A stretch of DNA of 64,000 nt. It comes from an uncultured Trueperaceae bacterium (GTDB lineage Bacteria > Deinococcota > Deinococci > Deinococcales > Trueperaceae). A model generated the notes under the pieces. The model had not been told where the DNA came from and ran no database searches. It was given only the letters and a program-made list of their open reading frames with translations. Shown piece by piece: positions 1 to 64,000 of the stretch; positions within the stretch are counted from its first letter, which is position 1, and each line of letters opens with the position of its first letter. The stretch spans positions 681,449 through 745,448 of the forward strand of contig CAVSGP010000009.1 in assembly GCA_963727505.1 (NCBI GenBank), given 5' to 3'. The position numbers and the translations under genes are program-made.

Positions 1-476
1 GGGATGGAGCGCTGCAGGATCTGTACGACCTGCGCAGGGTCATTGTTGACCTTGTAGAACTTCTGCACCGTGTTCGGCGGCGGGGGCGTCTGGGCCTGTG
101 TGGTCTCGGTGCTGGCCGGCTTCTGCTGCAACTTGCTGATCGTCGAGGGTGGGCCCACCACGACCACGTCGTTGGGGAGCAGGGCGTAGTCGAGATCGTT
201 GAGCTGCAGCACGATGTTCCAGACCTGTCGGAACGGCTTCGGTGAGCCGATGTCGTACGTGATGGTCTTGTCCGGGACGTCGTTGACGATGGCGGTCAGG
301 CCGATGGACTGCGCCAACGCCGACACCATGGCCCGGAGGGACTCGCCGTTGGTCCCGGTGGTGAGCTCGACCGTCTGATCGAACTTGGGGTTGTCCGGCA
401 GGGGAGTCAGCTGGGACTGGGCCGACGCGAGCCCCACCAGGGCGAGGAACGTGAGGAGGACCAGGATACGTTGCAT
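1..476 (-). CDS. pilQ: Type IV pilus secretin PilQ, N-terminal part (runs off the window start)
   Basis: Not in the ORF track. Hand translation from ATG 476 gives MQRILVLLTFLALVGLASAQSQLTPLPDNPKFDQTVELTT...KPFRQVWNIVLQLNDLDYALLPNDVVVVGP: a signal peptide plus a secretin N-domain-like segment, last gene of pilMNOW(Q). Confidence 0.8.
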   Translation of the reverse strand, partial: MQRILVLLTFLALVGLASAQSQLTPLPDNPKFDQTVELTTGTNGESLRAMVSALAQSIGLTAIVNDVPDKTITYDIGSPKPFRQVWNIVLQLNDLDYALLPNDVVVVGPPSTISKLQQKPASTETTQAQTPPPPNTVQKFYKVNNDPAQVVQILQRSI

Positions 477-478
477 GA

Positions 479-1615
479 TCACCGCCTGAGATCCAAGGAG
501 AGGCTCTGCGTGGAGTCGTTGAGCGTGAACACGGCCTCATGGCCGCGGAGGTCGGTCAGCGTGATCTTGGTGTCGGGGAGGTCCTGTCCCAGCGGCACGA
601 CCACGGGCATCTTGTACTGGTTCGAGCGGAAGACGCCGACGCTGACGGGCCCGAGAACGGTGCCCGTGAATTGGACGTTGTTGTCGCGGAGGTAGCGACT
701 CAGGGAGTCGGTCCCGGCCTGGAGAGGCGCGTTGCCGTTGCCCGTGCCCGCCTGAGCGGCGGTCTGAGCCGCGTTCGCCTGCCCAGGACCGAGGACGCCG
801 GGCACCGACGGACCCGTGGTGAGGGAGCCGACCTGCGAGATGGTGCCGAGCGATGCGGATTCTGCGCCCGTGGGTTCGCGGACGGCCGCGACGGCGCCGA
901 GGTCCTTGGGCGCCGACGAGCTCGCCTGCGCGCGTGTCGACTGCAGCACGCTCGGCGTGGTGGGCAGCATGCCGGAGGGGAGCGCATGGGGAAGACCACT
1001 CGCCTGCGGCGGCGGCGGCGACACCGGCTGCGGTGCCGGCGCCTCGGCCAGCTTCGGTGGGCTGGCGGCCTGGTTCGAGGGCGCGGCCGCCGTCGTGACC
1101 TGCTGCGAGGCCGGCGGCTGAGCCGAAGCCTGCGTCGGGGCCGGTGCCGCTGGTGGGGCCTGGACCACGATGGGCGAGAAGGGGTTGACGCTCATGCGCT
1201 GCGCCGAAGCGGAGCTCTGCGTGCTGCCGGTCGCGGTCGCGGTGCCGGCGCCGTTGGCGCTGCTGCCCGCGGCAGCCTGGCCCGAGGCGGGCGGCTGCGT
1301 CACGAGGAAGGGCAACTCGGAGACCTGGAGGTCGCGCGTGGCAACGGCCGGCTTGTTCGGCGCCACCACGGGGGCCGCGTTCTGGTTCGCGGGTGTAGCG
1401 GCCGTCTGGGCCTGCGAGTCGGGAGCCGATGCGGGGGCCGCTGACGAGGACGACGTTGACGAAGGAGCTGCATTGGACGACGCCGGCGGCGTCGTGATCG
1501 CCGTCACCGGCGTCGCGGCCGGCTGCTCCTGGGAGAAGAAGTTCACCCAGAAGAACGCGGCGGCGGCGAGCAGCAGGACGGCGATGAGGATGCGCGCGGT
1601 TCTGGAGAGCGTCAT
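479..1615 (-). CDS. pilW: PilW-like pilus assembly protein (N-terminal TM anchor, long Ala/Pro/Ser/Gln-rich linker, small C-terminal beta domain)
   Basis: Lies between pilO and pilQ as in the Thermus pilMNOWQ operon; 4-nt overlap with pilO. Confidence 0.65.
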   Translation of the reverse strand: MTLSRTARILIAVLLLAAAAFFWVNFFSQEQPAATPVTAITTPPASSNAAPSSTSSSSAAPASAPDSQAQTAATPANQNAAPVVAPNKPAVATRDLQVSELPFLVTQPPASGQAAAGSSANGAGTATATGSTQSSASAQRMSVNPFSPIVVQAPPAAPAPTQASAQPPASQQVTTAAAPSNQAASPPKLAEAPAPQPVSPPPPQASGLPHALPSGMLPTTPSVLQSTRAQASSSAPKDLGAVAAVREPTGAESASLGTISQVGSLTTGPSVPGVLGPGQANAAQTAAQAGTGNGNAPLQAGTDSLSRYLRDNNVQFTGTVLGPVSVGVFRSNQYKMPVVVPLGQDLPDTKITLTDLRGHEAVFTLNDSTQSLSLDLRR

Positions 1616-2205
1616 GGCGTCCCCGCCCCCGGATCCTTGCCCGTGTAGACGTAGACCGTGAACTGGAAGTTGGCGGTCAGATCGGGGTTGCTGGTGGCGT
1701 TGCCCTGGACGTTCAGGCCCACCTGGTGGATCTTGGTGAAGCGCTGCAGGGCCTCGAGCTTACCGAGGAAGTCCATGGTGTTCACGAACGTACCTGTCGT
1801 CGCGATCGTGAAGCCGATCGGCCGGACGTCTTGCACCGTGCCCTGGCCACCTCCCTGACCGAAGCTGTTGACCGTGACCTGGCTGTCGGCGGCCGAGGTC
1901 CTCAACTGGTCGATGAGGCCGGAGATGTCGCTCTCCTTGGGGAGCTGGGCCAGGAAGCTGCGCCGGTCCTGCTCGAGCTGCGCCACCGCCGCGCGCAGGT
2001 CGGGCAGGTTGCGCCTTGCCTGCTCGCCTCGCTGGATCTGGGTGTTGAGCTGGGCGATGTCGTTCTGCAGCGTCGTGATGTGGTCCTGCGTGGGGCGGTA
2101 CATGTAGAAGTACCACAACAGGGCGACCGCGATGGAGAGCACGATCGCGAGGATCGCGATGTCGCGCTGCCGCAGCTTGCGGAGGCTGAAGTTACCGAAG
2201 TTCAT
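1612..2205 (-). CDS. pilO: Type IV pilus assembly protein PilO
   Basis: TM helix, coiled coil and LAQLPKE...F..L..LQRF pattern; operon position. Confidence 0.9.
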   Translation of the reverse strand: MNFGNFSLRKLRQRDIAILAIVLSIAVALLWYFYMYRPTQDHITTLQNDIAQLNTQIQRGEQARRNLPDLRAAVAQLEQDRRSFLAQLPKESDISGLIDQLRTSAADSQVTVNSFGQGGGQGTVQDVRPIGFTIATTGTFVNTMDFLGKLEALQRFTKIHQVGLNVQGNATSNPDLTANFQFTVYVYTGKDPGAGTP

Positions 2206-2813
2206 GGCTGGCTCCCGGCCAGGGCGCCGACCGTCAGGCTGTAGCTATAGAGGTCGCTGGTGCCCTGACGAGACGCGTTCTGGAAGGAGACGCCGTAGCT
2301 GTTGGAGGTCTCGAGCGTGTGGATGAACCGCGCCAGCACCTCGGGATCGACCACGTCCCCGCTGACGTTGAGCTCGGCGATCACGCTCTTGCCCTCGTAC
2401 TTGTTGGGGTCGCTGCGCGGCGGATTGACAGCGCTCATACTCAGGCTCTTGAAGTCGATGTTGGGGCGGGCGCCGGTACCTCGGGGCGGAAGCGTCTCGA
2501 GCAGACCGGAGATCTCGCCGGTCCACAGGATGCGGTTCTGGTGGACCGCCTTCTCCACGGCGATGAGCTGGTTGAGATCGCGCTGCCGCTGCAACAGGCT
2601 CTGCTGCTCCTGGAGGTAGGGCTGCAGCAACGCCAGCTGGTCGGAGCGCGCCTGCTTCTCGGTCTGGAGGTTCTGCTGGGTCTGGTAGGCGAACGTCTGG
2701 AAGACGAACGCCAGTCCGAGCACCAGGAGCGGGAAGGCGATCGCCAGGATGCGCCAGTAGCCGGGCTCGCGGACGCGCCGCAGATTCTTGGGAAGCAGGT
2801 TGACATTAATCAA
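2202..2813 (-). CDS. pilN: Type IV pilus assembly protein PilN
   Basis: N-terminal INVNLLP PilM-binding motif, then TM helix and coiled coil. Confidence 0.92.
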   Translation of the reverse strand: MINVNLLPKNLRRVREPGYWRILAIAFPLLVLGLAFVFQTFAYQTQQNLQTEKQARSDQLALLQPYLQEQQSLLQRQRDLNQLIAVEKAVHQNRILWTGEISGLLETLPPRGTGARPNIDFKSLSMSAVNPPRSDPNKYEGKSVIAELNVSGDVVDPEVLARFIHTLETSNSYGVSFQNASRQGTSDLYSYSLTVGALAGSQP

Positions 2814-3993
2814 CGCCCGCCACCCCTCTCAATGCGAGCCCCAGGGGCACCGCGAACTCGGGACCCCACTTCTGGAGGTACTGGCTGTCGAAGCGGGTCT
2901 CGTCGTAATGGACGGTGAGCCACGGATCGCCGAGCTCCACGCGGAAGCCGAGGGCGTCGCCGATGGCCTCTGGCAGGCCGCGCAGCTTGGCGCCGCCGCC
3001 CGTCACCACCATGCGGCTGATGTTGGCGTCGCCGGTCTGGACCCGGAAGAACTCGAGGCTGCGGCGGATCTCAGTGGTGAGATCGACCAGCACCGGGCGC
3101 AGCGATTCGTAGACCCGGCTGGGGCTGAACTGCTCGCGCTTGGCATCGAAGTTGAGGAGCTCTTCCTCGTCCTCGGTGGGGATGGTCGCCGTGCCGTAGT
3201 CGAGCTTGACCTCCTCGGCGCTGTCGAAGTCGAGGCCGAAGGAGCGTTGGATGGCCGCGGTGAAGTCGTCGCCGCTGACCCCGATGTTGCGGTTCATCAG
3301 CACCCTCTCGCCGCGGACCAGGGTGATGGTGGTGTTGGAGGCGGCGATCTCGAGCACGACGCCGATCTCGTTGGCCTCCGTGTAGCCGGTGCCCGACAGG
3401 GTGGTCTTGGTGAGGTGCTCGCCAAGGAGCGAGCCCTTCAGCGAGCGCAGCAGCGTGAAGGGCTTGACGTCGAGCACCAGCGGCTCGAGCCCGGCCTGCT
3501 TGAGGTACTCGACCTGCTGCGTGACCTGGTCGAGCCGCGCCGCGGCGATGACCACCTCGAGCTGCCCGCCCTCCTCGATGTCGTCGGGGTTGTCGAGCAC
3601 GTAGTAGTCGAGCACGACCTCGTCGATCGGGAAGGGGATGTAGCGCTCCGCCTCCCACTTGATCGCTTCGTCGAGCTCCTGCATGGTCATCTTTGGAACG
3701 TGGATGTTACGGGTGATCGCTTGCCGGTTGCTCACGGCCGCCACCGCGAACCGCTTGTGGACGCCCGCTTCGTCCATCAGGGCCTTGATCTCGTCGGCCA
3801 GCCCACGCGCGTCGACCACCTGGTCGTCCTGGATGAGACCAGGGGGCATGGGGCGGACAGACATCGCGACCAGGGTCGGCGGGTTCCCTGGTCGAAGCTC
3901 CACCACCTTGAGCGCACTGGTGCCCACCTCTAGACCGACTGCCTCGATCCTCGGGCTGAGCATGCGCGCCAGGCGCTCGCGCATTGAGGGCAT
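2806..3993 (-). CDS. pilM: Type IV pilus assembly ATPase-like protein PilM
   Basis: GLEVGTSALKVVEL, WEAERYIPFPIDEVVLDY, TGGGAKL and GLALRG motifs; SD GAGGAGG upstream. Confidence 0.96.
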   Translation of the reverse strand: MPSMRERLARMLSPRIEAVGLEVGTSALKVVELRPGNPPTLVAMSVRPMPPGLIQDDQVVDARGLADEIKALMDEAGVHKRFAVAAVSNRQAITRNIHVPKMTMQELDEAIKWEAERYIPFPIDEVVLDYYVLDNPDDIEEGGQLEVVIAAARLDQVTQQVEYLKQAGLEPLVLDVKPFTLLRSLKGSLLGEHLTKTTLSGTGYTEANEIGVVLEIAASNTTITLVRGERVLMNRNIGVSGDDFTAAIQRSFGLDFDSAEEVKLDYGTATIPTEDEEELLNFDAKREQFSPSRVYESLRPVLVDLTTEIRRSLEFFRVQTGDANISRMVVTGGGAKLRGLPEAIGDALGFRVELGDPWLTVHYDETRFDSQYLQKWGPEFAVPLGLALRGVAGVD

Positions 3994-4100
3994 AACGTCT
4001 CCTCCTCGTAAATCAAGCGGAGTCTATCACGGTGCCCTCATAGCGCCGAGTGAAATATTCGCAAGCGTGTCGGGTTTCCTGCCCCTTGCTGGACGGCGAT

Positions 4101-6008
<1,908 letters not shown>

Positions 6009-6081
6009 AGGTCAGTCTACCTCCCGCGCCATGAGCCCCACGTTGGTGAGACGATGGGGGTTCCTTCATGCTCGCTGCGGT

Positions 6082-7410
6082 TCAGGGGGCGCGAGCCAGA
6101 TCGTTGAAGCGCACGTGCGCGTTGTGGAATTGCAGCTCAAGCGTTCCGGTCGGACCGTTGCGTTGCTTGCCGATGATGACCTCGGCGATACCGTGCTTCT
6201 CCGACTGCTGGTCGTAGTACTCGTCGCGGTAGATGAACATCACGAGGTCGGCGTCCTGCTCGATGGCACCACTTTCACGCAGGTCCGACAGCATCGGCCG
6301 CTTGTTGGGCCGGCTCTCGACGGCGCGCGATAGCTGCGAGAGCACCAGCACTGGGATGTCGAGCTCGCGGGCGAGCGCCTTGAGCCCGCGCGAGATGGCC
6401 GAGATCTCCTGCTGGCGGTTCTCACCGGTGCTGCGGGTCCCGGCAGACATGAGCTGCAGGTAGTCGACGACAAGCAGCCCCAGGTCGTGTTCGGCGGTCA
6501 GTCGACGAGCGCGGGAACGCAGCTCCATCACCGTCAGGTCGGGGTTGTCGTCGATGAAGATGCGCGCGTCCGACATACGCCCGGCGGTGTCGGCGAGGCG
6601 CTGGAAGTCGCGGTCGGAGAGCTGGCCGTTGCGCACCCGGCTCATGTCGACCCGCGCCTCCGAGCAGAGCATGCGGGTGACCAGCTGCACGGCCGACATC
6701 TCCAGCGAGAAGATGCCGACGCTGACCTCGTCGCGCAGCGCGGCGTTGAGCGCCATGCTGAGCGCGAGCGCCGTCTTGCCCATCGAAGGGCGCGCAGCGA
6801 GCACGTTCAGGCTCGACGGCTGGAGCCCCGCGGTCATGTTGTCGAGCTCTTTGAAGCCCGTGCGCATGCCCGAGACGGGATCGGGGTTCGCGAACAGCTC
6901 GTTGATGTGGGCGAAGGTCTCGGTGACGAGCGTCGTCATGCCCTCGAACTGCGTGCGGCGCTTCTTGGTGGCCAGGTCGAAGATGTTCTGCTCGGCCTGG
7001 TCCAACACCTCGTCGAGCGGCCCGGCCTGATCGTAGGCGAGTTGCATGATGCGCCCGCTGGCCGAGATGAGTTCGCGCAGCGTCGCCTTTTCCAGCACGA
7101 TGCGCGCGTAGCTGTCGGCGTACGCCGCGGTCGGAACGCTGTCGGCGAGGCCGATGAGATAGGGGACGCTGCCCACGCTCTCGAGCTCGCCCGATTGCCG
7201 GAGCTCCTCCGTGAGCGTGACCAGGTCCATGGGTTCGCCGCTGCGGAACAGGCGCTCGATGGCGCGGAAGATCTTGCGGTGCCCCTCCTTGTAGAAGTGG
7301 CCGGCCGCTAGCACCCCTTCCAGCGACGCGTAGGTCTCGTTGTCCAGAAGGATGCTGCCCAGAACGCTCTGTTCGGCCTCGAGATTATGGGGGGGTGTTC
7401 GGCTCTCCAC
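6082..7410 (-). CDS. dnaB: Replicative DNA helicase DnaB (start probably the leaderless GTG at 7410; the ORF track uses ATG 7419)
   Basis: PPHNLEAEQSVLG, AARPSMGKT, VVDYLQLM, LSQLSRAVE and SDLRESGAIEQDAD motifs; no intein-sized insertion. Confidence 0.97.
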   Translation of the reverse strand: MESRTPPHNLEAEQSVLGSILLDNETYASLEGVLAAGHFYKEGHRKIFRAIERLFRSGEPMDLVTLTEELRQSGELESVGSVPYLIGLADSVPTAAYADSYARIVLEKATLRELISASGRIMQLAYDQAGPLDEVLDQAEQNIFDLATKKRRTQFEGMTTLVTETFAHINELFANPDPVSGMRTGFKELDNMTAGLQPSSLNVLAARPSMGKTALALSMALNAALRDEVSVGIFSLEMSAVQLVTRMLCSEARVDMSRVRNGQLSDRDFQRLADTAGRMSDARIFIDDNPDLTVMELRSRARRLTAEHDLGLLVVDYLQLMSAGTRSTGENRQQEISAISRGLKALARELDIPVLVLSQLSRAVESRPNKRPMLSDLRESGAIEQDADLVMFIYRDEYYDQQSEKHGIAEVIIGKQRNGPTGTLELQFHNAHVRFNDLARAP

Positions 7411-7532
7411 GCCGGCCATTGTACGTTGCGCCGCCGGCAGGCTCGACGGGTGAGGGGGGAAGAGGCCCGGTCGGCAGGGTGGAGGGCGGGACCGGTGCCG
7501 CGCAGACGGCCCGCGGCTAGAATGGTGAGCGC

Positions 7533-9245
7533 ATGGGCGGGATCTTCACAGCGGTCGCAGGGTTGGCGCTGGCGTGGCTGGTCGGCTCGGTGCCGCTGGG
7601 CTCCACGCTGGTCCGGTGGCTCTCCGGTACGGAGCCAGCGGAGGTCAACCCCCATCTCATCGGAGTGGAGAACGTCTACCGCATGGTCGGGGCGCCTGCG
7701 GCTCTGGCGGCCTTCGCGCTCGACGTGCTCAAGGGCGCCGTGGCCGTGGTGCTGGTGCCTGTGGCGCCGCTCGGTGCGCTGGGCGTCTACCTGGGTCATC
7801 TCTACCCGTTGGGCCTACCCGGCCGGGCCAGGCCCCCGCGGGGCCGCGGCAACGGGGTGCTGTTGGGTGCGCTGGCCGCGCTCTCGATCACAGGAGGGCT
7901 GCCCTGGCTGGCGTTGGCGCTTCCGATCTGGACGTACGCCGGCGTGCTCGCGGCCCGCCGTTACGTGGCCCTCGCGACCGTGAGCGGGCTGGCGGTGCTG
8001 GCGGCGGCGTCCGTGATGGCCTGGGTCGCTGGAGCGGCCGGGTCGCTGGCTGCCCTCGCGGCGGTACTCGTCGCGGCTTCGGGGGCCTGGCGCCAGAAGG
8101 CCGCCCTGGCACGGGTGCGCGACGGAACCGAGGCGCGCCTCGGCGATCCGCCCGCGGTGCGGGGACTCGAACCGGACACTCTGCTGTGCGCCTTCCTCGT
8201 GCACCCCATGACGGTGGACGACCTGTGGCAGCCCCCGAGCCAGCGCTGGCTGCGGCACCTGGCGGCCCGCGGCCTGCTGCCAGAAAGGGCGCTGCGCCGC
8301 ATCATGCTCCGCATGCGCCCCCAGAGCCAGGGGGTGATCGAGGGCGTCCGCTTGCCCGACGGCCGGCGCATGCGCGTGCTCCTGATCGGCGGCCCCATGC
8401 TGCCCGACCAGTTCGCCGCCCACCCCGACATCGCGCTGAGGATGGCCATCCAGGGCGCCCGGCTGGCGCACGAGCTCGGCGCCGAAGCGGTCGGGCTGGG
8501 CGCATTCTGGTCGACCGTCGGCGACAAGGGTCAGGACGTGCAGCGCGCAGTCCCCGAGATCGCGGTCACCAACGGCGGCGCCTACACGGCGGCGAGCGTG
8601 CGGGCGGCGGTCCCCGGCCTGCTCGAGCGCTTCGCGGCCGAAGGGGGCTCGCTGCGGCGCGCCACGGCAGCCGTCGTCGGCGCCAACGGTGTCGTGGCGT
8701 TCGGGGTGGCGCGCATGATCGCGCCCGAGGTGCGCGAGCTGGTGCTGGTCGGCCGCGACGCCCAACGGCTGCGGCGCAGCGCCCAGACGCTGCGCCGCAA
8801 GCATCCGGACACGGAGGTGCTCGCCACCACCGATCTCGCCGCGGTGGCCGGGGCCGATCTGGTATTCACCGCGACCTCCGATCCCGCACCCGTGTTGCGC
8901 CCCGAGCACATCCGGCCCGGAGCATGGGTCTTCGACCTGGGGCGGCCGGCCGATGTACACCCCAGCGTGCGGGAGGTTCCCGGCGTGCAGATCGTCCCGG
9001 GCGGCGTGGTGCGCCCGCCCGGCGCGATGCGGTCGCAGATCGACATCCGCTTCGGGGACGGGCTGGTCCCCGCCTGCCTGGCCGAAACGATGATCATGAC
9101 GGCCGCGCACGCCTTCGACCGCCGCAGCCTGGGGTCGGTCACGCGCACGGCGGATATCGCCTTCTACCTGCGCGAAGGGGAGCGGCTGGGCTTCGAGATC
9201 GTCACGCGCGACGAGCGGGTGGCGGAGTTGGAGGCCGCGCTGTGA
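7533..9245 (+). CDS. PlsY-like glycerol-3-phosphate acyltransferase membrane domain fused to an acyl-ACP-reductase-like NAD(P)-binding domain
   Basis: N-terminal half has GSVPLG, DVLKG, GHLYP and RVRDGTE (PlsY motifs). C-terminal half has FLVHP, GLGAF, TNG, VVGANG (Rossmann), DLGRPADV and PACLAE. Confidence 0.85.
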   Translation: MGGIFTAVAGLALAWLVGSVPLGSTLVRWLSGTEPAEVNPHLIGVENVYRMVGAPAALAAFALDVLKGAVAVVLVPVAPLGALGVYLGHLYPLGLPGRARPPRGRGNGVLLGALAALSITGGLPWLALALPIWTYAGVLAARRYVALATVSGLAVLAAASVMAWVAGAAGSLAALAAVLVAASGAWRQKAALARVRDGTEARLGDPPAVRGLEPDTLLCAFLVHPMTVDDLWQPPSQRWLRHLAARGLLPERALRRIMLRMRPQSQGVIEGVRLPDGRRMRVLLIGGPMLPDQFAAHPDIALRMAIQGARLAHELGAEAVGLGAFWSTVGDKGQDVQRAVPEIAVTNGGAYTAASVRAAVPGLLERFAAEGGSLRRATAAVVGANGVVAFGVARMIAPEVRELVLVGRDAQRLRRSAQTLRRKHPDTEVLATTDLAAVAGADLVFTATSDPAPVLRPEHIRPGAWVFDLGRPADVHPSVREVPGVQIVPGGVVRPPGAMRSQIDIRFGDGLVPACLAETMIMTAAHAFDRRSLGSVTRTADIAFYLREGERLGFEIVTRDERVAELEAAL

Positions 9246-9255
9246 GGCGCGCCCG

Positions 9256-10071
9256 GTGAAGGCGTTCCGCATGACGGGGCGGCTTGAGCCCGAGAGCCCC
9301 GCCGTGGCCCGGCTCTTCGAATGCGGATCGCTGGGCGCGGTGGAGGAGACCGGCGGGAGCGGTGTCGAGATCGTGGCGTACTTCGACCGCCAGGTCGAGC
9401 TGGGCCTCGAGGGGCGCTGGGAGGACGTCGAGACGTTCGATTACGTCGCCGCCTACCGGGCCGATCTGAAGGCGGTGCGGGTGGGCTCGCTGGTGGTCGC
9501 GCCCACCCACCGGCGCGCCGAGCTGGAGGCCGGCCAGCAGGTGGTATGGCTTGACCCCGGCACCGCCTTCGGGACCGGCCACCACGAGACGACGCGCCTG
9601 GCGCTGGGGACGCTGGTCAGTATCGACCTGGTCGGACGGAGCGTGCTCGACGTGGGCGCCGGGTCCGGCATCCTCACGGTGGCGGCCGACCGGCTCGGCG
9701 CGGGCCTGGCCCTCGGCGTCGATATCGATGCCGCCACCGTCGAGGTCGCGCGCCGCAACGCCGTGCTCAACCGCTCGCGGGCACGGTTCCTGACGGGTAG
9801 CGTCGACCATCCGGATCTTCCTGCGCGCTTCGACGTCATCGTCGCAAACCTCTACGCCGAGCTCCATGCCGCGCTGATGCCCGCCTACCTGGCCCGCCTG
9901 AACGCCGGCGGCGCGCTGCTGTTGACCGGCATCCTCACGCGGCTCGAGCCGACCGTACGTCGTGCGCTCCCCGAGGGACTGCCGTTCCGGGTGGAGCGGG
10001 AGGGTGAGTGGTCGCTGTTCGCGGTGCGCATGGGGAGCCTCGAGGCGGGGCGATCGAGGTGGACGCCATGA
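9256..10071 (+). CDS. prmA: Ribosomal protein L11 methyltransferase
   Basis: LDPGTAFGTGHHETT, VLDVGAGSGIL, DID and VANL motifs. Confidence 0.93.
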   Translation: MKAFRMTGRLEPESPAVARLFECGSLGAVEETGGSGVEIVAYFDRQVELGLEGRWEDVETFDYVAAYRADLKAVRVGSLVVAPTHRRAELEAGQQVVWLDPGTAFGTGHHETTRLALGTLVSIDLVGRSVLDVGAGSGILTVAADRLGAGLALGVDIDAATVEVARRNAVLNRSRARFLTGSVDHPDLPARFDVIVANLYAELHAALMPAYLARLNAGGALLLTGILTRLEPTVRRALPEGLPFRVEREGEWSLFAVRMGSLEAGRSRWTP

Positions 10072-10081
10072 GGTGGACGCC

Positions 10082-10528
10082 GTGAGCAGGGCAAGGACGC
10101 CACGGGGTTCTGCGTGGCGCCCGCGGCCGTGGGTACCGCTGTTGGCACCGCTCCTGGCGCTTCTCCTGGGGCTGGGCGCGTGCACGCCGCTCTACGTGCC
10201 GCCGGTTCCGGAACGCGTCCCCGTGCACGAGGTCGCACAGCTCGGTGACGCAAGCGCGTTGCGCCTCCGGGACGGCGTCCTGACCCTGCACGTGGTGCTC
10301 GATCGCATCCCCGACGCGGGTTGGCTGGCGGTGCAGTGGTTCGCGCCGGACGGCACCGAAGTTGCCTCGGACAGCGTCTGGGTCGCCCCGGCGAACGTGG
10401 GAGAGGGCCGCACTCTGGTGTTGCCGCCGCGCGTGAGCCCGAGCGCGGGCGAGTGGCGGGCGGTCGTCTCGCTCCGGGGCGAAGTGCTGCGGCAGTTCCG
10501 CGCGACCGTCACGGCGAACGCGTTGTAG
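10082..10528 (+). CDS. Putative lipoprotein
   Basis: GTG after a GAGGTGG SD; hydrophobic stretch ending in lipobox LGAC; beta-rich mature domain. Confidence 0.7.
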   Translation: MSRARTPRGSAWRPRPWVPLLAPLLALLLGLGACTPLYVPPVPERVPVHEVAQLGDASALRLRDGVLTLHVVLDRIPDAGWLAVQWFAPDGTEVASDSVWVAPANVGEGRTLVLPPRVSPSAGEWRAVVSLRGEVLRQFRATVTANAL

Positions 10529-10721
10529 GGACCCTCCTGTAGCCCGGAGCAACGGGGCCCGGCGGAACGGGGCGTCCACGCCGGGAGGGATGGTAGGAAG
10601 CGTGATCGCCGGCAAGCTAGACCGGTCCGTCTACGCTCGGAACGGTAGCCGATCGGCCGTTTTGAGCCACCGATCCATCGAACGAGGCGCCCACCCGCGT
10701 GCCGGGCGATGTGCGGTCCAG

Positions 10722-10757
10722 CAACAGGCACCGACCCCGATACGGGGCCGGTGCCTG
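10722..10757 (-). terminator. Hairpin terminator downstream of secDF (possibly bidirectional)
   Basis: Minus strand CAGGCACCGGCCCCG-TAT-CGGGGTCGGTGCCTG followed by a short TTG tail. Confidence 0.55.
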
Positions 10758-10824
10758 GGCGACGGGTCGCCTGGAGAGCGTCCCGGGAGCGTCATGGCGG
10801 GGGCCGCGTCGTCGCGGCCGGCGG

Positions 10825-13017
10825 TCAGGCCGTGCGCCTCCGTGTGCGGCGGGCGCGCTTCTGCTGCTGCATCTTGAACCACACCACCATGGGCGACAGG
10901 ATGAAGATGCTCGAGTAGGTGCCGAAGCCGATGCCGATGAGCAACGCGATGCTGAAGCCCCGGAGCACGCTGCCGCCGAACAGCAGCAGCGCGAGGACGG
11001 GCAGCAGCGTGGTGCCCGAGGTCGCCACGGTCCGCGACAGCGTCTGGTTCACGGCCAGGTCGACGACCTCGGCGTAGCTGCGGTCGCGCACCTTGCGGAG
11101 GTTCTCGCGGATGCGGTCGGCGATGATGATGGAGTCGTTGAGAGAATAGCCGACGACGAAGAGCACCGCGGCCAGCACCGGGATGCTGAAGGTCACGTTG
11201 AACAGGTCGAGCGCGCCCAGCACGATGCCGGCGTCGTGGATGGTGGCGATGATGGCGGCCACCGCCACGATCCAGTTGGGCCAGAAGCGCCACGCCACAT
11301 AGAGCAGGATCAGGCCAAGGGCGACGAGCACCGCCATGATGGCCGCCTGCCGCAGGTCCGCCCCGACGGCGGGGCCGACGTAATTGGCCTGCAGCAGCTG
11401 GCCGTTCAGCTTGGCGGTGAGATCGTTCGCGAACTGGTCGGCGCTCTGCTGACCGGTCTCGTTCAGGCCGACGCGGATCGACATGGGGTTGCCCTGCAGG
11501 GTGTTGTCGATCACCTTGACGACGGTGGCGTTCTTGCCGGTGATGCCGGGATAGTTCAGGTCGGTGATGGCCGAGCGCACGTCGGCAACGGTGGTCCCGT
11601 CGGGAACGTCGACGAGGACGTTGGTGCCGCCGGTGAAGTCGGTGGAGAGCTTCAGGCCTTCGATGGAGACGATGGCGATGGAGGCGATCGCGAGCAGCCC
11701 GGAGACGCTCATGATGACCGGCGCCTTGCTGACGAAGCGCACGCCCTCGACGAAGAAGCCCTTCCAGAGGTAGGTGCGCTTGCTCTTGCGGGCGGTGATG
11801 AGGTCGAGGATGAACGGCACCACCACGACGTTCACGAACACCGAGGCGATGATGCCGATGGCCAGGGTGATGGCGAAACCGCGTACCGGCCCGGTCGTGT
11901 ACTGGTAGAGCGCGGCGGCGGCCAGCAGCGTGGTGACGTTGGCGTCGATGATGGCCGACAGCGAGTTGCCGAAGCCGGTCTTCATCGCCAGGCGGATCGA
12001 CTTGCCCGCCCGCAGCTCCTCACGGATGCGCTCGAAGCTGATGACGTTGCCGTCGACCGCGGCGCCGATGGTGAGCACCAGGCCGGCCAGGCCCGGAAGC
12101 GTGAGCGCCGCATGGAGGGCGGCCAGGGTGCCGAAGATGAACAGCATGGCGAGCCCGAGGCCGAAGGTGAGGACGCCTCCGAAGACCAGGCCGTAATAGC
12201 CGATGACCGCCGCCACGACCGCAGCGCCGCCGATGAACGCGGCGATCTTGCCGGCGTTGATGCTGTCCTGACCGAGCGTCGGGCCGATGGAGCGGATCTC
12301 CTCGACGTGGAGGCTGATCGGGAGGCTCCCCGAGCGCAACACCAGCGAGATGTTGCTGGCTTCCTCCAGCGAGTTGATGCCGGTGATCTGCCCCGAGTCG
12401 GAGATGCGCGACTGTAGCGTGGGGGCCGTGATGATCTTTCCGTCCAGCACGATCGCCATGCGCCGCCCGACGTTACCGCCGGTGAAGTCGCCGAACTTGC
12501 CGGCGTCCTTGGCCTTGATGTTGAAGAACACGGCGGGCCCCATGGTCGAGCCGCCCACGCGTTGGAAGTCGGCGCGGGCGGTGCTGATGATCTCGCCCGT
12601 GAACGCGGGCTTCTCGAGGTCGTCGAGCGTCATCTGGGCGGTGGTCTTGTTCTGCGCCGACGGTTTGACGAGCTGGAAGTAGAGCTTGGCCTGCTGGCCG
12701 ATGAGTGAGAGGGCGCGCTTCTGGTCCGCCGCCGTCAGGCCGGGCAGCTCCACCACGATGCGGTTCTTGCCCGAGGTGGTGATGAGCGGCTCCGAGACGC
12801 CGAACTGGTTGACGCGGTTCTCGATGACGTTGCGGGCGGTCGCCAGGTCTTGCGTGGAGGGGTTGGCGGTGTTCGACTGCAGCACCACGCGCAGGCCGCC
12901 CTGCAGGTCGAGGCCGAGCTTGAGCGGGGCCGTCGCGCTCCAAGGTTGCCACAGGTACAAGATCGACGCGATGATCGCTGCCAGCACGACGGCGCCGGTG
13001 AAGGTCCTTCGGTTCAC
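10825..13017 (-). CDS. secDF: Fused protein translocase subunit SecDF
   Basis: LGLDLQGG, IENRVNQFGVSEP, IGAAVDGNVISFERIREE, DFTGG and GYSLNDSIIIADRIREN motifs; SD AGGAG before GTG. Confidence 0.96.
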   Translation of the reverse strand: MNRRTFTGAVVLAAIIASILYLWQPWSATAPLKLGLDLQGGLRVVLQSNTANPSTQDLATARNVIENRVNQFGVSEPLITTSGKNRIVVELPGLTAADQKRALSLIGQQAKLYFQLVKPSAQNKTTAQMTLDDLEKPAFTGEIISTARADFQRVGGSTMGPAVFFNIKAKDAGKFGDFTGGNVGRRMAIVLDGKIITAPTLQSRISDSGQITGINSLEEASNISLVLRSGSLPISLHVEEIRSIGPTLGQDSINAGKIAAFIGGAAVVAAVIGYYGLVFGGVLTFGLGLAMLFIFGTLAALHAALTLPGLAGLVLTIGAAVDGNVISFERIREELRAGKSIRLAMKTGFGNSLSAIIDANVTTLLAAAALYQYTTGPVRGFAITLAIGIIASVFVNVVVVPFILDLITARKSKRTYLWKGFFVEGVRFVSKAPVIMSVSGLLAIASIAIVSIEGLKLSTDFTGGTNVLVDVPDGTTVADVRSAITDLNYPGITGKNATVVKVIDNTLQGNPMSIRVGLNETGQQSADQFANDLTAKLNGQLLQANYVGPAVGADLRQAAIMAVLVALGLILLYVAWRFWPNWIVAVAAIIATIHDAGIVLGALDLFNVTFSIPVLAAVLFVVGYSLNDSIIIADRIRENLRKVRDRSYAEVVDLAVNQTLSRTVATSGTTLLPVLALLLFGGSVLRGFSIALLIGIGFGTYSSIFILSPMVVWFKMQQQKRARRTRRRTA

Positions 13018-13111
13018 GGGGGACTCCTAAGACGGGGTTTCGGGGGCTCGAAGGGGAGGGGCGCGGCGACGCATCGCTGCCGCGGCCCGCGGGGCACGGG
13101 GGATCCGGCCC

Positions 13112-13465
13112 TCATCCGCCTTCCAGCTGGAGCCGTCCGTACGCCGTCAACAGCGCCGTAGGGGCCGGTCCGGCGGTGTCACGACGCGCCGCGCGCAACG
13201 CCGCGTTCGGATCGGGGACCGGAAGCGCAGCGCGACCCGGCAGGACCGGCAGGCGCAGCGTTCCCGTGGCGCCACCGGGGGCGGTGAGACGGGCACCCGT
13301 CTCCAGCATGAGCGGGGCGCGGCTCCCCATCCCGGCACCGGCAGTCGACGGATCGTGTGCGGCCGCCGCCAGACGCTGGAGGGGGATGGCCGCCAGCGTC
13401 ACGGCGAGCGCCAGGCTCAATACGAGCCCGCGTCGGCGCCGGAGGGTCGTCAGGGCGGCCTGCAC
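13112..13465 (-). CDS. Secreted or membrane-targeted uORF of secDF, candidate translation-arrest (monitoring) peptide
   Basis: Leaderless: TAGAAT lies 7 nt before GTG. RRRR plus a hydrophobic signal/TM segment, then a low-complexity linker and C-terminus YGRLQLEGG-stop; 94 nt upstream of secDF on the same strand. Confidence 0.7.
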   Translation of the reverse strand: MQAALTTLRRRRGLVLSLALAVTLAAIPLQRLAAAAHDPSTAGAGMGSRAPLMLETGARLTAPGGATGTLRLPVLPGRAALPVPDPNAALRAARRDTAGPAPTALLTAYGRLQLEGG

Positions 13466-13533
13466 GCCCGCTATTCTAGCGCGCGTCGCTGGGCGAGGTA
13501 CCGGGCCCGCCGTGCGAGGCCAGGCCCCACGAG

Positions 13534-13571
13534 CGTCGCCCCGGGCGCATGCGGTTGCGCCCGGGGCGACG
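13534..13571 (-). terminator. Strong GC hairpin downstream of infB (no U-tract)
   Basis: Perfect 16-bp inverted repeat CGTCGCCCCGGGCGCA / TGCGCCCGGGGCGACG. Confidence 0.45.
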
Positions 13572-13610
13572 GCACCGGAAGGGTGGGTGGAGGCGGGTGG
13601 GGAGCCGAGC

Positions 13611-15431
13611 TCAGGCCGGCGTCACCTCGACCATCTCGTAGGCCACGATGACGTCCCCCTCCTGGACGTTGTCGTAGTTCTGCAGGTTGATGCCGCACTC
13701 GAAGCCGGAGGCCACCTCGCGCACGTCGTCCTTGAAGCGCCGCAGCTGCGCGACGGAGCCCTTGTAGACCTCCTTGCCACCACGCGTCAGGCGGGCCTTG
13801 GAGCCACGCCGGATCAGGCCGTCGGTGACGTAGGAGCCTGCGATGTTGCCGCTTCGGGGCACCCGGATGACGGCGCGCACCTCGGCGTGACCGATGACCC
13901 GCTCCTCGAATTCCGGCTCGATCTGGCCGCGGATCATGCGCTGCACGTCCTCGATGAGCTCGTAGATGATCTTGTAGCTCTTGATCGCGACCTTCTGCCG
14001 CTCGGCCGACTTCTTCACGCTACCGGGCGGATTCACGCCGAAGGTGATGACCGTGGCGTCGGCCGTGCTGGCCAGCAGCAGGTCGGACTCGGTGGGCGCG
14101 CCCACTTCGGCCAGCATGATCTCGAGCTCGACCTCGTCGGTGGCTTCCGCCTCCCGCGCGAGAACGCCCTTGATCGCCTCCAACGAACCCTGTGCATCCG
14201 CCCGCAGGACCAGGTTGATGACCTTCTTGGTGGGTTTGCCGAACAGGTCGGCGAGGGTCAGACCCTTGCGGCCGATGGACTCCAGCTCGGTTTCCTTGCG
14301 CTGGTCGCGCCGCTGGCCCGCGAGCTGCTTTGCCGTCTGTTCGTCCGCCGCCGCCTCCACCAGGTCCCCGGCGTTCGGCTGCTCGGAGAAGCCGAGGATC
14401 TGAACAGGGGCCGACGGCCCGGCCGCATCGACGATCGTGCCGGTGTGATCGGTGAGACGGCGGACCTTGGCCCACGCCTCGCCCGACACGATGTAGTCGG
14501 CGACGCGTAGGGTGCCTTCCTGCACCAGCACGGTCGCCAGCACACCTGCGCGCTTGTCGAGCACCGACTCGATCACGATCCCCTTGGCGGGCCCGTCCGA
14601 GGTCGCACGCAGCTCCTCGACTTCGGCAACCAGCGAGATCATCTCCAGCAGATCGTCGACGCCGTCGCCCGTCTTGGCGCTGATCTCGACCACGATGGTG
14701 TCCCCTCCGAAGTCTTCGGGGACGAGCTCGACCTGCATCAGGTCCCGCTTGACCTTCTCCGGGTCGGACTGGGGCAGGTCGCACTTGTTGATCGCCACGA
14801 TGATCGGCACCTTGGCGGCCTTGGCGTGGGCGATGGCCTCGCGCGACTGCGGCATGATGCTGTCGTCGGCAGCAACCACGATCACGGCGATGTCGGTGGC
14901 GTTGGTACCGCGCTGTCGAATGGACGTGAAGGCTTCGTGCCCCGGTGTGTCCAGGAAGGTCACCAGCCCGCCCTTGGTCTCGGCCTGATAGGCGCCGATG
15001 TGCTGGGTGATGCCCCCGGCTTCACCTTCGGCCACTTTGGTGTGCCGGATGTAGTCGAGCAGAGTGGTCTTGCCGTGGTCGACATGACCCATCACCGTCA
15101 CGACCGGCGCCCGCAGAGGAGCGTCGGCGGTCGCAGCCTTGGCCTCGTCGGCCTTCGGCTTGGGTTTGGGCTTCGTCGCCGTGGCCGTGGCGCCGCCGGA
15201 CGCGGGCTCTGCGGCCTTCGCCGGAGCCGCGGGCCGGTCGGCGGTCACGGGGGCGGGCTCGTCACCGTGGTCGCTCTCGACCAGTTGCCGCACCGTGTCC
15301 GCTACGTCGTGCTCGAGAGTGCTCGAGTGCGACTTGTATTCCACGCCCATCTCGTCGAGGATCGCCAGCATCTCCTTGGTCTCGATGCCGAGGTCCTTCG
15401 CCAGCTGATAGATCCGTACCTTATCGGACAT
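13611..15431 (-). CDS. infB: Translation initiation factor IF-2 (short form)
   Basis: [13 protein letters not shown]-domain; [24 protein letters not shown] and [18 protein letters not shown] motifs. Confidence 0.98.
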
Positions 15432-15747
15432 TCATGCCTCCGTCCCGATGCCTAGCTCGAGGAGTGCCGCCGGCCGTCTCGGAGGCCAGAGCCTCGGAGA
15501 CGGCTGCGAGCAGTGTGCGGACGTGCCCCGCCTGGCCTCGAAAGGCCTGCTTGAGGCGCTTCTCCGCAGGATCGCCGGCGCAGCGCCGGCACACCCAGGT
15601 GCCGCGCCCCCCGGCGCGGCCTTCCGGGTCGAGCGCGAACCGGCCGTCGACGTCCCGCACGAGGCGCACCAGCTCCGCCTTGGGCAGCGATGCGCGACAC
15701 ATCACGCAGCGCCTCAGGGGCACGTGTTTTCCGGTCGAGCCCGCCAT
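15421..15747 (-). CDS. ylxR: YlxR/RnpM family RNA-binding protein
   Basis: PLRRCVMCR...ELVRLV...GRGTWVC motif; sits between nusA and infB. Confidence 0.9.
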   Translation of the reverse strand: MAGSTGKHVPLRRCVMCRASLPKAELVRLVRDVDGRFALDPEGRAGGRGTWVCRRCAGDPAEKRLKQAFRGQAGHVRTLLAAVSEALASETAGGTPRARHRDGGMNVR

Positions 15748-15749
15748 GC

Positions 15750-17081
15750 CTAGGAGATCCGCTCCTCTTCCGTCGCTTCGTCGGCCTCGGGTTCGGAAGC
15801 CGTAGGCTCCGCGCCCCCGGCTTCGCCAGCGGCCGCGTCCGAGGTCTCGGCGTCGCCTTCCGTATCGGCGGAGGCGGCTTCGTCCTCGCCCGAAGCCGCG
15901 GCTTCGTCGCCGGACTCCGGGGCGGCCTCACTCGGCTCCGGATCGGGCGAGGCGCTGAACAACGCATCGAACGCCGCATGGCCGCGGTCGACGCCGCCAA
16001 CATCGTCCATGCGGGAGGCGGCAGCTTGCATGGCGGCATCCAGATCGCTGATCGACTCCGACGACACCAGATCGATCTTGAAGCCCGTGAGCTTGGCGGC
16101 CAGCCGCACGTTCTGGCCCCCCTTGCCGATCGCCAGCGAGAGTTGATCGCTGCCGACCGTAACGCGCGTCTGCTTCTCGTCGAGGTCGAGCTCGATCGTG
16201 CCGACCTTGGCGGGGGAGAGCGCGTTGCGGATGAACTCGCGCGCGTTGGGGTCCCACATGATGATATCGACGCGCTCGCGCTGCAGCTCCGCCGTGACGG
16301 CCTGGATGCGGCTCCCGCGGTGCCCGATACAGGCGCCGATGGGGTCGACGTTCGGATTGGTGCTGGTGACCGCCACCTTCGAGCGCTGTCCGGCCTCGCG
16401 CGCCACCGCCTTGATCTCGACCGTACCGTCGGCCACCTCGGGGATCTCCTGGCGCATCAGGTACTCGAGGAGCTGAGGTGCGGCACGGGACACCAGGATG
16501 CTGGGCCCGCGCGTGGAGAGCTCGACCTTCTCGACGTAGACCTTGACGCGCATCCCGACCATGTAGCGCTCGCCGTGGATCTGTTCGCGTGGCGGCATGA
16601 TGGCTTCCCCACGGCCGAGATCGACGAAGACGTTGCGCTTGTTGTCGGTGCGCGAGACCACGCCGGTGATGATGTCGCCGGCACGGTCCTTGTACTCCTC
16701 GAAGACGATGGCCCGCTCCGCTTCACGGATCTTCTGGGTGATGACCTGCTTGGTCGTCTGCACCGCGATGCGGGTGAACTTCTCGGGATCGGTGGGGAAC
16801 TCCATCTCCATCCCGACCTCGACGCTGTCGTCGAGGTCCAACCCCTCGGTCAGCGCGATCTCCTTGTCCTCGTCCTCCACCTCTTCGACCACACGGCGGA
16901 TGATCAGAACCTCCATCTCGCCGGAGTCGGGGTCCAAGCTGACCTCGATCTGCTTGCCCGGCATCACGTTGCGCTCGAAAGCCTGCTCGAGGGCCTCCTC
17001 GAGGCTCCCGAGCAACTGCTCCTTGTCCAGGTTCCGCTCCGCTGCAAGCATGTTCAGAGCGTCCACGAATTCCTTGTTCAT
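15750..17081 (-). CDS. nusA: Transcription termination/antitermination factor NusA
   Basis: KQVITQKIREAER, AREAGQRSKVAV, DPIGACIG and LSLAIGKGGQNVRLAAKLTG motifs; acidic C-terminal tail. Confidence 0.97.
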   Translation of the reverse strand: MNKEFVDALNMLAAERNLDKEQLLGSLEEALEQAFERNVMPGKQIEVSLDPDSGEMEVLIIRRVVEEVEDEDKEIALTEGLDLDDSVEVGMEMEFPTDPEKFTRIAVQTTKQVITQKIREAERAIVFEEYKDRAGDIITGVVSRTDNKRNVFVDLGRGEAIMPPREQIHGERYMVGMRVKVYVEKVELSTRGPSILVSRAAPQLLEYLMRQEIPEVADGTVEIKAVAREAGQRSKVAVTSTNPNVDPIGACIGHRGSRIQAVTAELQRERVDIIMWDPNAREFIRNALSPAKVGTIELDLDEKQTRVTVGSDQLSLAIGKGGQNVRLAAKLTGFKIDLVSSESISDLDAAMQAAASRMDDVGGVDRGHAAFDALFSASPDPEPSEAAPESGDEAAASGEDEAASADTEGDAETSDAAAGEAGGAEPTASEPEADEATEEERIS

Positions 17082-17154
17082 CCCTAACCACCTCTATTCG
17101 GTTGTGGGTCGCCACCCGTGAGCGCCGTGCGCGACGGCTCGGCGACGACCTGCC

Positions 17155-17598
17155 CTAGCGCGGCTCGTCCGGCCATTCGGCCAGACGAGCGATGTGGATG
17201 CCATCGAGGCGCACCTCCCGACGCTCGCCGTCGATCTCGAAGACGACGGACGCATCGGAGACCTCCCGAATCCGGCCGGTGAAGGTCTCGCCCTCGACCC
17301 GCACTTTCGCCAGCAGGTCGTGGAAGCGCTCGAAGTGGCGCGCCCTCCGGAGCGGACGCTTGGGTCCCGGCGACTCGACGTCGAACCGGTAGGGACCGTC
17401 GAACGGATCGAGGCGGTCGAGCTCCAGCCCGAACACCTCCGCCGCCTTGGCGACGTCGTCGACGGTGACCCCCTGCTCGTCGAGGCGATCGATGCGCAGC
17501 AGCACCCGCCGTTCGCGGCCGGTTCCGCTGACCTTGCACTCCAGGACCTCGAACCCGAGTGGCGCCAGCACCTCTTCTGCCGCTTGCGCCAGTTCCAT
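17155..17598 (-). CDS. rimP: Ribosome maturation factor RimP
   Basis: ATG 17598 after SD GGAGG; LRIDR...VTVDD...YRFDVESPGPKRPL; first gene of rimP-nusA-ylxR-infB. Confidence 0.93.
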   Translation of the reverse strand: MELAQAAEEVLAPLGFEVLECKVSGTGRERRVLLRIDRLDEQGVTVDDVAKAAEVFGLELDRLDPFDGPYRFDVESPGPKRPLRRARHFERFHDLLAKVRVEGETFTGRIREVSDASVVFEIDGERREVRLDGIHIARLAEWPDEPR

Positions 17599-17618
17599 GC
17601 ATCCTCCTGCCACCGTCC

Positions 17619-17652
17619 CAACAAAACCGGGTGGGCCCAGCGAACCCACCCG
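17619..17652 (-). promoter_or_regulatory. rimP leader attenuator (premature intrinsic terminator)
   Basis: Minus strand CGGGTGGG-TTCGCTGGG-CCCACCCG followed by GTTTTGTT, between the promoter and the rimP SD. Confidence 0.7.
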
Positions 17653-17681
17653 AGCAAACGCCGGGACGTTGTCCGGGCCGG

Positions 17682-17711
17682 AGTATACCCCGCCCGGCAC
17701 CCCCACTTCAA
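17682..17711 (-). promoter_or_regulatory. Sigma70-type promoter of the rimP operon
   Basis: TTGAAG-N18-TATACT on the minus strand. Confidence 0.6.
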
Positions 17712-17766
17712 CCGGCGCCGAACGGGCGGAAGCGGCTGCCGGACGTTGGTCTGTGAAGCGCTCGAC

Positions 17767-17795
17767 TTTACAGTCGGGCAAGCCTCCTGTACACT
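17767..17795 (+). promoter_or_regulatory. Sigma70-type promoter for the aminotransferase leader
   Basis: TTTACA-N17-TACACT. Confidence 0.7.
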
Positions 17796-17803
17796 CGCCC
17801 ACG

Positions 17804-17833
17804 ATGCGGACGGTACCCGCGCGAGCTTCCTGA
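17804..17833 (+). CDS. Putative leaderless leader peptide MRTVPARAS
   Basis: ATG 8 nt after the -10 box; followed by two hairpins, the second terminator-like (17878-17919). Confidence 0.45.
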   Translation: MRTVPARAS

Positions 17834-17962
17834 CGGCGACGATCGCCGGCCCTTCGCGGCCGGGGGGCGTCGCATGTACGAGACCCGCCAAGGCATGGTG
17901 AGGTCTCGTTCCTTGTGTTAGGGCAGGGAAGAGGAGCCGCCGCACCGCGTTGGAGGAGTGCC

Positions 17963-19123
17963 ATGATGCCGAACGACGACGTACTGCTGCTCACCCCCGG
18001 GCCCACCCCGATCCATCCGCGGGCCCAGGCCGCGTTGAGCTGGCCGATGCGGGGCCACATGGATCCCGAGGTCTTCGCCTACAACGATCGCATCGTGGCC
18101 GACCTTCGGCGTCTGTACGGCACCGCGCCCGGCGCGTTCACCAGCCTGCTGTCGGGGACCGGGTCGCTGGGCATGGAGGCGGGGCTCGCCAACCTGCTCG
18201 AGCCCGGCGAGCGCGTGCTCGTCCTGTCCAACGGCGCCTTCGGCGAACGCATGATCGACATGGCGGCGCGTCTGTCGCTCGATGTACACGCCCTGCGCAC
18301 GGAGCCCGGCACCCCCGTCGACGTGGAAGAGGCGGCGCGGGCGGCCCATGCGCTGCACCCGGCGCTCATCGCCGTCGTCCACGGCGAGACCAGTACCGGC
18401 GTACTCAACCCCGTGCCCGAGCTCGGCGCCGTGGCGCGCGACGCCGGCGCGCTGTTCAGCGTCGACGCCGTGACGACCGTTGGCATGATGCCGTTCGCCA
18501 TGCAGGCGTGGGGGATCGACTACGCCTACACCGGTTCCCAGAAGTGCCTGTCGGCTCCTCCCGGAGTGGCGCCGGTTGCCTTCTCCGAGCGCGCCATGGA
18601 GCGCGTGGAGCGCCGCAGCGTCCCGGTTGCGACCTGGTATGCCGACGCCGTCGGCATGCGTCGCTACTGGGAGCCCGGCGAGTCCGGGCGTCAGTACCAC
18701 CACACGGTCCCCGTCCAGCTCCACTGGGCTCTGGGGGAGGCCCTGTCGGCGGCTCTGGAAGAGGGCCTCGAGGTCCGCGCGGAGCGGGCCCGCCGGGTGG
18801 GCGAGGCTGCGCTGTCCGCGCTCGCGAGCGTCGGTTTCGAAGCATACGTTCCGGTCCGCCACCGTCTTCCCACGGTGCTGGCGGTCGTGCCGCCGGCAGG
18901 CATCGATGAGGCCGCGGTGCGCGCCACGCTGCGCCGGGACCACGGCGTCACGGTTGCCGGTGGTCTGGGGCCGACGGCAGGTCGGGTGTGGCGGCTGGGC
19001 CTCATGGGGGAGAACGCGCGCGACGAACACTACGAGCGCTTCTTCGGCGCCCTGGAAGCGGTGCTGGACGAACGCGGTCTGGCGGAGCGCTTCCGCGGAG
19101 CCCGGCAGCTCGCCGCCGCCTGA
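17963..19123 (+). CDS. Class V PLP aminotransferase (alanine-glyoxylate / serine-pyruvate family)
   Basis: [28 protein letters not shown] and [12 protein letters not shown] (PLP Lys) motifs; SD GGAGG. Confidence 0.92.
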
Positions 19124-19164
19124 GGCGAGCGGGTGGCCGCCCGCCGGCGGGCTAGCCTGAAGGC

Positions 19165-19719
19165 ATGGACGAGCGACTGCGCAGACACACCCCGAGCGCC
19201 GCGCTGCGTCGGCGCGCCGAGGCCGAAGGCATCGACCTGGAGATCCTGAAACGCGACGCGCCCGCTGACTACATGGCGCTTGCGGCCGGCGAGGTGCTGC
19301 GTGTCGACCCGGAGCTCGCGGAGCTGGCGGGCGGCATGTTGCTGATGGCCTTCCCGGAGCGCGAGGCGTTCCGCGCCCCCGACGGTCGCCGCGAGAGGCT
19401 GCTGGTCTTCCCGGCGCTTTCGGCCGAGGAGCTCGAACGACTCGATGGGCTTCTGGCTCCGCTGGTCGACCGACCTGCGTGGCGTCGGCGCCACGCGTTC
19501 TTCAGGCAGGTCGACGACGCTCGTGGGACCCGCCGGGAGCTCGACCTGCCCCAGCAGCCCGACGCCTACGAGAAGGGCGACGCCGTGGTCGGCCCTTTCG
19601 CCGACGAGGACGCAGCCGACGCCTGGGGCCGGGCGCAGGTGCGGCCCCCTCTCGTGCACGATCCCTTCTCCATGAACGGGCACTGGTTCTGCGACGTGTT
19701 CCGTGCCGACGAGGCGTGA
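19165..19719 (+). CDS. Hypothetical protein (leaderless)
   Basis: TAGCCT 6 nt before ATG; typical codon usage; fills the gap between genes. Confidence 0.7.
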   Translation: MDERLRRHTPSAALRRRAEAEGIDLEILKRDAPADYMALAAGEVLRVDPELAELAGGMLLMAFPEREAFRAPDGRRERLLVFPALSAEELERLDGLLAPLVDRPAWRRRHAFFRQVDDARGTRRELDLPQQPDAYEKGDAVVGPFADEDAADAWGRAQVRPPLVHDPFSMNGHWFCDVFRADEA

Positions 19720-19732
19720 AGCGGCGTTCGCG

Positions 19733-19761
19733 TTGACACCCGGGGGAGCGAGGGCTAGACT
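19733..19761 (+). promoter_or_regulatory. Sigma70-type promoter of pheST
   Basis: TTGACA-N17-TAGACT. Confidence 0.85.
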
Positions 19762-19768
19762 CCCAAGC

Positions 19769-19804
19769 ATGAGAAACCGGGCGGTTTCCGCCTTTACCCG
19801 TTGA
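19769..19804 (+). CDS. Putative pheST leader peptide MRNRAVSAFTR
   Basis: Leaderless ATG 7 nt after the -10 box; one Phe codon (TTT); followed by an intrinsic terminator before pheS. Confidence 0.6.
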   Translation: MRNRAVSAFTR

Positions 19805-19830
19805 GCGTGGGACGTCGTCCTGCGCTGTGA

Positions 19831-23215
<3,385 letters not shown>

Positions 23216-23219
<4 letters not shown>

Positions 23220-23755
23220 GCTGGCTCGATCTGGTCCTGGTGGCGGTCGTGGCCGCCGTGACCGCCTTGGGTGCCCACCGCCGACTGTCGGGCTTCTTCG
23301 TCGGTCTCGGGGGCGTGCTGCTGCTGCGCCCTCTGCTCGAGCTGGCGCATGCGAACCCGTTCCTCGCCCTGGTCGCCGCGCTTCTCGCCGGGCTCGGTTT
23401 GAGCATGCTCGGCCGGCGGTTGTTCCAGCAGAACCGTGGCTCCGCTGGCTTGATGCGCGCGCTCGGCGGTTTCGGGGGGCTCGCGCTCGGCCTGGCCCTG
23501 ATGCTCTCGCTGGTGACCTCGCTCCCGATCCAGCGCAACCCGGCCAACCCCAGCGAGCTCTTCTACCCGCCGCGGAACCTTCCTTCGCCGATCTCCAGCG
23601 CTGTGCTGGATTCGCGTTTGGTCCTTCTGGGACGTGATATTCTGTTCTATCCCTTGCTGCACAAGCAGGGGAGTGTGGACGCGGGCCAGCAGCGGCTCAT
23701 GCGCGGGTTGCACCGGCTGTTCGTGGTCGGAGAGCCGTGGAACGAGACCCTGTAG
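23216..23755 (+). CDS. CvpA-like membrane protein
   Basis: Starts MSWLDLV; about four TM helices with a RALGG..G pattern; ATGA overlap with pheT. Confidence 0.65.
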
Positions 23756-23806
23756 AGCGCCGGCGAGAGTAGGAGGGCCAGGGGCTTCCACACAGGACGT
23801 CGAGGA

Positions 23807-24036
23807 AGCGCAAGCCCGGCGGCGCGCCGATGCGGCTGCCGGTGACGAGGCGGAGGGCTTCCGGGCCCGAGGAGGGCGCCGGAGGATAGCGGGTCTCCCG
23901 AGACGATGGGTCTCGGGTGAACACGCGAAAGCGCGAACCGAGGACGCCGATGAACGGTGCACTCGCCGCCCAGCGGGGCGGGAAGTCTGCGGGCCCCTCC
24001 CGAGTTGAACCCCTTGCTCGATACCGTCCGGGTTCA
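23807..24036 (+). ncRNA. glmS ribozyme (GlcN6P-activated), structural variant
   Basis: A|GCGCAAG cleavage site (23807/23808), P1, TGACGAGG (23843-50), P2 GGAGGG/CCCTCC, P2.2 CGCA/TGCG, P3 CGAGT/GCTCG and P3.1 TGAACCC/GGGTTCA; lies in the 5' region of glmS. Confidence 0.85.
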
Positions 24037-24138
24037 GAGGATCGGGCTGTCCCCCCGAGCGAAGTCGCAACCAGACGCGGTCGGCACGGCGCGTGACGTC
24101 CGCGTAGGGCACTATTGGATCCCAAGAAGGGACGTTTC

Positions 24139-25995
<1,857 letters not shown>

Positions 25996-26004
25996 GCCGT
26001 TGCG

Positions 26005-26652
26005 GTGAACGACGAGGCACGTGGGGTACGCGCCGTGGCTAGGCCGCGCGCCCGCCTGCTGGCCGCGACGGCGGCCCTGGCGCTCCCGGTCGCCGTGTTC
26101 TGGGCGGTGGCGATGGCTGCCGCCCCCGGCGCCGCGAAGCAGCCTCCGCCACTCACCGTTCCCCGCAAGCCCAGCATCGCCGCCGGCGAGCGCCTCTATC
26201 CCGAGACGTGCGCGGCCTGTCACCGGGACCGCACGGTCTTCGCCGACCGCTCGTGGCGGGTGGGCAAGACCCCGGCGGAGGTGACGCGCATGCTCCAGGG
26301 CGCGGCCCGAGGACACCCGGCGGCCCTGCCAGACCTCGCCCGGGCGTGGGACGCCACGGCTTACGTGTGGACCCTGCCCGACGACGGGGCGAGCATCCGG
26401 CGTGGCGAGAGCCTGGCGCTGGAAGCCGATAAGGCGCTGCGCGCGGACGTGCTGAGCGTGGCCCTTCTGCACTGGAACGACCTGCAGGACCTCAAGAGCG
26501 CCTCCTGGGTCCTCAACCACACGGCGGACGAGGTCGAGACGCTGATGCGTCGCCTTGCGGGCTCCCGTTACACCGACCTCCAGCCGGAGGACCGGCGGGC
26601 GCTCATCGACTACGTGTTCGCGTCGTTTTTCACCTGGCCGTCGAACTGGTGA
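26005..26652 (+). CDS. Exported c-type cytochrome-like protein
   Basis: Signal-like N-terminus and a single CAACH heme-binding motif preceded by GERLY. Confidence 0.7.
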   Translation: MNDEARGVRAVARPRARLLAATAALALPVAVFWAVAMAAAPGAAKQPPPLTVPRKPSIAAGERLYPETCAACHRDRTVFADRSWRVGKTPAEVTRMLQGAARGHPAALPDLARAWDATAYVWTLPDDGASIRRGESLALEADKALRADVLSVALLHWNDLQDLKSASWVLNHTADEVETLMRRLAGSRYTDLQPEDRRALIDYVFASFFTWPSNW

Positions 26653-26763
26653 CGCTGCGGTCCGCCGACACGCGGCCGATGCCGAGCATCACCTCGTTCA
26701 CGGTGCATCTGCACCATCGACCGGCCGCTGCGCGCCCTATGATGTGGGCCAGGAGGAACGCTG

Positions 26764-26949
26764 ATGCAGGGCGTGGGGCTCATGGAGCGCCAACAACGGA
26801 TCATCTCGCGTGTTGCTCACGTGGAGGACGCGGCCTTGCTCGAGAGGATCGAGCACATGCTGGAGGAGCACCTCGCCCACGCCAGACTCGTCCCACTCAA
26901 CGAGGATGACGTCGACGCCATCCTGCAGACCCTCCTCGATTTCGATTGA
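26764..26949 (+). CDS. Small acidic hypothetical protein (61 aa)
   Basis: TATGAT -10 box and AGGAGG SD upstream; amphipathic helical sequence. Confidence 0.6.
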   Translation: MQGVGLMERQQRIISRVAHVEDAALLERIEHMLEEHLAHARLVPLNEDDVDAILQTLLDFD

Positions 26950-26980
26950 TCGGTCGCGTTCGCGCTGCTCGGCCCCGACC

Positions 26981-27784
26981 TCAGAGCATGCCGCGGCCGT
27001 GGAGCACGAGGTAGGCCACGATCGCCAGGGCTGCGTAGAGCGCCCAGCGCAGTGTGCGCGCGGACCGTCCCTTGGCTAGCGAACCCAGCCGGTCGCGAGC
27101 TTCGTCGGTGTCGCGCCGCTGCATCAAGCGTTGCGCCCGCCGAAGCGAGCGGACGCTCTTGTTCAGGTCGCCCTTGCGCCGGTAGGCCACCGCCAGGTTG
27201 TGATGGGCGTTGGCGAAGTTGTCGTTGAGCCTCAGCGCTTGCTCGTACGCGCCGATGGCGTCGTCGATCCTGCCCTCTTCCAGCGCGATGTTCCCGAGAT
27301 TGGTGAGGGCGCGGTAGTGCATCGGGTCGCGCTCGATGGCGTGCTCGAAGGCTGCGGCGGCGTCCTCGAGTCGGTCGTCGTAGATGAGGGCGGTCCCGCG
27401 CTGGGTCTCGGCCTCGGCCACGAACAGGTCCGTGCGCAAGCGCTCGAGCTCGGCCAGCGCCTCCTCCGGCCGGCGCCGATCGAGGGCTTCGCCGGAGCGT
27501 TTCAGGCACGCCAGGTCGGCTTCGAGCTCCGGCCACGGCACGATCGGCGGTCGCTCCTCGATCAGGGCGAAGCGCTTGAGCGCGCGTCCCCAGGCCTTGT
27601 CCTTGACCATCGCTTCGACGTCCGCCAGGCTCGAAAGGGCCGCGCGCACGTCGTAGGGGGTGTCGTTGGAAAGCGTCCCGGCGCGATACGCTGCTCCGAA
27701 GCGACCCTCGTCCAGTGCCTCGCGCCAGGTCTTGATCGGCTCCGCAGGCACGGTCTCGGCGCGGGCGGGATGGTCGCTCGTCAT
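26981..27784 (-). CDS. Tetratricopeptide-repeat protein with C-terminal TM anchor
   Basis: TPR units (ALTNLGNIALEEGRIDDAIGAYEQAL, AHHNLAVAYRRKG); ATGA overlap with glgA. Confidence 0.85.
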   Translation of the reverse strand: MTSDHPARAETVPAEPIKTWREALDEGRFGAAYRAGTLSNDTPYDVRAALSSLADVEAMVKDKAWGRALKRFALIEERPPIVPWPELEADLACLKRSGEALDRRRPEEALAELERLRTDLFVAEAETQRGTALIYDDRLEDAAAAFEHAIERDPMHYRALTNLGNIALEEGRIDDAIGAYEQALRLNDNFANAHHNLAVAYRRKGDLNKSVRSLRRAQRLMQRRDTDEARDRLGSLAKGRSARTLRWALYAALAIVAYLVLHGRGML

Positions 27785-29181
27785 CGCGCCGACGCTACCA
27801 CGTCCCGGTAGAGCTCGGCGTAGCGACGTGCCGAGCGTTCCCAACTGAAATCGCGCTCCATCGCGCGCTGCATCATCTTGCGCCAGCGCTCGCCCCCGAA
27901 CGCCTCGAAGGCCAGGCTGGTGGCCCACAACAACCCCTCGGCGTTGGCATGCTCGAAGAGGAAGCCGGTCCGTTGGTGCTCGATCGTGTCGTGGAGCCCG
28001 CCGGTATCGCGTGCGATGGGAAGGGTGCCGTAGCGCATCGAGATCAACTGGCTCAGCCCGCACGGCTCGAAGCGGCTGGGGATCGCCAGGGCGTCGCTGC
28101 CCGCGTAGACCAGGTGGGCGAGGCCCTCGTCGAAGCCCACCACGGCAGCCACCCGGCCCGGGCGGTGCGCCGCGAGATCGCGCACGGCGCGCTCCAGGCC
28201 GGGATCGCCCGAGCCGAGCAGCGCCAACGACCAGCCCTGCAGCACCAACCGCTCACCGGCTGCGAGCAGCAGGTCGATGCCCTTCTGGTCGGCCAGGCGC
28301 GATACGACGCCCAGCACCGGCGCGTCGCCGGTGAGGCCCAGCCGCGCCATGAGCGCTCGCTTGGCAACCGATTTTCCGTTGGTGTCGGCCCCGGTGTAGG
28401 GCTGCGGAAGGTGCGGGTCGCGTGAGGGATCCCACGCGTCGGTGTCGAGGCCGTTCAGGATGCCCACCAGGCGGTCGCCGATATGGCGGAACGTGCCGTC
28501 GAGGCCATAGCCGTACTCCGGCCGCTGGATCTCGGCTGCGTAGGTGGGGCTCACGGTGGTCACCCGTTCGGCGTTCCCGAGGCCCGCCTGCATGGCGTTG
28601 GCCGCCCCGAAGTGGTTCATGTAGTCGTCGGCCAGGGCGCCGGGCAGGCGGAGCCACCACAGGGTCTCCTCCAAGCCCGATTCCCCCTGGAACTGCACGT
28701 TGTGCACGGTGAACACCGACGGCAGCCCGTAGAACCCGTCCGGCAGATGCCAGCCGTAGGCGAGTAGCAGCGGGAGATAGGCGGTGTGCCAGTCGTTCGC
28801 GTGCACGACGTCGGGCCGGAATCCGAGGCGCGCGGCCACCTGGGGCACGGCGCGCGTGAGTCTGCAGAAGCGGCGCACGTCGTCGCTGTAGCCGTAGAGG
28901 TCCTCGCGCTGGAAGTCACGGTGGCCGACGAAGGCGTAGCGCACGCCCGCCGCCTCCAGCGTCCCAACCCCGACGGCCTCGAAGTCGCCCGCGAAGGGAG
29001 CTTCGACATCGCCGATCCACAGGGGTTGCGGGTCGGCCCGAAGCGAGCGGTACCAGGGGGAGACGACCAGCACCTCGTGCCCGAGGGCCGCCAGCGCGCG
29101 CGGCAGTGCCGCGGCCACGTCCCCCAGCCCGCCCGTCTTGCTGTAGGGATGGACTTCGCTGCTGGCGAACAGTACGCGCAT
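27781..29181 (-). CDS. glgA: Glycogen synthase
   Basis: PYSKTGGLGDV, HANDWHT, TTVSPTYA and PSRFEPCGLSQL motifs; leaderless, with TACGAT 7 nt before ATG. Confidence 0.96.
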   Translation of the reverse strand: MRVLFASSEVHPYSKTGGLGDVAAALPRALAALGHEVLVVSPWYRSLRADPQPLWIGDVEAPFAGDFEAVGVGTLEAAGVRYAFVGHRDFQREDLYGYSDDVRRFCRLTRAVPQVAARLGFRPDVVHANDWHTAYLPLLLAYGWHLPDGFYGLPSVFTVHNVQFQGESGLEETLWWLRLPGALADDYMNHFGAANAMQAGLGNAERVTTVSPTYAAEIQRPEYGYGLDGTFRHIGDRLVGILNGLDTDAWDPSRDPHLPQPYTGADTNGKSVAKRALMARLGLTGDAPVLGVVSRLADQKGIDLLLAAGERLVLQGWSLALLGSGDPGLERAVRDLAAHRPGRVAAVVGFDEGLAHLVYAGSDALAIPSRFEPCGLSQLISMRYGTLPIARDTGGLHDTIEHQRTGFLFEHANAEGLLWATSLAFEAFGGERWRKMMQRAMERDFSWERSARRYAELYRDVVASAR

Positions 29182-29308
29182 GGCGCCTATCGTAGCGCAC
29201 GCTCCGGGGCGCCTCCGAGCCGACGGAGCCGCTGTCCCGGTCCTTACGGTTCTAATGGCAGTGGCCGCATATACTCGGGGGACATGTGCAACCCCCCTTG
29301 GAGGCTTC

Positions 29309-30670
29309 ATGAAGCGTAGATGGCTGATCCTCGGCCTGGTGGGTCTGGCGTTGACCACCGCGGCCGTGAACGCACAGCTCTCCCGGGACTTCGCGGGCGA
29401 GTTCCTCAACAACTCTAGCGGGAGAGCTCTGGTCCAGGCGTTCGGTGCCCTCAAGACCGGCTACCTGAACGACGTGAACGACCAGTCGCTGATCCAGGGT
29501 GCCATCCACGGCATGGTGAATTCGCTCAACGACCCGTTCACCAGCTACATCGAGCCCAAGGCCGCCGCCTTCGACAGCCAGCAGATGACCGGTCAGTACG
29601 AAGGCATCGGCGCGGTGCTCACGCCTCACAACCGCCAGACGGGCAAGGGCGTCGAGATCCTCACGGTCTACAAGGGCGGTCCCGCCGACAAGGCGGGCCT
29701 GCTGCGCGGCGATATCTTCTTGAAGGTCGACGGGACCGACGTCAGCGACAAGACCTCGAGCGACGTGGCCGATCTCGTGCGGGGCCCGAAGGGCACCAGC
29801 GTGCATCTCACCATGCGGCGTCCGGGGCAGGAGCAACCGGTGGAGGTCACCGTCCAGCGCGACACCATCAAGGTGATCGACGTGTCGTCCACCATGCTTC
29901 CCGATCACGTCGGCTACGTGGCGCTGAGCTCGTTCAACAACCAGAAGCTCAACGACCAGCTCATCCAACAGCTCGACAAGCTCAAGCAGGAGGGCGCGAC
30001 CTCGCTCATCCTCGATCTGCGAGACAACCCGGGCGGTCTGCTCACGGAGGCCATCGACGTTTCCGACGACTTCCTCAGTCACGGGGACATCGTCTTCCAG
30101 CGGGCACGGGGTGTGACCCAGCGCCTTGCGTCGGCCGATCCGCAGCAGGTGTTCAGCGGGCCGATGGTGGTCCTGGTGAACCACAACTCGGCCTCCGCCT
30201 CGGAGATCGTCTCGGCGGCGCTCAAGGACAACGGCCGGGCCAAGGTGGTCGGCGAGCAGACCTTCGGGAAGGGTGTTGCTCAGTCGGTGGTGTCGTTGTC
30301 CGACGGCGGGCAGCTGCGCTACGTGTCCTTCGAGTGGCTCACGCCCGACCGCACCAACATCCAGAAGAAGGGCATCACGCCGGATATCAAGGCGCAGGAC
30401 ACGCGCTACCCCAACACCATCTCGGTCGACGGTCGCGGGGCGGATGCGGGCCAGCAGATCCAGATCGTGGTGGACGGCAAGACGGTGGGTAGCACCACCG
30501 CCAACAAAGACGGTACCTTCCAGTTCGTCACCCTCGGCCCCAAGCCGCAGATCAGCGACGTGCAGGGTCAGGCCATCGTCAACCTGAACAACGACCACGC
30601 GCTGAAGGTCGCGTACGACACAGTGCTGAAGGAGGCCACGACGGCATCGACCGCGACGACCGGACACTGA
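29309..30670 (+). CDS. ctpA: Carboxyl-terminal processing protease (S41A, PDZ domain)
   Basis: Signal peptide; LNDPFTSY, LDLRDNPGG, SASASEIV and TFGKGVAQ motifs. Confidence 0.93.
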   Translation: MKRRWLILGLVGLALTTAAVNAQLSRDFAGEFLNNSSGRALVQAFGALKTGYLNDVNDQSLIQGAIHGMVNSLNDPFTSYIEPKAAAFDSQQMTGQYEGIGAVLTPHNRQTGKGVEILTVYKGGPADKAGLLRGDIFLKVDGTDVSDKTSSDVADLVRGPKGTSVHLTMRRPGQEQPVEVTVQRDTIKVIDVSSTMLPDHVGYVALSSFNNQKLNDQLIQQLDKLKQEGATSLILDLRDNPGGLLTEAIDVSDDFLSHGDIVFQRARGVTQRLASADPQQVFSGPMVVLVNHNSASASEIVSAALKDNGRAKVVGEQTFGKGVAQSVVSLSDGGQLRYVSFEWLTPDRTNIQKKGITPDIKAQDTRYPNTISVDGRGADAGQQIQIVVDGKTVGSTTANKDGTFQFVTLGPKPQISDVQGQAIVNLNNDHALKVAYDTVLKEATTASTATTGH

Positions 30671-30689
30671 CGGCGGGTACGGCCGAGCG

Positions 30690-31427
30690 ATGATCGACGT
30701 CCGGCGGCTGGTCAAGACCTACGGGCGAGTCCAGGCGGTCGCCGATGTCAGCTTCAACGTGCAGGCCGGTGAGGTGGTGGCCCTGCTCGGCCCGAACGGT
30801 GCCGGCAAGTCCACCACCATCAAGGCCGTCACCGGGTTGCTGCGCCCGACCGGCGGCGCGGTATCGGTCGACGGCCATGGGCTGGAGCGCGAACCGCTCG
30901 AAGCGAAGGCGCTCCTCGGCTACGTGCCGGACCGGCCCTACCTCTACCTGAAGCTGACGGGCCGGGAGCTGCTCAGGTTCCTGGCCCGCTTGCGGCGTGT
31001 CGACGATGGGGAGGTCAAGGCCGAAGCGTGGCTCCAGCACTTCGACCTCCAGCGCTCGGCCAACGAGCTCATCGAGACCTACTCCCACGGCATGCGGCAG
31101 AAGCTCACGTTCGCAGCGGCGCTGCTCCACGACCCGCCGGCCCTGGTGATCGACGAGCCGATGGTGGGCCTCGACCCACGTGCCGCGCACGACGTGCGCC
31201 ACCTCCTTCGCCAGCGCGCCGACGAGGGGGGTGCAGTGCTGCTTACGACACACTCGATGGAGGTGGCGGAGGCGGTCGCCGATCGTGTGCTACTGATGCA
31301 CCATGGCCGCATCGTCGCCTCGGGCAGCATGGAGGAGTTGCGCCGCAGGGTCGGCGTCGACGATGCCACCCTCGAGGCCATCTTCCTGCGACTCACGGAG
31401 GAGGCGGCACGCGGGGCGACGGTTTGA
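30690..31427 (+). CDS. ABC transporter ATP-binding protein
   Basis: GPNGAGKST, YSHGMRQK, DEPMVGLDP and H-loop TTH motifs. Confidence 0.95.
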   Translation: MIDVRRLVKTYGRVQAVADVSFNVQAGEVVALLGPNGAGKSTTIKAVTGLLRPTGGAVSVDGHGLEREPLEAKALLGYVPDRPYLYLKLTGRELLRFLARLRRVDDGEVKAEAWLQHFDLQRSANELIETYSHGMRQKLTFAAALLHDPPALVIDEPMVGLDPRAAHDVRHLLRQRADEGGAVLLTTHSMEVAEAVADRVLLMHHGRIVASGSMEELRRRVGVDDATLEAIFLRLTEEAARGATV

Positions 31428-33073
31428 TCCTTCTCGCCATGCGGTTGCGGGGGGCGCTCAACGCGTTGCGCGGCACGCCCGTGCGAGCCCTGGTGGGCGT
31501 GGCCATGTTGAGCGGCATCTTCATGGGGGTGCTGGCGGCGACGCGGCACGGCGTGCGCTTCCTCGAGAGCTATCCGGGCATCGGAAGCATCGCGGGCGCG
31601 GTGGAGCAGCGCAGTCTCGAGGCGCTGTTCACGGTGTTGATGGTCGCAGTGGCGTTCAGTGTCCTGACGGGGGCCATCTCCACGCTGTTCGACTCGACCG
31701 ACCTCCCCTTCCTGTTGAGTCTTCCGGTCGGTCCTGCGCGCGTCTTCGGTCTCAAAGTGGTGGAGACCTACGTCAACAGTGCCCTGCTGCCCGCGCTGTT
31801 CACGGTGCCGGTGCTGGTGGGCCTGGGAGTCGAGCAGGGCGCGCCGCCCGGGTACTACCTCATCGCCACGGCCGCGTTGCTGGCGTTGTACGCGTTGCCG
31901 GTGGCCGCCGGGGCCCTGGCGGCGCTGGTCCTGATGCGGCTCGCGCCTGCCGGGCGCGCCAAGGAGGTGGCCACCGCGGCGAGCGTCGCGTTGGCGGCGG
32001 CGCTGGTTCTCGGTATGCGCGCGCTCCGTCCCGAACGCCTGAGCAACCTCACGCCGGAACAGTTCGACCAGGCCCTCGCTCGCTTCGCGCAGTGGCACGT
32101 GAGCTGGCTCCCATCGGCGTGGGGAAGCTCCGCGGTGTGGCGCGCCTTGCGCGGGGAGGTCTCGGTCGACGCCTTGCTCCTTGCGGTGGTTTCGGTCGCA
32201 TTGCTGGCGGGCGTGGCACGGGTCGCGGCGCTGGCTTACCGCGCTGGGTGGTTCCGTTCGCTCGATGCCGCTTCGAAGCCGGGCGTGGTCGGGCCGCTTC
32301 CACCGGCACGCTGGGAGTCGCCGCTGGCGCGGTTGGGACCGGCAGGCGGCCTGATCGTGAAGGATCTGCGGCTGCTGGCGCGCGATCCTTCGCAGTGGTC
32401 GCAGCTGCTGGTGCTGGCGGCGCTGGCCGGGGTCTATTTCATCAGCACCGCGTCCCTGGCGACCCAGATGCAAACGTTCCGCGACCTGGTCGGCGCGTTG
32501 AACCTGATGTTCCTGGGCTTCCTGATGGCGGGCGTGGGCATCCGCACGGCGTTCCCGTTGGTGTCGCTGGAGGGGGAGGGGTTCTGGCTGCTGCGGACCG
32601 CTCCGCTTCGGGCCCGGCAGATGGTGTTCGCGAAGTTCTGGGGAGCGTTGCCCGTGATGGTGCTGCTCGGTGGCGGCCTGGGGGTGGCGGTGGCGGGCCG
32701 TCTGGGCGTGGCTCCGGTGCTCGCGCTCGCCAGTCCGATCGCCGGCGTGTGTGCCGGCGTGGCGGCGACCGGGCTGGGCGTGGGACTGGGAGCCGCGTTC
32801 CCGCGCTTCGATGCCACCAGTCCCGCCGAGGTACCGCTCTCCACCGGAGGCCTGCTGTACATGGCGTTCGCCCTGATCTATGCCGCTCTGGCCACACTGC
32901 TGTTCGCCTTCCCTGCCTACCGCACCTTGCGGGCTCCCGGCAGCTTCCATTGGAGTTCTGGCGAAGGGGTGGTGGTGCTCGCTGCGGTCGCGGTGCTGAC
33001 GCTGTTGTGGACGGTGCTTCCCCTGCTGTTCGGGAGCGCGCGCCTGGCGCGCTACGAGTCCGGACGGGGCTGA
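31424..33073 (+). CDS. Putative ABC exporter permease
   Basis: TTGA overlap with the ATPase; many TM helices; DLPFLLSLPV, KDLRLLARDP and SLEGEGFWLLRTAP motifs. Confidence 0.85.
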   Translation: MILLAMRLRGALNALRGTPVRALVGVAMLSGIFMGVLAATRHGVRFLESYPGIGSIAGAVEQRSLEALFTVLMVAVAFSVLTGAISTLFDSTDLPFLLSLPVGPARVFGLKVVETYVNSALLPALFTVPVLVGLGVEQGAPPGYYLIATAALLALYALPVAAGALAALVLMRLAPAGRAKEVATAASVALAAALVLGMRALRPERLSNLTPEQFDQALARFAQWHVSWLPSAWGSSAVWRALRGEVSVDALLLAVVSVALLAGVARVAALAYRAGWFRSLDAASKPGVVGPLPPARWESPLARLGPAGGLIVKDLRLLARDPSQWSQLLVLAALAGVYFISTASLATQMQTFRDLVGALNLMFLGFLMAGVGIRTAFPLVSLEGEGFWLLRTAPLRARQMVFAKFWGALPVMVLLGGGLGVAVAGRLGVAPVLALASPIAGVCAGVAATGLGVGLGAAFPRFDATSPAEVPLSTGGLLYMAFALIYAALATLLFAFPAYRTLRAPGSFHWSSGEGVVVLAAVAVLTLLWTVLPLLFGSARLARYESGRG

Positions 33074-33137
33074 GTCCGGGCCCGTCGGAGCATCGGGGGG
33101 AGCGTCGCGTGCGCTCAGGCGGACCGCGAGGAAGGCT

Positions 33138-36100
33138 CTACCAGCGGAAGCTGACCCCGAAGCGTGCCTGCCGTCGAACGTTCGAGAGATCGACGCCGGC
33201 TTCCAGCCCGATGGCCGGCGTGAAGGCGTAGCGGAGCCCGACCCCGAGCTGGGGGATGGCGCTCGCGGGGGTCGAATTGTCCGGGAAGCTGAGCTGGCCC
33301 GAGAGGTCGAAGTTGAGGGGGCCCAGGTCGTAGGTGAGGGTCACCTCGTTGGTGAAGGCGTAGTTCTCGCCGCTGCCGGTGACGTTGCCGAGGCGGTAGC
33401 TGGCGAACAGCTCGGGTGTCAGGTAGCCGCCGACGCGGACCGAGACACCGAACGGCTGCCCGGAGTTGTCGAGCAGGCTCGACAGCGGAGAGGTCCGGAT
33501 CTCCACGACGTCGAGACCGAGTGCCTTGCTGAGAGCGTTCTGCAGCTCGTTCACCACGAGCACGTTGACCGCGGTGTCGATCGCGCTCTGCGCCACCGCG
33601 GTGCCGATACCCGCCTGCCCGGCGAACTGCGGCTGCACCTCGAGCCGGCCCAGCGTGATGAGCGACAGCAGTTCCTGGTCGCTGAGCGGCCGCGGGGACG
33701 AGGTCGCCGTGTCGGTCCCGGTCTGGACCGTGGCGTCGCTGGTGAGCGTCGGGGAGATGTCGAACGTCACGGGGGAGGGACCCTGCTGGGTGGGCTGCAC
33801 CTGGCCGGAGAACGCCAGCGTGACGGTGAAGCTGTTGCTGTCACGCGGGCTGGCGAAGCTCACGCCGCTGGTTCCAGAGAGCACCCGGCGCTTGTCGAAG
33901 GACGTGTGCGCCTGCACGTCGAGGCTGGGATAGACTCCGCGGTTCGGTTGGAAGGTGGCGACCGCCCGGTCGATGGTGAAGTCGCGTCCGCCGAAGTGCA
34001 GCGATCCACGCAGGGCGCTCGCGGTGCCGGAGAGTTCGGGGGACGCCGCGGTACCGGTCAGCGTCAGGTCGAGCGCGGCTTCCATGCTGCCGAAGCTGGC
34101 GTCGAGCAGGACGCGTTGCGGTGCCCGCAGGTGGAGCTTATCGAACACCAGCGACCGCAACGCAGCCTGCGTGCCGGTCGTCGGGGAGCCCGCTCCGGCG
34201 TCCGTGGCGCCTGTGCCTGGCGTTCCTGTCGCTGCCGTCGGCGACGAGCCGGCGGAGGACGGGGACGATCCCGTGGCGAGGTCCATGCGGATCTCGCTTG
34301 CGTCCAGCTCACCTCCGAGCGCCAGACCCTTGGAGGTGGCCCTCATGCGGACGTTGGCATTCACGGAGCTCGATGTCACGAACAGAGGTCGCGCCTCGAG
34401 ATCGAGCCCCTGTCCCCGCAGCGTGACGTCGAACGGCGCGAGCGAGCCGCGGATGGTGAAGGGGTTGCCGAGCTTCCCCGAGACGGCGAGTTGCGGCGCG
34501 CTGCCGGGAGGTTGCGTGATACCGCCGCTGAGGTCGGTGACGGTTCCGAAGACCGGCACCTGTGCGCTGCCTGCGAAGCGGAAGTCGGTGTTTCGCAACG
34601 CCAGCGGCGCCAGCGTGAGCTGTGCGCTGCCGTGGACGTCGAGCGAACCGCCCAGCGGGGCGACACCCACGACACTGGCCACCGCCGTGAGCGCGCTGCC
34701 CTTGAGGGCAACGTCTGCGTGGCCGACGCGGTAGTGCGTTCCCGCCACCCGCACCTCGAGCCCACTCGCCGTGAGGTTGACGTCGGGCTGGGTGGGGCTT
34801 CCCTGGGCTTCCAACGTGAAGCTCCCGTTCGCAGAGACGCCGTACCGAGCGAACATGGGGACCAGGCCGAGGAGTGGACCGAAGTCCGCGTTGTCAGCGC
34901 TTAGCTTGAGATCGAGTTGGTTCGCGTCGACCGTGCCCTGTGCCTGCCAGGTTCCCCGTCCCTTGAAGGAGGCTTGCTCCAGGGTGAAGGCGTGGTCGTT
35001 GTAGGCGAAGGCGAGGTTGCCGGTCGTGACGACCCCGGCCCGCTCGAGGCGGATCCTCTCGGTCGCCATGCGCACATAACTCGCGGCCGGGTCGGCGAAG
35101 GGGACGTCGAAGCGCACCAGCCCGTCCACCTCGGCGCGGATATCGGTCGCGCCGACGCTCGCCTCCGCCAGGACCTGAGCGGGGAAGCGACGCAGCGTGA
35201 GAACGCCCTTCAAGCGCGAGGCCTGCAGGGTGGCGGTGGCGAAACTGGTGCCGAGCTTCAGGTTGGCGCTCAGGTCGTTCAGCGGGCCGCTGAGCTGGAT
35301 GTCCAGCGGTAGCGCGGTGCCGTCGACGGCGAAGTCTGGGCTGACCAGTTGCGCCACGGCGGTCTCGTTCCGAAGGCGGACGATACCGCTGACGGTTCCG
35401 GCGACGTGGGGGGCGAGCCGCGCAACGGTGGGCAGGCTGGCGAGCTGGAAGGTGTTCACCCTGGCCTGGAGTGTGCCGCCGGTCGGTGCGTTCGGCGCGA
35501 GCGCGCTGGGCAACCAGCCACCGAGACCCCAGCTACCGTCGGCATGGACGCCCCCGTGCGGCGCCTTCACGTCGGCATTGCCCGACACCTTTCCGCCTCC
35601 CACCTGGAGGTCGGCCGCCAGCGTCACCGCGGGTAGACCGGGGCGCGTCACCTGCACGCCGTTCACCGCGACGGTTCCCGACGGGCCCGCCGAGGGGTCG
35701 AACGACAGCGCGACGGAGGCCGAGCCGACTCCCACCCCACCCCCGGCATCGAGCGTGTGGAGATCGGCCTGCACGGTGCCGCTTCCGGCCGCCGTGGCGA
35801 TATCGGCGTGGAGGGTTCCGAGCGCACCGTCCGAACGCACGGTGATCCTTCCGCCATCCGCGGTGAGCTGGTAGGGCATCTCGGCGCCCCCGACGTGGTC
35901 GACGGGGAAGTCGTCCGGCAACCTGAGCGCGCCCTGAAGGTGGCTGCCGTTCGGCGCCAGGGTCCCGCTGGCGGACAGGGTGGTGCCGCCGACGTCGAGC
36001 TCCACCTGCTGCAGCTCCGCCTGGGGAGCGGGCGCGAGTCGGAGCGTGAGCCGGCCGCGGGTCCTGGCGGCGCCGGTGAACGTAAGGCCGTCGCTGCTCA

Positions 36101-39100
36101 GCGTCTTCGCAAGCGCGAGCGGCCCCTCGGAGGGGAGCTCGCCGTGGAACACCAGGCCGGGGAGTGCGCGGACCCGCAACCCGAGGCCGACCGGCGTGTC
36201 GGGTCCGCTGCCGGCCAGCGTGATCAGCATCGGTCCGGAGGCGAGCTGCAGGTTGCCGTCGGCCCGTAACGCGCCGCCGGTCTCGAAGAGCCGGGCGGTT
36301 CCCATGGAGCCACCGGAGGAGCCGGCGGCGGACAGCGTCAGGTCCAGCGTCGGCACGAGCGCGCCGCTCAGGTGCAGCTCCCCGCCGATCGCGGGGCCCT
36401 GCAGCGCGGCCTCCAGGGTGGCGCGCCGGAGGGAGGCATGCAGGCGGGCGCTGCCACCTACCGCTCCCTGCAGGGTGAGGTTACCGTCGAGGGCGGGGTC
36501 GCCCGCGGGGCCTCCGAGGGTGCCGTCGAGGGCTCCGCGCACACCGGCCAGCCGGGCGCCCTCGAGCGTGACGCGCCCTGCCCAGGTCCTCCCCGTGGAC
36601 AGGGTCGCAGTGAGGTCGAGCTGGCCGCCGAGCACGTTGCCGCTGGCATGGAGCGTGGGCATGTCACGGTTCGAGGCACGCAGCGTTAGCGCCACGGGCG
36701 CGCTCGCGACGGTGCCGGAGAGGGTCAGCGCGGTGTCGCCCGTCAGGCCCGTGCCGCTCGCGTCGCCGGTGGCGGTGATCCCGCCGGTCAGCGGCTGCGC
36801 CTCGAGATGGAGCGCCCACGCCAACGAGGTTGGCCGCAGCGAGCCGTGGAGGTGCGGCGCGTCCAGGAGGACCGGAGCGCCCGGGCCGTCGCTGGAGACG
36901 CTCAAGGTTCCGAGGTCGATGCCCTCGATCGACGCACCCTGGATGCGACCGCTCAGCCACGGTGCGGCGCCCACGGCGAGCTCGACCGTGCCGCCGGCGT
37001 GGACGCCCAGCGAGCTCAACGGACCGTTGAGCTGCGCACTGCCGAGGTCGCCTGCGACGGTGGCGCGCCACCCGCTCAGCGCGCTGGCGCCCACCACCTG
37101 CAGGCGGCCCTGGGAATCGGTCGATAGCTGCGCTTCGGCGTTGCCGACCCGGGCCTGGCCGCGCGCCTCCACTCGTCCGTCCTGCAGCACGAGAGCCAGG
37201 TCGGTCGCCATGCTCCGATAGGCCAGCGTGCTGTGGAGGTCGAGTCGGCCCTGAGCGGGCCGGGCATCGGCGCGCAGCTGGCCGTGGACTTCGCCCGCGC
37301 CATGCAGGGTGGCCGAGAGCGTGGGGTCTGCCGGGCTGCCGCCGAGCTGAAGCGTGCCGTCGACCGTGCCCCCGGTCCCCGCCAGGCCGACCCGGGCCAG
37401 GTCGAGCACGGCGATCAGCGTGCCGTTGCGCACGTCGGCCAGGCTCGGCGCCGCGAGCACCAGCGGCCCGTGGACGAGGCCTTGGAGGTGGGGACCGGGT
37501 AGGGTCATGGCCGACAGGTCGGCGCGGACCTGGAGCGCGGCGCGCACTCCCTGACCGAGCGTGGCGGATCCCGTAAGGCTCGCGCCGGGCACCGTGAGTT
37601 CCAAGGAGGAAACGCGCGCCTGCAGGTTGCGGTCGCCTCCGCCCGCCAGCTCGGCGTGGAGACTCACGCTGGCGCCCTCCAGCCGCGGGTCGAACGGGGC
37701 GAGCGGGACGTGGTCGAGGGACACGTTCCCTCCCCAGGCGCCGCCCTGGTAGGTGGCCTTGAGGGCCACGGCCGTCCCGCCGAGGGTCAGCGAGCCCTGC
37801 GTGCCCTGGAGCCGAAGGGCTCCTCGGGCCTGCACGGCGCCTTGCAGGGCGACGGCACCGTCGAGCGACGGCTGTGCCCAGCTTCCGGAGAGCGAGGGAT
37901 GCCCGGTCAGGCGGAGCTCACCCGAGGTGGGTGTGGAGACGAGTTGCGTCAGGGGCACGTCGAACGTGACCGTGCCCTGGAGGTCACGGTGTTGCCAGGG
38001 ATCGGAGGAGACCTGCGCTGTGGCGTGCAGCCAGGGCCGATCGGCGGGTCCGGCCGTCGCCGTAGCCGACAACGCTCCATGGCCGCTGAGCGTGGCTGCG
38101 AGCTCGCCGGGCAGGCCGACCAGGCGACCAGGCGTCCGGATCGAAGCGCCGCCCGAGAAGCCGCCGTCCTGTCGCCATGTCAGGCCCGTGGCAAGGAGTT
38201 CGACCGGGGTCGCCAGTGCGCGGATCTGCGTGTCGCCATCGGCTCGGACATGGTCGAGCGTGGCGTCTCGCAGCCCGGCTGTGATGGTGAGTTGCCCGGT
38301 CTTCAGGGTGAGGTCCAGCCGGCGCGGGGGGCCGGCCGCCCGGATTTCCGTGGCAAGCTTCCAGGCCGGCGCCTCCAGGGTGCCCGCGAGACCCGCGTCC
38401 GGATAGGCCGCGCCGGAGAGCGCCAGCGTCCATGGAGTGGGCCCCATCGAGCTGTTCACCTGCAGGCTGTGGACCCGGACCGCGCCCTGAGCCAGGCGGA
38501 TCTCCGTGGCCAGGCTTCCCGTGAGGCCGCTGCCCAACGCTCGGAGACTGCCGACGGGCGCGTTGGCTCGGAGAGTGAGGTCCGTCGTTCCGTTGCTACG
38601 TGTGACACCTGCGTCGAGCGATGCGCCGCCGAGCTGGGCCTGCAGCGCTCCACTCCCTGCGGCAGGGTTGGCGTGCGCGTGGACGGTCATGGGCGCGCCG
38701 TCCGCGCTCCCCGACAGGTCGAGGCGCGGCGCGCGGCCGGTGTCGAGCGTGCCGCCGAGCTGCACCGAACCGTCCGGTCCCTGCACGTCCAGGCGCAAGG
38801 GCGCGCCGGACGCGCCCGTGGCGCGGAGTGCGACCGGACCGTAGCTCGCGCTGAGGTCGATGCCGCCCGCGGCGCTGGCGTGCCCCGCCAACGTCACCTT
38901 CCGGCCGGCCAGCGTCCCGTCGGCCTGGACGCGCGTGGCGAGCGTAAGCGGTGCCGTCGCGACCGTGAGCTCGCCGGTGGCCTTGACGTCGAGCGGCACG
39001 CCGAGGAGCGCGCCGATCCGCGTGAGGTCCACCGACGCCAGGTCCGCGGACACGCTCAGGTCCCCGGCCCTGCCCTGGAGCGTAGCGATCGCCAGTGGAG

Positions 39101-42100
39101 CTGCGCTCGGGGCAGCCGGCGAGGCGAGCAGCCTGGCGGTTCCCGCATAGCCCGCGCCCTGGCCGTCGACGACTGCGTGTACCGGGAGGGTGGCGGTTCC
39201 AACGGCCAGCGCGCTGCCCAGGGCGGCCCGCCAGCTTCCGTCGAGCGCGACGTGACCGGTCACCCTGGCGTCGGCTGCGAGGAGGCGCGAGGCTGCACCG
39301 AGGTGCGGCCCGAGGGCCGACGCAGCGACCGTCAGGTCTGCATCCAGTCCGTTTGGGACGTTGCCCGCAAGGGTGCCGTGGACCGCTCCACCGCTGAGCC
39401 TGGCGGAGAACGTCGGCCGGGGGAGGGAACCGCCGACGTCCAACGAGAGGCTCTCGTCGGCACCGAGGACCCGCAGGGGTAGCGCGAGGGAGCCCTGTAT
39501 CTCGCCCACGCTACCGTTCAGCGTGAGTCCGTCGCCGCGTACGGCTAGCTTGCCGGAGCGCGGCGACCAGGTGATCGAGGCCCGTCGAGCCGGCACGCCG
39601 ATCCAGGGAGCCGCATCGACCGCAGATGTCGTCAGCGCAGCGGTGACCCGAAGATCGCTCCAGGTGCCGTCGGTGGTGGCGTCCAGGCGCACCGCGCCCC
39701 CGTAGGCCTGCACCACCGCCTGCAGCCGGGGGTCGGGCAGGAGGGGGCCGGAGACCTCGGCCAGGAGCGGACCGTCGGTGACCTCGAGCTTCCCGGTGAG
39801 ACCCCCGCCCTGGCCCGTCAGGTCGGCCGAGAGGCGCGCCGGCGTCGTGGCACGTGCGTGCAAGGCGCCTGTCCAGGCTCCGCCTTCGTGACTGAGCGCC
39901 CCGTCGAGCACAGCGTCGGTCGGAAGGGATGCCAGAAGGGGTCGGAGGGCAGCGCCGTCGGCCGTGAGCGACGCGCTTCCGGGGGACGCGTGGAAGCTGA
40001 GCCCGCCGCCCTGGGCGCCGATGCGGTAGTCGCCGGCTGCGCCCGAGAGCGTCGCGTCGATGGCCGACGCTCCCGCTTGCCAGTGGGCATCGACGCGGTA
40101 ACTGGAGCGTCCGGTGAGGCTCGCCTCGCCGTTCAAGGTGATCGTCCCGGCGGGTTCCAGGAAGGCCGGGAGCGGGCCAGCGGCAACGGCAGCCGGCAAC
40201 TTCCCCTCGACCTTCAACGAGCCGGGGGTGCCCGTCGCGTCGAGGAGGGCGGCACCGTCAGCGGTGCGGAGGTGGGCGGCGACCGGGAGGGCCCCCAGGC
40301 CGGCGCCGAGGCCGACCTGAGGCGCACCGGTGACCTCGTCGCGGGGACCGCTGCCGGCCGTGGCGAGCTCGGCGACCAGCGCCTGCCCTCCGTAGAGGAG
40401 CGGGAGGCGCACGTCGCCCGACAACCGGTCGCCACGCAGGTGAACGTGGCCGCCGTCCCCCAGCGCCAGATCCATCACGAGCGGCGAGAGGGTGCCGTGG
40501 ACGCTCCAGGGCAGGGGGCCCAGCTCGACGCCGGCGACCAGGGAGCGGGCGGGCATGGTGCCGGAACCGTGCACGCCCTGGCCGCCGATCGTGAGGGGGC
40601 CGAGGGGGCCCGCCTGCGCGGTCAGGGCCAGTTGGGGGAGGAGGGTGCCGTCCGCCTGCAACGGAACGCCCGCCCCGGTCGAGCGCAGCGACGCCTCGAG
40701 ACGGGCGCCGGCGCCCGTCAGCGTCAAGCGGCCCTCGATCGGGGCGGTGACGTCGACGCTGGCGCTCCCTCGATAGCGCACGTTTCCAGCGACTCGTTCG
40801 GCGTGCAGGTCGGCCTCGAGCCTGCCTGCGAGGGGGAGCGTCAGGGCCGTGGCGATCGGATCCAAGGGCAGCGCGCCGGTCGCGCTCCAGCCCTGCGCCG
40901 TGAACACGGCGTCGAGGCGCTGGGGCTCCTGCCCGGCGGCGACCTCGAGTCGCGCTCCGCCCGCTGGCCAGGCGAGCGCGGCGGTCACCGGAAGGTCTCC
41001 CAGGGCGCCACTCAGTGACGCGCGCAGCGCGCCAAGATCGGCCTCGCCCGAGAGTTGCAAGTCCCGGGAGAGCGCGATCGGTCCGAAGCGGCTTCCCGAC
41101 GGTGCTGCCACGTCGACCGCGAGCGTGCCGCCTTGAGGGCGGACCCGCAGCGTCGCGGCCCCACTCCGCACGGTGAGATCGGGGCGCAGCGCTTCCAGGG
41201 CGCCGGTGGCGCGGTTCGGCGTAGGAGCAGCGGTGCCGGTGGGGACACGCGCGAGCGGCATGGTGAGCGTGCCGTCGGCGGTGAGTTGGACTCCGGCCGC
41301 CGTCATCGCGAGCTGGGCCAGCGTCGCCCGGATCTCGCCCCCGCCGAGCGCGATGCGGACCTTCCCGTCCGCGGACGACGCTTCGAGGCGCGTGCTCGGG
41401 GTGGAGCCGGGTCCGACCGTGAAGGGCCCCGGTCGAAGCGCGAGTGGCCCCGCTTCGACGGTGCCAACGTGCAACGTTCCCGCCGGGTGGACCCCGGTGG
41501 CGTCAACGGCCAGCGTGCCGTCGACGACGGCGAGCTGCGCCGTGACGGGGCCCCGGAGCGCCGTCGGCGCCAGGGTCACGGCGAGCGTGCCGACCAACGG
41601 TGCCAGGTCGAGGCCGCCCGACACGGTGAGTGGCCCCAGCGTTCCCGAGATGCCCGTGAGCCGCGTGCCCTCCAGAACCGCATGGACCTGACCGCTCAGG
41701 TCCGCGTCGAGGCTCGCGCCGTTCATGCCCGCGGTGACGGCGCTCGATCCGCCAAGGGTGAGCGTGAGCGGCAGGGCGGTCACGGGTCCATCCGCTCGCA
41801 GGCCGGCGTCGACGGGGGACGTCAAGCCGGCCAGCGTGAGGCCGTGGGCGCGCAGCTCACCGCTGACCGTCCCGTTGGCCAGAGCGAGGGCACCCTCGAG
41901 CCGGGCGCCGAGGTCGTCGCTCCCCTGCAGCACACCCTGCCAGCCGTCACGGTTGAGGCCGGCATCGAGCGACAGGGTGGCGTGCCGGTCCGGCAGGGTG
42001 GCGTGGTCGGTGAGGTGGAGGTTGCCGCCGGCGCCCTGGGCTGTGAGCTGGAGCTGCAGCTGCCCGTCCAGGCGCTGGCCCGGCAGGGGCGCCATGTTCT

Positions 42101-43268
42101 GTGCCTTGGCGTCGACACGCGTGCCGTTCGGGCCGGACGCCACGGTCACGACGGCGGTGCCCCCGGCGACGTCGCCGGTGGCCTGGACCGTCACGCCCCT
42201 CCGGGTGTCGTACGTGTAATCGGACGCCAGGGCCGTCAGGGACATGCCAGCGAGGCTCCCGCTGCCCCGAGCCTTGCCGCTCACGTGTACCTCGGTCCAG
42301 CCCGAGACGTCGAGGGTGGTGGTCGCCGTTCCCGTCAGCGCGAGCCGGTCGGCTGGAGGGAGGCTGCCCCGGCCGAGCCAGGCCGCCGCGGCGACGAGCT
42401 GGGGCGCCGCCGTGCCGTGCGCCTCCCAGTGGCGAGCCGCGATGTTCACGGTCCCCTCGGCCTGGACGGACCCGCCCAGGGCGTCGCCCTGGACCTTCGC
42501 CGTGATGAGCGGATAGCGCAGCTGGACGTCGCCGTGGATGTTCGCCGGCGTCAGCCCGATGGCGGTCAGCGAGCCTCCCTGCAGCTTGAAGTCGCCGCGG
42601 ACGCCGTCGGCTCCGACGTGCAGGGGACCGGACACGGTGCCGCCGCTCGCGCCGGGGAACCAGTGGCGTGCCAGGGTGATGTCGGCGCGCGTCACCTGGC
42701 CGTCGAAGCTGGGGCCGGTCAGGTCGAGCACCCCGCGCGCGTCTGCGCTACCGTCGGCCGTGCGGAGGTGGGCCTGCAGGTCCAGTGCGTTGCCGCGCTG
42801 CCGGATGCGGATGTCGCTCACCGCTCCGCTGGGGATGGTGTAGGGCACCTGTTGGACGGTGACGGATGCGTCGCTGACCTTGAGCTCCTGGAGCACCGGG
42901 GTGACCGGGAAGCCCGCTCCGCCGCCGGATCGCGCCAGCTGGGTGACGTCCACCGACCCCCGTACTCCCTTCAGCGTCACCGTGAGGGGGAGCTCGCCGG
43001 TGAGCAACGACGGTAGGAAGTAGCCGACGTCGAGCGCCGCGACGCGCACGTCGACTCCGGGTGCGCGCACGCTGACTTCGTCGAGGTGAACCCCCGTCCA
43101 CGGATTCCCGGTCGCGCTCCCGTAGTCGAGCGCGATCCCCGAGGCCTGCAGTGCGCTCTGCACCCGGCCGAGGAGCCAGGCACGTCCGGGAGGCGTCTGC
43201 GGGATGATCGCCGCAAGGGCGATCACCGCCGCTAACGCCAGCAGGGTGACGAGGGTTCGTCGTCGCAT
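33138..43268 (-). CDS. tamB: Giant TamB / AsmA-like translocation-assembly protein (3376 aa)
   Basis: N-terminal TM anchor with QTPPGRAWL; long Gly-rich amphipathic beta repeats; DUF490-like C-terminus (LTLTGT..P.LSG, GGYLTPELFASY) ending in W. Confidence 0.85.
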   Translation of the reverse strand: MRRRTLVTLLALAAVIALAAIIPQTPPGRAWLLGRVQSALQASGIALDYGSATGNPWTGVHLDEVSVRAPGVDVRVAALDVGYFLPSLLTGELPLTVTLKGVRGSVDVTQLARSGGGAGFPVTPVLQELKVSDASVTVQQVPYTIPSGAVSDIRIRQRGNALDLQAHLRTADGSADARGVLDLTGPSFDGQVTRADITLARHWFPGASGGTVSGPLHVGADGVRGDFKLQGGSLTAIGLTPANIHGDVQLRYPLITAKVQGDALGGSVQAEGTVNIAARHWEAHGTAAPQLVAAAAWLGRGSLPPADRLALTGTATTTLDVSGWTEVHVSGKARGSGSLAGMSLTALASDYTYDTRRGVTVQATGDVAGGTAVVTVASGPNGTRVDAKAQNMAPLPGQRLDGQLQLQLTAQGAGGNLHLTDHATLPDRHATLSLDAGLNRDGWQGVLQGSDDLGARLEGALALANGTVSGELRAHGLTLAGLTSPVDAGLRADGPVTALPLTLTLGGSSAVTAGMNGASLDADLSGQVHAVLEGTRLTGISGTLGPLTVSGGLDLAPLVGTLAVTLAPTALRGPVTAQLAVVDGTLAVDATGVHPAGTLHVGTVEAGPLALRPGPFTVGPGSTPSTRLEASSADGKVRIALGGGEIRATLAQLAMTAAGVQLTADGTLTMPLARVPTGTAAPTPNRATGALEALRPDLTVRSGAATLRVRPQGGTLAVDVAAPSGSRFGPIALSRDLQLSGEADLGALRASLSGALGDLPVTAALAWPAGGARLEVAAGQEPQRLDAVFTAQGWSATGALPLDPIATALTLPLAGRLEADLHAERVAGNVRYRGSASVDVTAPIEGRLTLTGAGARLEASLRSTGAGVPLQADGTLLPQLALTAQAGPLGPLTIGGQGVHGSGTMPARSLVAGVELGPLPWSVHGTLSPLVMDLALGDGGHVHLRGDRLSGDVRLPLLYGGQALVAELATAGSGPRDEVTGAPQVGLGAGLGALPVAAHLRTADGAALLDATGTPGSLKVEGKLPAAVAAGPLPAFLEPAGTITLNGEASLTGRSSYRVDAHWQAGASAIDATLSGAAGDYRIGAQGGGLSFHASPGSASLTADGAALRPLLASLPTDAVLDGALSHEGGAWTGALHARATTPARLSADLTGQGGGLTGKLEVTDGPLLAEVSGPLLPDPRLQAVVQAYGGAVRLDATTDGTWSDLRVTAALTTSAVDAAPWIGVPARRASITWSPRSGKLAVRGDGLTLNGSVGEIQGSLALPLRVLGADESLSLDVGGSLPRPTFSARLSGGAVHGTLAGNVPNGLDADLTVAASALGPHLGAASRLLAADARVTGHVALDGSWRAALGSALAVGTATLPVHAVVDGQGAGYAGTARLLASPAAPSAAPLAIATLQGRAGDLSVSADLASVDLTRIGALLGVPLDVKATGELTVATAPLTLATRVQADGTLAGRKVTLAGHASAAGGIDLSASYGPVALRATGASGAPLRLDVQGPDGSVQLGGTLDTGRAPRLDLSGSADGAPMTVHAHANPAAGSGALQAQLGGASLDAGVTRSNGTTDLTLRANAPVGSLRALGSGLTGSLATEIRLAQGAVRVHSLQVNSSMGPTPWTLALSGAAYPDAGLAGTLEAPAWKLATEIRAAGPPRRLDLTLKTGQLTITAGLRDATLDHVRADGDTQIRALATPVELLATGLTWRQDGGFSGGASIRTPGRLVGLPGELAATLSGHGALSATATAGPADRPWLHATAQVSSDPWQHRDLQGTVTFDVPLTQLVSTPTSGELRLTGHPSLSGSWAQPSLDGAVALQGAVQARGALRLQGTQGSLTLGGTAVALKATYQGGAWGGNVSLDHVPLAPFDPRLEGASVSLHAELAGGGDRNLQARVSSLELTVPGASLTGSATLGQGVRAALQVRADLSAMTLPGPHLQGLVHGPLVLAAPSLADVRNGTLIAVLDLARVGLAGTGGTVDGTLQLGGSPADPTLSATLHGAGEVHGQLRADARPAQGRLDLHSTLAYRSMATDLALVLQDGRVEARGQARVGNAEAQLSTDSQGRLQVVGASALSGWRATVAGDLGSAQLNGPLSSLGVHAGGTVELAVGAAPWLSGRIQGASIEGIDLGTLSVSSDGPGAPVLLDAPHLHGSLRPTSLAWALHLEAQPLTGGITATGDASGTGLTGDTALTLSGTVASAPVALTLRASNRDMPTLHASGNVLGGQLDLTATLSTGRTWAGRVTLEGARLAGVRGALDGTLGGPAGDPALDGNLTLQGAVGGSARLHASLRRATLEAALQGPAIGGELHLSGALVPTLDLTLSAAGSSGGSMGTARLFETGGALRADGNLQLASGPMLITLAGSGPDTPVGLGLRVRALPGLVFHGELPSEGPLALAKTLSSDGLTFTGAARTRGRLTLRLAPAPQAELQQVELDVGGTTLSASGTLAPNGSHLQGALRLPDDFPVDHVGGAEMPYQLTADGGRITVRSDGALGTLHADIATAAGSGTVQADLHTLDAGGGVGVGSASVALSFDPSAGPSGTVAVNGVQVTRPGLPAVTLAADLQVGGGKVSGNADVKAPHGGVHADGSWGLGGWLPSALAPNAPTGGTLQARVNTFQLASLPTVARLAPHVAGTVSGIVRLRNETAVAQLVSPDFAVDGTALPLDIQLSGPLNDLSANLKLGTSFATATLQASRLKGVLTLRRFPAQVLAEASVGATDIRAEVDGLVRFDVPFADPAASYVRMATERIRLERAGVVTTGNLAFAYNDHAFTLEQASFKGRGTWQAQGTVDANQLDLKLSADNADFGPLLGLVPMFARYGVSANGSFTLEAQGSPTQPDVNLTASGLEVRVAGTHYRVGHADVALKGSALTAVASVVGVAPLGGSLDVHGSAQLTLAPLALRNTDFRFAGSAQVPVFGTVTDLSGGITQPPGSAPQLAVSGKLGNPFTIRGSLAPFDVTLRGQGLDLEARPLFVTSSSVNANVRMRATSKGLALGGELDASEIRMDLATGSSPSSAGSSPTAATGTPGTGATDAGAGSPTTGTQAALRSLVFDKLHLRAPQRVLLDASFGSMEAALDLTLTGTAASPELSGTASALRGSLHFGGRDFTIDRAVATFQPNRGVYPSLDVQAHTSFDKRRVLSGTSGVSFASPRDSNSFTVTLAFSGQVQPTQQGPSPVTFDISPTLTSDATVQTGTDTATSSPRPLSDQELLSLITLGRLEVQPQFAGQAGIGTAVAQSAIDTAVNVLVVNELQNALSKALGLDVVEIRTSPLSSLLDNSGQPFGVSVRVGGYLTPELFASYRLGNVTGSGENYAFTNEVTLTYDLGPLNFDLSGQLSFPDNSTPASAIPQLGVGLRYAFTPAIGLEAGVDLSNVRRQARFGVSFRW

Positions 43269-43445
43269 GGGATGCTCGCGGTCACGTGGGTCATCGGGCG
43301 GTGGGAACAGCGGGCGGTGAGGGCAGCCGGGCGCCGTGGGCTCACGGCGGGTTCCCGAGGCGCAAGAAATGCCGGTTCCGACGGCGCCCCCGCGTCGTTA
43401 TCGTAGCATCCGGCAATGAGAAATTGCGGTACCATGACGCCCGAT

Positions 43446-43733
43446 ATGACCGCTTCTGACAGGGCACGCCTCACCGCGCTGGTGCGTGGACGGGTGCAGG
43501 GCGTGGGCTTCCGCGCCTTCGTCCGGCGCCAGGCCCTCGACCTCAAGATCTCCGGCTACGTCGAGAACCTTCCGGACGGGCGGGTCGAGGTCGTGGCGGA
43601 GGGCGAGCGCTCGGAGCTCGAGCATCTGCTGGTCAAGCTGCGGGTAGGACCCTCCCACGCCGAGGTGGCGGACATCGACATCACCTGGGGGGACGGCGGA
43701 GCGATGCGCCGCGGGTTCTTCATCTATGGCTAG
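43446..43733 (+). CDS. acyP: Acylphosphatase
   Basis: VRGRVQGVGFR and GYVENLPDGRVEVVAEG motifs; start could instead be 43434. Confidence 0.93.
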   Translation: MTASDRARLTALVRGRVQGVGFRAFVRRQALDLKISGYVENLPDGRVEVVAEGERSELEHLLVKLRVGPSHAEVADIDITWGDGGAMRRGFFIYG

Positions 43734-44607
43734 CACTTCCATGTCCACGCCCGTCCCGGCGAACGTGCCCCGCGCCCTGGACGGGGAGGCGCTGGCCACG
43801 GTGCCCGGCGTACTGGGCGCCATCGCGCGCGAGCGAGCGGGAGACTACGCCGGCGCGCGCATGCCTGCGCGCCTCGAGCGGGCACCGGGGCGTCCGTCGC
43901 TGGCGGGCGCCCTACGCGCGCCCGGCCTCGGGGTCATCGCCGAAGTGAAGCGCGCCAGCCCGTCGCGTGGCGTCCTGGCGGACCACGATCCGGTCGATCT
44001 CGCGCGGACCTACGCCGGTGCAGGAGCCGCCGCTATCAGCGTGCTGACCGAGCACCGGCACTTCGGGGGGCGGCTCGAGCACCTGCGGGCGGTCGCCGAC
44101 GTCGTCGAGCTGCCCCTGCTCCGCAAGGACTTCGTGGTGCATCCGCTACAGCTCGTCGAGGCGCGGTCCTCCGGTGGCAGCGCCGTGCTGCTCATCGCCG
44201 CGGTGCTGGGGCCGGAGCTGGCCGCCTACCTGGCGTTCGCGTCGGCGCTCGGTCTGGAGAGTCTGGTGGAGGTGCACGACGGCGACGAACTCGAACGCGC
44301 GCGCTTCGCCGGCGCCCGCATCCTGGGCGTGAACAACCGCGACCTGCGGACCCTGGAGATCGACCTGGAGCTGGCGCCGCGGCTGATCGCGCGCGCGCGC
44401 CAGGACGGCTTCGACGGCCTGTGCGTGGCCGAGTCGGGCTACGGGTCGCGCGAGGAGCTCGAGGCGGTGCGCAACCTCGCGGACGGCGTGCTGATCGGGA
44501 GCAGCCTGGCGGCGAGCCGGGATCCCGCGGCTGCGCTCGCTGCGCTGCTGGTCGAGGAGGGCGAAGGTTCCTTGCTTCCTGGTCCGGACGGAGGGCAAAG
44601 ACGATGA
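43726..44607 (+). CDS. trpC: Indole-3-glycerol phosphate synthase
   Basis: IAEVKRASPSRG, ISVLTE..F.G, LLRKDF, LVEVHD, GVNNRDL and VAESG motifs. Confidence 0.95.
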   Translation: MASTSMSTPVPANVPRALDGEALATVPGVLGAIARERAGDYAGARMPARLERAPGRPSLAGALRAPGLGVIAEVKRASPSRGVLADHDPVDLARTYAGAGAAAISVLTEHRHFGGRLEHLRAVADVVELPLLRKDFVVHPLQLVEARSSGGSAVLLIAAVLGPELAAYLAFASALGLESLVEVHDGDELERARFAGARILGVNNRDLRTLEIDLELAPRLIARARQDGFDGLCVAESGYGSREELEAVRNLADGVLIGSSLAASRDPAAALAALLVEEGEGSLLPGPDGGQRR

Positions 44608-45311
44608 TCGACGTCGAGCATCCCATCGTGATCACGGGCGCCAGCAGCGGCATCGGCCGGGCGCTGGCCGTCGAGCTCGCCTCCCTTGGCGCCGCCCTGG
44701 TGCTGCAGGGGCGCGACCAGGGCCGGCTCGACGAGGTCCAGCGGGCCGTGGCCCACGCCGGCGGGCAGGGTGAGACCCGTGCGCTGGACCTCACCGACGA
44801 TGCTGACGTCGACGCCTGGACGGCCTCGCTCGTGGGCCGCGGTGTGGCGGCGCTCGTGCACTCGGCCGGGATGATCCGGCTCGGTACCGTGGCCGAGACC
44901 GACGTGGACGTGTTGGACGCTCATCACCGGGTCAACGTACGCGCGCCCTACCGGCTCACCCGTGCCCTGCTGCCGGAGCTGGAGGCGGCCGCGGGCCAGG
45001 TCGTGTTCGTGAACTCGGGGGCCGGCCTGCAGGCCCGCGCGCGATGGAGCGCGTACGCCGCGAGCAAGTTCGCCCTGCGGGCGCTCGCCGACAGCCTGCG
45101 ACAGGAGGTCGCAGAGCGCGGGATCCGGGTGACGACCGTGTATCCGGGGCGCACCGCCACTCCGATGCAGCGCGACGTGCACCGTCAGGAGGGCCGTGCG
45201 TACGATCCGCACGCGTTCGTCCGGCCCGAGGACGTGGCTTCGCAGGTGGCGGCGCTGCTGGCGTTGGACCCGCCCAGCGCCGTGACGGAGCTGACCATCC
45301 GCCCCGCTTGA
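44604..45311 (+). CDS. Short-chain dehydrogenase/reductase
   Basis: ITGASSGIG, NSGAG, YAASK and YPGRTATPMQ motifs. Confidence 0.92.
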   Translation: MIDVEHPIVITGASSGIGRALAVELASLGAALVLQGRDQGRLDEVQRAVAHAGGQGETRALDLTDDADVDAWTASLVGRGVAALVHSAGMIRLGTVAETDVDVLDAHHRVNVRAPYRLTRALLPELEAAAGQVVFVNSGAGLQARARWSAYAASKFALRALADSLRQEVAERGIRVTTVYPGRTATPMQRDVHRQEGRAYDPHAFVRPEDVASQVAALLALDPPSAVTELTIRPA

Positions 45312-45396
45312 CGACCGGAGAATGCCGCGTTGGCGCACGACAGGCGCGCAAGAACCGCGACTCCAGCGCACCGGGGCCGGGGCTATACTCGGTGCC

Positions 45397-46653
45397 ATGG
45401 CTTCGAATCCGAGCAGGGAGCACGTCTACCAGCACCGCTTCGACAACGGACTGTGGCTGTTGTTCGAACCGATGCCGTGGTTGCCTACGCTGAGCACGAC
45501 ACTGATGGTCCCGTTCGGCTCCGCCACGGACCCCGACGGGCTCGAGGGCAGCGCCTCGGTGTTGCACGACTGGATCCAGCGGGGGGCGGGCGCCCTCGAC
45601 TCCCGCGCGCACTCCGACGCGCTGGAGGGGCTGGGCGTGCGGCGCGGGGGTGGAGCAGGACGCGAGATGGCGAGCCTGTCGGCTTCCTTCCTGGCGGCCG
45701 AGCTCCCCGACGTTCTGCCACTCATCGCATCGATGGCAGCCGAGCCGCGGCTCGAGGAGGCCGAGTTCGCTCCGGCGCGTGAGCTCGCCCAGCAGGAGTT
45801 GCAGTCGCTCGCCGACAATCCCACGCAGCGCCTGTTCAACGAGCTGATGGGGCGGTTCCTGGAGGACGGCCCGGGCCGCAGTCCCTTCGGCAGCGAAGCG
45901 GGGTTGGCGGCGCTGACGAGCGCGTCGGTACGCAAGGACGCTGCGCGGCGCCTGGGGCCGGGTGGCGCCATCCTGGCGCTGGCCGGGGGTGCGGACTGGG
46001 AGGCGGTGAAGGACGGCGCGGAGCGGGCCTTCGGCGCCTGGTCGGGGGAGACGGTGTCCCTGGCCGGTCCGGTCCTGCGCGCGCCCGGTCGCGCCCACGT
46101 GCAGGCGGACTCCGCCCAGACGCAGATCGGGCTGGCGTTCCCGGCGCCGGCGCCGTCGGATCCCGATGTCTACGCCTACGACCTCGCGTTGCATGTGTTG
46201 AGCGGCAGCATGGGGGCCCGGCTCTTCACCGAGGTCCGGGAGAAGCGTGGGCTGGTCTACAGCGTGGGCGCCTCCTACCGGGCGCTCCACGGTTTCGGCT
46301 ACACCCTCGGCTACGCCGGCACCACGCCGGAGCGTGCCGACGAAACGCTGCGCGTGGTGCTGGCCGAGCTCGCGAGACTGTCCGACGGTGTGGAGGCCGA
46401 CGAGCTCGAGCGCGCGCGCACCGGCACCCTGTCCTCGGTGGTGATGCAGGGCGAGTCGAGCGCCGCGCGCGCCTCGCGCCTCGCCTCCGACGCCGTGCTG
46501 CAGGGCCGCGCCCGCACGCTCGAAGAGATCCGCAACGAGGTGGAGAAGGTGGACCTGAAGCGCATCAACGACTACCTGGCCGAGCACCCCTTCCCCGATC
46601 CGACGGTGGTCACGCTCGGCCCGAAGGCGCTGGCCAGGGAGGAGGCGGCGTGA
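45397..46653 (+). CDS. M16 peptidase, non-catalytic subunit
   Basis: M16 fold motifs (RLFTEVREKRGLVYSV) but HXXEH is degenerate; leaderless, with TATACT 7 nt before ATG. Confidence 0.88.
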   Translation: MASNPSREHVYQHRFDNGLWLLFEPMPWLPTLSTTLMVPFGSATDPDGLEGSASVLHDWIQRGAGALDSRAHSDALEGLGVRRGGGAGREMASLSASFLAAELPDVLPLIASMAAEPRLEEAEFAPARELAQQELQSLADNPTQRLFNELMGRFLEDGPGRSPFGSEAGLAALTSASVRKDAARRLGPGGAILALAGGADWEAVKDGAERAFGAWSGETVSLAGPVLRAPGRAHVQADSAQTQIGLAFPAPAPSDPDVYAYDLALHVLSGSMGARLFTEVREKRGLVYSVGASYRALHGFGYTLGYAGTTPERADETLRVVLAELARLSDGVEADELERARTGTLSSVVMQGESSAARASRLASDAVLQGRARTLEEIRNEVEKVDLKRINDYLAEHPFPDPTVVTLGPKALAREEAA

Positions 46654-47915
46654 GCGCTCCCGCCGCCGAAGGTCTCCGGTTCGACCGGATGGTGCTCGAC
46701 AACGGCCTCACCGTCGTCGGCGAGTTCAACCCCTACGCCGCGACGGTAGCCGCCGGCTATTTCGTGCGTACCGGGGCCCGCGACGAGACGCCCGAGGTCG
46801 CCGGGGTGTCGCACTTCCTCGAGCACATGATGTTCAAGGGCACGGACCGGCGCAGCGCGGCCGACATCAACCGCAGCTTCGACGAGCTGGGAGCGCAATA
46901 CAACGCCTTCACGAGCGAGGAGCGCACCGTCTACTACGGGGCCCTGCTCCCCGACCGGCTTCCCAAGCTCCTCGACCTGCTGAGCGACATGATGCGGCCC
47001 GCGCTTCGCGCCGAGGATTTCGAGGTCGAGAAGAACGTCATCCTCGAGGAGATCGCCATGTACGAGGATCGGCCTCACTTCCGCGTCTTCGAGCTCGGCG
47101 GGCAGCACTTCTGGCACGGTCACCCGCTGGGCAACAGCGTGCTCGGGGGGCAGGCATCGATCCGCGCGCTGAAGCGCGAGCAGATGCTCGCGTACTTCGG
47201 CCGGCGCTACGCGCCATCCAACCTCACGCTGGCGGTCGCGGGCGCCTACGACTGGGAAGCGCTCACGTCGCAGGTCGGCGCGTTGACCTCCGGCTGGGAG
47301 CCGTACGACGTGACGCGGGAGTTCCCGACGCCCGACCCCGCACGCGGGGATGCGGGGACCGAGGACCCCAAGCTGGAGCGCGTCCACGCCGCCCTGTTCG
47401 CCCCGGGGCTGGCTGCCGACGACGACCGCCGCTACGCCGCCGCGGTCCTGGCCAACGTTCTGGGTGATGACAGCGGCTCGCGACTGTTCTGGAGCCTGGT
47501 GGACCGTGGTCTGGCCGACAGCGCCAGCCTTGGGCACGAAGCATCGGACGGCACGGGCGCCTACGTGGGCTATGTGAACGCGGCCCCGGAGCGGGCGGCC
47601 GAGGTGCTCGACACGTTCCGGCGTGTCGTGGTGGGCGCGCAGGACGAACCGCTCGAACCGGCGGAGTGGCGCCGGGCGCAGCGCAAGCTGGCGACCGGCC
47701 TCACGCTGCGCGCCGAGACGCCGCTCGGCCGTCTCGTCTCGCTGGGCGTGGGCCACCAGACGCTGGGCCGCTACCAGAGCGTGCAGGAGGTCGTCGACGC
47801 CGTGATGAGCAGCTCCGTGGAGCAGGGCAGAGCGCTGCTGAATGAGCGTCCGTTCGATCGTCTGTACGTGCACACCCTGGGTCCGGGCGCGGTTCCCGGT
47901 GGTGAGCGGTCGTAG
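46650..47915 (+). CDS. M16 zinc peptidase, catalytic subunit
   Basis: GVSHFLEHMMFKGT, NAFTSEE and EKNVILEEI motifs. Confidence 0.93.
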   Translation: MSAPAAEGLRFDRMVLDNGLTVVGEFNPYAATVAAGYFVRTGARDETPEVAGVSHFLEHMMFKGTDRRSAADINRSFDELGAQYNAFTSEERTVYYGALLPDRLPKLLDLLSDMMRPALRAEDFEVEKNVILEEIAMYEDRPHFRVFELGGQHFWHGHPLGNSVLGGQASIRALKREQMLAYFGRRYAPSNLTLAVAGAYDWEALTSQVGALTSGWEPYDVTREFPTPDPARGDAGTEDPKLERVHAALFAPGLAADDDRRYAAAVLANVLGDDSGSRLFWSLVDRGLADSASLGHEASDGTGAYVGYVNAAPERAAEVLDTFRRVVVGAQDEPLEPAEWRRAQRKLATGLTLRAETPLGRLVSLGVGHQTLGRYQSVQEVVDAVMSSSVEQGRALLNERPFDRLYVHTLGPGAVPGGERS

Positions 47916-47924
47916 ACCATCTTC

Positions 47925-48599
47925 ATGCGGCACCCAAGTAGACTGGGGGGCGTGCGAGCTCTCGTCGGCGTCCTCCTGATCCTGATCATGGCGGGAGGGG
48001 CGGCGTGTGCCGAGACCGCTCCCTTCGCCGCGCTCACCGTCACGCCCGACGGCCCCCAGCGCTACGACATCACCACCGGCGTGACCACGTTGCCCCAGGG
48101 CGGCACGGTGGTCGATCAGGACACCGGCGTCACGCTGCAGGCCGCGTCCATGCAGTACGTCGAGGGCGCGAGCATCGACGCCAAGGATGCCAGCGTGTCG
48201 GGGAGCTTCGGCCGGCTCACGGCGACCTCCATCCACATCGACGTCCCGGCCGGGACGCTGCGCGCCAGCGGCGACCTGCAACTCGTCCGCGACGGGCTGA
48301 CGTTGCAGGCCGATGCGCTGCGTTTCGACGCCGGCCGCCAGGTGGTCGACTTCACCGGCCCCGTGACCGGGGCGTCGCCCGACTTCCGCGCCGACCGGGT
48401 GCTGCTCGACGCCAGGAGTGGCGACGTGCTGCTCCTCGGGCAGTACCGCTTCCGCCAGGGCGCACTGACGTTGACCTCGCCGACGGGCGGGGGACGGCTC
48501 GAGCTGCACTTCCACCAGATCGATGGCAAGCCCGTCTACGACGCCGCTACCGAGGCCTCGCCCGCGTTGCTGGCGCGCTTCTCCGCCGAGCTCCGCTGA
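47925..48599 (+). CDS. Exported beta-jellyroll (LptA/LptC/OstA-like) protein
   Basis: Signal peptide; repeated L.A..L.(F/Y)D....L.A.G beta-strand pattern; upstream of LptD-like and LptF-like genes. Confidence 0.6.
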   Translation: MRHPSRLGGVRALVGVLLILIMAGGAACAETAPFAALTVTPDGPQRYDITTGVTTLPQGGTVVDQDTGVTLQAASMQYVEGASIDAKDASVSGSFGRLTATSIHIDVPAGTLRASGDLQLVRDGLTLQADALRFDAGRQVVDFTGPVTGASPDFRADRVLLDARSGDVLLLGQYRFRQGALTLTSPTGGGRLELHFHQIDGKPVYDAATEASPALLARFSAELR

Positions 48600-48611
48600 G
48601 CGCCGTACCGG

Positions 48612-50774
48612 ATGCGGCGCACCCGGTACCCCCTCGTTCTCCTGCTGCTGCTCGTTGCCGGCGCGGCGTCGGCGCAGTGCGAGCGGGGCCCCACCACGTC
48701 CGAGCTGTCGATCCGCGGCTTCGGGGCGGCATACTTCCAGCAGGTCCGCACCGACAGCGCCAACGACAGCGTCGAGTTCTACGGCGGCGTGTGCCTGACG
48801 GGGGAGGGGGTGGGATGGACGGTGCTGGCCGATCGGGTGACCATCCGGGGTCTGAGCGGCCAACTCGCGGTCAGCGCGCAGAGCCCGACCCTCCACCTGG
48901 AGGGCTGGACGCTGACGGCGTCCGATCTCCACGCCGATCGCCGCGAGCTCACGATGAACGTCGTCCAGGTCGAAGGGAAGGACGTGGGCGGTACCGCCTC
49001 GAAGGTGACGGTCGATCTGCAGCAGGGCACGATGCAGCTCGATCAGGCGGCACTGCGGGGCCCCACCTTCTCGGTTCGCGGCACGCGCGCCACGGTCACC
49101 TCGGACACCGTCACGCTCGACCAGCCCCTGATCACCACCTGCACCTGCGCCGGACCTCCCCTGTACGACGTGCGGGGGAGGTCCGCGCGGCTCGACTTGC
49201 GGAGTCAGAGCGTGGTGCTGCAGGATGGCCGTCTGAACGCGGGCCCCGTGACGCTACCGCTCAGCGCGTCGCTCACGCTCTCCGAGAAGACGCTCAAGGA
49301 TCTGAGCGTCCCCGTGAAGGTGAGTTACGTTCCGAGCGACGCCGCAGCCGGTGTCACCGGGACCGGGCTCGGGGTCACCGTGGGCCCGGTGGGCTTGGGG
49401 CCGGGGGTGCGCGCCGACGTGGGTGTGACCGGTCTGGACGCTGCATATCCGCTCTCCGGCGTCGCCCTGATGACGGGGAAGGCGGCCGGCGACGCCTTCA
49501 GCTTCGGCAAGGCCCCGGGCGGCCTGCGCTTCGAGATGACCAGCGATCACCCCCTGCTGCCGTGGCTCGACGCCGGATTCGACACCCGCGTGCTCGAGCC
49601 GGGGAACCACGACACCCTCCGCGAGGGTGTGCTCCACCTGCGCGCCCACACGCCGCTACCTTCGCTCCACGGCGTCGCCGCACTGCAACTGATCGCGGCC
49701 GGCTCGTCGCAGGCGCCCGGCGCCGGCCCCGTCGCCGGCGCGCGCCTCGGTGCCACGGGCTCGCTTCGGGTGGCCACGGCGCCGGCGCCGTGGGGCCGGG
49801 TGACATTCCGGACCGTCCTCAGCGGGAGCCTGTACCCCGACCAGCGAGCGTCGCAATGGGGAGTCGAGCTGCAACCGGGGTACGGCGTGCGTGTGGGGCC
49901 CGCACAGATCGACATCGGTTACCTGGCGCGCTTCACCGACAGCGGATCACCCTTCACGACCACGCTCGACCGGCTGGAGCCGGTGCAGCGCCCCAGCCTG
50001 AACGTCAGCGTCAAGGGTGCCTGGGACCCCGGCTGGAGCGCGTCGGCGACCCTCGCGGCGAGCTACGATCTCGTGGCCGCGCCATCGGTCGACACGGGGC
50101 CCAACCGGCTCCAGGTGAGCGTGTCCGTGGTGCGCCAGCTCGGGGCGTGGCGCGTGAGCACCGGCCTCGACGGCGCGCTTCAGGGCGTGCTCGCGCCCAA
50201 CGGCGAACGCGACGGCTATCTGCAGGGCAGCGTGAGCGTGGCCGACGGAGGTCTGGACTTCGGCGCGCGCGCCCGCTACACCTGGGCGCCCGACCCCGTC
50301 GGTCTCGATCGCCTGGAGCTGAGTGCGGCCGTGCCGATCGAGCTCCCCGGCGTCGAGCTCAAGCCCTACCTGGCGCTGAACTTCGCGCCGACCCTGACGG
50401 GCGGAGCCCTGCCCACCATCAGCGGGCACGGGCTCGACCTCACCTTCGTGACCTGCTGTGGTGCGCTACAACTCGGCTACCGCGATCAGGACGGGACCTG
50501 GAGTGTGTCCGTCTCGGTCGACCTGCAGCGTCGAGCGGTCGGCAGCGCCCAGGCGACCGGTTCCGGATGCGCTGGCCCGAGGGCCGGGCCTTCGACGCTC
50601 GCGGTCGCCGGGAGCGGAGGCGCGACCTGCGAGGCCGGGTCGGCGGCCGGGACCCCGCGCACGACCACCCCCGGGTCCACGAACGGGTCCACCACTGCGT
50701 CCACCACCGAGTCCACCACTGCGTCCGGCACGGGTATCATGGCCGGAGCCGCGGCCGGCACGCCCCCACCATGA
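48612..50774 (+). CDS. LptD-like outer-membrane protein (N-terminal jellyroll plus beta-barrel)
   Basis: ITTCTC...P.Y motif typical of the LptD N-domain; C-terminal amphipathic strands with a TCC pair; low-complexity S/T tail. Confidence 0.7.
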   Translation: MRRTRYPLVLLLLLVAGAASAQCERGPTTSELSIRGFGAAYFQQVRTDSANDSVEFYGGVCLTGEGVGWTVLADRVTIRGLSGQLAVSAQSPTLHLEGWTLTASDLHADRRELTMNVVQVEGKDVGGTASKVTVDLQQGTMQLDQAALRGPTFSVRGTRATVTSDTVTLDQPLITTCTCAGPPLYDVRGRSARLDLRSQSVVLQDGRLNAGPVTLPLSASLTLSEKTLKDLSVPVKVSYVPSDAAAGVTGTGLGVTVGPVGLGPGVRADVGVTGLDAAYPLSGVALMTGKAAGDAFSFGKAPGGLRFEMTSDHPLLPWLDAGFDTRVLEPGNHDTLREGVLHLRAHTPLPSLHGVAALQLIAAGSSQAPGAGPVAGARLGATGSLRVATAPAPWGRVTFRTVLSGSLYPDQRASQWGVELQPGYGVRVGPAQIDIGYLARFTDSGSPFTTTLDRLEPVQRPSLNVSVKGAWDPGWSASATLAASYDLVAAPSVDTGPNRLQVSVSVVRQLGAWRVSTGLDGALQGVLAPNGERDGYLQGSVSVADGGLDFGARARYTWAPDPVGLDRLELSAAVPIELPGVELKPYLALNFAPTLTGGALPTISGHGLDLTFVTCCGALQLGYRDQDGTWSVSVSVDLQRRAVGSAQATGSGCAGPRAGPSTLAVAGSGGATCEAGSAAGTPRTTTPGSTNGSTTASTTESTTASGTGIMAGAAAGTPPP

Positions 50775-50851
50775 AGCCGCTGTCTCGGAGGCGCAGGTGG
50801 TGACGGCGGGCGGCCAGCGCCCGAGCCGGGGCTCGAGGGACGCCACCTGAC

Positions 50852-51979
50852 GTGACGAGGATCGACCGCTACCTGCTTCGCGAGAGCGTGCCGCCGCTGC
50901 TGTTCGGGCTGCTGCTCTACGCCGGTCTGGCCGTGATCAGCACCACCTTGCCACGGCTGCAGTGGGTGGTCGGCACGCCCATCCTGCGGCTGGCGGGCTG
51001 GCTGGCGCTGCAACTCCCTACGGCCATGGAGCAGACGCTGCCGATCGCGCTGGTGCTGGCCGTGCTGCTGGCGTTCGGGCGGCTCGGAACGGACAACGAG
51101 TTGCTGGCCATGCAGGCGGGAACGGTCTCGCTGCTGCGCACGAGCGCGGTGTTCATCGCGGCCGGCCTGGTGGCCGCGGGCGGCGCGCTGGCGCTCAACC
51201 AGTGGGTGCTGCCCACCACCAACGGGATGGTCGCCGAGCAGTACTGGCGGCTCACGGCGGGTTCGAGCGGGCTGTTCCGGCTGGCGGGCCAGAACGTCCC
51301 GGTCGGCGACTTCACGCTGCGGTTCCAGAACGCGAACAGGGCCGACGACACCATGCTCGGCGTTCGGGTCGAGCGCTGGAACGGCCAGAAGCTCACGCTA
51401 CTGCGGGCCAGGAGCGCCACCTTCCGCGGCACCGACCTGGTGCTCAAGGGTTACGACCTCACCGTTCTCGACTTCTCTGCGCTCGACGCCGTGCAGGGCG
51501 ATCCGAGGCAGGCACTGTCGCAGCTCGTGCGGGTGCTCAACCGTCCCAGCGACCCCGCCGCCACCCTCACCCTCACCACGTCGTTGACGGAGAAGGACCT
51601 CATCAGCCGCTTCAGCCGGGGGGGCTTCGAGGACAGCCGCTCCATCGCCGGCGCCTGGCGAGACGCGCACGACGCCAGCCTCTCGTATCACGACCGGCGT
51701 CAGGCGGCGGTGCTGTTCCAGCGCATGCTGGCCGAGCCCTTCGCCAACCTGACGCTGTTGCTGGTGGCCATCCCGCTGGCGCTGCTCTACGCCGGGAGCC
51801 GGGGGGTGGCGTTCGGCCTGTCGCTGGTGGTGACGCTGGTGTGGTACGTGCTGCTGACCTTCGGACAGCTGTTCTCGCAGACGGGAGCATTGCCCGTGTG
51901 GCTGGGCCCGTGGCTCGGTAACCTGGTGCTTGCGGCCGTCGGAGCCTTCCTGCTGACCCGGCGCGTGCGTCTGCGCTAG
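50852..51979 (+). CDS. LptF/LptG family permease
   Basis: RIDRYLLRE, LPIALVLAVLLAFGRLGTDNELLAMQAG and PVWLGPWLGN motifs. Confidence 0.9.
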   Translation: MTRIDRYLLRESVPPLLFGLLLYAGLAVISTTLPRLQWVVGTPILRLAGWLALQLPTAMEQTLPIALVLAVLLAFGRLGTDNELLAMQAGTVSLLRTSAVFIAAGLVAAGGALALNQWVLPTTNGMVAEQYWRLTAGSSGLFRLAGQNVPVGDFTLRFQNANRADDTMLGVRVERWNGQKLTLLRARSATFRGTDLVLKGYDLTVLDFSALDAVQGDPRQALSQLVRVLNRPSDPAATLTLTTSLTEKDLISRFSRGGFEDSRSIAGAWRDAHDASLSYHDRRQAAVLFQRMLAEPFANLTLLLVAIPLALLYAGSRGVAFGLSLVVTLVWYVLLTFGQLFSQTGALPVWLGPWLGNLVLAAVGAFLLTRRVRLR

Positions 51980-52057
51980 CGCGGCGCGGTTGCCGACGCG
52001 TGTCCGTCGGGCCCGGCGCGGGAAAAGCGTCCCCCTGGTGATAGACTGATACGCCTA

Positions 52058-54250
52058 ATGGATGGGCTCCTGGCCAGCCTCGACGCCGCCACCGACTACC
52101 TCACGCCCGTGGACCGCGATCGCGTCTCGGAAGCCTTCCGGTTCGCCGACGAGGCCCATCGCGGCATGAAGCGGCGCTCGGGGGAGGCGTACATCACCCA
52201 CCCCGTGGCGGTGACCGCCCTGTTGGCGGAGATGCACCTCGACGTCAACGCCCTGATGGCGGGTCTGCTCCACGACACCGTCGAGGACACCCCGGCCACC
52301 CTGGAGCAGATCGAGCAGCACTTCGGCGAGCCGGTGCGCCGCATCGTCGAGGGCGAGACCAAGATCAGCAAGCTCGCCGTGCGCGTCTACGAGGACGAGC
52401 AGTCGGAGAACTTGCGCCAGATGCTGCTCGCCATGGTGTCCGACGCGCGCATCATCCTGGTCAAGCTCGCCGACCGGCTGCACAACATGCGCACGCTGGC
52501 CAGCATGCCGCCGGCGAAACAGCAGCGCATCAGCAAGGAGACGCTCGAGATCTTCGCGCCGCTGGCGCACCGGCTGGGCATCAACCACATCAAGAACGAG
52601 CTCGAGGACCTGAGCTTCTACTACCTCGAGCCGGAACGCTACCGGCAGCTCGAGCGGCAGGTGCGCATGCGCCACGCCGAGCGCGAGGCGTACGTGCAGG
52701 AGTCGATCGAGTTGCTCGCCGAGCGCCTGAAGTGGGAGGGGCTCACCTCCGAGCTCTCGGGCCGCAGCAAGCACCTGTACAGCATCTACCGCAAGATGCA
52801 GCGCGACAACAAGAACCTCGACCAGATCTTCGACCTGATGGCCATCCGCGCCATCCTCGCGCCCGACAAGCCGATGCCGGGGATGGCGCCCGAGGACGCC
52901 GAGAAGGCCGTGTGCTACCGGGCGCTCGGCCTCGTGCACAGCCTGTGGACGCCGATCCCCGGGCGCTTCAAGGACTACGTGGCGGTCCCCAAGCCCAACG
53001 GCTACCAGTCGCTGCACACCACCGTCATCGGCCTGCTGGGGCAGCCCATCGAGGTGCAGATCCGCACCCACCGCATGCACGAGGTGGCCGAGTTCGGGGT
53101 CGCGGCGCACTGGGCCTACAAGCAGGGTATCGACGACACCGACGAGGTCAAGAAGCGCCTGGAATGGATGAAGCAGCTCCTCGAGGTCGACACCACCTCC
53201 GAGGACGCCGGCGCCTTCGTCGACGCGGTCAAGAACGACTACCTGGCCGAGCGCGTGCTGGTGTTCACGCCGGCGGGCGACGTGGTGAACCTGCCGCGTG
53301 GCAGCACCCCCATCGACTTCGCCTACCAGGTGCACACGCAGGTCGGCCACCGCTGCATCGGCGCGCGCGTCAACGGTGAGATCGTGCCGCTCGGCTACGA
53401 GCTGCAGACCGGCGACCGGGTCGAGATCCTGACCAACCGCAGCAGCCAGTACGGGCCCTCCAGCGGCTGGCTCAACACCGTCGTGACGCGGAGCGCCAAG
53501 CAGAAGATCCGCCACTACTTCCGGCAGCAGGAGCGGCAGGGCAACCTGGAGTCGGGCAAGCGGGCGCTGGAGCGCGCCCTGCGCCGCAGGCAACTGCCGC
53601 TGGGATCGCTCACCACCAAGGCGAAGCTCGAGAGCGCGGCGCGCAAGCTGCTCAATTCCGATTCCGCCGACGACCTCTACCTGGCGATCGAGAACCACCG
53701 CATGCCGGTGAAGCAGGTCGTCGAGACGCTGGCCCCCGACCAGGTCAAGGAGCGCAAGCCCTCGCAGCCCGCACCGGGGGAGCGGAAGAGCGTCAGCGGC
53801 GTCTACGTCGACGGCCTCGACGCGCCGGCCAAGCTCGCCCAGTGCTGCTCGCCGGTGCGCGGCGACGACGTCGTGGGCTACATCACGCGCGGCCGCGGCA
53901 TCACGGTGCACCGCGTGGACTGCCCCAACGTCAAGCACCTGATGGTGACCGAGAGCGAGCGCTTCGTCAACGTGACCTGGGACGTGCCCTCGGGCGAGGT
54001 GTTCGCCGTCGATTTCGAGGTCGTCGCCGTCGACCGGCCGGGGTTGCTCAAGGACGTTCTCGACGTGATCGGCGGCATGAACAAGAGCGCCACGCGGGTG
54101 ACGGCGGACGTGCAGAGCGCCTCGAAGGCCCGCATCCACTTCCGGGTCGACGTGAAGGACCAGAGCGAGATCGAGTTCATCAAGGACAACGTGGCGCGCA
54201 TCACCGACGTGTCGCAGGTGTACCGGGCGAAGCCGGGGTTGAAGGCGTGA
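52058..54250 (+). CDS. rel: Bifunctional (p)ppGpp synthetase/hydrolase Rel
   Basis: SGEAYITHP, LLHDTVEDT, KLADRLHNMRT and PKPNGYQSLHT motifs; TGS (TPIDFAY), ZFD (CCSPVRGD, HRVDC) and ACT domains. Confidence 0.97.
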   Translation: MDGLLASLDAATDYLTPVDRDRVSEAFRFADEAHRGMKRRSGEAYITHPVAVTALLAEMHLDVNALMAGLLHDTVEDTPATLEQIEQHFGEPVRRIVEGETKISKLAVRVYEDEQSENLRQMLLAMVSDARIILVKLADRLHNMRTLASMPPAKQQRISKETLEIFAPLAHRLGINHIKNELEDLSFYYLEPERYRQLERQVRMRHAEREAYVQESIELLAERLKWEGLTSELSGRSKHLYSIYRKMQRDNKNLDQIFDLMAIRAILAPDKPMPGMAPEDAEKAVCYRALGLVHSLWTPIPGRFKDYVAVPKPNGYQSLHTTVIGLLGQPIEVQIRTHRMHEVAEFGVAAHWAYKQGIDDTDEVKKRLEWMKQLLEVDTTSEDAGAFVDAVKNDYLAERVLVFTPAGDVVNLPRGSTPIDFAYQVHTQVGHRCIGARVNGEIVPLGYELQTGDRVEILTNRSSQYGPSSGWLNTVVTRSAKQKIRHYFRQQERQGNLESGKRALERALRRRQLPLGSLTTKAKLESAARKLLNSDSADDLYLAIENHRMPVKQVVETLAPDQVKERKPSQPAPGERKSVSGVYVDGLDAPAKLAQCCSPVRGDDVVGYITRGRGITVHRVDCPNVKHLMVTESERFVNVTWDVPSGEVFAVDFEVVAVDRPGLLKDVLDVIGGMNKSATRVTADVQSASKARIHFRVDVKDQSEIEFIKDNVARITDVSQVYRAKPGLKA

Positions 54251-54354
54251 GGTGGCCCGCTGGATCGCAGCTTGGGGCGGGTAGACCGGTCTATATCTTG
54301 CGCGCCGATGCGTCGCTCACGGGCTCGGTCGCCGCGGTGCTACGGTAGGCGGCG

Positions 54355-54843
54355 ATGTCCGAGAGCGTCAGCATCCTGTTCGTGTGCATGGGCAACATCT
54401 GCCGTTCGCCGATGGCGCACGGCGTCTTCCGGCGTCTCGTGGACGAGGCCGGCCTGGCCGACCGCGTCGTCCTCGACTCGGCCGGCACCATCGACTATCA
54501 CGCAGGCGAGCCGCCCGACCGGCGGGCGATCGCGACGGCCGGCGGACGCGGCGTGGACATCGCCGACCTGCGGGCAAGGGCGGTGCGCGCCGAGGACTGC
54601 GCCCGCTTCGATCTGGTCCTAGCGATGGACCGCGGCAACTACAACCGCTTGCAGAAGCTCTGCAACGGGGCCGGGGATGTGCGCTTGTTCCTGGACTTCG
54701 CCCGCGGCCGGCGCGAGCAGGAGGTCCCCGATCCCTACAGTGGCGGACCCGAGGGGTTCGAGTACGTGCTGGACCTCATCGAGGCAGGGGCGGCGGGGCT
54801 GCTCGACGAGGTGAGGCGTCGACTGAAGGAAGCCGTGCCGTGA
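54355..54843 (+). CDS. Low-molecular-weight protein-tyrosine phosphatase
   Basis: VCMGNICRSPMA, DSAGT and VPDPY motifs. Confidence 0.94.
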   Translation: MSESVSILFVCMGNICRSPMAHGVFRRLVDEAGLADRVVLDSAGTIDYHAGEPPDRRAIATAGGRGVDIADLRARAVRAEDCARFDLVLAMDRGNYNRLQKLCNGAGDVRLFLDFARGRREQEVPDPYSGGPEGFEYVLDLIEAGAAGLLDEVRRRLKEAVP

Positions 54844-54877
54844 TCTCGAGCCCCTTGGCTTCGGGCGCGCACGGCCG

Positions 54878-55739
54878 GTGAGCTCCCGCGCACCCGGCAT
54901 CGTCCGTCGGCTCGAGCTGGTGCTGGGCAGTGCGGTGGAGGAGACGGCGCCGCTGGGTGGTGGACAGGTGGGGCGGGTGCTCCGTTGCCGGCTCGCGGAC
55001 GGTCGCGAGGTGGTCGCCAAGACCTCGCCCGGTACTCCGCTGGACGTCGAGGCCTTCATGCTCCGCTACCTGGGAGAGCACACCGCGCTCCCCGTCCCGG
55101 CCGTGCTCCACGCCGAGCCCGACCTGCTCGTGTTGTCCTTCGTGCACGGGACATCGGCCGTTTCGGAGGCCGCGGAGCGGGATGCCGGGCGGATGCTCGC
55201 CTCCTTGCACGAGAAGTCCGCCGAACGCTTCGGCTTCGAGCGCGACACCCTGCATCGGACCGTTCGTGCTCGACAACACCTGGACCGCGTCGTGGCCGGA
55301 GTTCTACGCGCGCCGGCGGCTGCTGCCGATGGCGGCGATCGCGGCCGAGCGAGGCGCCCTGCCACCCGAGGACCGGCGGCGCGTCGAGCGCCTGGCCGGG
55401 GACCTGCCCGAGCGTTTCGAGGCCGCGCCGACGCCGTCGCTGATCCACGGCGACGTGTGGGGCGGCAACGTGCTCGCCCGGGGCGGACGCATCGAGGCGT
55501 TCCTCGACCCCGCCCTCTACTTCGCCGACGCCGAGGTCGAGCTGGCGTTCATCGACCTGTTCCACACCTTCGGGAGCGCGTTCTACGAGGCGTACGAGGC
55601 TCGGCGGCCGATCGATGCGGGGTACCGGCGCTGGCGGCGGGACCTGTACCAGGTGTTCCCGTTGCTGGTGCACGTGGCGTTGTTCGGGGGTGCGTACGTC
55701 GGCGGCCTGCGCGAGCGGTTGCGGCGTCTGGGGGTCTGA
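54878..55739 (+). pseudogene. Fructosamine kinase family protein with one frameshift (~55253; may be a sequencing error)
   Basis: The N-half (EAFML..L, FGFERDT) and C-half (IGP, SLIHGDVWGGN, DPALY...EVELAF) lie in different frames; removing one C joins them. Confidence 0.85.
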
Positions 55740-56064
55740 CATGCCACCGGGACCGTGTTCGTGCGTCGCTCAGGTCGTCTGAAGATGTGAGATGCCATCG
55801 ACGGTCGCGGGATTCGGGCGACAAGTTCGCGCGACAAGAGTGCCCCGCCGGTGGCCAACGGCACCTGACGATCACCCCTTAAGGCTGCTTCTTCCGACCT
55901 GACCTGATTCGGGGGTCGCCACCGCGTTGGGCCGGCGGGGCGTTTGCGAGCCTACCATGCGGCGGAGTGCGCGGGCTAGTCAGCGTGCGACTGCATGTCC
56001 GCGCCGGAGTCGTCACCCGCTGACTTCGCGAATGTTGAGCGGCCCCCGGCATTGTGGGAAATTT

Positions 56065-56096
56065 GTAAGAGTGCCGTAAGTCGCCGGTGCTACTCT
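56065..56096 (+). promoter_or_regulatory. Pilin promoter 1 with tandem GTAAG box
   Basis: GTAAG(56065)-N6-GTAAG(56076)-N10-TACTCT(56091). Confidence 0.65.
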
Positions 56097-56191
56097 TGAT
56101 GGCGACGCGGGAATGCCCCGTGTTGGACTACCTGCGGGGACGTGAGTTCATCCTTATTCCTCATCCTCCCTGCGACCGAAAGGAGCGCAAC

Positions 56192-56387
<196 letters not shown>

Positions 56388-56486
56388 CGTAGCATGGTGC
56401 ACGCTCATGAGCCCCGTTCCCGCGGAGCCTGCTGTCTGTGAGACGTTCATCACACTCGTTCCAGAGAAGTCCTACAAGAAGGCGAA

Positions 56487-56518
56487 GTAAGGATTTTGTA
56501 ATGGACGTGTCATAGCGT
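56487..56518 (+). promoter_or_regulatory. Pilin promoter 2 with tandem GTAA box
   Basis: GTAAG(56487)-N6-GTAAT(56498)-N10-TAGCGT(56513). Confidence 0.55.
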
Positions 56519-56554
56519 TGACGTTAGTGTTCTCATGGAAAGGAGGTGCCAGCT

Positions 56555-56908
56555 ATGGCGCGACGGCAGGGCTTCACGCTGATCGAGCTGTTGATCGTCA
56601 TCGCGATCATCGGTATCCTCGCTGCCGTGCTCATCCCGCAGCTCTTCCGGGCGCGCGAGGTCGCACAGTATCGTGCCGCCCAAGCGCACACGATCAACGT
56701 GTACACCGCGGACATGAGCTACCTGTCCGAAGACCCTACGCACAGTGCAGTATTGGGTCCCTGTACGTCCGGTTTCACCGCCGGGGCCTACGTTGTGCAA
56801 GACCCAAAGAATCCAAGGATCGCGTCCTGCAACGTCGATGTGAATTCCGACGGTCTGCCCGAGGTCATGACCACCATGACCGACGGCCGGGTCGTGAGCT
56901 ACCCGTGA
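56555..56908 (+). CDS. Type IV pilin (PilA-like)
   Basis: [13 protein letters not shown] class III signal peptide; two Cys in the C-domain; SD AGGAGG. Confidence 0.93.
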   Translation: MARRQGFTLIELLIVIAIIGILAAVLIPQLFRAREVAQYRAAQAHTINVYTADMSYLSEDPTHSAVLGPCTSGFTAGAYVVQDPKNPRIASCNVDVNSDGLPEVMTTMTDGRVVSYP

Positions 56909-56949
56909 CCCGGTAAGAGTTCAGGGCCAAGCGGCAGTGTGGCAAATCT

Positions 56950-56981
56950 GTAAGAGTTCCGTAAGTCGGCAGCGCTAAATT
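56950..56981 (+). promoter_or_regulatory. Pilin promoter 3 with tandem GTAAG box
   Basis: GTAAG(56950)-N6-GTAAG(56961)-N10-TAAATT(56976). Confidence 0.65.
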
Positions 56982-57078
56982 GGTCATACGTGAACATGAA
57001 GTTCACGACAGCACTACGCAGAGAGCCTAGGGACGTCATCTCTCATATCATCCCGGTTCTCAGAAAGGAAGTTGAGTC

Positions 57079-57474
57079 ATGAGGAGCCGTAGACGCGGGA
57101 ATCAGGGCTTCACCCTGATCGAACTCTTGATCGTCATCGCGATCATCGGGATTCTGGCTGCTGTGCTCATCCCGAACCTGCTGCGCGCGCGCAAGGTTGC
57201 TTCTACGCGGGCGGCGGAGTCGTACGCGCACAATGTTTACACGGCAGCGGAGGCTTACTTGGCCGAGCACGTGGGCGCAACGGCTACTGACGTTGCTGCA
57301 ACTGACTGCCAGGTTAGCTACGACGCGGCCGGCGCAGGCGAGTACACGGCTAGCGGTGGAAGCAGTCAATTGCTTCAGGACTGCGCCGTGACCGGCACTG
57401 GTGGCGATGTCCAGGTTACGTGGCACTACGGTCCGGGTACCACGAAGGACGGGGATCCAGGTACTCTTCCGTAA
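57079..57474 (+). CDS. Type IV pilin (PilA-like; candidate major pilin)
   Basis: [10 protein letters not shown]; two Cys; followed by a strong terminator. Confidence 0.93.
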   Translation: MRSRRRGNQGFTLIELLIVIAIIGILAAVLIPNLLRARKVASTRAAESYAHNVYTAAEAYLAEHVGATATDVAATDCQVSYDAAGAGEYTASGGSSQLLQDCAVTGTGGDVQVTWHYGPGTTKDGDPGTLP

Positions 57475-57483
57475 TTGACGTGA

Positions 57484-57557
57484 GCATCTTTCACCGATTC
57501 CCGGGTGAAGATGCCGACGCCCTCCCGTCAGGTACTGACGGGAGGGCGTCGTTTCTT
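57484..57557 (+). terminator. Tandem hairpins / intrinsic terminator after the third pilin
   Basis: GCATCTTTCACC/GGTGAAGATGC hairpin, then a perfect 17-bp stem CGACGCCCTCCCGTCAG-GTA-CTGACGGGAGGGCGTCG followed by TTTCTT. Confidence 0.8.
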
Positions 57558-57566
57558 GCATATGCA

Positions 57567-59266
57567 ATGAGAGTCGCCGGAACCCTGGGCATGTTCGTGG
57601 TGGTGGGTGCCGTCTGGATGCGGCCCGCATTCATGTGGGACGTGCCACCACTCTGGGCGCTCGTCGTCGCTCTTCTTGTGTTGGCGGTGGGGTGGCGGCG
57701 CGTGCCCCTGTCGGTCACCGCATGGTGGCTCCTCGGCCTGGCCACACTAGCGTACGGCTTGACCCCCGGAGCGACCCTGGTCGCAGCATTGTGGACGCTG
57801 GCATACCTGGCCGCATGGGCGGTCGCTTGGCGTGCCGGCTTGATCGTTGCCCTGCTTTGGGTCTTATTGCAGGGCGTTTGGTCGGGCCTAAGCCTTCAGT
57901 TGTTCGGCATGGCGCAGTACTTCTCTGGCTCGATCGGCTACCTCACGGGCGCTGTCGCGCTGGCGTTGCTCCCCTGGGCTTTCCAGAGGGGGACGACGTC
58001 AAGCTCGCTCCCTGGTCGAGTTTGGGGCTGGCTGGTCTCGGCCATCGCAGCCTACGCGGCGCTGTCGTCGGGCTCGCGGGCGGTTTACCTGGCGTTCGCG
58101 GTCGTGGCGCTTGCGATGATCATACGGACGCTGCTCCAGGGTCGCATGGTCGGCAGGACCGCGCTCACCGTCGCGGTCGTGGCGCTCGCGGTCGGCGGGG
58201 CGAACGTGGCGGTGCCTGGCCGCCCGATCACCACTGCGCTGGGACTCAAGGCCAGGGCGTCGGTGGCCGCGCTATCGGCACAAGGACCCGAGCCCGGGAC
58301 GGGTGCTGCAGTCGCGGATCATTCGGTGTCCTCCCCCGGTCCCCGCAGAGACGAGAACGCCATCGCCTCACGTTTGAAGATGTGGGATCAGACTCTCCGG
58401 ATCGGGCTGACGCACCCCTTCGGTACCGGGCTCGGTTCGTTCCGAGGCACCATAGCAGGCTTCCAACGGTACCCGTCCGTGAACTTCGCGAGCGCTCACA
58501 ACGTTCTCCTAGAGGTCTTCGCTACCGAGGGCTGGCCAGGGCTGCTGTTGATGGGATTCATCCTGGTAGCCAGCCTGCGGCGGGGCTGGCGCGATCCCGG
58601 ACGGTGGCCTTTCGCCCTCGGGGCGGCGGGACTGTGGCTCACCATGTGCTTCGACATCACGTGGAGCATGCCGGTGATACCTCTGTTGGGATTCTGGGGG
58701 CTCTCGGTCGCGCATGGTGGTCGGTCGCGTGCTGCCAACGACGTAACTCGTAACGCCAGGATGTACCGCCGCACGGCTCCGATCGTGGCCGGGGTGGCGG
58801 GGTGGCGGCGGTGGCGCTGATCGCGACTTGGTACGTGCCGTGCCCGGGCAGCACGTGCACACTGACGCGGCACCTCGGCTTCCGTTCAGAGATTACGAAG
58901 CTCGCTCGTCACGTGCCCGAGAACGAGCGGGCCGCGTTGCTCGTCCGCCTCGAGGCGCTGTATCCGAAGAGCGCATGGGTCTGGTACCTGGTCCGAGACT
59001 CGGCCTCGACCTCCGCAGCCAAGGTGGCTGCTGACCAGGCCATCGTGCGGCGCTTTCCGCTGGCGTCACCGGCAGTCTACCTTGAGTTGGCCAGGCTCGA
59101 GCTGGAGCGTGGCAACAGGGCTGCAGCGCGCGACACTCTAGAGCACGGACTGGCGGTCTTCCCCCCGGCCCTCTCACCGGCTGGTGTGCCTCTGGTATCG
59201 AGGAGCCAGGAGTACTCCACTTGGGTGACGGACGCTCAGGCGCTGCTAGCGAGCCTTTCGGACTGA
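57567..59266 (+). pseudogene. O-antigen ligase / pilin oligosaccharyltransferase-like membrane protein with TPR-like tail; one frameshift at ~58800
   Basis: SGSRAVY, SRLKMW, HPFGTGLGSF and AHNVLLE (Wzy_C) motifs; continues into ORF 58802-59266 if one G is added to a G run. Confidence 0.8.
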
Positions 59267-59285
59267 GGTCGAATGTGGGCCGCGG

Positions 59286-60635
59286 TTAGAAGGCGCCGTG
59301 CTGCCGCATCACGGACAGCGGGGTACGCGCCAGGATGACGAGATCGAGCCACAGGCTCCAATTGCGCACATAGTAGGTGTCGAGCCGGACGCGCTGCGGG
59401 TAGTCCAGGAGACTCCGGCCGGACACCTGCCACAGACCCGTCAGGCCGGGAAGCACCGAGGTGTAGAGGTGCCGGTGCATGCCGTAGAGGTGGAGCTCGG
59501 AGCGGGTGATCGCCCGTGGCCCGACCAGACTCATCTGGCCCCTTAGGATGTTCACGAGCTGGGGAAGCTCGTCGAGGGACGTCCGACGTAGCCACTTGCC
59601 GACCCGCGTTACACGTGGATCGTTCGCGAGCTTGCGGGCCCGCTCCCACTCGGCAGCGCGTTCCGGGTCCACAGCCAGGACGTCATGGAGGCGACGATCG
59701 GCATCAAGGTACATGGTGCGGAACTTCAGGATGCGGAACGGTCTGCCGTGCCTGCCGATGCGCGTCTGGGTGTAGAAGACGTCGCCTGGACTGTCGAGCC
59801 GGATCGCGGCTGCGATCAGGCCGAGTGCGACGACGGCGAAGGGCGACGCCAGGAGCAGGATGATCCACTCCGTCGTTCGCTTGAGCCAGCGGTTGACGGG
59901 CTCGGCGAGGTTGTTCCGCAACCGGAGCGTGAGATGACCCTGGAGGTCTTGCACGGTCACCCATGCGCTCGAGATGTCGAGGAGGTCGGGGACCAACCAT
60001 ACGTTGGTGAACTTGGAAGCGAGGTCGTCTAGGAGCTGCGCAAGGCTCTGGCCGGCCAACCCTTCCGGCACGATGAGGATACGCGTGGATGGGGGATGGC
60101 TCGCGGCGGGCAGCGTCTGTCCCACGGGTCGAGGCCGGATGCCGAGCGTAGGCGTGGCGCGAAGCAACTCCACCAGTGTCAACGCGCGCGGCGATTCGCC
60201 AAGCACAAGGACCGGGAGTCCGTACCTCGGGGAGTTGGCCATCAGTTGCTTCAAGCCGGCCCGGACGAGCGGGAGTCCGACGAACACCCAGAGGGCGACC
60301 AGGCCGAGCACGGTCCGGGAGTAATCGGCACTGAACCGGAAGACCAGGCCCAGTACGGCGAACGCGGCCACGACGAAGGTGCTCGACCAGGTCTGGCGAC
60401 GGAGCTCGTCGGGTGCGGTCAGCCCGTAGCCGGGGTAGAGGCCGAAGGCGAAGCGAACAAGCAGGAGGAGGGCCAGGGCCGGAAGCAGGGTCGCGTAAGT
60501 TCGGACCGGTACGAAGGCTCCGAACGACAAGCCGTCGGAGCCCAGCGCGATACGGACGCCGACCGCTACGACACCTGCCGCGGCGGTCGTGATCGCGTCG
60601 ACGAGTGCCATGACGACCGGAACGACCCAACGCAC
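59286..60635 (-). CDS. wbaP: Undecaprenyl-phosphate sugar phosphotransferase (WbaP family)
   Basis: KFRTM, DPRVTRVGKWLRRTSLDELPQL, MSLVGPR, PGLTGLWQVSGR and YYVRNWSLWLD motifs. Confidence 0.93.
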   Translation of the reverse strand: MRWVVPVVMALVDAITTAAAGVVAVGVRIALGSDGLSFGAFVPVRTYATLLPALALLLLVRFAFGLYPGYGLTAPDELRRQTWSSTFVVAAFAVLGLVFRFSADYSRTVLGLVALWVFVGLPLVRAGLKQLMANSPRYGLPVLVLGESPRALTLVELLRATPTLGIRPRPVGQTLPAASHPPSTRILIVPEGLAGQSLAQLLDDLASKFTNVWLVPDLLDISSAWVTVQDLQGHLTLRLRNNLAEPVNRWLKRTTEWIILLLASPFAVVALGLIAAAIRLDSPGDVFYTQTRIGRHGRPFRILKFRTMYLDADRRLHDVLAVDPERAAEWERARKLANDPRVTRVGKWLRRTSLDELPQLVNILRGQMSLVGPRAITRSELHLYGMHRHLYTSVLPGLTGLWQVSGRSLLDYPQRVRLDTYYVRNWSLWLDLVILARTPLSVMRQHGAF

Positions 60636-61133
60636 GTCGGTTCAAGCCTACGTTGCCTTCGACGCCCGTGCTGTGTGAATCTCAATTGGGGAGTACGGTG
60701 ATGCCCGGGTGAACCTCCGTTAGTCTTGGGGCGGCTGGCCTGGGGCTGGCTGCAACGCTGGAGTCGGTACCTTCCGTGGAGTATGTATCGTGAGCCGTCT
60801 TGCCGCGCTCGATCGTGATTGAGGCACCTCAAGCAGCGGACCGATAACTGGCTACGCCGACATCCACCAGCGCCAAGGAAATCGGGGCAACCCACCGGTG
60901 GTTTCGCGGAATGAGACGGACCAAGACGAACAGGTCGAGAAGCTTTGTCAAAGCGCGCGTCCAACCTCATGAGCAACTACACTCCGTCATTGCAGCCAGC
61001 CCCAACCCGTCGCCGCTACCACGTGGGTGCCTCATGATAACTATGTGGTCAACGTGCGCCAAGTGAGGACTTTCCCACGATCAATCAAGTTCGTGGACTC
61101 TATGCGGCCGGGTCGTACTTCCCCGCCAAACGT

Positions 61134-62075
61134 TCACCTACGTTGATTCCGGTCATGTTCCGTGGATTGCCAGTGTGCCGAATGCAAGCTCAACCGAGCT
61201 ACGATCGACCGCGGCATAGCTGCATATCGAAGACCAAGTTGGAAGCCGAGGCCCTTCGCTACCGCCTCGAGGATTGCGGCCGGAATCCACTGAGGGACAC
61301 CTGTCGCCGCCAGCCACCGAATCAAGCCCTCCATATAGCGCGCACCTGGACGGCCGACCCCGATGTCGGCAACGCTGATCCCGCTTGCGCAAACACGGTT
61401 CCGATGTCGAAGTACCGCCGGAACGTCTCACCCACGGTGTAGCTGTGAGAATGTCGGACAAGCGAGTCAGAGACGTATGCATATCGCATTCCCGCCCGGA
61501 GAAGCTTGGCAGCGAAGAGCATGTCCTCGTTCATCACGGTGTTCCGCGGGAACCCCCCAAGATCTTCGAAGACTCGGCTGTCAATTGCTGAACTGCTGTT
61601 GGAGAAGAAGACGGCTCGCACCCCGAGACGATCAAGATCTTCTGGCTCGACGATGCGGCCCGTCTCAGGGTAGTTGATGGACCGAGCGTAACTCTCCAGA
61701 GGCGATGCGTCCGCCCGAGGGACTTGCCTCGAGAAACATGCCGCCACCCCTCCGTGGAGGATCGGAGCTATGAGCTTCTCGAGCCAATCGGACCGAATCG
61801 GAAAGAGTCCTGTGTCAGGAAGACGGAAAGGCCCGCCCTCGGCGAGATCTGCAGCTCGGTTGCGTACGGTCGCGTGATGGAAGGCTTCTCGGCGCACAGT
61901 GTAGACCGCGCCCCCAAACTAGAGAAGATTCGGGGGTCCCGTCCCGGCTCTCGGAATCCATGACGATGAGCTCGGTCGCCTGGACGGTCTGCCTATGAAG
62001 AGCGTCGATGAGGGCTCCGGCGTACCCGGCAGCATCCAATGTCGGGAGAATGATGCTCGCGATAGGTCGACTCAT
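61134..62075 (-). pseudogene. GT2 glycosyltransferase (rhamnosyltransferase-like), multiple frameshifts
   Basis: Fragments SIILPTLDA...MDSES, FHHATVRN, RQVPRADA, FFSNSSSA, NED and HSHSY...FRRYFDIG spread over several frames. Confidence 0.8.
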
Positions 62076-62997
62076 CGTGTCCCGTAAGCTTCCGTTTCCC
62101 CATACGCCCCCGCACTCCATCCACGACACCGTCGATAATGGCAGCAAGCTTCTTGCCACGGTGGTCCTCGAACGTCAAGACGCGCAAAAGATTGTACGTG
62201 CTGCTCGTGACGTCGAAGAGGAGCCAGTGCGGAAATGCAAGTCCGTACTCGAGGCGCATCCTCACAGCATTCCTATGGATGTAGTACAGCCTGTCGGCGG
62301 AGTGGAAGGTGGGCCGGAACCTGAAACGACCGATCGATCGCTCCTGCTTGTCTCCCAGACTGTGGTAGAGCAAAGCGTCCCGTACGACCACGATGGCATA
62401 GCCATTCCTCTTGGCTCGAAGACAGTACTCGTGGTCGACATAGTCGATGAAGAATTCGTCCCTGAAGGGGCCGATGCTGCGATAGACGTCTAGGTCCATC
62501 AGGGCGCCGGAGGTGATCACGAACGTAACGTCGTCACGCAGGGGCCCTTCACAGTCCACACGTTCGTATAGTACGGGCAAGCGCCGGTGCGGACGAAGCC
62601 AGCGATAGTCTTCTTGTGGATTCGTGTTTCAACGATCGTCGGTCCGAACAGCGCGGCCTTCAGGCTTCCCTGGTAGCGAGCACGAGCCTCGACAAGGTGC
62701 TGCACCATGTCTTTCGCAGGAACACTGTCCTGGTCTAGCGTAATGGCCCAATGGAAGCCACGATCCCGCGCTGCCCCGATGCCTTGGTTCAGTGCCGTCG
62801 CGATTCCGAGGTTGACATCGTTCCTGATGACGGTCGAGGATGAGAGAACCCGGCCCTGAGGTGATCGATTTCGGTCTGGGGCGTGCCGTTGTCCACGATG
62901 AATACTCGGTCGACTTGACGTGCGATGCTCGAAGTCTCGTAGCGAACCCTTCGTCGGGACGGTAGGTCACGATGCGCGCAGACAAGTCGATTGGCAC
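62072..62997 (-). pseudogene. GT2 glycosyltransferase (rhamnosyltransferase-like), multiple frameshifts; 3' end approximate
   Basis: Fragments IVTYRPD, IVDNG, ITSGAL, FRDEFFIDYVDHEYCLR and RLYYIHRN. Confidence 0.8.
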
Positions 62998-63992
62998 GCC
63001 CGGACCCGCCGAAAAGACTCGACTTGTCGAAGTCTGGCCCGGCGAGCAACTGGTTGGGGCAAAGCAGGCGGGTATGTCAGACTAGCGTCCAACTCCTCGT
63101 CGCTGATGAGCCTGGATTTCTGGATTGCGTTCCTCGCCGAGAGTGCGGCTGGCAACCCCAACGGCACCTGCCACGGCGCGGAGATAGACCCCACCTCGCC
63201 CAGACCAGAGGGCGACCCAACCCTTGAGGCAACCTCAACAACGAGTAGCCATCCATACTTCCGGATCAGCTCCTTAGGCATACACTTCCCGTAGGTCCAG
63301 ATGTGATTTCGCGTGTTGTAGTACAGGTTGAGCTTGGAACGTTCTCCTTGGCTCGCGCTGACGCGATGCCGCACGACGGCAGCCTCGCAAAAGTAGGCCT
63401 TCCAGCCGCGTAACTGCCCCCTGAACGCAAGGTCGGTATCCTCGCAGTTCATGAAGAAGGTCTCGTCGAGAAACCCCACGGCGTCGAGCATCCTTCGTCG
63501 GTATAGCGCACCTCCCGCACATGCACTGAAGACGTAGCCGGAGGAGGGCGAACGGTCGTAGGACGGTGCCTGTGCATCTGGAATCCTCGGCCGGTGACTT
63601 TGCACCCGTCACCGGCCGAGTCCGTCGTTCCTCGATCCCAATCAGTGATGTGCGATGCGACGAGCCCGACATCTGGGTGGGATTCGCAGCATGCAACAAG
63701 GTTCTCGAGCCACGCCCTGTCAGGTTTCGTATCGTTGTTCAGCAGGACGATGTAATCACCGGAGACGCCTCGAAGCCGGCAACGTTCCCGCCCGCAAAAC
63801 CCCTATTCTCCTTCAACTCCACGACACGGACTTGCGGGCCAACCCGCGTGACATAATCGATGGACGCATCAGTCGACCCGTTGTCCACGACGATGATTCG
63901 TCCGGGGGTAGGGACTGTGCCTCCAAAGCTGGAAGGCAGACTTCGAGATGATGTTTGCCGTTCCAGTTCACGATAATGATGCTGGTTCTCAT
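62967..63992 (-). pseudogene. GT2 glycosyltransferase (WbbL-like), multiple frameshifts
   Basis: Starts MRTSIIIVNWNGKHHLEVCL at 63992; later fragments include VVDNGSTD, FSACAGGALYRR and GFLDETFFMNCEDTDLAFR. Confidence 0.8.
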
Positions 63993-64000
63993 GTTGCAGC

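Follow-up and report, generated by a model that had tools for sequence, protein, structure and literature searches.

What is encoded by the short open reading frame that precedes secDF in an uncultured member of the Trueperaceae, and could it bear on the expression of its neighbor? We pursued these questions in a 64,000-nucleotide stretch of the genome (hereafter, the window), where a frame of 117 amino acids (the uORF) was located on the minus strand, 94 nt 5′ of secDF. An earlier note had described its layout, namely an N-terminus with RRRR and a hydrophobic segment, an Ala/Pro/Gly linker and a tail directly before TGA, and had interpreted the whole as an arrest peptide. The layout was present as described, and the interpretation was partly supported by the analyses below. 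Specifically, we place at slightly better than even the prospect that the uORF is a real and ancient secDF leader gene across the Deinococcales, one whose product is most likely an arrest peptide that monitors Sec. It would probably represent a new, order-wide motif class of such peptides, in which stalling is predicted from sequence. The features of the region are collected in Table 1.

Table 1. Features of the secDF leader region, with positions in the window.
Feature	Position	Strand	Basis
infB (IF-2), upstream neighbor	13611..15431	-	Pfam
-10-like box TAGAAT, probable leaderless promoter	13473..13478	-	read in sequence
uORF, candidate secDF leader / arrest peptide, 117 aa plus TGA (13112-13114)	13112..13465	-	ORF list, 11 homologues
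RRRR (residues 9-12) and hydrophobic segment (residues 13-29), predicted N-in signal or signal-anchor	13379..13441	-	hydropathy, AlphaFold2
Mid block, conserved (DPSTAGAGMGSRAPLMLETGAR, residues 38-59), ending and starting 58-79 residues before the C-terminus	13289..13354	-	alignments, pN/pS
Variable Ala/Pro/Gly-rich linker, residues 60-104	13154..13288	-	pN/pS, pLDDT
C-terminal motif LLTAYGRLQLEGG, residues 105-117, directly 5′ of the stop	13115..13153	-	93 tails
uORF-secDF spacer, 94 nt, C-rich, with GCCCCTCCCCTTC (13050-13062) and SD AGGAG (13024-13028)	13018..13111	-	composition
secDF, fused, 730 aa, presumed regulated gene; GTG start at 13017	10825..13017	-	Pfam

GC-rich genomes are rich in long spurious ORFs, and several overlapped this region on both strands, such that the uORF might be a chance open frame with a coincidental motif. 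This was extremely improbable and could be ruled out, given that the window uORF had 11 homologues (E 1.7e-51 to 3.7e-17), that the motif was kept at local GC from 0.31 to 0.77, that pN/pS fell well below 1 in two blocks, and that the GG-stop ending was present in 93 of 93 uORFs. The product matched no Pfam family at E<=1, and searches of Rfam returned no match at E<=1 within 12800-13750.

The uORF was widely distributed in the order. Among the 105 Trueperaceae secDF loci inspected, 77 had a uORF ending in [E/D]GG-stop, located 55-292 nt 5′ of secDF. In the Deinococcus-like family (f2) and the Thermus-like families (f4 and f5), a uORF preceded secDF at all 16 sampled loci, ending in [E/D]GG-stop in 15 and in GGG-stop in one. 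These 77 and 16 sequences together form the set of 93 uORFs used here. Profile searches recovered part of this set: the first profile (A1, 12 sequences) gave hits in 23 of the 128 family genomes, one of which was spurious, and the second (A2) in 54 of 363 genomes, while the remaining uORFs were seen only by direct inspection 5′ of secDF. Across families, the Trueperaceae profile detected 14 of the 16 uORFs from elsewhere in the order at E<=0.0021. The comparative test set beforehand thus came out positive, in that linkage to secDF was conserved across the order, as was a C-terminal motif placed exactly at the stop. Likewise, the R.Q.(D/E)GG-stop ends that the earlier note ascribed to Deinococcota proved to be real, and the tail recurred in 93 orthologous loci.

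The secDF gene itself was assigned with multiple Pfam domains (SecD_SecF_C, 5e-70; SecDF_P1_head, 2.3e-26; SecD_1st; Sec_GG), and one sampled genome encoded a SecDF near-identical to the crystallized SecDF in PDB 3AQP, which we take to be that of Thermus thermophilus. The gene order infB-uORF-secDF was kept in the Trueperaceae and in families f4 and f5, where infB C-termini were located 5′ of the uORF. In the upstream DNA fetched for five Deinococcus-like loci, the infB C-terminus was absent and the uORF was kept in all five; the uORF is therefore linked to secDF and not to infB. Of the 28 Trueperaceae loci without an [E/D]GG-stop uORF, 13 had infB abutting secDF, which argues that the uORF is dispensable.

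A leaderless promoter of its own, as also proposed, is probable for the uORF. The box TAGAAT (13478-13473, minus strand) is followed by a 7-nt gap and the GTG start (13465-13463), and in 14 of 20 related loci GTG was preceded, at a distance of exactly 7 nt, by a box of the form TA[N3]T. Close relatives have an ATG that overlaps the -10 box; since the same triplet is ATA in the window uORF, GTG is the likelier start. A TANNNT motif adjoining an ORF is a documented pattern in the phylum, according to the available parts of PMC12340547 and PMC4007540, and the leaderless reading fits both the conserved box and these published habits. A sigma-70/terminator scan of 12900-13700 returned nothing on the minus strand, a scan that is blind to the TAGAAT box because it requires a -35 box and a T-run. 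No TANNNT motif that could supply secDF with a promoter of its own was found in the 94-nt spacer, in the window and the 10 nearest loci. In genus g24, the uORF start overlapped the infB stop codon (TGATG / GTGA), suggesting that translation may be coupled along the operon there.

The C-terminal motif was fixed in position relative to the stop. In the window, TGA (13114-13112) immediately follows the motif, and in all 93 uORFs the stop codon came directly after GG, without extension. Tail positions counted back from the stop had G(-1) and G(-2) in all 93 sequences, E/D(-3) in 92, L(-4) in 78, Q(-5) in 54, R(-7) in 68, G(-8) in 55 and L(-12) in 59. These tails employed each of the four codons for Gly and the six for Leu, and because synonymous codons vary freely, selection acts on the peptide and not on the RNA. 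All three stop codons were likewise employed (64 TGA, 17 TAA and 12 TAG), indicating that the constraint is not tied to one release factor; an RF2-specific stall at UGA was ruled out by this distribution. AlphaFold2 placed a helix at residues 102-114. C-terminal Gly has the slowest peptide release, according to the portion of PMC10802582 available. Three loci ended in RLQL-, RWQL- or QWRL-stop, without EGG, and they render it uncertain in which register to the stop codon an arrest would occur. With respect to known arrest motifs, the tail GRLQLEGG had no RAPP-like or RQH motif (R/Q/H-A/G-P-P/G), the family of ApdA, ApdP, ApcA and the RAGP of SecM, and no Pro in its last 12 residues, and its [E/D]-G-G end matched neither N-A-P-stop nor D-G-M-K-stop.

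Upstream of the tail, the uORF is divided into a signal segment, a mid block and a linker. The hydrophobic stretch, GLVLSLALAVTLAAIPL, had a mean Kyte-Doolittle value of 2.32 over 17 residues and is followed by AAAAHD, an AxA-like site. AlphaFold2 modeled a helix at residues 2-26 (block pLDDT 83-96). A 17-residue span with mean Kyte-Doolittle >=1.42 occurred near the N-terminus of all 93 uORFs, and in 90 of them the distance from the end of this segment to the C-terminus was 75-101 residues. The earlier note had proposed testing whether conservation is confined to the signal segment and some 10 residues at the end. Both were indeed conserved and the linker was near neutral, but there was also a third block, at residues 38-59, with the consensus GAGMG.R.PLMLE.GAR. 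Here, D38, P39, G43-G47, R49, P51, M53-E55 and R59 were invariant in alignment A1, and M46 and R59 were at least 90% conserved in alignment A2. Among eight ungapped genus members, pN/pS was 0.23 for the mid block, 0.29 for the tail and 0.84 for the linker. Moreover, with the last 12 residues trimmed, 6 of the 16 uORFs from the other families still matched the Trueperaceae profile, at 12-21 bits (best of 80 shuffles, 6.7). The linker, in which 24 of 45 residues are Ala, Pro or Gly, drifted in sequence and kept its length; pLDDT was below 50 at residues 57-71, and no globular fold was predicted for the uORF product by AlphaFold2 (pTM 0.30).

A conserved block lying outside the stretch held by the ribosome tunnel would also suit an accessory protein of Sec or SecDF that is small and either exported or anchored in the membrane, one in which the mid block and RLQLEGG serve as binding motifs and no stalling takes place. 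In Escherichia coli, yajC is located upstream of secD-secF, and the uORF matches this small, single-TM gene in size and position. YajC (PF02699) was above cut-off in none of the 121 genomes sampled across the order, as compared with 7 of 14 controls (T. thermophilus and D. radiodurans not being among the controls), such that the uORF product could be a replacement for it. Identity with YajC itself was rejected, as the uORF lacked a Pfam match at E<=1 and the best PF02699 scores in the genome (13.6 and 11.9 bits, cut-off 28.2) came from elsewhere. RRRR before the hydrophobic segment predicts an N-in/C-out orientation, which is opposite to that of YajC; additionally, the lack of a folded domain and the almost neutral linker are at odds with an accessory protein, as is the loss of the uORF at 28 of 105 Trueperaceae loci at which secDF stays. 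A motif pinned to the last residue in 93 of 93 sequences is unusual for binding and typical of arrest peptides. The lack of an RNA switch, described next, is in keeping with an accessory role, and we consider that role unlikely overall.

Spacer RNA offered a second route to the question of how the uORF might influence secDF. The spacer had been described as C-rich, and so it was, with 49% C and 30% G in the window and C exceeding G in 70 of the 77 Trueperaceae spacers; of 313 co-directional spacers that crude gene calls gave for this genome, 3.2% reached its C-over-G skew of 0.24. Pairing of its C-tract with the uORF end or with the SD, also proposed, was not supported. Although the minimum free energy fold of 12998-13150 (z = -1.47) brought the C-tract into pairing with the 3′ end of the uORF, RNAalifold found no conserved spacer structure among 11 close loci (-3.7 kcal/mol, 0 covarying pairs). 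When a ribosome was modeled on the uORF stop, the mean unpaired probability of the SD/start moved from 0.47 to 0.49 over 77 loci (thermodynamic prediction), rising by more than 0.1 in 13 and falling by more than 0.1 in six, that is, without consistent unmasking of the SD. A SecM-type SD-unmasking switch was rejected as the conserved mechanism on these grounds.

An output through Rho is conceivable. In TnaC-tnaA, Rho is blocked by a ribosome that stalls on the stop codon, and TnaC senses tryptophan. Shared with that system are a possible stop-codon stall, a C-rich and G-poor downstream spacer, and the presence of Rho (PF07497, 88.6 bits), so that in the Trueperaceae and the Deinococcus-like family the spacer allows, by analogy, a TnaC-like Rho block. 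The two differ in that the C-rich part of the spacer is at least 40 nt from the stop: the tract lies at -40 to -11 from secDF and not beside the uORF stop, after which the first 10 nt have 37% G and 32% C. Moreover, the skew was absent from most Thermus-like loci; of the five Deinococcus-like loci, four had a C-rich spacer.

The same spacer features would be expected of a constitutive expression element, in which slow release at GG-stop keeps ribosomes on the mRNA and thereby shields the spacer from Rho or RNases, or feeds ribosomes to the secDF SD, without sensing export. The C-rich spacers, with a skew in the top 3.2% of the genome, the Rho gene, the coupled translation suggested by the g24 overlap and the strong Shine-Dalgarno sequence 5′ of secDF at 77 of 77 loci are all compatible with such an element. 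Left unexplained are the signal or TM segment in 93 of 93 uORFs, its 75-101-residue distance from the end in 90, and the conserved mid block, and the skew is missing from most Thermus-like loci despite the peptide motif being kept. We regard a constitutive element as quite improbable.

The Sec-monitoring arrest peptide accords with the traits of known Sec/YidC monitoring substrates such as SecM, VemP, MifM, ApdA/ApdP and the uDF_* classes, in that the uORF is upstream of and co-oriented with secDF and has an N-terminal hydrophobic segment, a poorly conserved linker and a C-terminal motif. In the parts of PMC10987492 available, the N-A/S-P-stop peptides are likewise encoded by small ORFs directly upstream of secDF (or secA), with an N-terminal localization signal and a conserved motif that forms the extreme C-terminus followed by the stop, and toeprints place the stop codon in the A-site. 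These peptides end in Pro, while the window tail ends in [E/D]-G-G-stop with conserved R(-7) and L(-4); they come from a different phylum and are unrelated in sequence, and for the window uORF arrest is a prediction. [quoted passage not shown] The uDF_DGMK-stop and LudP (DGEK) peptides of Clostridia, as portrayed in the available text of PMC10987492 and bioRxiv 10.64898/2026.10.26.761930, share the position upstream of secDF, an acidic residue followed by Gly near the C-terminus and a possible arrest at termination. The LudP nascent chain forms a helix in the tunnel, according to the same text, and a C-terminal helix is predicted for the window uORF. In contrast, register and residues differ (D-G-M/E-K versus L-E/D-G-G), there is no homology, and LudP is described there as arresting mainly in elongation.

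VemP of Vibrio, as presented in the available portions of PMC7793623 and PMC5449182, is likewise a secreted leader upstream of secD/F and monitors late translocation. Its Arg-85, approximately 71 residues before the arrest site, is a translocon-contacting brake that sets dependence on PpiD and SecDF (PMC7793623, same portion), a position matched by the window mid block, which has a near-invariant Arg 58-79 residues from the end. VemP differs in arresting elongation through a long compacted motif and in regulating a second secDF copy through an SD-sequestering stem, on the same portions, and no such stem was conserved here. SecM-secA of E. coli, as covered by the available text of bioRxiv 10.64898/2026.10.26.761930, has in common with the uORF a signal peptide, a linker and an arrest motif at the C-terminus, located upstream of a Sec gene; the uORF has neither RAGP nor another RAPP-like motif, and the downstream gene and regulatory RNA differ.

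From these elements we envisage the following mechanism for the putative arrest peptide. Translation would begin at the GTG of a leaderless mRNA, and the N-in signal, with its RRRR and hydrophobic segment, would bring the ribosome-nascent chain complex to SecYEG. With the ribosome on the final codons, the exit tunnel and peptidyl-transferase center would be occupied by the tail L-x-x-[L/Y/F]-G-R-L-Q-L-[E/D]-G-G, which would slow or block either the release of the peptide at the stop or the elongation steps across the final four codons. At the stall, the mid block, 58-79 residues back, would be located in or just past the translocon, and by analogy with VemP Arg-85 it may tune the pulling force needed for stall release, with the export machinery that pulls being possibly SecDF itself. 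When export is poor, the ribosome would stay at the uORF end and secDF expression would go up. In its full form, our proposal is of an ancient, order-wide monitor that probably predates the split between the Thermus-like, Deinococcus-like and Truepera lineages, that combines a new G-R-L-Q-L-[E/D]-G-G-stop arrest, at or within four codons of termination, with a brake or handle block reporting SecDF-type pulling, and whose output may be Rho-dependent in the Trueperaceae and the Deinococcus-like family; we advance it tentatively, with somewhat less than even confidence.

Few export-monitoring arrest peptides are known; they are restricted to particular lineages and differ in mechanism, and with each new motif has come another way to jam the peptidyl-transferase center. 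Our literature search returned no description of a uORF of this kind from Deinococcus, Thermus or Truepera, with the secDF table and supplementary figures of Fujiwara 2024 lying outside its scope and potentially bearing on novelty. Neither 'Deinococc' nor 'Thermus' occurs in the main text of PMC10987492 or of PMC7897499. In the portions of the Fujiwara 2024 supplements that were available, Deinococcota genomes had been screened and the secA and yidC tables had no 'Deinococ' or 'Truepera' rows. The motif is thus absent from published screens within this literature scope and the parts of the sources that it covers.

How a stall would be turned into secDF expression becomes a question of its own, given the lack of a conserved SD hairpin. 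The Gly-Gly-stop ending is an intrinsically slow release context, and the mid block lends itself to probing the VemP 'Arg-85 brake' idea in a peptide unrelated to VemP. Some of the genomes with the uORF encode SecDF close to two crystallized SecDF proteins, such that stalling, its force release by SecDF and structure should be directly testable with existing materials. Finally, conservation spans a whole deep-branching order, not a genus or class, and, if the arrest-peptide reading is true, the uORF would supply an arrest peptide native to the ribosome on which structural studies draw most.

Reading of the minus strand, together with the ORF list, recovered all of the elements that the earlier note had named, at the positions it gave, with a 117-aa ORF (the uORF) between infB and a fused secDF. 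Both secDF and its leader lie at the end of a translation-factor operon in this lineage. The uORF had no Pfam match, even at E<=1. The centroid fold of 13480-13612 (z = -2.57) retained the hairpin upstream of it. This hairpin may terminate the infB transcript or insulate it, which would fit a separate promoter for the uORF.

Features of the secDF leader region in the window and of the encoded peptide
Feature	Position	Strand	Basis or remark
rimP, nusA, ylxR, infB	13611-18060	-	Pfam; directly upstream, same strand
infB	ends 13611	-	ORF list and direct reading 13660->12950; Pfam IF-2
Perfect 16-bp GC-rich hairpin, 6-nt loop, without U-tract	13535-13570	-	between infB stop codon and uORF -10 box
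TAGAAT box	13478-13473	-	7 nt, then GTG at 13465
117-aa uORF, ending LLTAYGRLQLEGG-TGA	stop 13114-13112	-	ORF list and direct reading
Mid block core, GAGMG.R.PLMLE.GAR	residues 43-59		inside annotated block 38-59, just after signal
uORF-secDF spacer, 94 nt	AGGAG at 13028-13024	-	direct reading
Fused secDF	gene 10825-13017, GTG at 13017	-	ORF list; Pfam SecDF

Searches returned 11 homologues of the uORF (E 1.7e-51 to 3.7e-17, 49-90% identity), all those named being hypothetical proteins. Among eight ungapped genus members, pN/pS was 0.58 for the N-terminus and TM segment, 0.23 for residues 34-63 (the mid block), 0.84 for the linker (residues 64-104), and 0.29 for the last 13 residues. A chance ORF is excluded by the strength of the homologue matches, the low pN/pS in two blocks, and the GG-stop ending of 93/93 tails.

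Profile searches under-detected the family (23/128 family genomes with a first profile of 12 sequences, 54/363 order genomes with a later one), and we therefore read the DNA upstream of secDF directly, having located the gene in 349/363 order genomes; none of the conclusions depends on the unpublished genome G090. The earlier note had staked its reading on a shared C-terminal motif and synteny in relatives, and both were found. Of 105 Trueperaceae loci inspected, 77 had a uORF ending in [E/D]GG-stop, a motif retained at GC contents from 0.31 to 0.77; three had a homologous uORF ending in RLQL-, RWQL- or QWRL-stop, without EGG (L107, L118, L119), and one ended in GGG-stop. No uORF was present at 13 loci where infB abuts secDF (<=11 nt or overlapping; L084, L096, L097, L100, L103, L105, L106, L108, L110, L111, L116, L117, L124) or at five where infB lies 63-175 nt upstream, and six had unrecognisable content or too little sequence. 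Some Trueperaceae genera apparently lost the leader or never had it.

Outside Trueperaceae, we sampled 20 loci from other families of the order (f2-f5), picked for assembly quality or hit rank rather than for the feature. The uORF was present in 5/5 f2 loci (four [E/D]GG, one GGG), 5/5 f4 loci, and 6/6 f5 loci, and in 0/4 f3 loci (L151-L154). Those f3 loci had low-GC DNA upstream of secDF, and f3 SecDF carries a long basic N-terminal extension (e.g., ...NNRNKKNLPQESFW...) ahead of the first TM segment. The SecDF of one f5 genome matched PDB 3aqp_A (1403 bits over 730 residues) and that of one f2 genome 5xam_A (1304 bits), which we take to be the Thermus thermophilus and Deinococcus radiodurans structures, respectively, making f5 Thermus-like and f2 Deinococcus-like. 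The Trueperaceae profile matched 14/16 non-Trueperaceae uORFs at E<=0.0021 and, with the last 12 residues removed, still matched 6/16 at 12-21 bits (best of 80 shuffles, 6.7 bits), which argues that the uORFs are one homologous family. These comparisons place its origin before the split of Trueperaceae, f2, f4, and f5.

All 93 peptides (77 Trueperaceae, 16 other) had a hydrophobic N-terminal segment, preceded by RRRR in the window. The segment ended 79-101 residues from the C-terminus in 74/77 Trueperaceae uORFs and 75-83 residues from it in all 16 others, and the linker kept its length while varying in sequence. By-eye comparison identified blocks resembling the mid block in f5 (GAGFLAHAPTLALKEDR) and f4. 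The stop codon followed the tail immediately in every case (TGA 64, TAA 17, TAG 12), and all four Gly and six Leu codons were used in tails, indicating a constraint on the peptide and not the RNA, nor on one release factor. GGG-stop variants were seen in L122 and L136 (RFGGG, RQLGGG).

Residues at C-terminal tail positions, counted from the stop codon (93 tails)
Position	Residues
-12	L 59
-9	L 43, Y 18, F 17
-8	G 55
-7	R 68
-6	L 53, R 25, W 10
-5	Q 54, L 20
-4	L 78
-3	E 55, D 37, G 1
-2	G 93
-1	G 93

Like SecM, VemP, and MifM, the uORF combines a signal, a ruler-like linker, and a tail upstream of a translocon gene, and its tail is invariant and pinned to the stop codon. According to the LudP preprint (bioRxiv 10.64898/2026.10.26.761930), the layout of signal, linker, and C-terminal motif led to these three and to about twenty newer arrest peptides. 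By analogy, the uORF most likely works as a Sec-monitoring arrest peptide. Were it instead an exported accessory protein, the main rival and an unlikely one, it might stand in the place of YajC, whose size and position it matches and whose domain (PF02699) was above cut-off in 0/121 sampled genomes of the order and below it in the window's own genome (it was detected in 7/14 control genomes, neither T. thermophilus nor D. radiodurans being one of the seven); yet the uORF itself does not match PF02699, its predicted orientation is N-in, its linker is near-neutral, its motif never runs beyond GG, and the gene was repeatedly lost. Nor was a fold predicted: AlphaFold2 (66 sequences; pLDDT 68, pTM 0.30) gave a confident N-terminal helix and a C-terminal helix (102-114), without globular fold.

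For an arrest peptide, the stall would fall at the uORF end, at the stop codon or within the last four codons. Termination-arrest peptides upstream of secDF are already reported in a 2024 screen, where toeprints put the stop codon of uDF_NAP-stop in the A-site and uDF_DGMK-stop requires its stop codon for arrest (PMC10987492). C-terminal Gly was the slowest residue in a eukaryotic peptide-release assay, which correlated with bacterial RF1/RF2 data at r = 0.94-0.98 (PMC10802582). The three natural RLQL-type stop variants call for caution on register: the arrest might start at Leu(-4) or occur at several sites. Arg-85 of VemP, which is conserved and sits some 71 residues ahead of the arrest point in a SecYEG-contacting stretch, reportedly retards translocation and makes arrest release PpiD- and SecD/F-dependent (PMC7793623). 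The mid block lies 58-79 residues from the uORF end and, given the placement and role of Arg-85, may be a translocon-contact element that tunes stall release.

The leaderless promoter proposed earlier has support in relatives, 14/20 related loci having TA[N3]T exactly 7 nt 5' of GTG, and in the phylum, for which published work describes leaderless mRNAs whose ORF directly adjoins a -10 motif (PMC4007540; PMC12340547). In close relatives (L001, L003-L010), the box runs into an ATG (TAGAATG...), which public gene calls take as the start, giving 120 aa. The window has ATA at this triplet (13472-13474, minus strand), making the GTG 9 nt further downstream the likelier, leaderless start. In genus g24 (L013, L015, L017, L018), the uORF start shares nucleotides with the infB stop (TGATG or GTGA), pointing to translational coupling to infB rather than leaderless initiation, and in one Thermus-like genome it lies 8 nt past the infB stop.

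No -10 motif was seen in the spacer, either in the window or at the 10 loci closest to it, which speaks against the separate secDF promoter that the earlier note considered; transcription of secDF at these loci probably runs through the uORF. The proposed C-tract pairing switch fared less well. The uORF end paired with GCCCCTCCCCTTC in the minimum-energy fold of 12998-13150, but with z = -1.47, and neither a consensus structure nor compensatory pairs were found among eleven close loci. Forcing a 30-nt footprint on the stop codon at 77 loci, as a model of the stalled ribosome, moved mean Shine-Dalgarno/start accessibility from 0.47 to 0.49 (up >0.1 in 13/77, down >0.1 in 6/77), which speaks against the site being consistently freed by a stall. 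What Trueperaceae spacers do share is their composition: C exceeded G in 70/77 (mean 0.39 vs 0.24), unlike the balanced uORF coding region. In the window's own genome, only 3.2% of 313 co-directional spacers (crude gene calls) reached the skew of the window's spacer. Rho is encoded in this genome, so the output step could be a TnaC-like obstruction of Rho loading; the C-rich stretch lies at -40 to -11 from secDF, not adjoining the stop codon, and most f4/f5 loci lack the skew, both of which argue against this route. A leader that constitutively holds ribosomes would account for the spacer but not for signal, ruler, or mid block, and we regard it as improbable.

We found no publication on this peptide, with some doubt as regards the secDF table of the 2024 screen. 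The main texts of the 2021 and 2024 screens (PMC7897499; PMC10987492) do not mention Deinococcus or Thermus, and the 2024 genome list includes Deinococcota, with no rows for the phylum in its secA and yidC result tables (PMC10987492). Sec-monitoring leaders are a known kind; new here, with the same reservation, are the missing Shine-Dalgarno hairpin, the motif, the second conserved block, and the breadth of the family across the order.

Follow-up and report, generated by a model that had tools for sequence, protein, structure and literature searches.

A putative structural variant of the glmS ribozyme with extra core hairpins, a leader helix and no P4, located upstream of glmS in the Trueperaceae

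Results

A glmS-class ribozyme precedes glmS

The window (the whole stretch of 64,000 nt analyzed, from an uncultured Trueperaceae bacterium) carries a glmS gene and, 100 nt 5' of it on the same strand, a glmS-class ribozyme at positions 23795–24036 (Table 1). This placement in the glmS 5' UTR was also found in the relatives. All of the core elements of the glmS ribozyme were detected in the window sequence: A/GCGC (the slash marks the predicted cleavage site), GACGAGG, CGA and GCGG are present, vary little or not at all across 43 sequences, and align with the Rfam consensus via the relatives. An initial annotation of this DNA had proposed a rearranged glmS ribozyme with the core elements A/GCGCA, P1 and P2, and the positions obtained here match that placement.

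A scan of 23400–24200 for promoters and terminators found none of either. RNase J is encoded in the genome (536.6 bits, cut-off 400). In the one metatranscriptome run analyzed, 0.04 of the words matched and four short contigs, less than 90% alike and coming from a relative, lay over 23833–24064; contigs of this kind cannot show RNA ends and may reflect DNA carry-over, and the uncovered parts carry no meaning. The downstream hairpin P5 is a possible part of the ribozyme, with 80% of cells paired in 20 sequences and a few compensatory changes, and is absent from several genera.

Table 1. Positions of glmS and of the predicted ribozyme elements in the window.
Feature	Positions	Strand	Details and evidence
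P0 5' strand	23795–23804	+	leader, −13 to −4 from cleavage site; P0b outer 23795–99, P0a inner 23800–04
Predicted cleavage site A(−1)/G(+1)	23807–23808	+	A23807/G23808, then GCGCAAG; alignment with Rfam consensus AGCGCC in relatives
P2.2 5' strand (CGCA)	23809–23812	+	pairs with 23988–91 (TGCG)
P1 hairpin	23816–23842	+	between cleavage site and GACGAGG; covariation
Core strand GACGAGG	23844–23850	+	B. subtilis G36–G42; C23846 + G23847 = P2.1 5' strand
P2 5' strand (GGAGGG)	23852–23857	+	pairs with 23995–24000
SA, first extra core hairpin	23859–23884	+	covariation, per-sequence folds
Joiner GATA (SA to SB)	23885–23888	+	GA invariant, TA at least 90% conserved
SB, second extra core hairpin	23889–23926	+	contains CCCGAGAC/GTCTCGGG; per-sequence folds
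Conserved strand AAAGCGCGAA	23928–23937	+	counterpart of canonical UUUAUCGAA; C23934 + G23935 = P2.1 3' strand
SC1, variable hairpin	23939–65	+	per-sequence folds
SC2, variable hairpin	23966–81	+	per-sequence folds
GTCTGCGGG CCCCTCC	23985–24000	+	P2.2 3' strand 23988–91; G67 23992; 23993–94; P2 3' strand 23995–24000
TCTGCGGG	23986–93	+	site given in the initial annotation, borne out
P3	24001–24016	+	24001–04 with 24013–16; loop holds P3.1 5' strand (24006–12)
P0 3' strand	24017–24029	+	CTCGA, TAC bulge, CGTCC; linker joining P3 to P3.1
P3.1 3' strand	24030–24036	+	pseudoknot with P3 loop; covariation
P5, downstream hairpin	24042–24058	+	TCGGG/CCCGA, C-rich loop
glmS coding sequence, regulated gene	24139–25995	+	TIGR01135, 796.5 bits, cut-off 418

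Rfam searches and distribution

The search with Rfam RF00234 that had been suggested as a check found nothing: at the gathering threshold (37 bits, an operational criterion and not a functional one) the window gave no match, and there was none at E ≤ 10 on 23700–24160 (461 nt) or in the whole genome, nor at E ≤ 1 in nine genomes of the same genus. Two weak matches to other Rfam families (sR53 and Xoo1) were discarded as unrelated chance matches. Four further genera of the family gave weak RF00234 matches, which were also set aside because only the 5' half was aligned correctly, the 3' half being forced onto the insertion hairpins. Because RF00234 misses all of the searched genomes of the genus and of the Thermus-like families, glmS regulation is under-annotated in this phylum.

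The 16-nt signature at 23985–24000 was present in 91 of 128 genomes of the family, once per genome, and the reversed control gave 0; no such leader was found in some members (G016, G020, G023 and G024). In a scan of contigs with the 16-mer, at least 10 loci carried the ribozyme, six of them labelled Trueperaceae; the other 70 of 80 loci among the matches listed were chance or unrelated, so these counts do not measure how widely the RNA is distributed.

Covariation supports the structure as a whole

The glmS leaders of relatives belonging to about 20 genera were compared in two alignments, one of 20 sequences and the other of 43. In the smaller one, 89.6% of cells were paired versus 33–48% when the partners were slid, 31 of 52 pairs changed two-sidedly, and none of 500 shuffles matched. 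The larger alignment gave 89.7% of cells paired versus 35–50% with slid partners, with two-sided changes in 28 of 44 pairs, and again 0 of 500 shuffles reached any of five measures. The whole structure is thus far beyond chance. Covariation was strong for P1, SA, SB, P3 and P3.1, SB not being aligned column by column. The fold of the single sequence was no more stable than those of its shuffles (z = −0.05), a score that is uninformative because the RNA is GC-rich.

Cleavage strand, core helices and pocket residues

Cleavage is predicted between A23807 and G23808, and AGCGCAAG at this site was invariant in 43 of 43 sequences. P1 showed two-sided changes in six of its eight outer pairs and 91.5% of cells paired in the 43 sequences. 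In the core strand, ACGAGG was invariant (43/43) and the leading G was conserved in at least 90%, one genus having C there in three genomes. Across the same 43 sequences the cells of P2 were 100% paired and those of P2.2 98.8%, both with pairs that do not vary, and the strands of P2.1 were complementary at 2/2 pairs. The strand 23985–24000 was also invariant (43/43), except for T or A at 23988. The cores invariant in 43/43 across about 20 genera were AGCGCAAG, ACGAGG, GGAGGGC and GCGGGCCCCTCC, with GCGA at 90% or more. The genomes holding these conserved cores range in GC content from about 39% to about 70%.

Since the pairs of P2, P2.1 and P2.2 never vary, covariation is silent on them, and it is by homology to the solved fold that the double pseudoknot P2/P2.1/P2.2 would be expected to form here. 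The CGCA/TGCG version of P2.2, pointed out earlier as a compensatory change, is real but not special, as it is the normal state in all of the relatives seen from Deinococcus-like (f2), Thermus-like (f3/f4) and f5 families.

The residues A-1, G1, A37, C38, G39, A40, G41, C54, G55, A56, U61 and G67 (B. subtilis numbering) were kept and invariant; in B. subtilis these position the scissile phosphate or the cofactor, according to PMC11602151. By contrast, A68 is replaced by G and U69 by C (23993–94) in 43/43, and U53 by G, the last change being common to Deinococcus-like relatives too. The suggestion that ligand-pocket bases are altered therefore holds in that changes near the pocket are real, but the positions are different from those originally named.

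Hairpins inserted in the core

The multi-stem core insertion, claimed as about 125 nt, was confirmed as about 128 nt at 23858–23985, versus the 12 nt by which the Rfam consensus separates UCGGCGG from the P2 5' strand. The P2 5' strand is separated from the P2.1 strand by two inserted hairpins, SA and SB, joined by the conserved purine-rich GATA and GAAA. SA folded as a hairpin in 20/20 and 17/17 of the sequences folded, with two-sided changes in 6/6 outer pairs and 94.6% of cells paired (43 sequences). A hairpin at the SB position was found in each sequence folded, always in the order SA, 4–5 nt, SB; SB varies so much in length (about 8 to about 170 nt) that a column-by-column alignment of it was not possible. 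GATAA stands at the SA/SB joiner of the Thermus-like relatives as well.

SB is followed by the conserved strand that contains the 3' strand of P2.1. Its AAA and GCGA were invariant in 20 sequences and conserved in at least 90% of the 43, where a few rows were misaligned by MAFFT; by anchored parsing, the motif AAA[AG]NGCGA was found in 43/43. The CG of this AAARYGCGA strand pairs with the CG of GACGAGG as P2.1 (C38-G55 and G39-C54 in B. subtilis), and in both place and sequence it corresponds to the Rfam consensus and to the AGCGAG of Deinococcus-like relatives. The P2.1 strand candidates put forward initially, UUCCGG and UAGCGG, are actually the SA 5' arm and the SA/SB joiner.

SC1 and SC2 occupy the P2.1 loop, which the canonical RNA closes with A56-U61. 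They were not found in several genera (G018, G055–57, G061–63 and G073) and appear to be dispensable, since these genera do without them. An f5 relative that passes the Rfam threshold has a 22-nt insert at the SC place.

Four hairpins had been read in the insertion by the initial annotation. Three of them are supported by per-sequence folds in the relatives, and partly by covariation: TTCCGG/CCGGAG corresponds to SA, CCCGAGAC/GTCTCGGG to the inner part of SB, and CCGCCC/GGGCGG to SC2. The fourth, CGC-GAAA-GCG, was not conserved. SC1 is a further hairpin, absent from that annotation.

P3, P3.1 and the absence of P4

P3 showed two-sided changes in three of four pairs; in the 43 sequences, its first pair was CG in 12, UA in 30 and UG in 1, and its second GC in 30, GU in 8 and AU in 4. 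The register formerly assigned to it, CGAG/CTCG, had all four pairs Watson-Crick in 8/43 versus 28/43 for CGAG with the preceding CTTG, although both registers pair equally (36/43 each) once G-U is allowed. As CGAG/CTTG is the better-supported P3 register, CTCG was then assigned to a leader helix, P0. P3.1 could form with 4–8 bp in 43/43, with 22 distinct 5' strands and two-sided changes in five of six pairs.

The claim that P4 is missing from its normal place was correct. Only 13 nt lie between P3 and P3.1 in the window, P4/P4.1 was absent in 43/43 and the linker measured 9–16 nt in 42/43, the outlier of 24 and the single 9 being parsing artefacts. No hairpin fitting this linker was found in the 43 sequences, and neither per-sequence folds nor anchored parsing found a conserved GNRA hairpin elsewhere in the RNA. 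Two candidates for a displaced P4 were rejected: P5, because its loop is C-rich and neither GNRA nor A-rich and because several genera lack it; and SB or SC as conserved GNRA donors, since their loops vary freely, SC does not occur in several genera and the length of SB is so variable.

A covarying helix between the leader and the P3-P3.1 linker

The linker pairs instead with the leader. The P0 5' strand is complementary to 24017–21 and 24025–29, and this helix, which was not included in the initial annotation, is predicted by the MFE fold of the window and covaries. Pairs 1–3 form in 43/43; pair 5 is UA in 21, AU in 5, CG in 4 and GC in 4 of the 43, and is mismatched in 9. In P0a, 94% of cells were paired (alignment A1). 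With one sequence per genus, P0 had a mean contiguous length of 5.55; permuting the leaders lowered this to 4.55, and the observed value was reached in 0 of 1000 permutations.

Discussion

The region 23795–24036 is best read, with a probability of roughly 0.8, as a functional glmS ribozyme with a family-wide variant structure, lying within the 5' UTR of glmS. The RNA is treated as a divergent member of this class by homology despite the missing P4, because P4 supports the core and is not catalytic. Judged by the sequences compared, its build, with extra core hairpins, no P4 and a leader paired with the 3' part, is common to a bacterial family. The RNA would bind GlcN6P and then cleave between A23807 and G23808; the mRNA with a 5'-OH would then be degraded by RNase J, and GlmS synthesis would fall. 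The class is a known one with the same expected function, and the interest of this RNA is structural and evolutionary, without any new regulatory principle.

How the core is held without P4 may be explained by the new helices. P0 would lie, topologically, at the point where P4 leaves the canonical fold, and P0 together with the SA/SB four-way junction might take over the buttressing of the core by P4/P4.1. It is conceivable, as a tentative proposal, that the family represents an undescribed architectural subclass in which the P4/P4.1 buttress, assumed to be indispensable, is replaced by P0 and a purine-rich core four-way junction. Product release, reversibility or the response to GlcN6P may differ in such an RNA, because P0 (about 10 bp) would hold the 5' product and the pocket-adjacent bases are changed.

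On another reading, the RNA would derive from the glmS ribozyme but use its cofactor differently, acting constitutively or being adjusted to a different ligand or affinity. A68G, U69C and U53G are invariant in the family, whereas the f2, f3/f4 and f5 relatives retain the canonical GCGGAUG; PMC11602151 reports that A68U slows the B. subtilis ribozyme and that the purine stack of the P4 internal loop (IL4), called strictly conserved and important, reinforces the pocket. Since A68G/U69C adjoin the cofactor site and the IL4 stack is missing, activity or GlcN6P dependence could differ. However, all of the residues that contact A-1/G1 or form the A37•(C38-G55) triple are retained, and the RNA is strictly linked to glmS, whose product makes GlcN6P, as feedback by GlcN6P predicts. 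Changed cofactor use is therefore unlikely.

Still less probable is that the RNA is a decayed relic, or that it is a structured leader without catalytic activity (e.g., a protein-binding or stability element) descended from the ribozyme. The lack of an Rfam match, the missing P4 and the four family members without such a leader would agree with it, but the catalytic bases are invariant over about 20 genera while the helices change by compensation, the signature stands once per genome in most of the family, and in a relic the strand at the cleavage site and the two strands of the pseudoknot would not have stayed as they were.

The model of the initial annotation, in which the GNRA-capped CGC-GAAA-GCG hairpin is a transplanted P4/P4.1 docking on the core, can be practically discarded: the hairpin is formable in the window, appears in the single-sequence MFE and centroid folds and is flanked by A-rich sequence, but the comparative data contradict it, as the 5' arm sits unconserved in the base of SB and at least 3 contiguous bp are possible in 8/43 relatives and at least 4 in 4/43, the 3' arm and loop are the family-wide AAARYGCGA strand aligned with canonical UUUAUCGAA (the equivalent of UAUCGA, P2.1 3' strand), the same bases close SB in per-sequence folds, and P2.1 would be sequestered if the hairpin formed.

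On the preferred reading, that of a functional variant of the glmS ribozyme, the glmS catalytic core would be supportable in nature by quite different peripheral elements, and the P4 internal loop would be dispensable in a whole family, given other helices. Additionally, the series from the canonical form, through SA/SB/P0 with P4, to the P4-less form offers comparative material on the evolutionary exchange of ribozyme peripheries. A literature search, of limited coverage, found no open paper on a glmS ribozyme that lacks P4, on one from Truepera or on a leader helix in this class.

Comparison with known glmS ribozymes

The canonical glmS ribozyme (RF00234; structures from Bacillus subtilis, Thermoanaerobacter tengcongensis and B. 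anthracis) shares with the window RNA the position in the glmS 5' UTR, A/GCGC, P1, GACGAGG, P2, the complementary strands of P2.1 and P2.2, the P3/P3.1 pseudoknot and all of the named active-site residues. Unlike it, the window RNA has SA, SB and SC in place of the short P2-P2.1 connection and lacks P4/P4.1, hence also the contact of the L4 GNRA loop with P1 and the IL4 purine stack. It also has the extra leader helix P0, a P2 longer by one pair, A68G, U69C, U53G and A5-U63 in P2.2, and it has no Rfam score.

An engineered core-only glmS ribozyme (3'-truncated, from B. subtilis) likewise does without the P3-P4 support and, according to PMC10810187, is still able to cleave, so the loss of P4 is not fatal in principle. 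That construct is artificial and metastable, and is without SA, SB and P0, whereas the P4 loss in the window is natural and accompanied by new conserved helices.

Among the relatives of the same order, the Deinococcus-like (f2) and f5 ribozymes are like the window in A/GCGCA with TGCG in P2.2 and in an AGCGA or ATCGA P2.1 strand, and f5 carries a hairpin where the window has SC. Unlike the window, they are without SA and SB, have a normal P4 and match Rfam at 31.7–49.4 bits; at the P0 place they show at most 3–4 bp of GGG/CCC complementarity, with no covariation seen.

The Thermus-like variants (L043–L047, families f3/f4 of the same order) share both hairpins with the window, placed alike in the core and linked by the same joiners (GATAA and GAAAG.TCGA), and four of their five leaders pair over 5–6 bp with the strand directly 3' of P3, with one compensatory change. 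As in the window, they are unseen by Rfam (0 of 8 genomes). We presume that these loci are the Deinococcus-Thermus variants of McCown, Roth and Breaker from 2011, glmS ribozymes that reportedly carry additional stems inside the catalytic core; such stems, SA and SB between the P2 and P2.1 strands, are present in the window as in the Thermus-like loci. In contrast to the window, the Thermus-like RNAs retain the canonical GCGGATG and a P4/P4.1 that lies between P0 and P3.1 and has a GNRA loop and an A-rich internal loop.

The sister families form a graded series at the same locus: f2 is canonical, f5 is canonical with an SC hairpin, and f3/f4 have SA, SB, P0 and P4 (in 5 of 5 leaders, with the 5–6 bp leader pairing in four of them). 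Compared with the Thermus-like RNAs, the family of the window has lost P4, lengthened P0, gained SC and changed A68/U69.

The glmS Leader and Its Distribution in the Family

The putative ribozyme lies in an intergenic stretch of 384 nt, bounded by the end of an unnamed ORF at 23755 and by glmS, and every element listed in the initial annotation was found in its place in the window. The P2 5′ strand and UCGGCGG are separated by ~128 nt, versus 12 nt in the Rfam consensus. The C-terminal end of the ORF is also conserved upstream of glmS in the relative G020. A hairpin starting 5 nt past P3.1 (24042-24058) is conserved in the genus and recurs in several further genera, with a few compensatory changes, and resembles in sequence the GCGGGCCCCTCCCGAG stretch of the ribozyme.

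Features of the glmS locus and of the remainder of the window
Feature	Position	Strand	Evidence
pheT	20682-23219		TIGR00472, 598 bits
179-aa ORF between pheT and the ribozyme	23216-23755	+	no NCBIfam match
P0, GGACG / CGTCC	23795-99 with 24025-29		complementary
P0, TCGAG / CTCGA	23800-04 with 24017-21		complementary
Predicted cleavage site A23807/G23808, then GCGCAAG	23807/23808	+	sequence
P2.2, CGCA / TGCG	23809-12 with 23988-91	+	complementary
P1 hairpin	23816-42	+	6/8 pairs covary
GACGAGG	23844-50	+	sequence
P2, GGAGGG / CCCTCC	23852-57 with 23995-24000	+	complementary
GAAAGCGCGAA	23927-37		conserved sequence
P3.1, small-hairpin loop / 3′ strand	24006-12 with 24030-36	+	complementary
Hairpin TCGGG / CCCGA, C-rich 7-nt loop	24042-24058
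glmS CDS	24139-25995	+	TIGR01135, 796.5 bits (cut-off 418)
Bacterial small SRP RNA	55842-55938	-	57.5 bits (gathering score 40)

A BLASTN search with the 371-nt leader detected a homologous leader in all nine genomes of the same genus (69-96% identity); for most of the family's other genera it recovered conserved pieces. The leaders upstream of glmS were taken from 20 genomes. Additionally, a pattern scan with the 16-nt signature GTCWGCGGGCCCCTCC was positive in 91 of 128 family genomes and 30 of 36 genera (the genome count takes in the unpublished genome G118, used for this count only; 90/127 without it), and the reversed signature gave 0 matches in the same genomes. Parsing of the signature loci added 23 leaders, giving 43 sequences from ~20 genera; the locus of G074 was cut by a contig end. 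Among the matches listed, public records with the same element carried the name Trueperaceae. The signature was present in single copy per genome with the exception of G135 and G141, which hold it twice each, on different contigs, and may have two ribozyme-controlled genes.

In G020, G016, G024, and G023 (loci L050, L051, L053, and L054), the 500 nt preceding glmS held no ribozyme motif. Since the upstream gene in G020 is the same as in the window, this genome appears to have lost the ribozyme; 11 of the 18 genomes of its genus have the signature. The 16-mer is also shared, among the matches listed, by at least about a dozen rumen Bacteroidales MAGs (L087, L090, L099, L107, and others), where it sits inside a repeated GGCCCCTCCC-containing element unrelated to glmS.

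A Conserved Architecture With Two Extra Core Hairpins

The same order of elements was observed in all of the sequences. From 5′ to 3′ it consists of a leader strand, 2-3 unpaired bases, A/GCGCAAG, P1, (T)GACGAGG, YGGAGGGC and the first extra core hairpin, SA, followed by GATA(G/A), the second extra hairpin, SB, then (G)AAARYGCGA, the variable hairpins of the P2.1 loop (SC) or nothing, AAGTCTGCGGGCCCCTCC, P3, 9-16 nt and the P3.1 3′ strand. Covariation among the leaders was far above both controls. With 20 sequences aligned by MAFFT, 89.6% of cells were paired, versus 33-48% when the 3′ partners were slid by 1-3 columns, and 31 of 52 pairs showed two-sided change, with none of 500 shuffles reaching any measure; with 43 sequences the values were 89.7% versus 35-50% and 28 of 44 pairs, again with 0/500 shuffles. 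Besides P1, covarying pairs were found in SA (6/6), P3.1 (5/6) and P3 (3/4). The helices P2, P2.1 and P2.2, whose strands are complementary yet show no variation, therefore rest on homology.

SB (~8 to ~170 nt) and SC were not alignable because of their variable length. When the segment from P2 to AAARYGCGA was folded singly, two hairpins 4-5 nt apart were obtained in 20/20 and 17/17 sequences. Of the 20 sequences, 18 fold SC into a single hairpin or a pair of them; its absence from several genera (G018, G055-57, G061-63, and G073) shows it to be dispensable. In one genus (G055-G057; L068-L070) SB has grown to ~150-170 nt, AT-rich and multi-stem, with all core motifs intact. The low-GC relative G013 (L031/L056), which has a 600-nt leader, carries the P2.1-strand motif AAAATGCGAA three times in tandem where SC would be.

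Bases of the GAAA Hairpin Match the Canonical P2.1 Strand

The initial annotation had interpreted a GAAA-capped hairpin in the insertion as a transplanted P4/P4.1. Its loop and 3′ arm belong to GAAAGCGCGAA, where conservation within the insertion is highest: AAA and GCGA are invariant in 20 sequences and conserved at 90% or more when 43 are aligned by MAFFT, and the motif AAA[AG]NGCGA was located by anchored parsing in 43/43. GAAAGCGCGAA matches the canonical UUUAUCGAA and the Deinococcus-like AGCGAG in both position and sequence. In Bacillus subtilis P2.1, C54-G55 are described as pairing with G39 and C38 of GACGAGG (PMC11602151), and C23934-G23935 and C23846-G23847 of the window are able to pair likewise. 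The 5′ arm of the GAAA hairpin is not conserved (at least three contiguous pairs are possible in 8/43 sequences, at least four in 4/43), its bases close SB in the folds, and the hairpin would compete with P2.1. Therefore, the idea of a transplanted P4 is not supported, and the bases in question are better read as the conserved equivalent of the P2.1 strand. Of the two sequences previously proposed for P2.1, TTCCGG turned out to be an arm of SA, and TAGCGG the joiner between SA and SB.

P4 Is Absent and a Leader Helix Pairs in Its Place

The absence of P4 from its normal place was borne out: only 13 nt separate P3 from the P3.1 3′ strand in the window, where P4/P4.1 cannot fit, and in 42 of 43 relatives the spacing is 9-16 nt (parsing artefacts explain the outlier of 24 as well as the single 9). 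Elsewhere in the element, neither a conserved GNRA hairpin nor a conserved A-rich internal loop was found. These 13 nt are not a passive linker; they pair as a helix, P0, with leader strands that adjoin the cleavage site on its upstream side, and the MFE fold of the window found this helix unaided. Pairs 1-3 of P0 form in 43/43 sequences and pair 4 in 42/43, including the compensated TGGG/CCCA (G021) and TTGAG/CTCAA (G061). Pair 5 is UA in 21 sequences, AU in 5, CG in 4, GC in 4 and unpaired in 9; pair 6 is CG in 19, GC in 6, GU in 3 and UG in 2. The outer part, GGAC/GTCC, varies in step in other genera (AGA/TCT, AACA/TGTT and GGAAC/GTTCC, read from the strings). Moreover, the mean contiguous length fell from 5.4 to 4.6 when leaders were permuted among genomes (highest of 1000, 5.07), and from 5.55 to 4.55 with one sequence per genus (n = 20), with 0/1000 permutations reaching the observed value.

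As a consequence of P0 pairing, P3 was revised. The hairpin first proposed stands, but its register CGAG/CTCG gives way to CGAG with the first CTTG, which is all-Watson-Crick in 28/43 sequences versus 8/43; with G-U allowed, both registers pair in 36/43.

Rfam Searches and Catalytic Residues

The sole Rfam family in the window was the small SRP RNA. The glmS model RF00234 gave no match in the window at the gathering threshold; at E≤10 there was likewise none, either in 23700-24160, where permissive filters were applied, or in the complete assembly of 3.26 Mb. At E≤1, 12 of 41 genomes matched (40 relatives and the own genome): 0/9 in the same genus, 4/24 in the same family, none of which reached the cut-off and which aligned sensibly in the 5′ half only, 4/4 in the Deinococcus-like group (f2), 4/4 in the group f5 of the same order, where alone 37 bits were exceeded, and 0/8 in the Thermus-like families (f3/f4).

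The residues named in PMC11602151 as positioning the scissile phosphate and the cofactor (A-1, G1, A37, C38, G39, A40, G41, C54, G55, A56, U61, and G67) are all 12 present and invariant in the 43 sequences. The same paper places A68 close to the cofactor site and reports a slower reaction with A68U. In B. subtilis numbering, the window element has G for A68, C for U69, C for G70, the latter pairing with an added G, and G for U53, as in Deinococcus-like RNAs.

Proposed Mechanism and Comparison With Known glmS Ribozymes

By homology, the RNA would adopt the double-pseudoknot fold of glmS ribozymes, with GlcN6P binding and cleavage at 23807/23808. RNase J1 is described as degrading the 5′-OH product in B. 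subtilis, and the core-only ribozyme of that species as cleaving, yet metastable (PMC10810187); an RNase J is encoded in the window's genome (536.6 bits, cut-off 400). P0 would clamp both ends of the ribozyme where P4 normally emerges, and the SA/SB junction with the conserved purines may provide stabilisation in place of P4/P4.1. The RNA data consist of four short metatranscriptome contigs of a relative, spanning 23833-24064, which cannot show ends or exclude DNA.

In the open full-text papers searched, no mention was found of a glmS ribozyme from Truepera, of a natural one without P4, or of a leader helix in any RNA of this class. McCown, Roth and Breaker reportedly described in 2011 Deinococcus-Thermus glmS ribozymes with additional catalytic-core stems and altered core-supporting substructures. 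Extra stems in the core thus represent an already known type of variation, and the chances are about even that the outline of the present finding is already contained in that work.

Across the sister families, a graded series is seen at the same locus. The Deinococcus-like leaders are canonical, and those of f5 combine a canonical ribozyme with a hairpin at the SC position. The Thermus-like leaders have SA, GATAA, SB and GAAAG.TCGA exactly as in the window (5/5), and in 4/5 the leader forms 5-6 bp with the strand that directly follows P3 on its 3′ side (GCGGG/CCCGC; TCGGG/CCCGA); they retain the canonical GCGGATG and a P4 that has both a GNRA loop and an A-rich internal loop, whereas the window's family is without P4. 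The insertion in the core and a short form of P0 therefore predate this family, and the family-specific features are the loss of P4, a longer P0, SC, one extra P2 pair and GCGGGC for GCGGAT.
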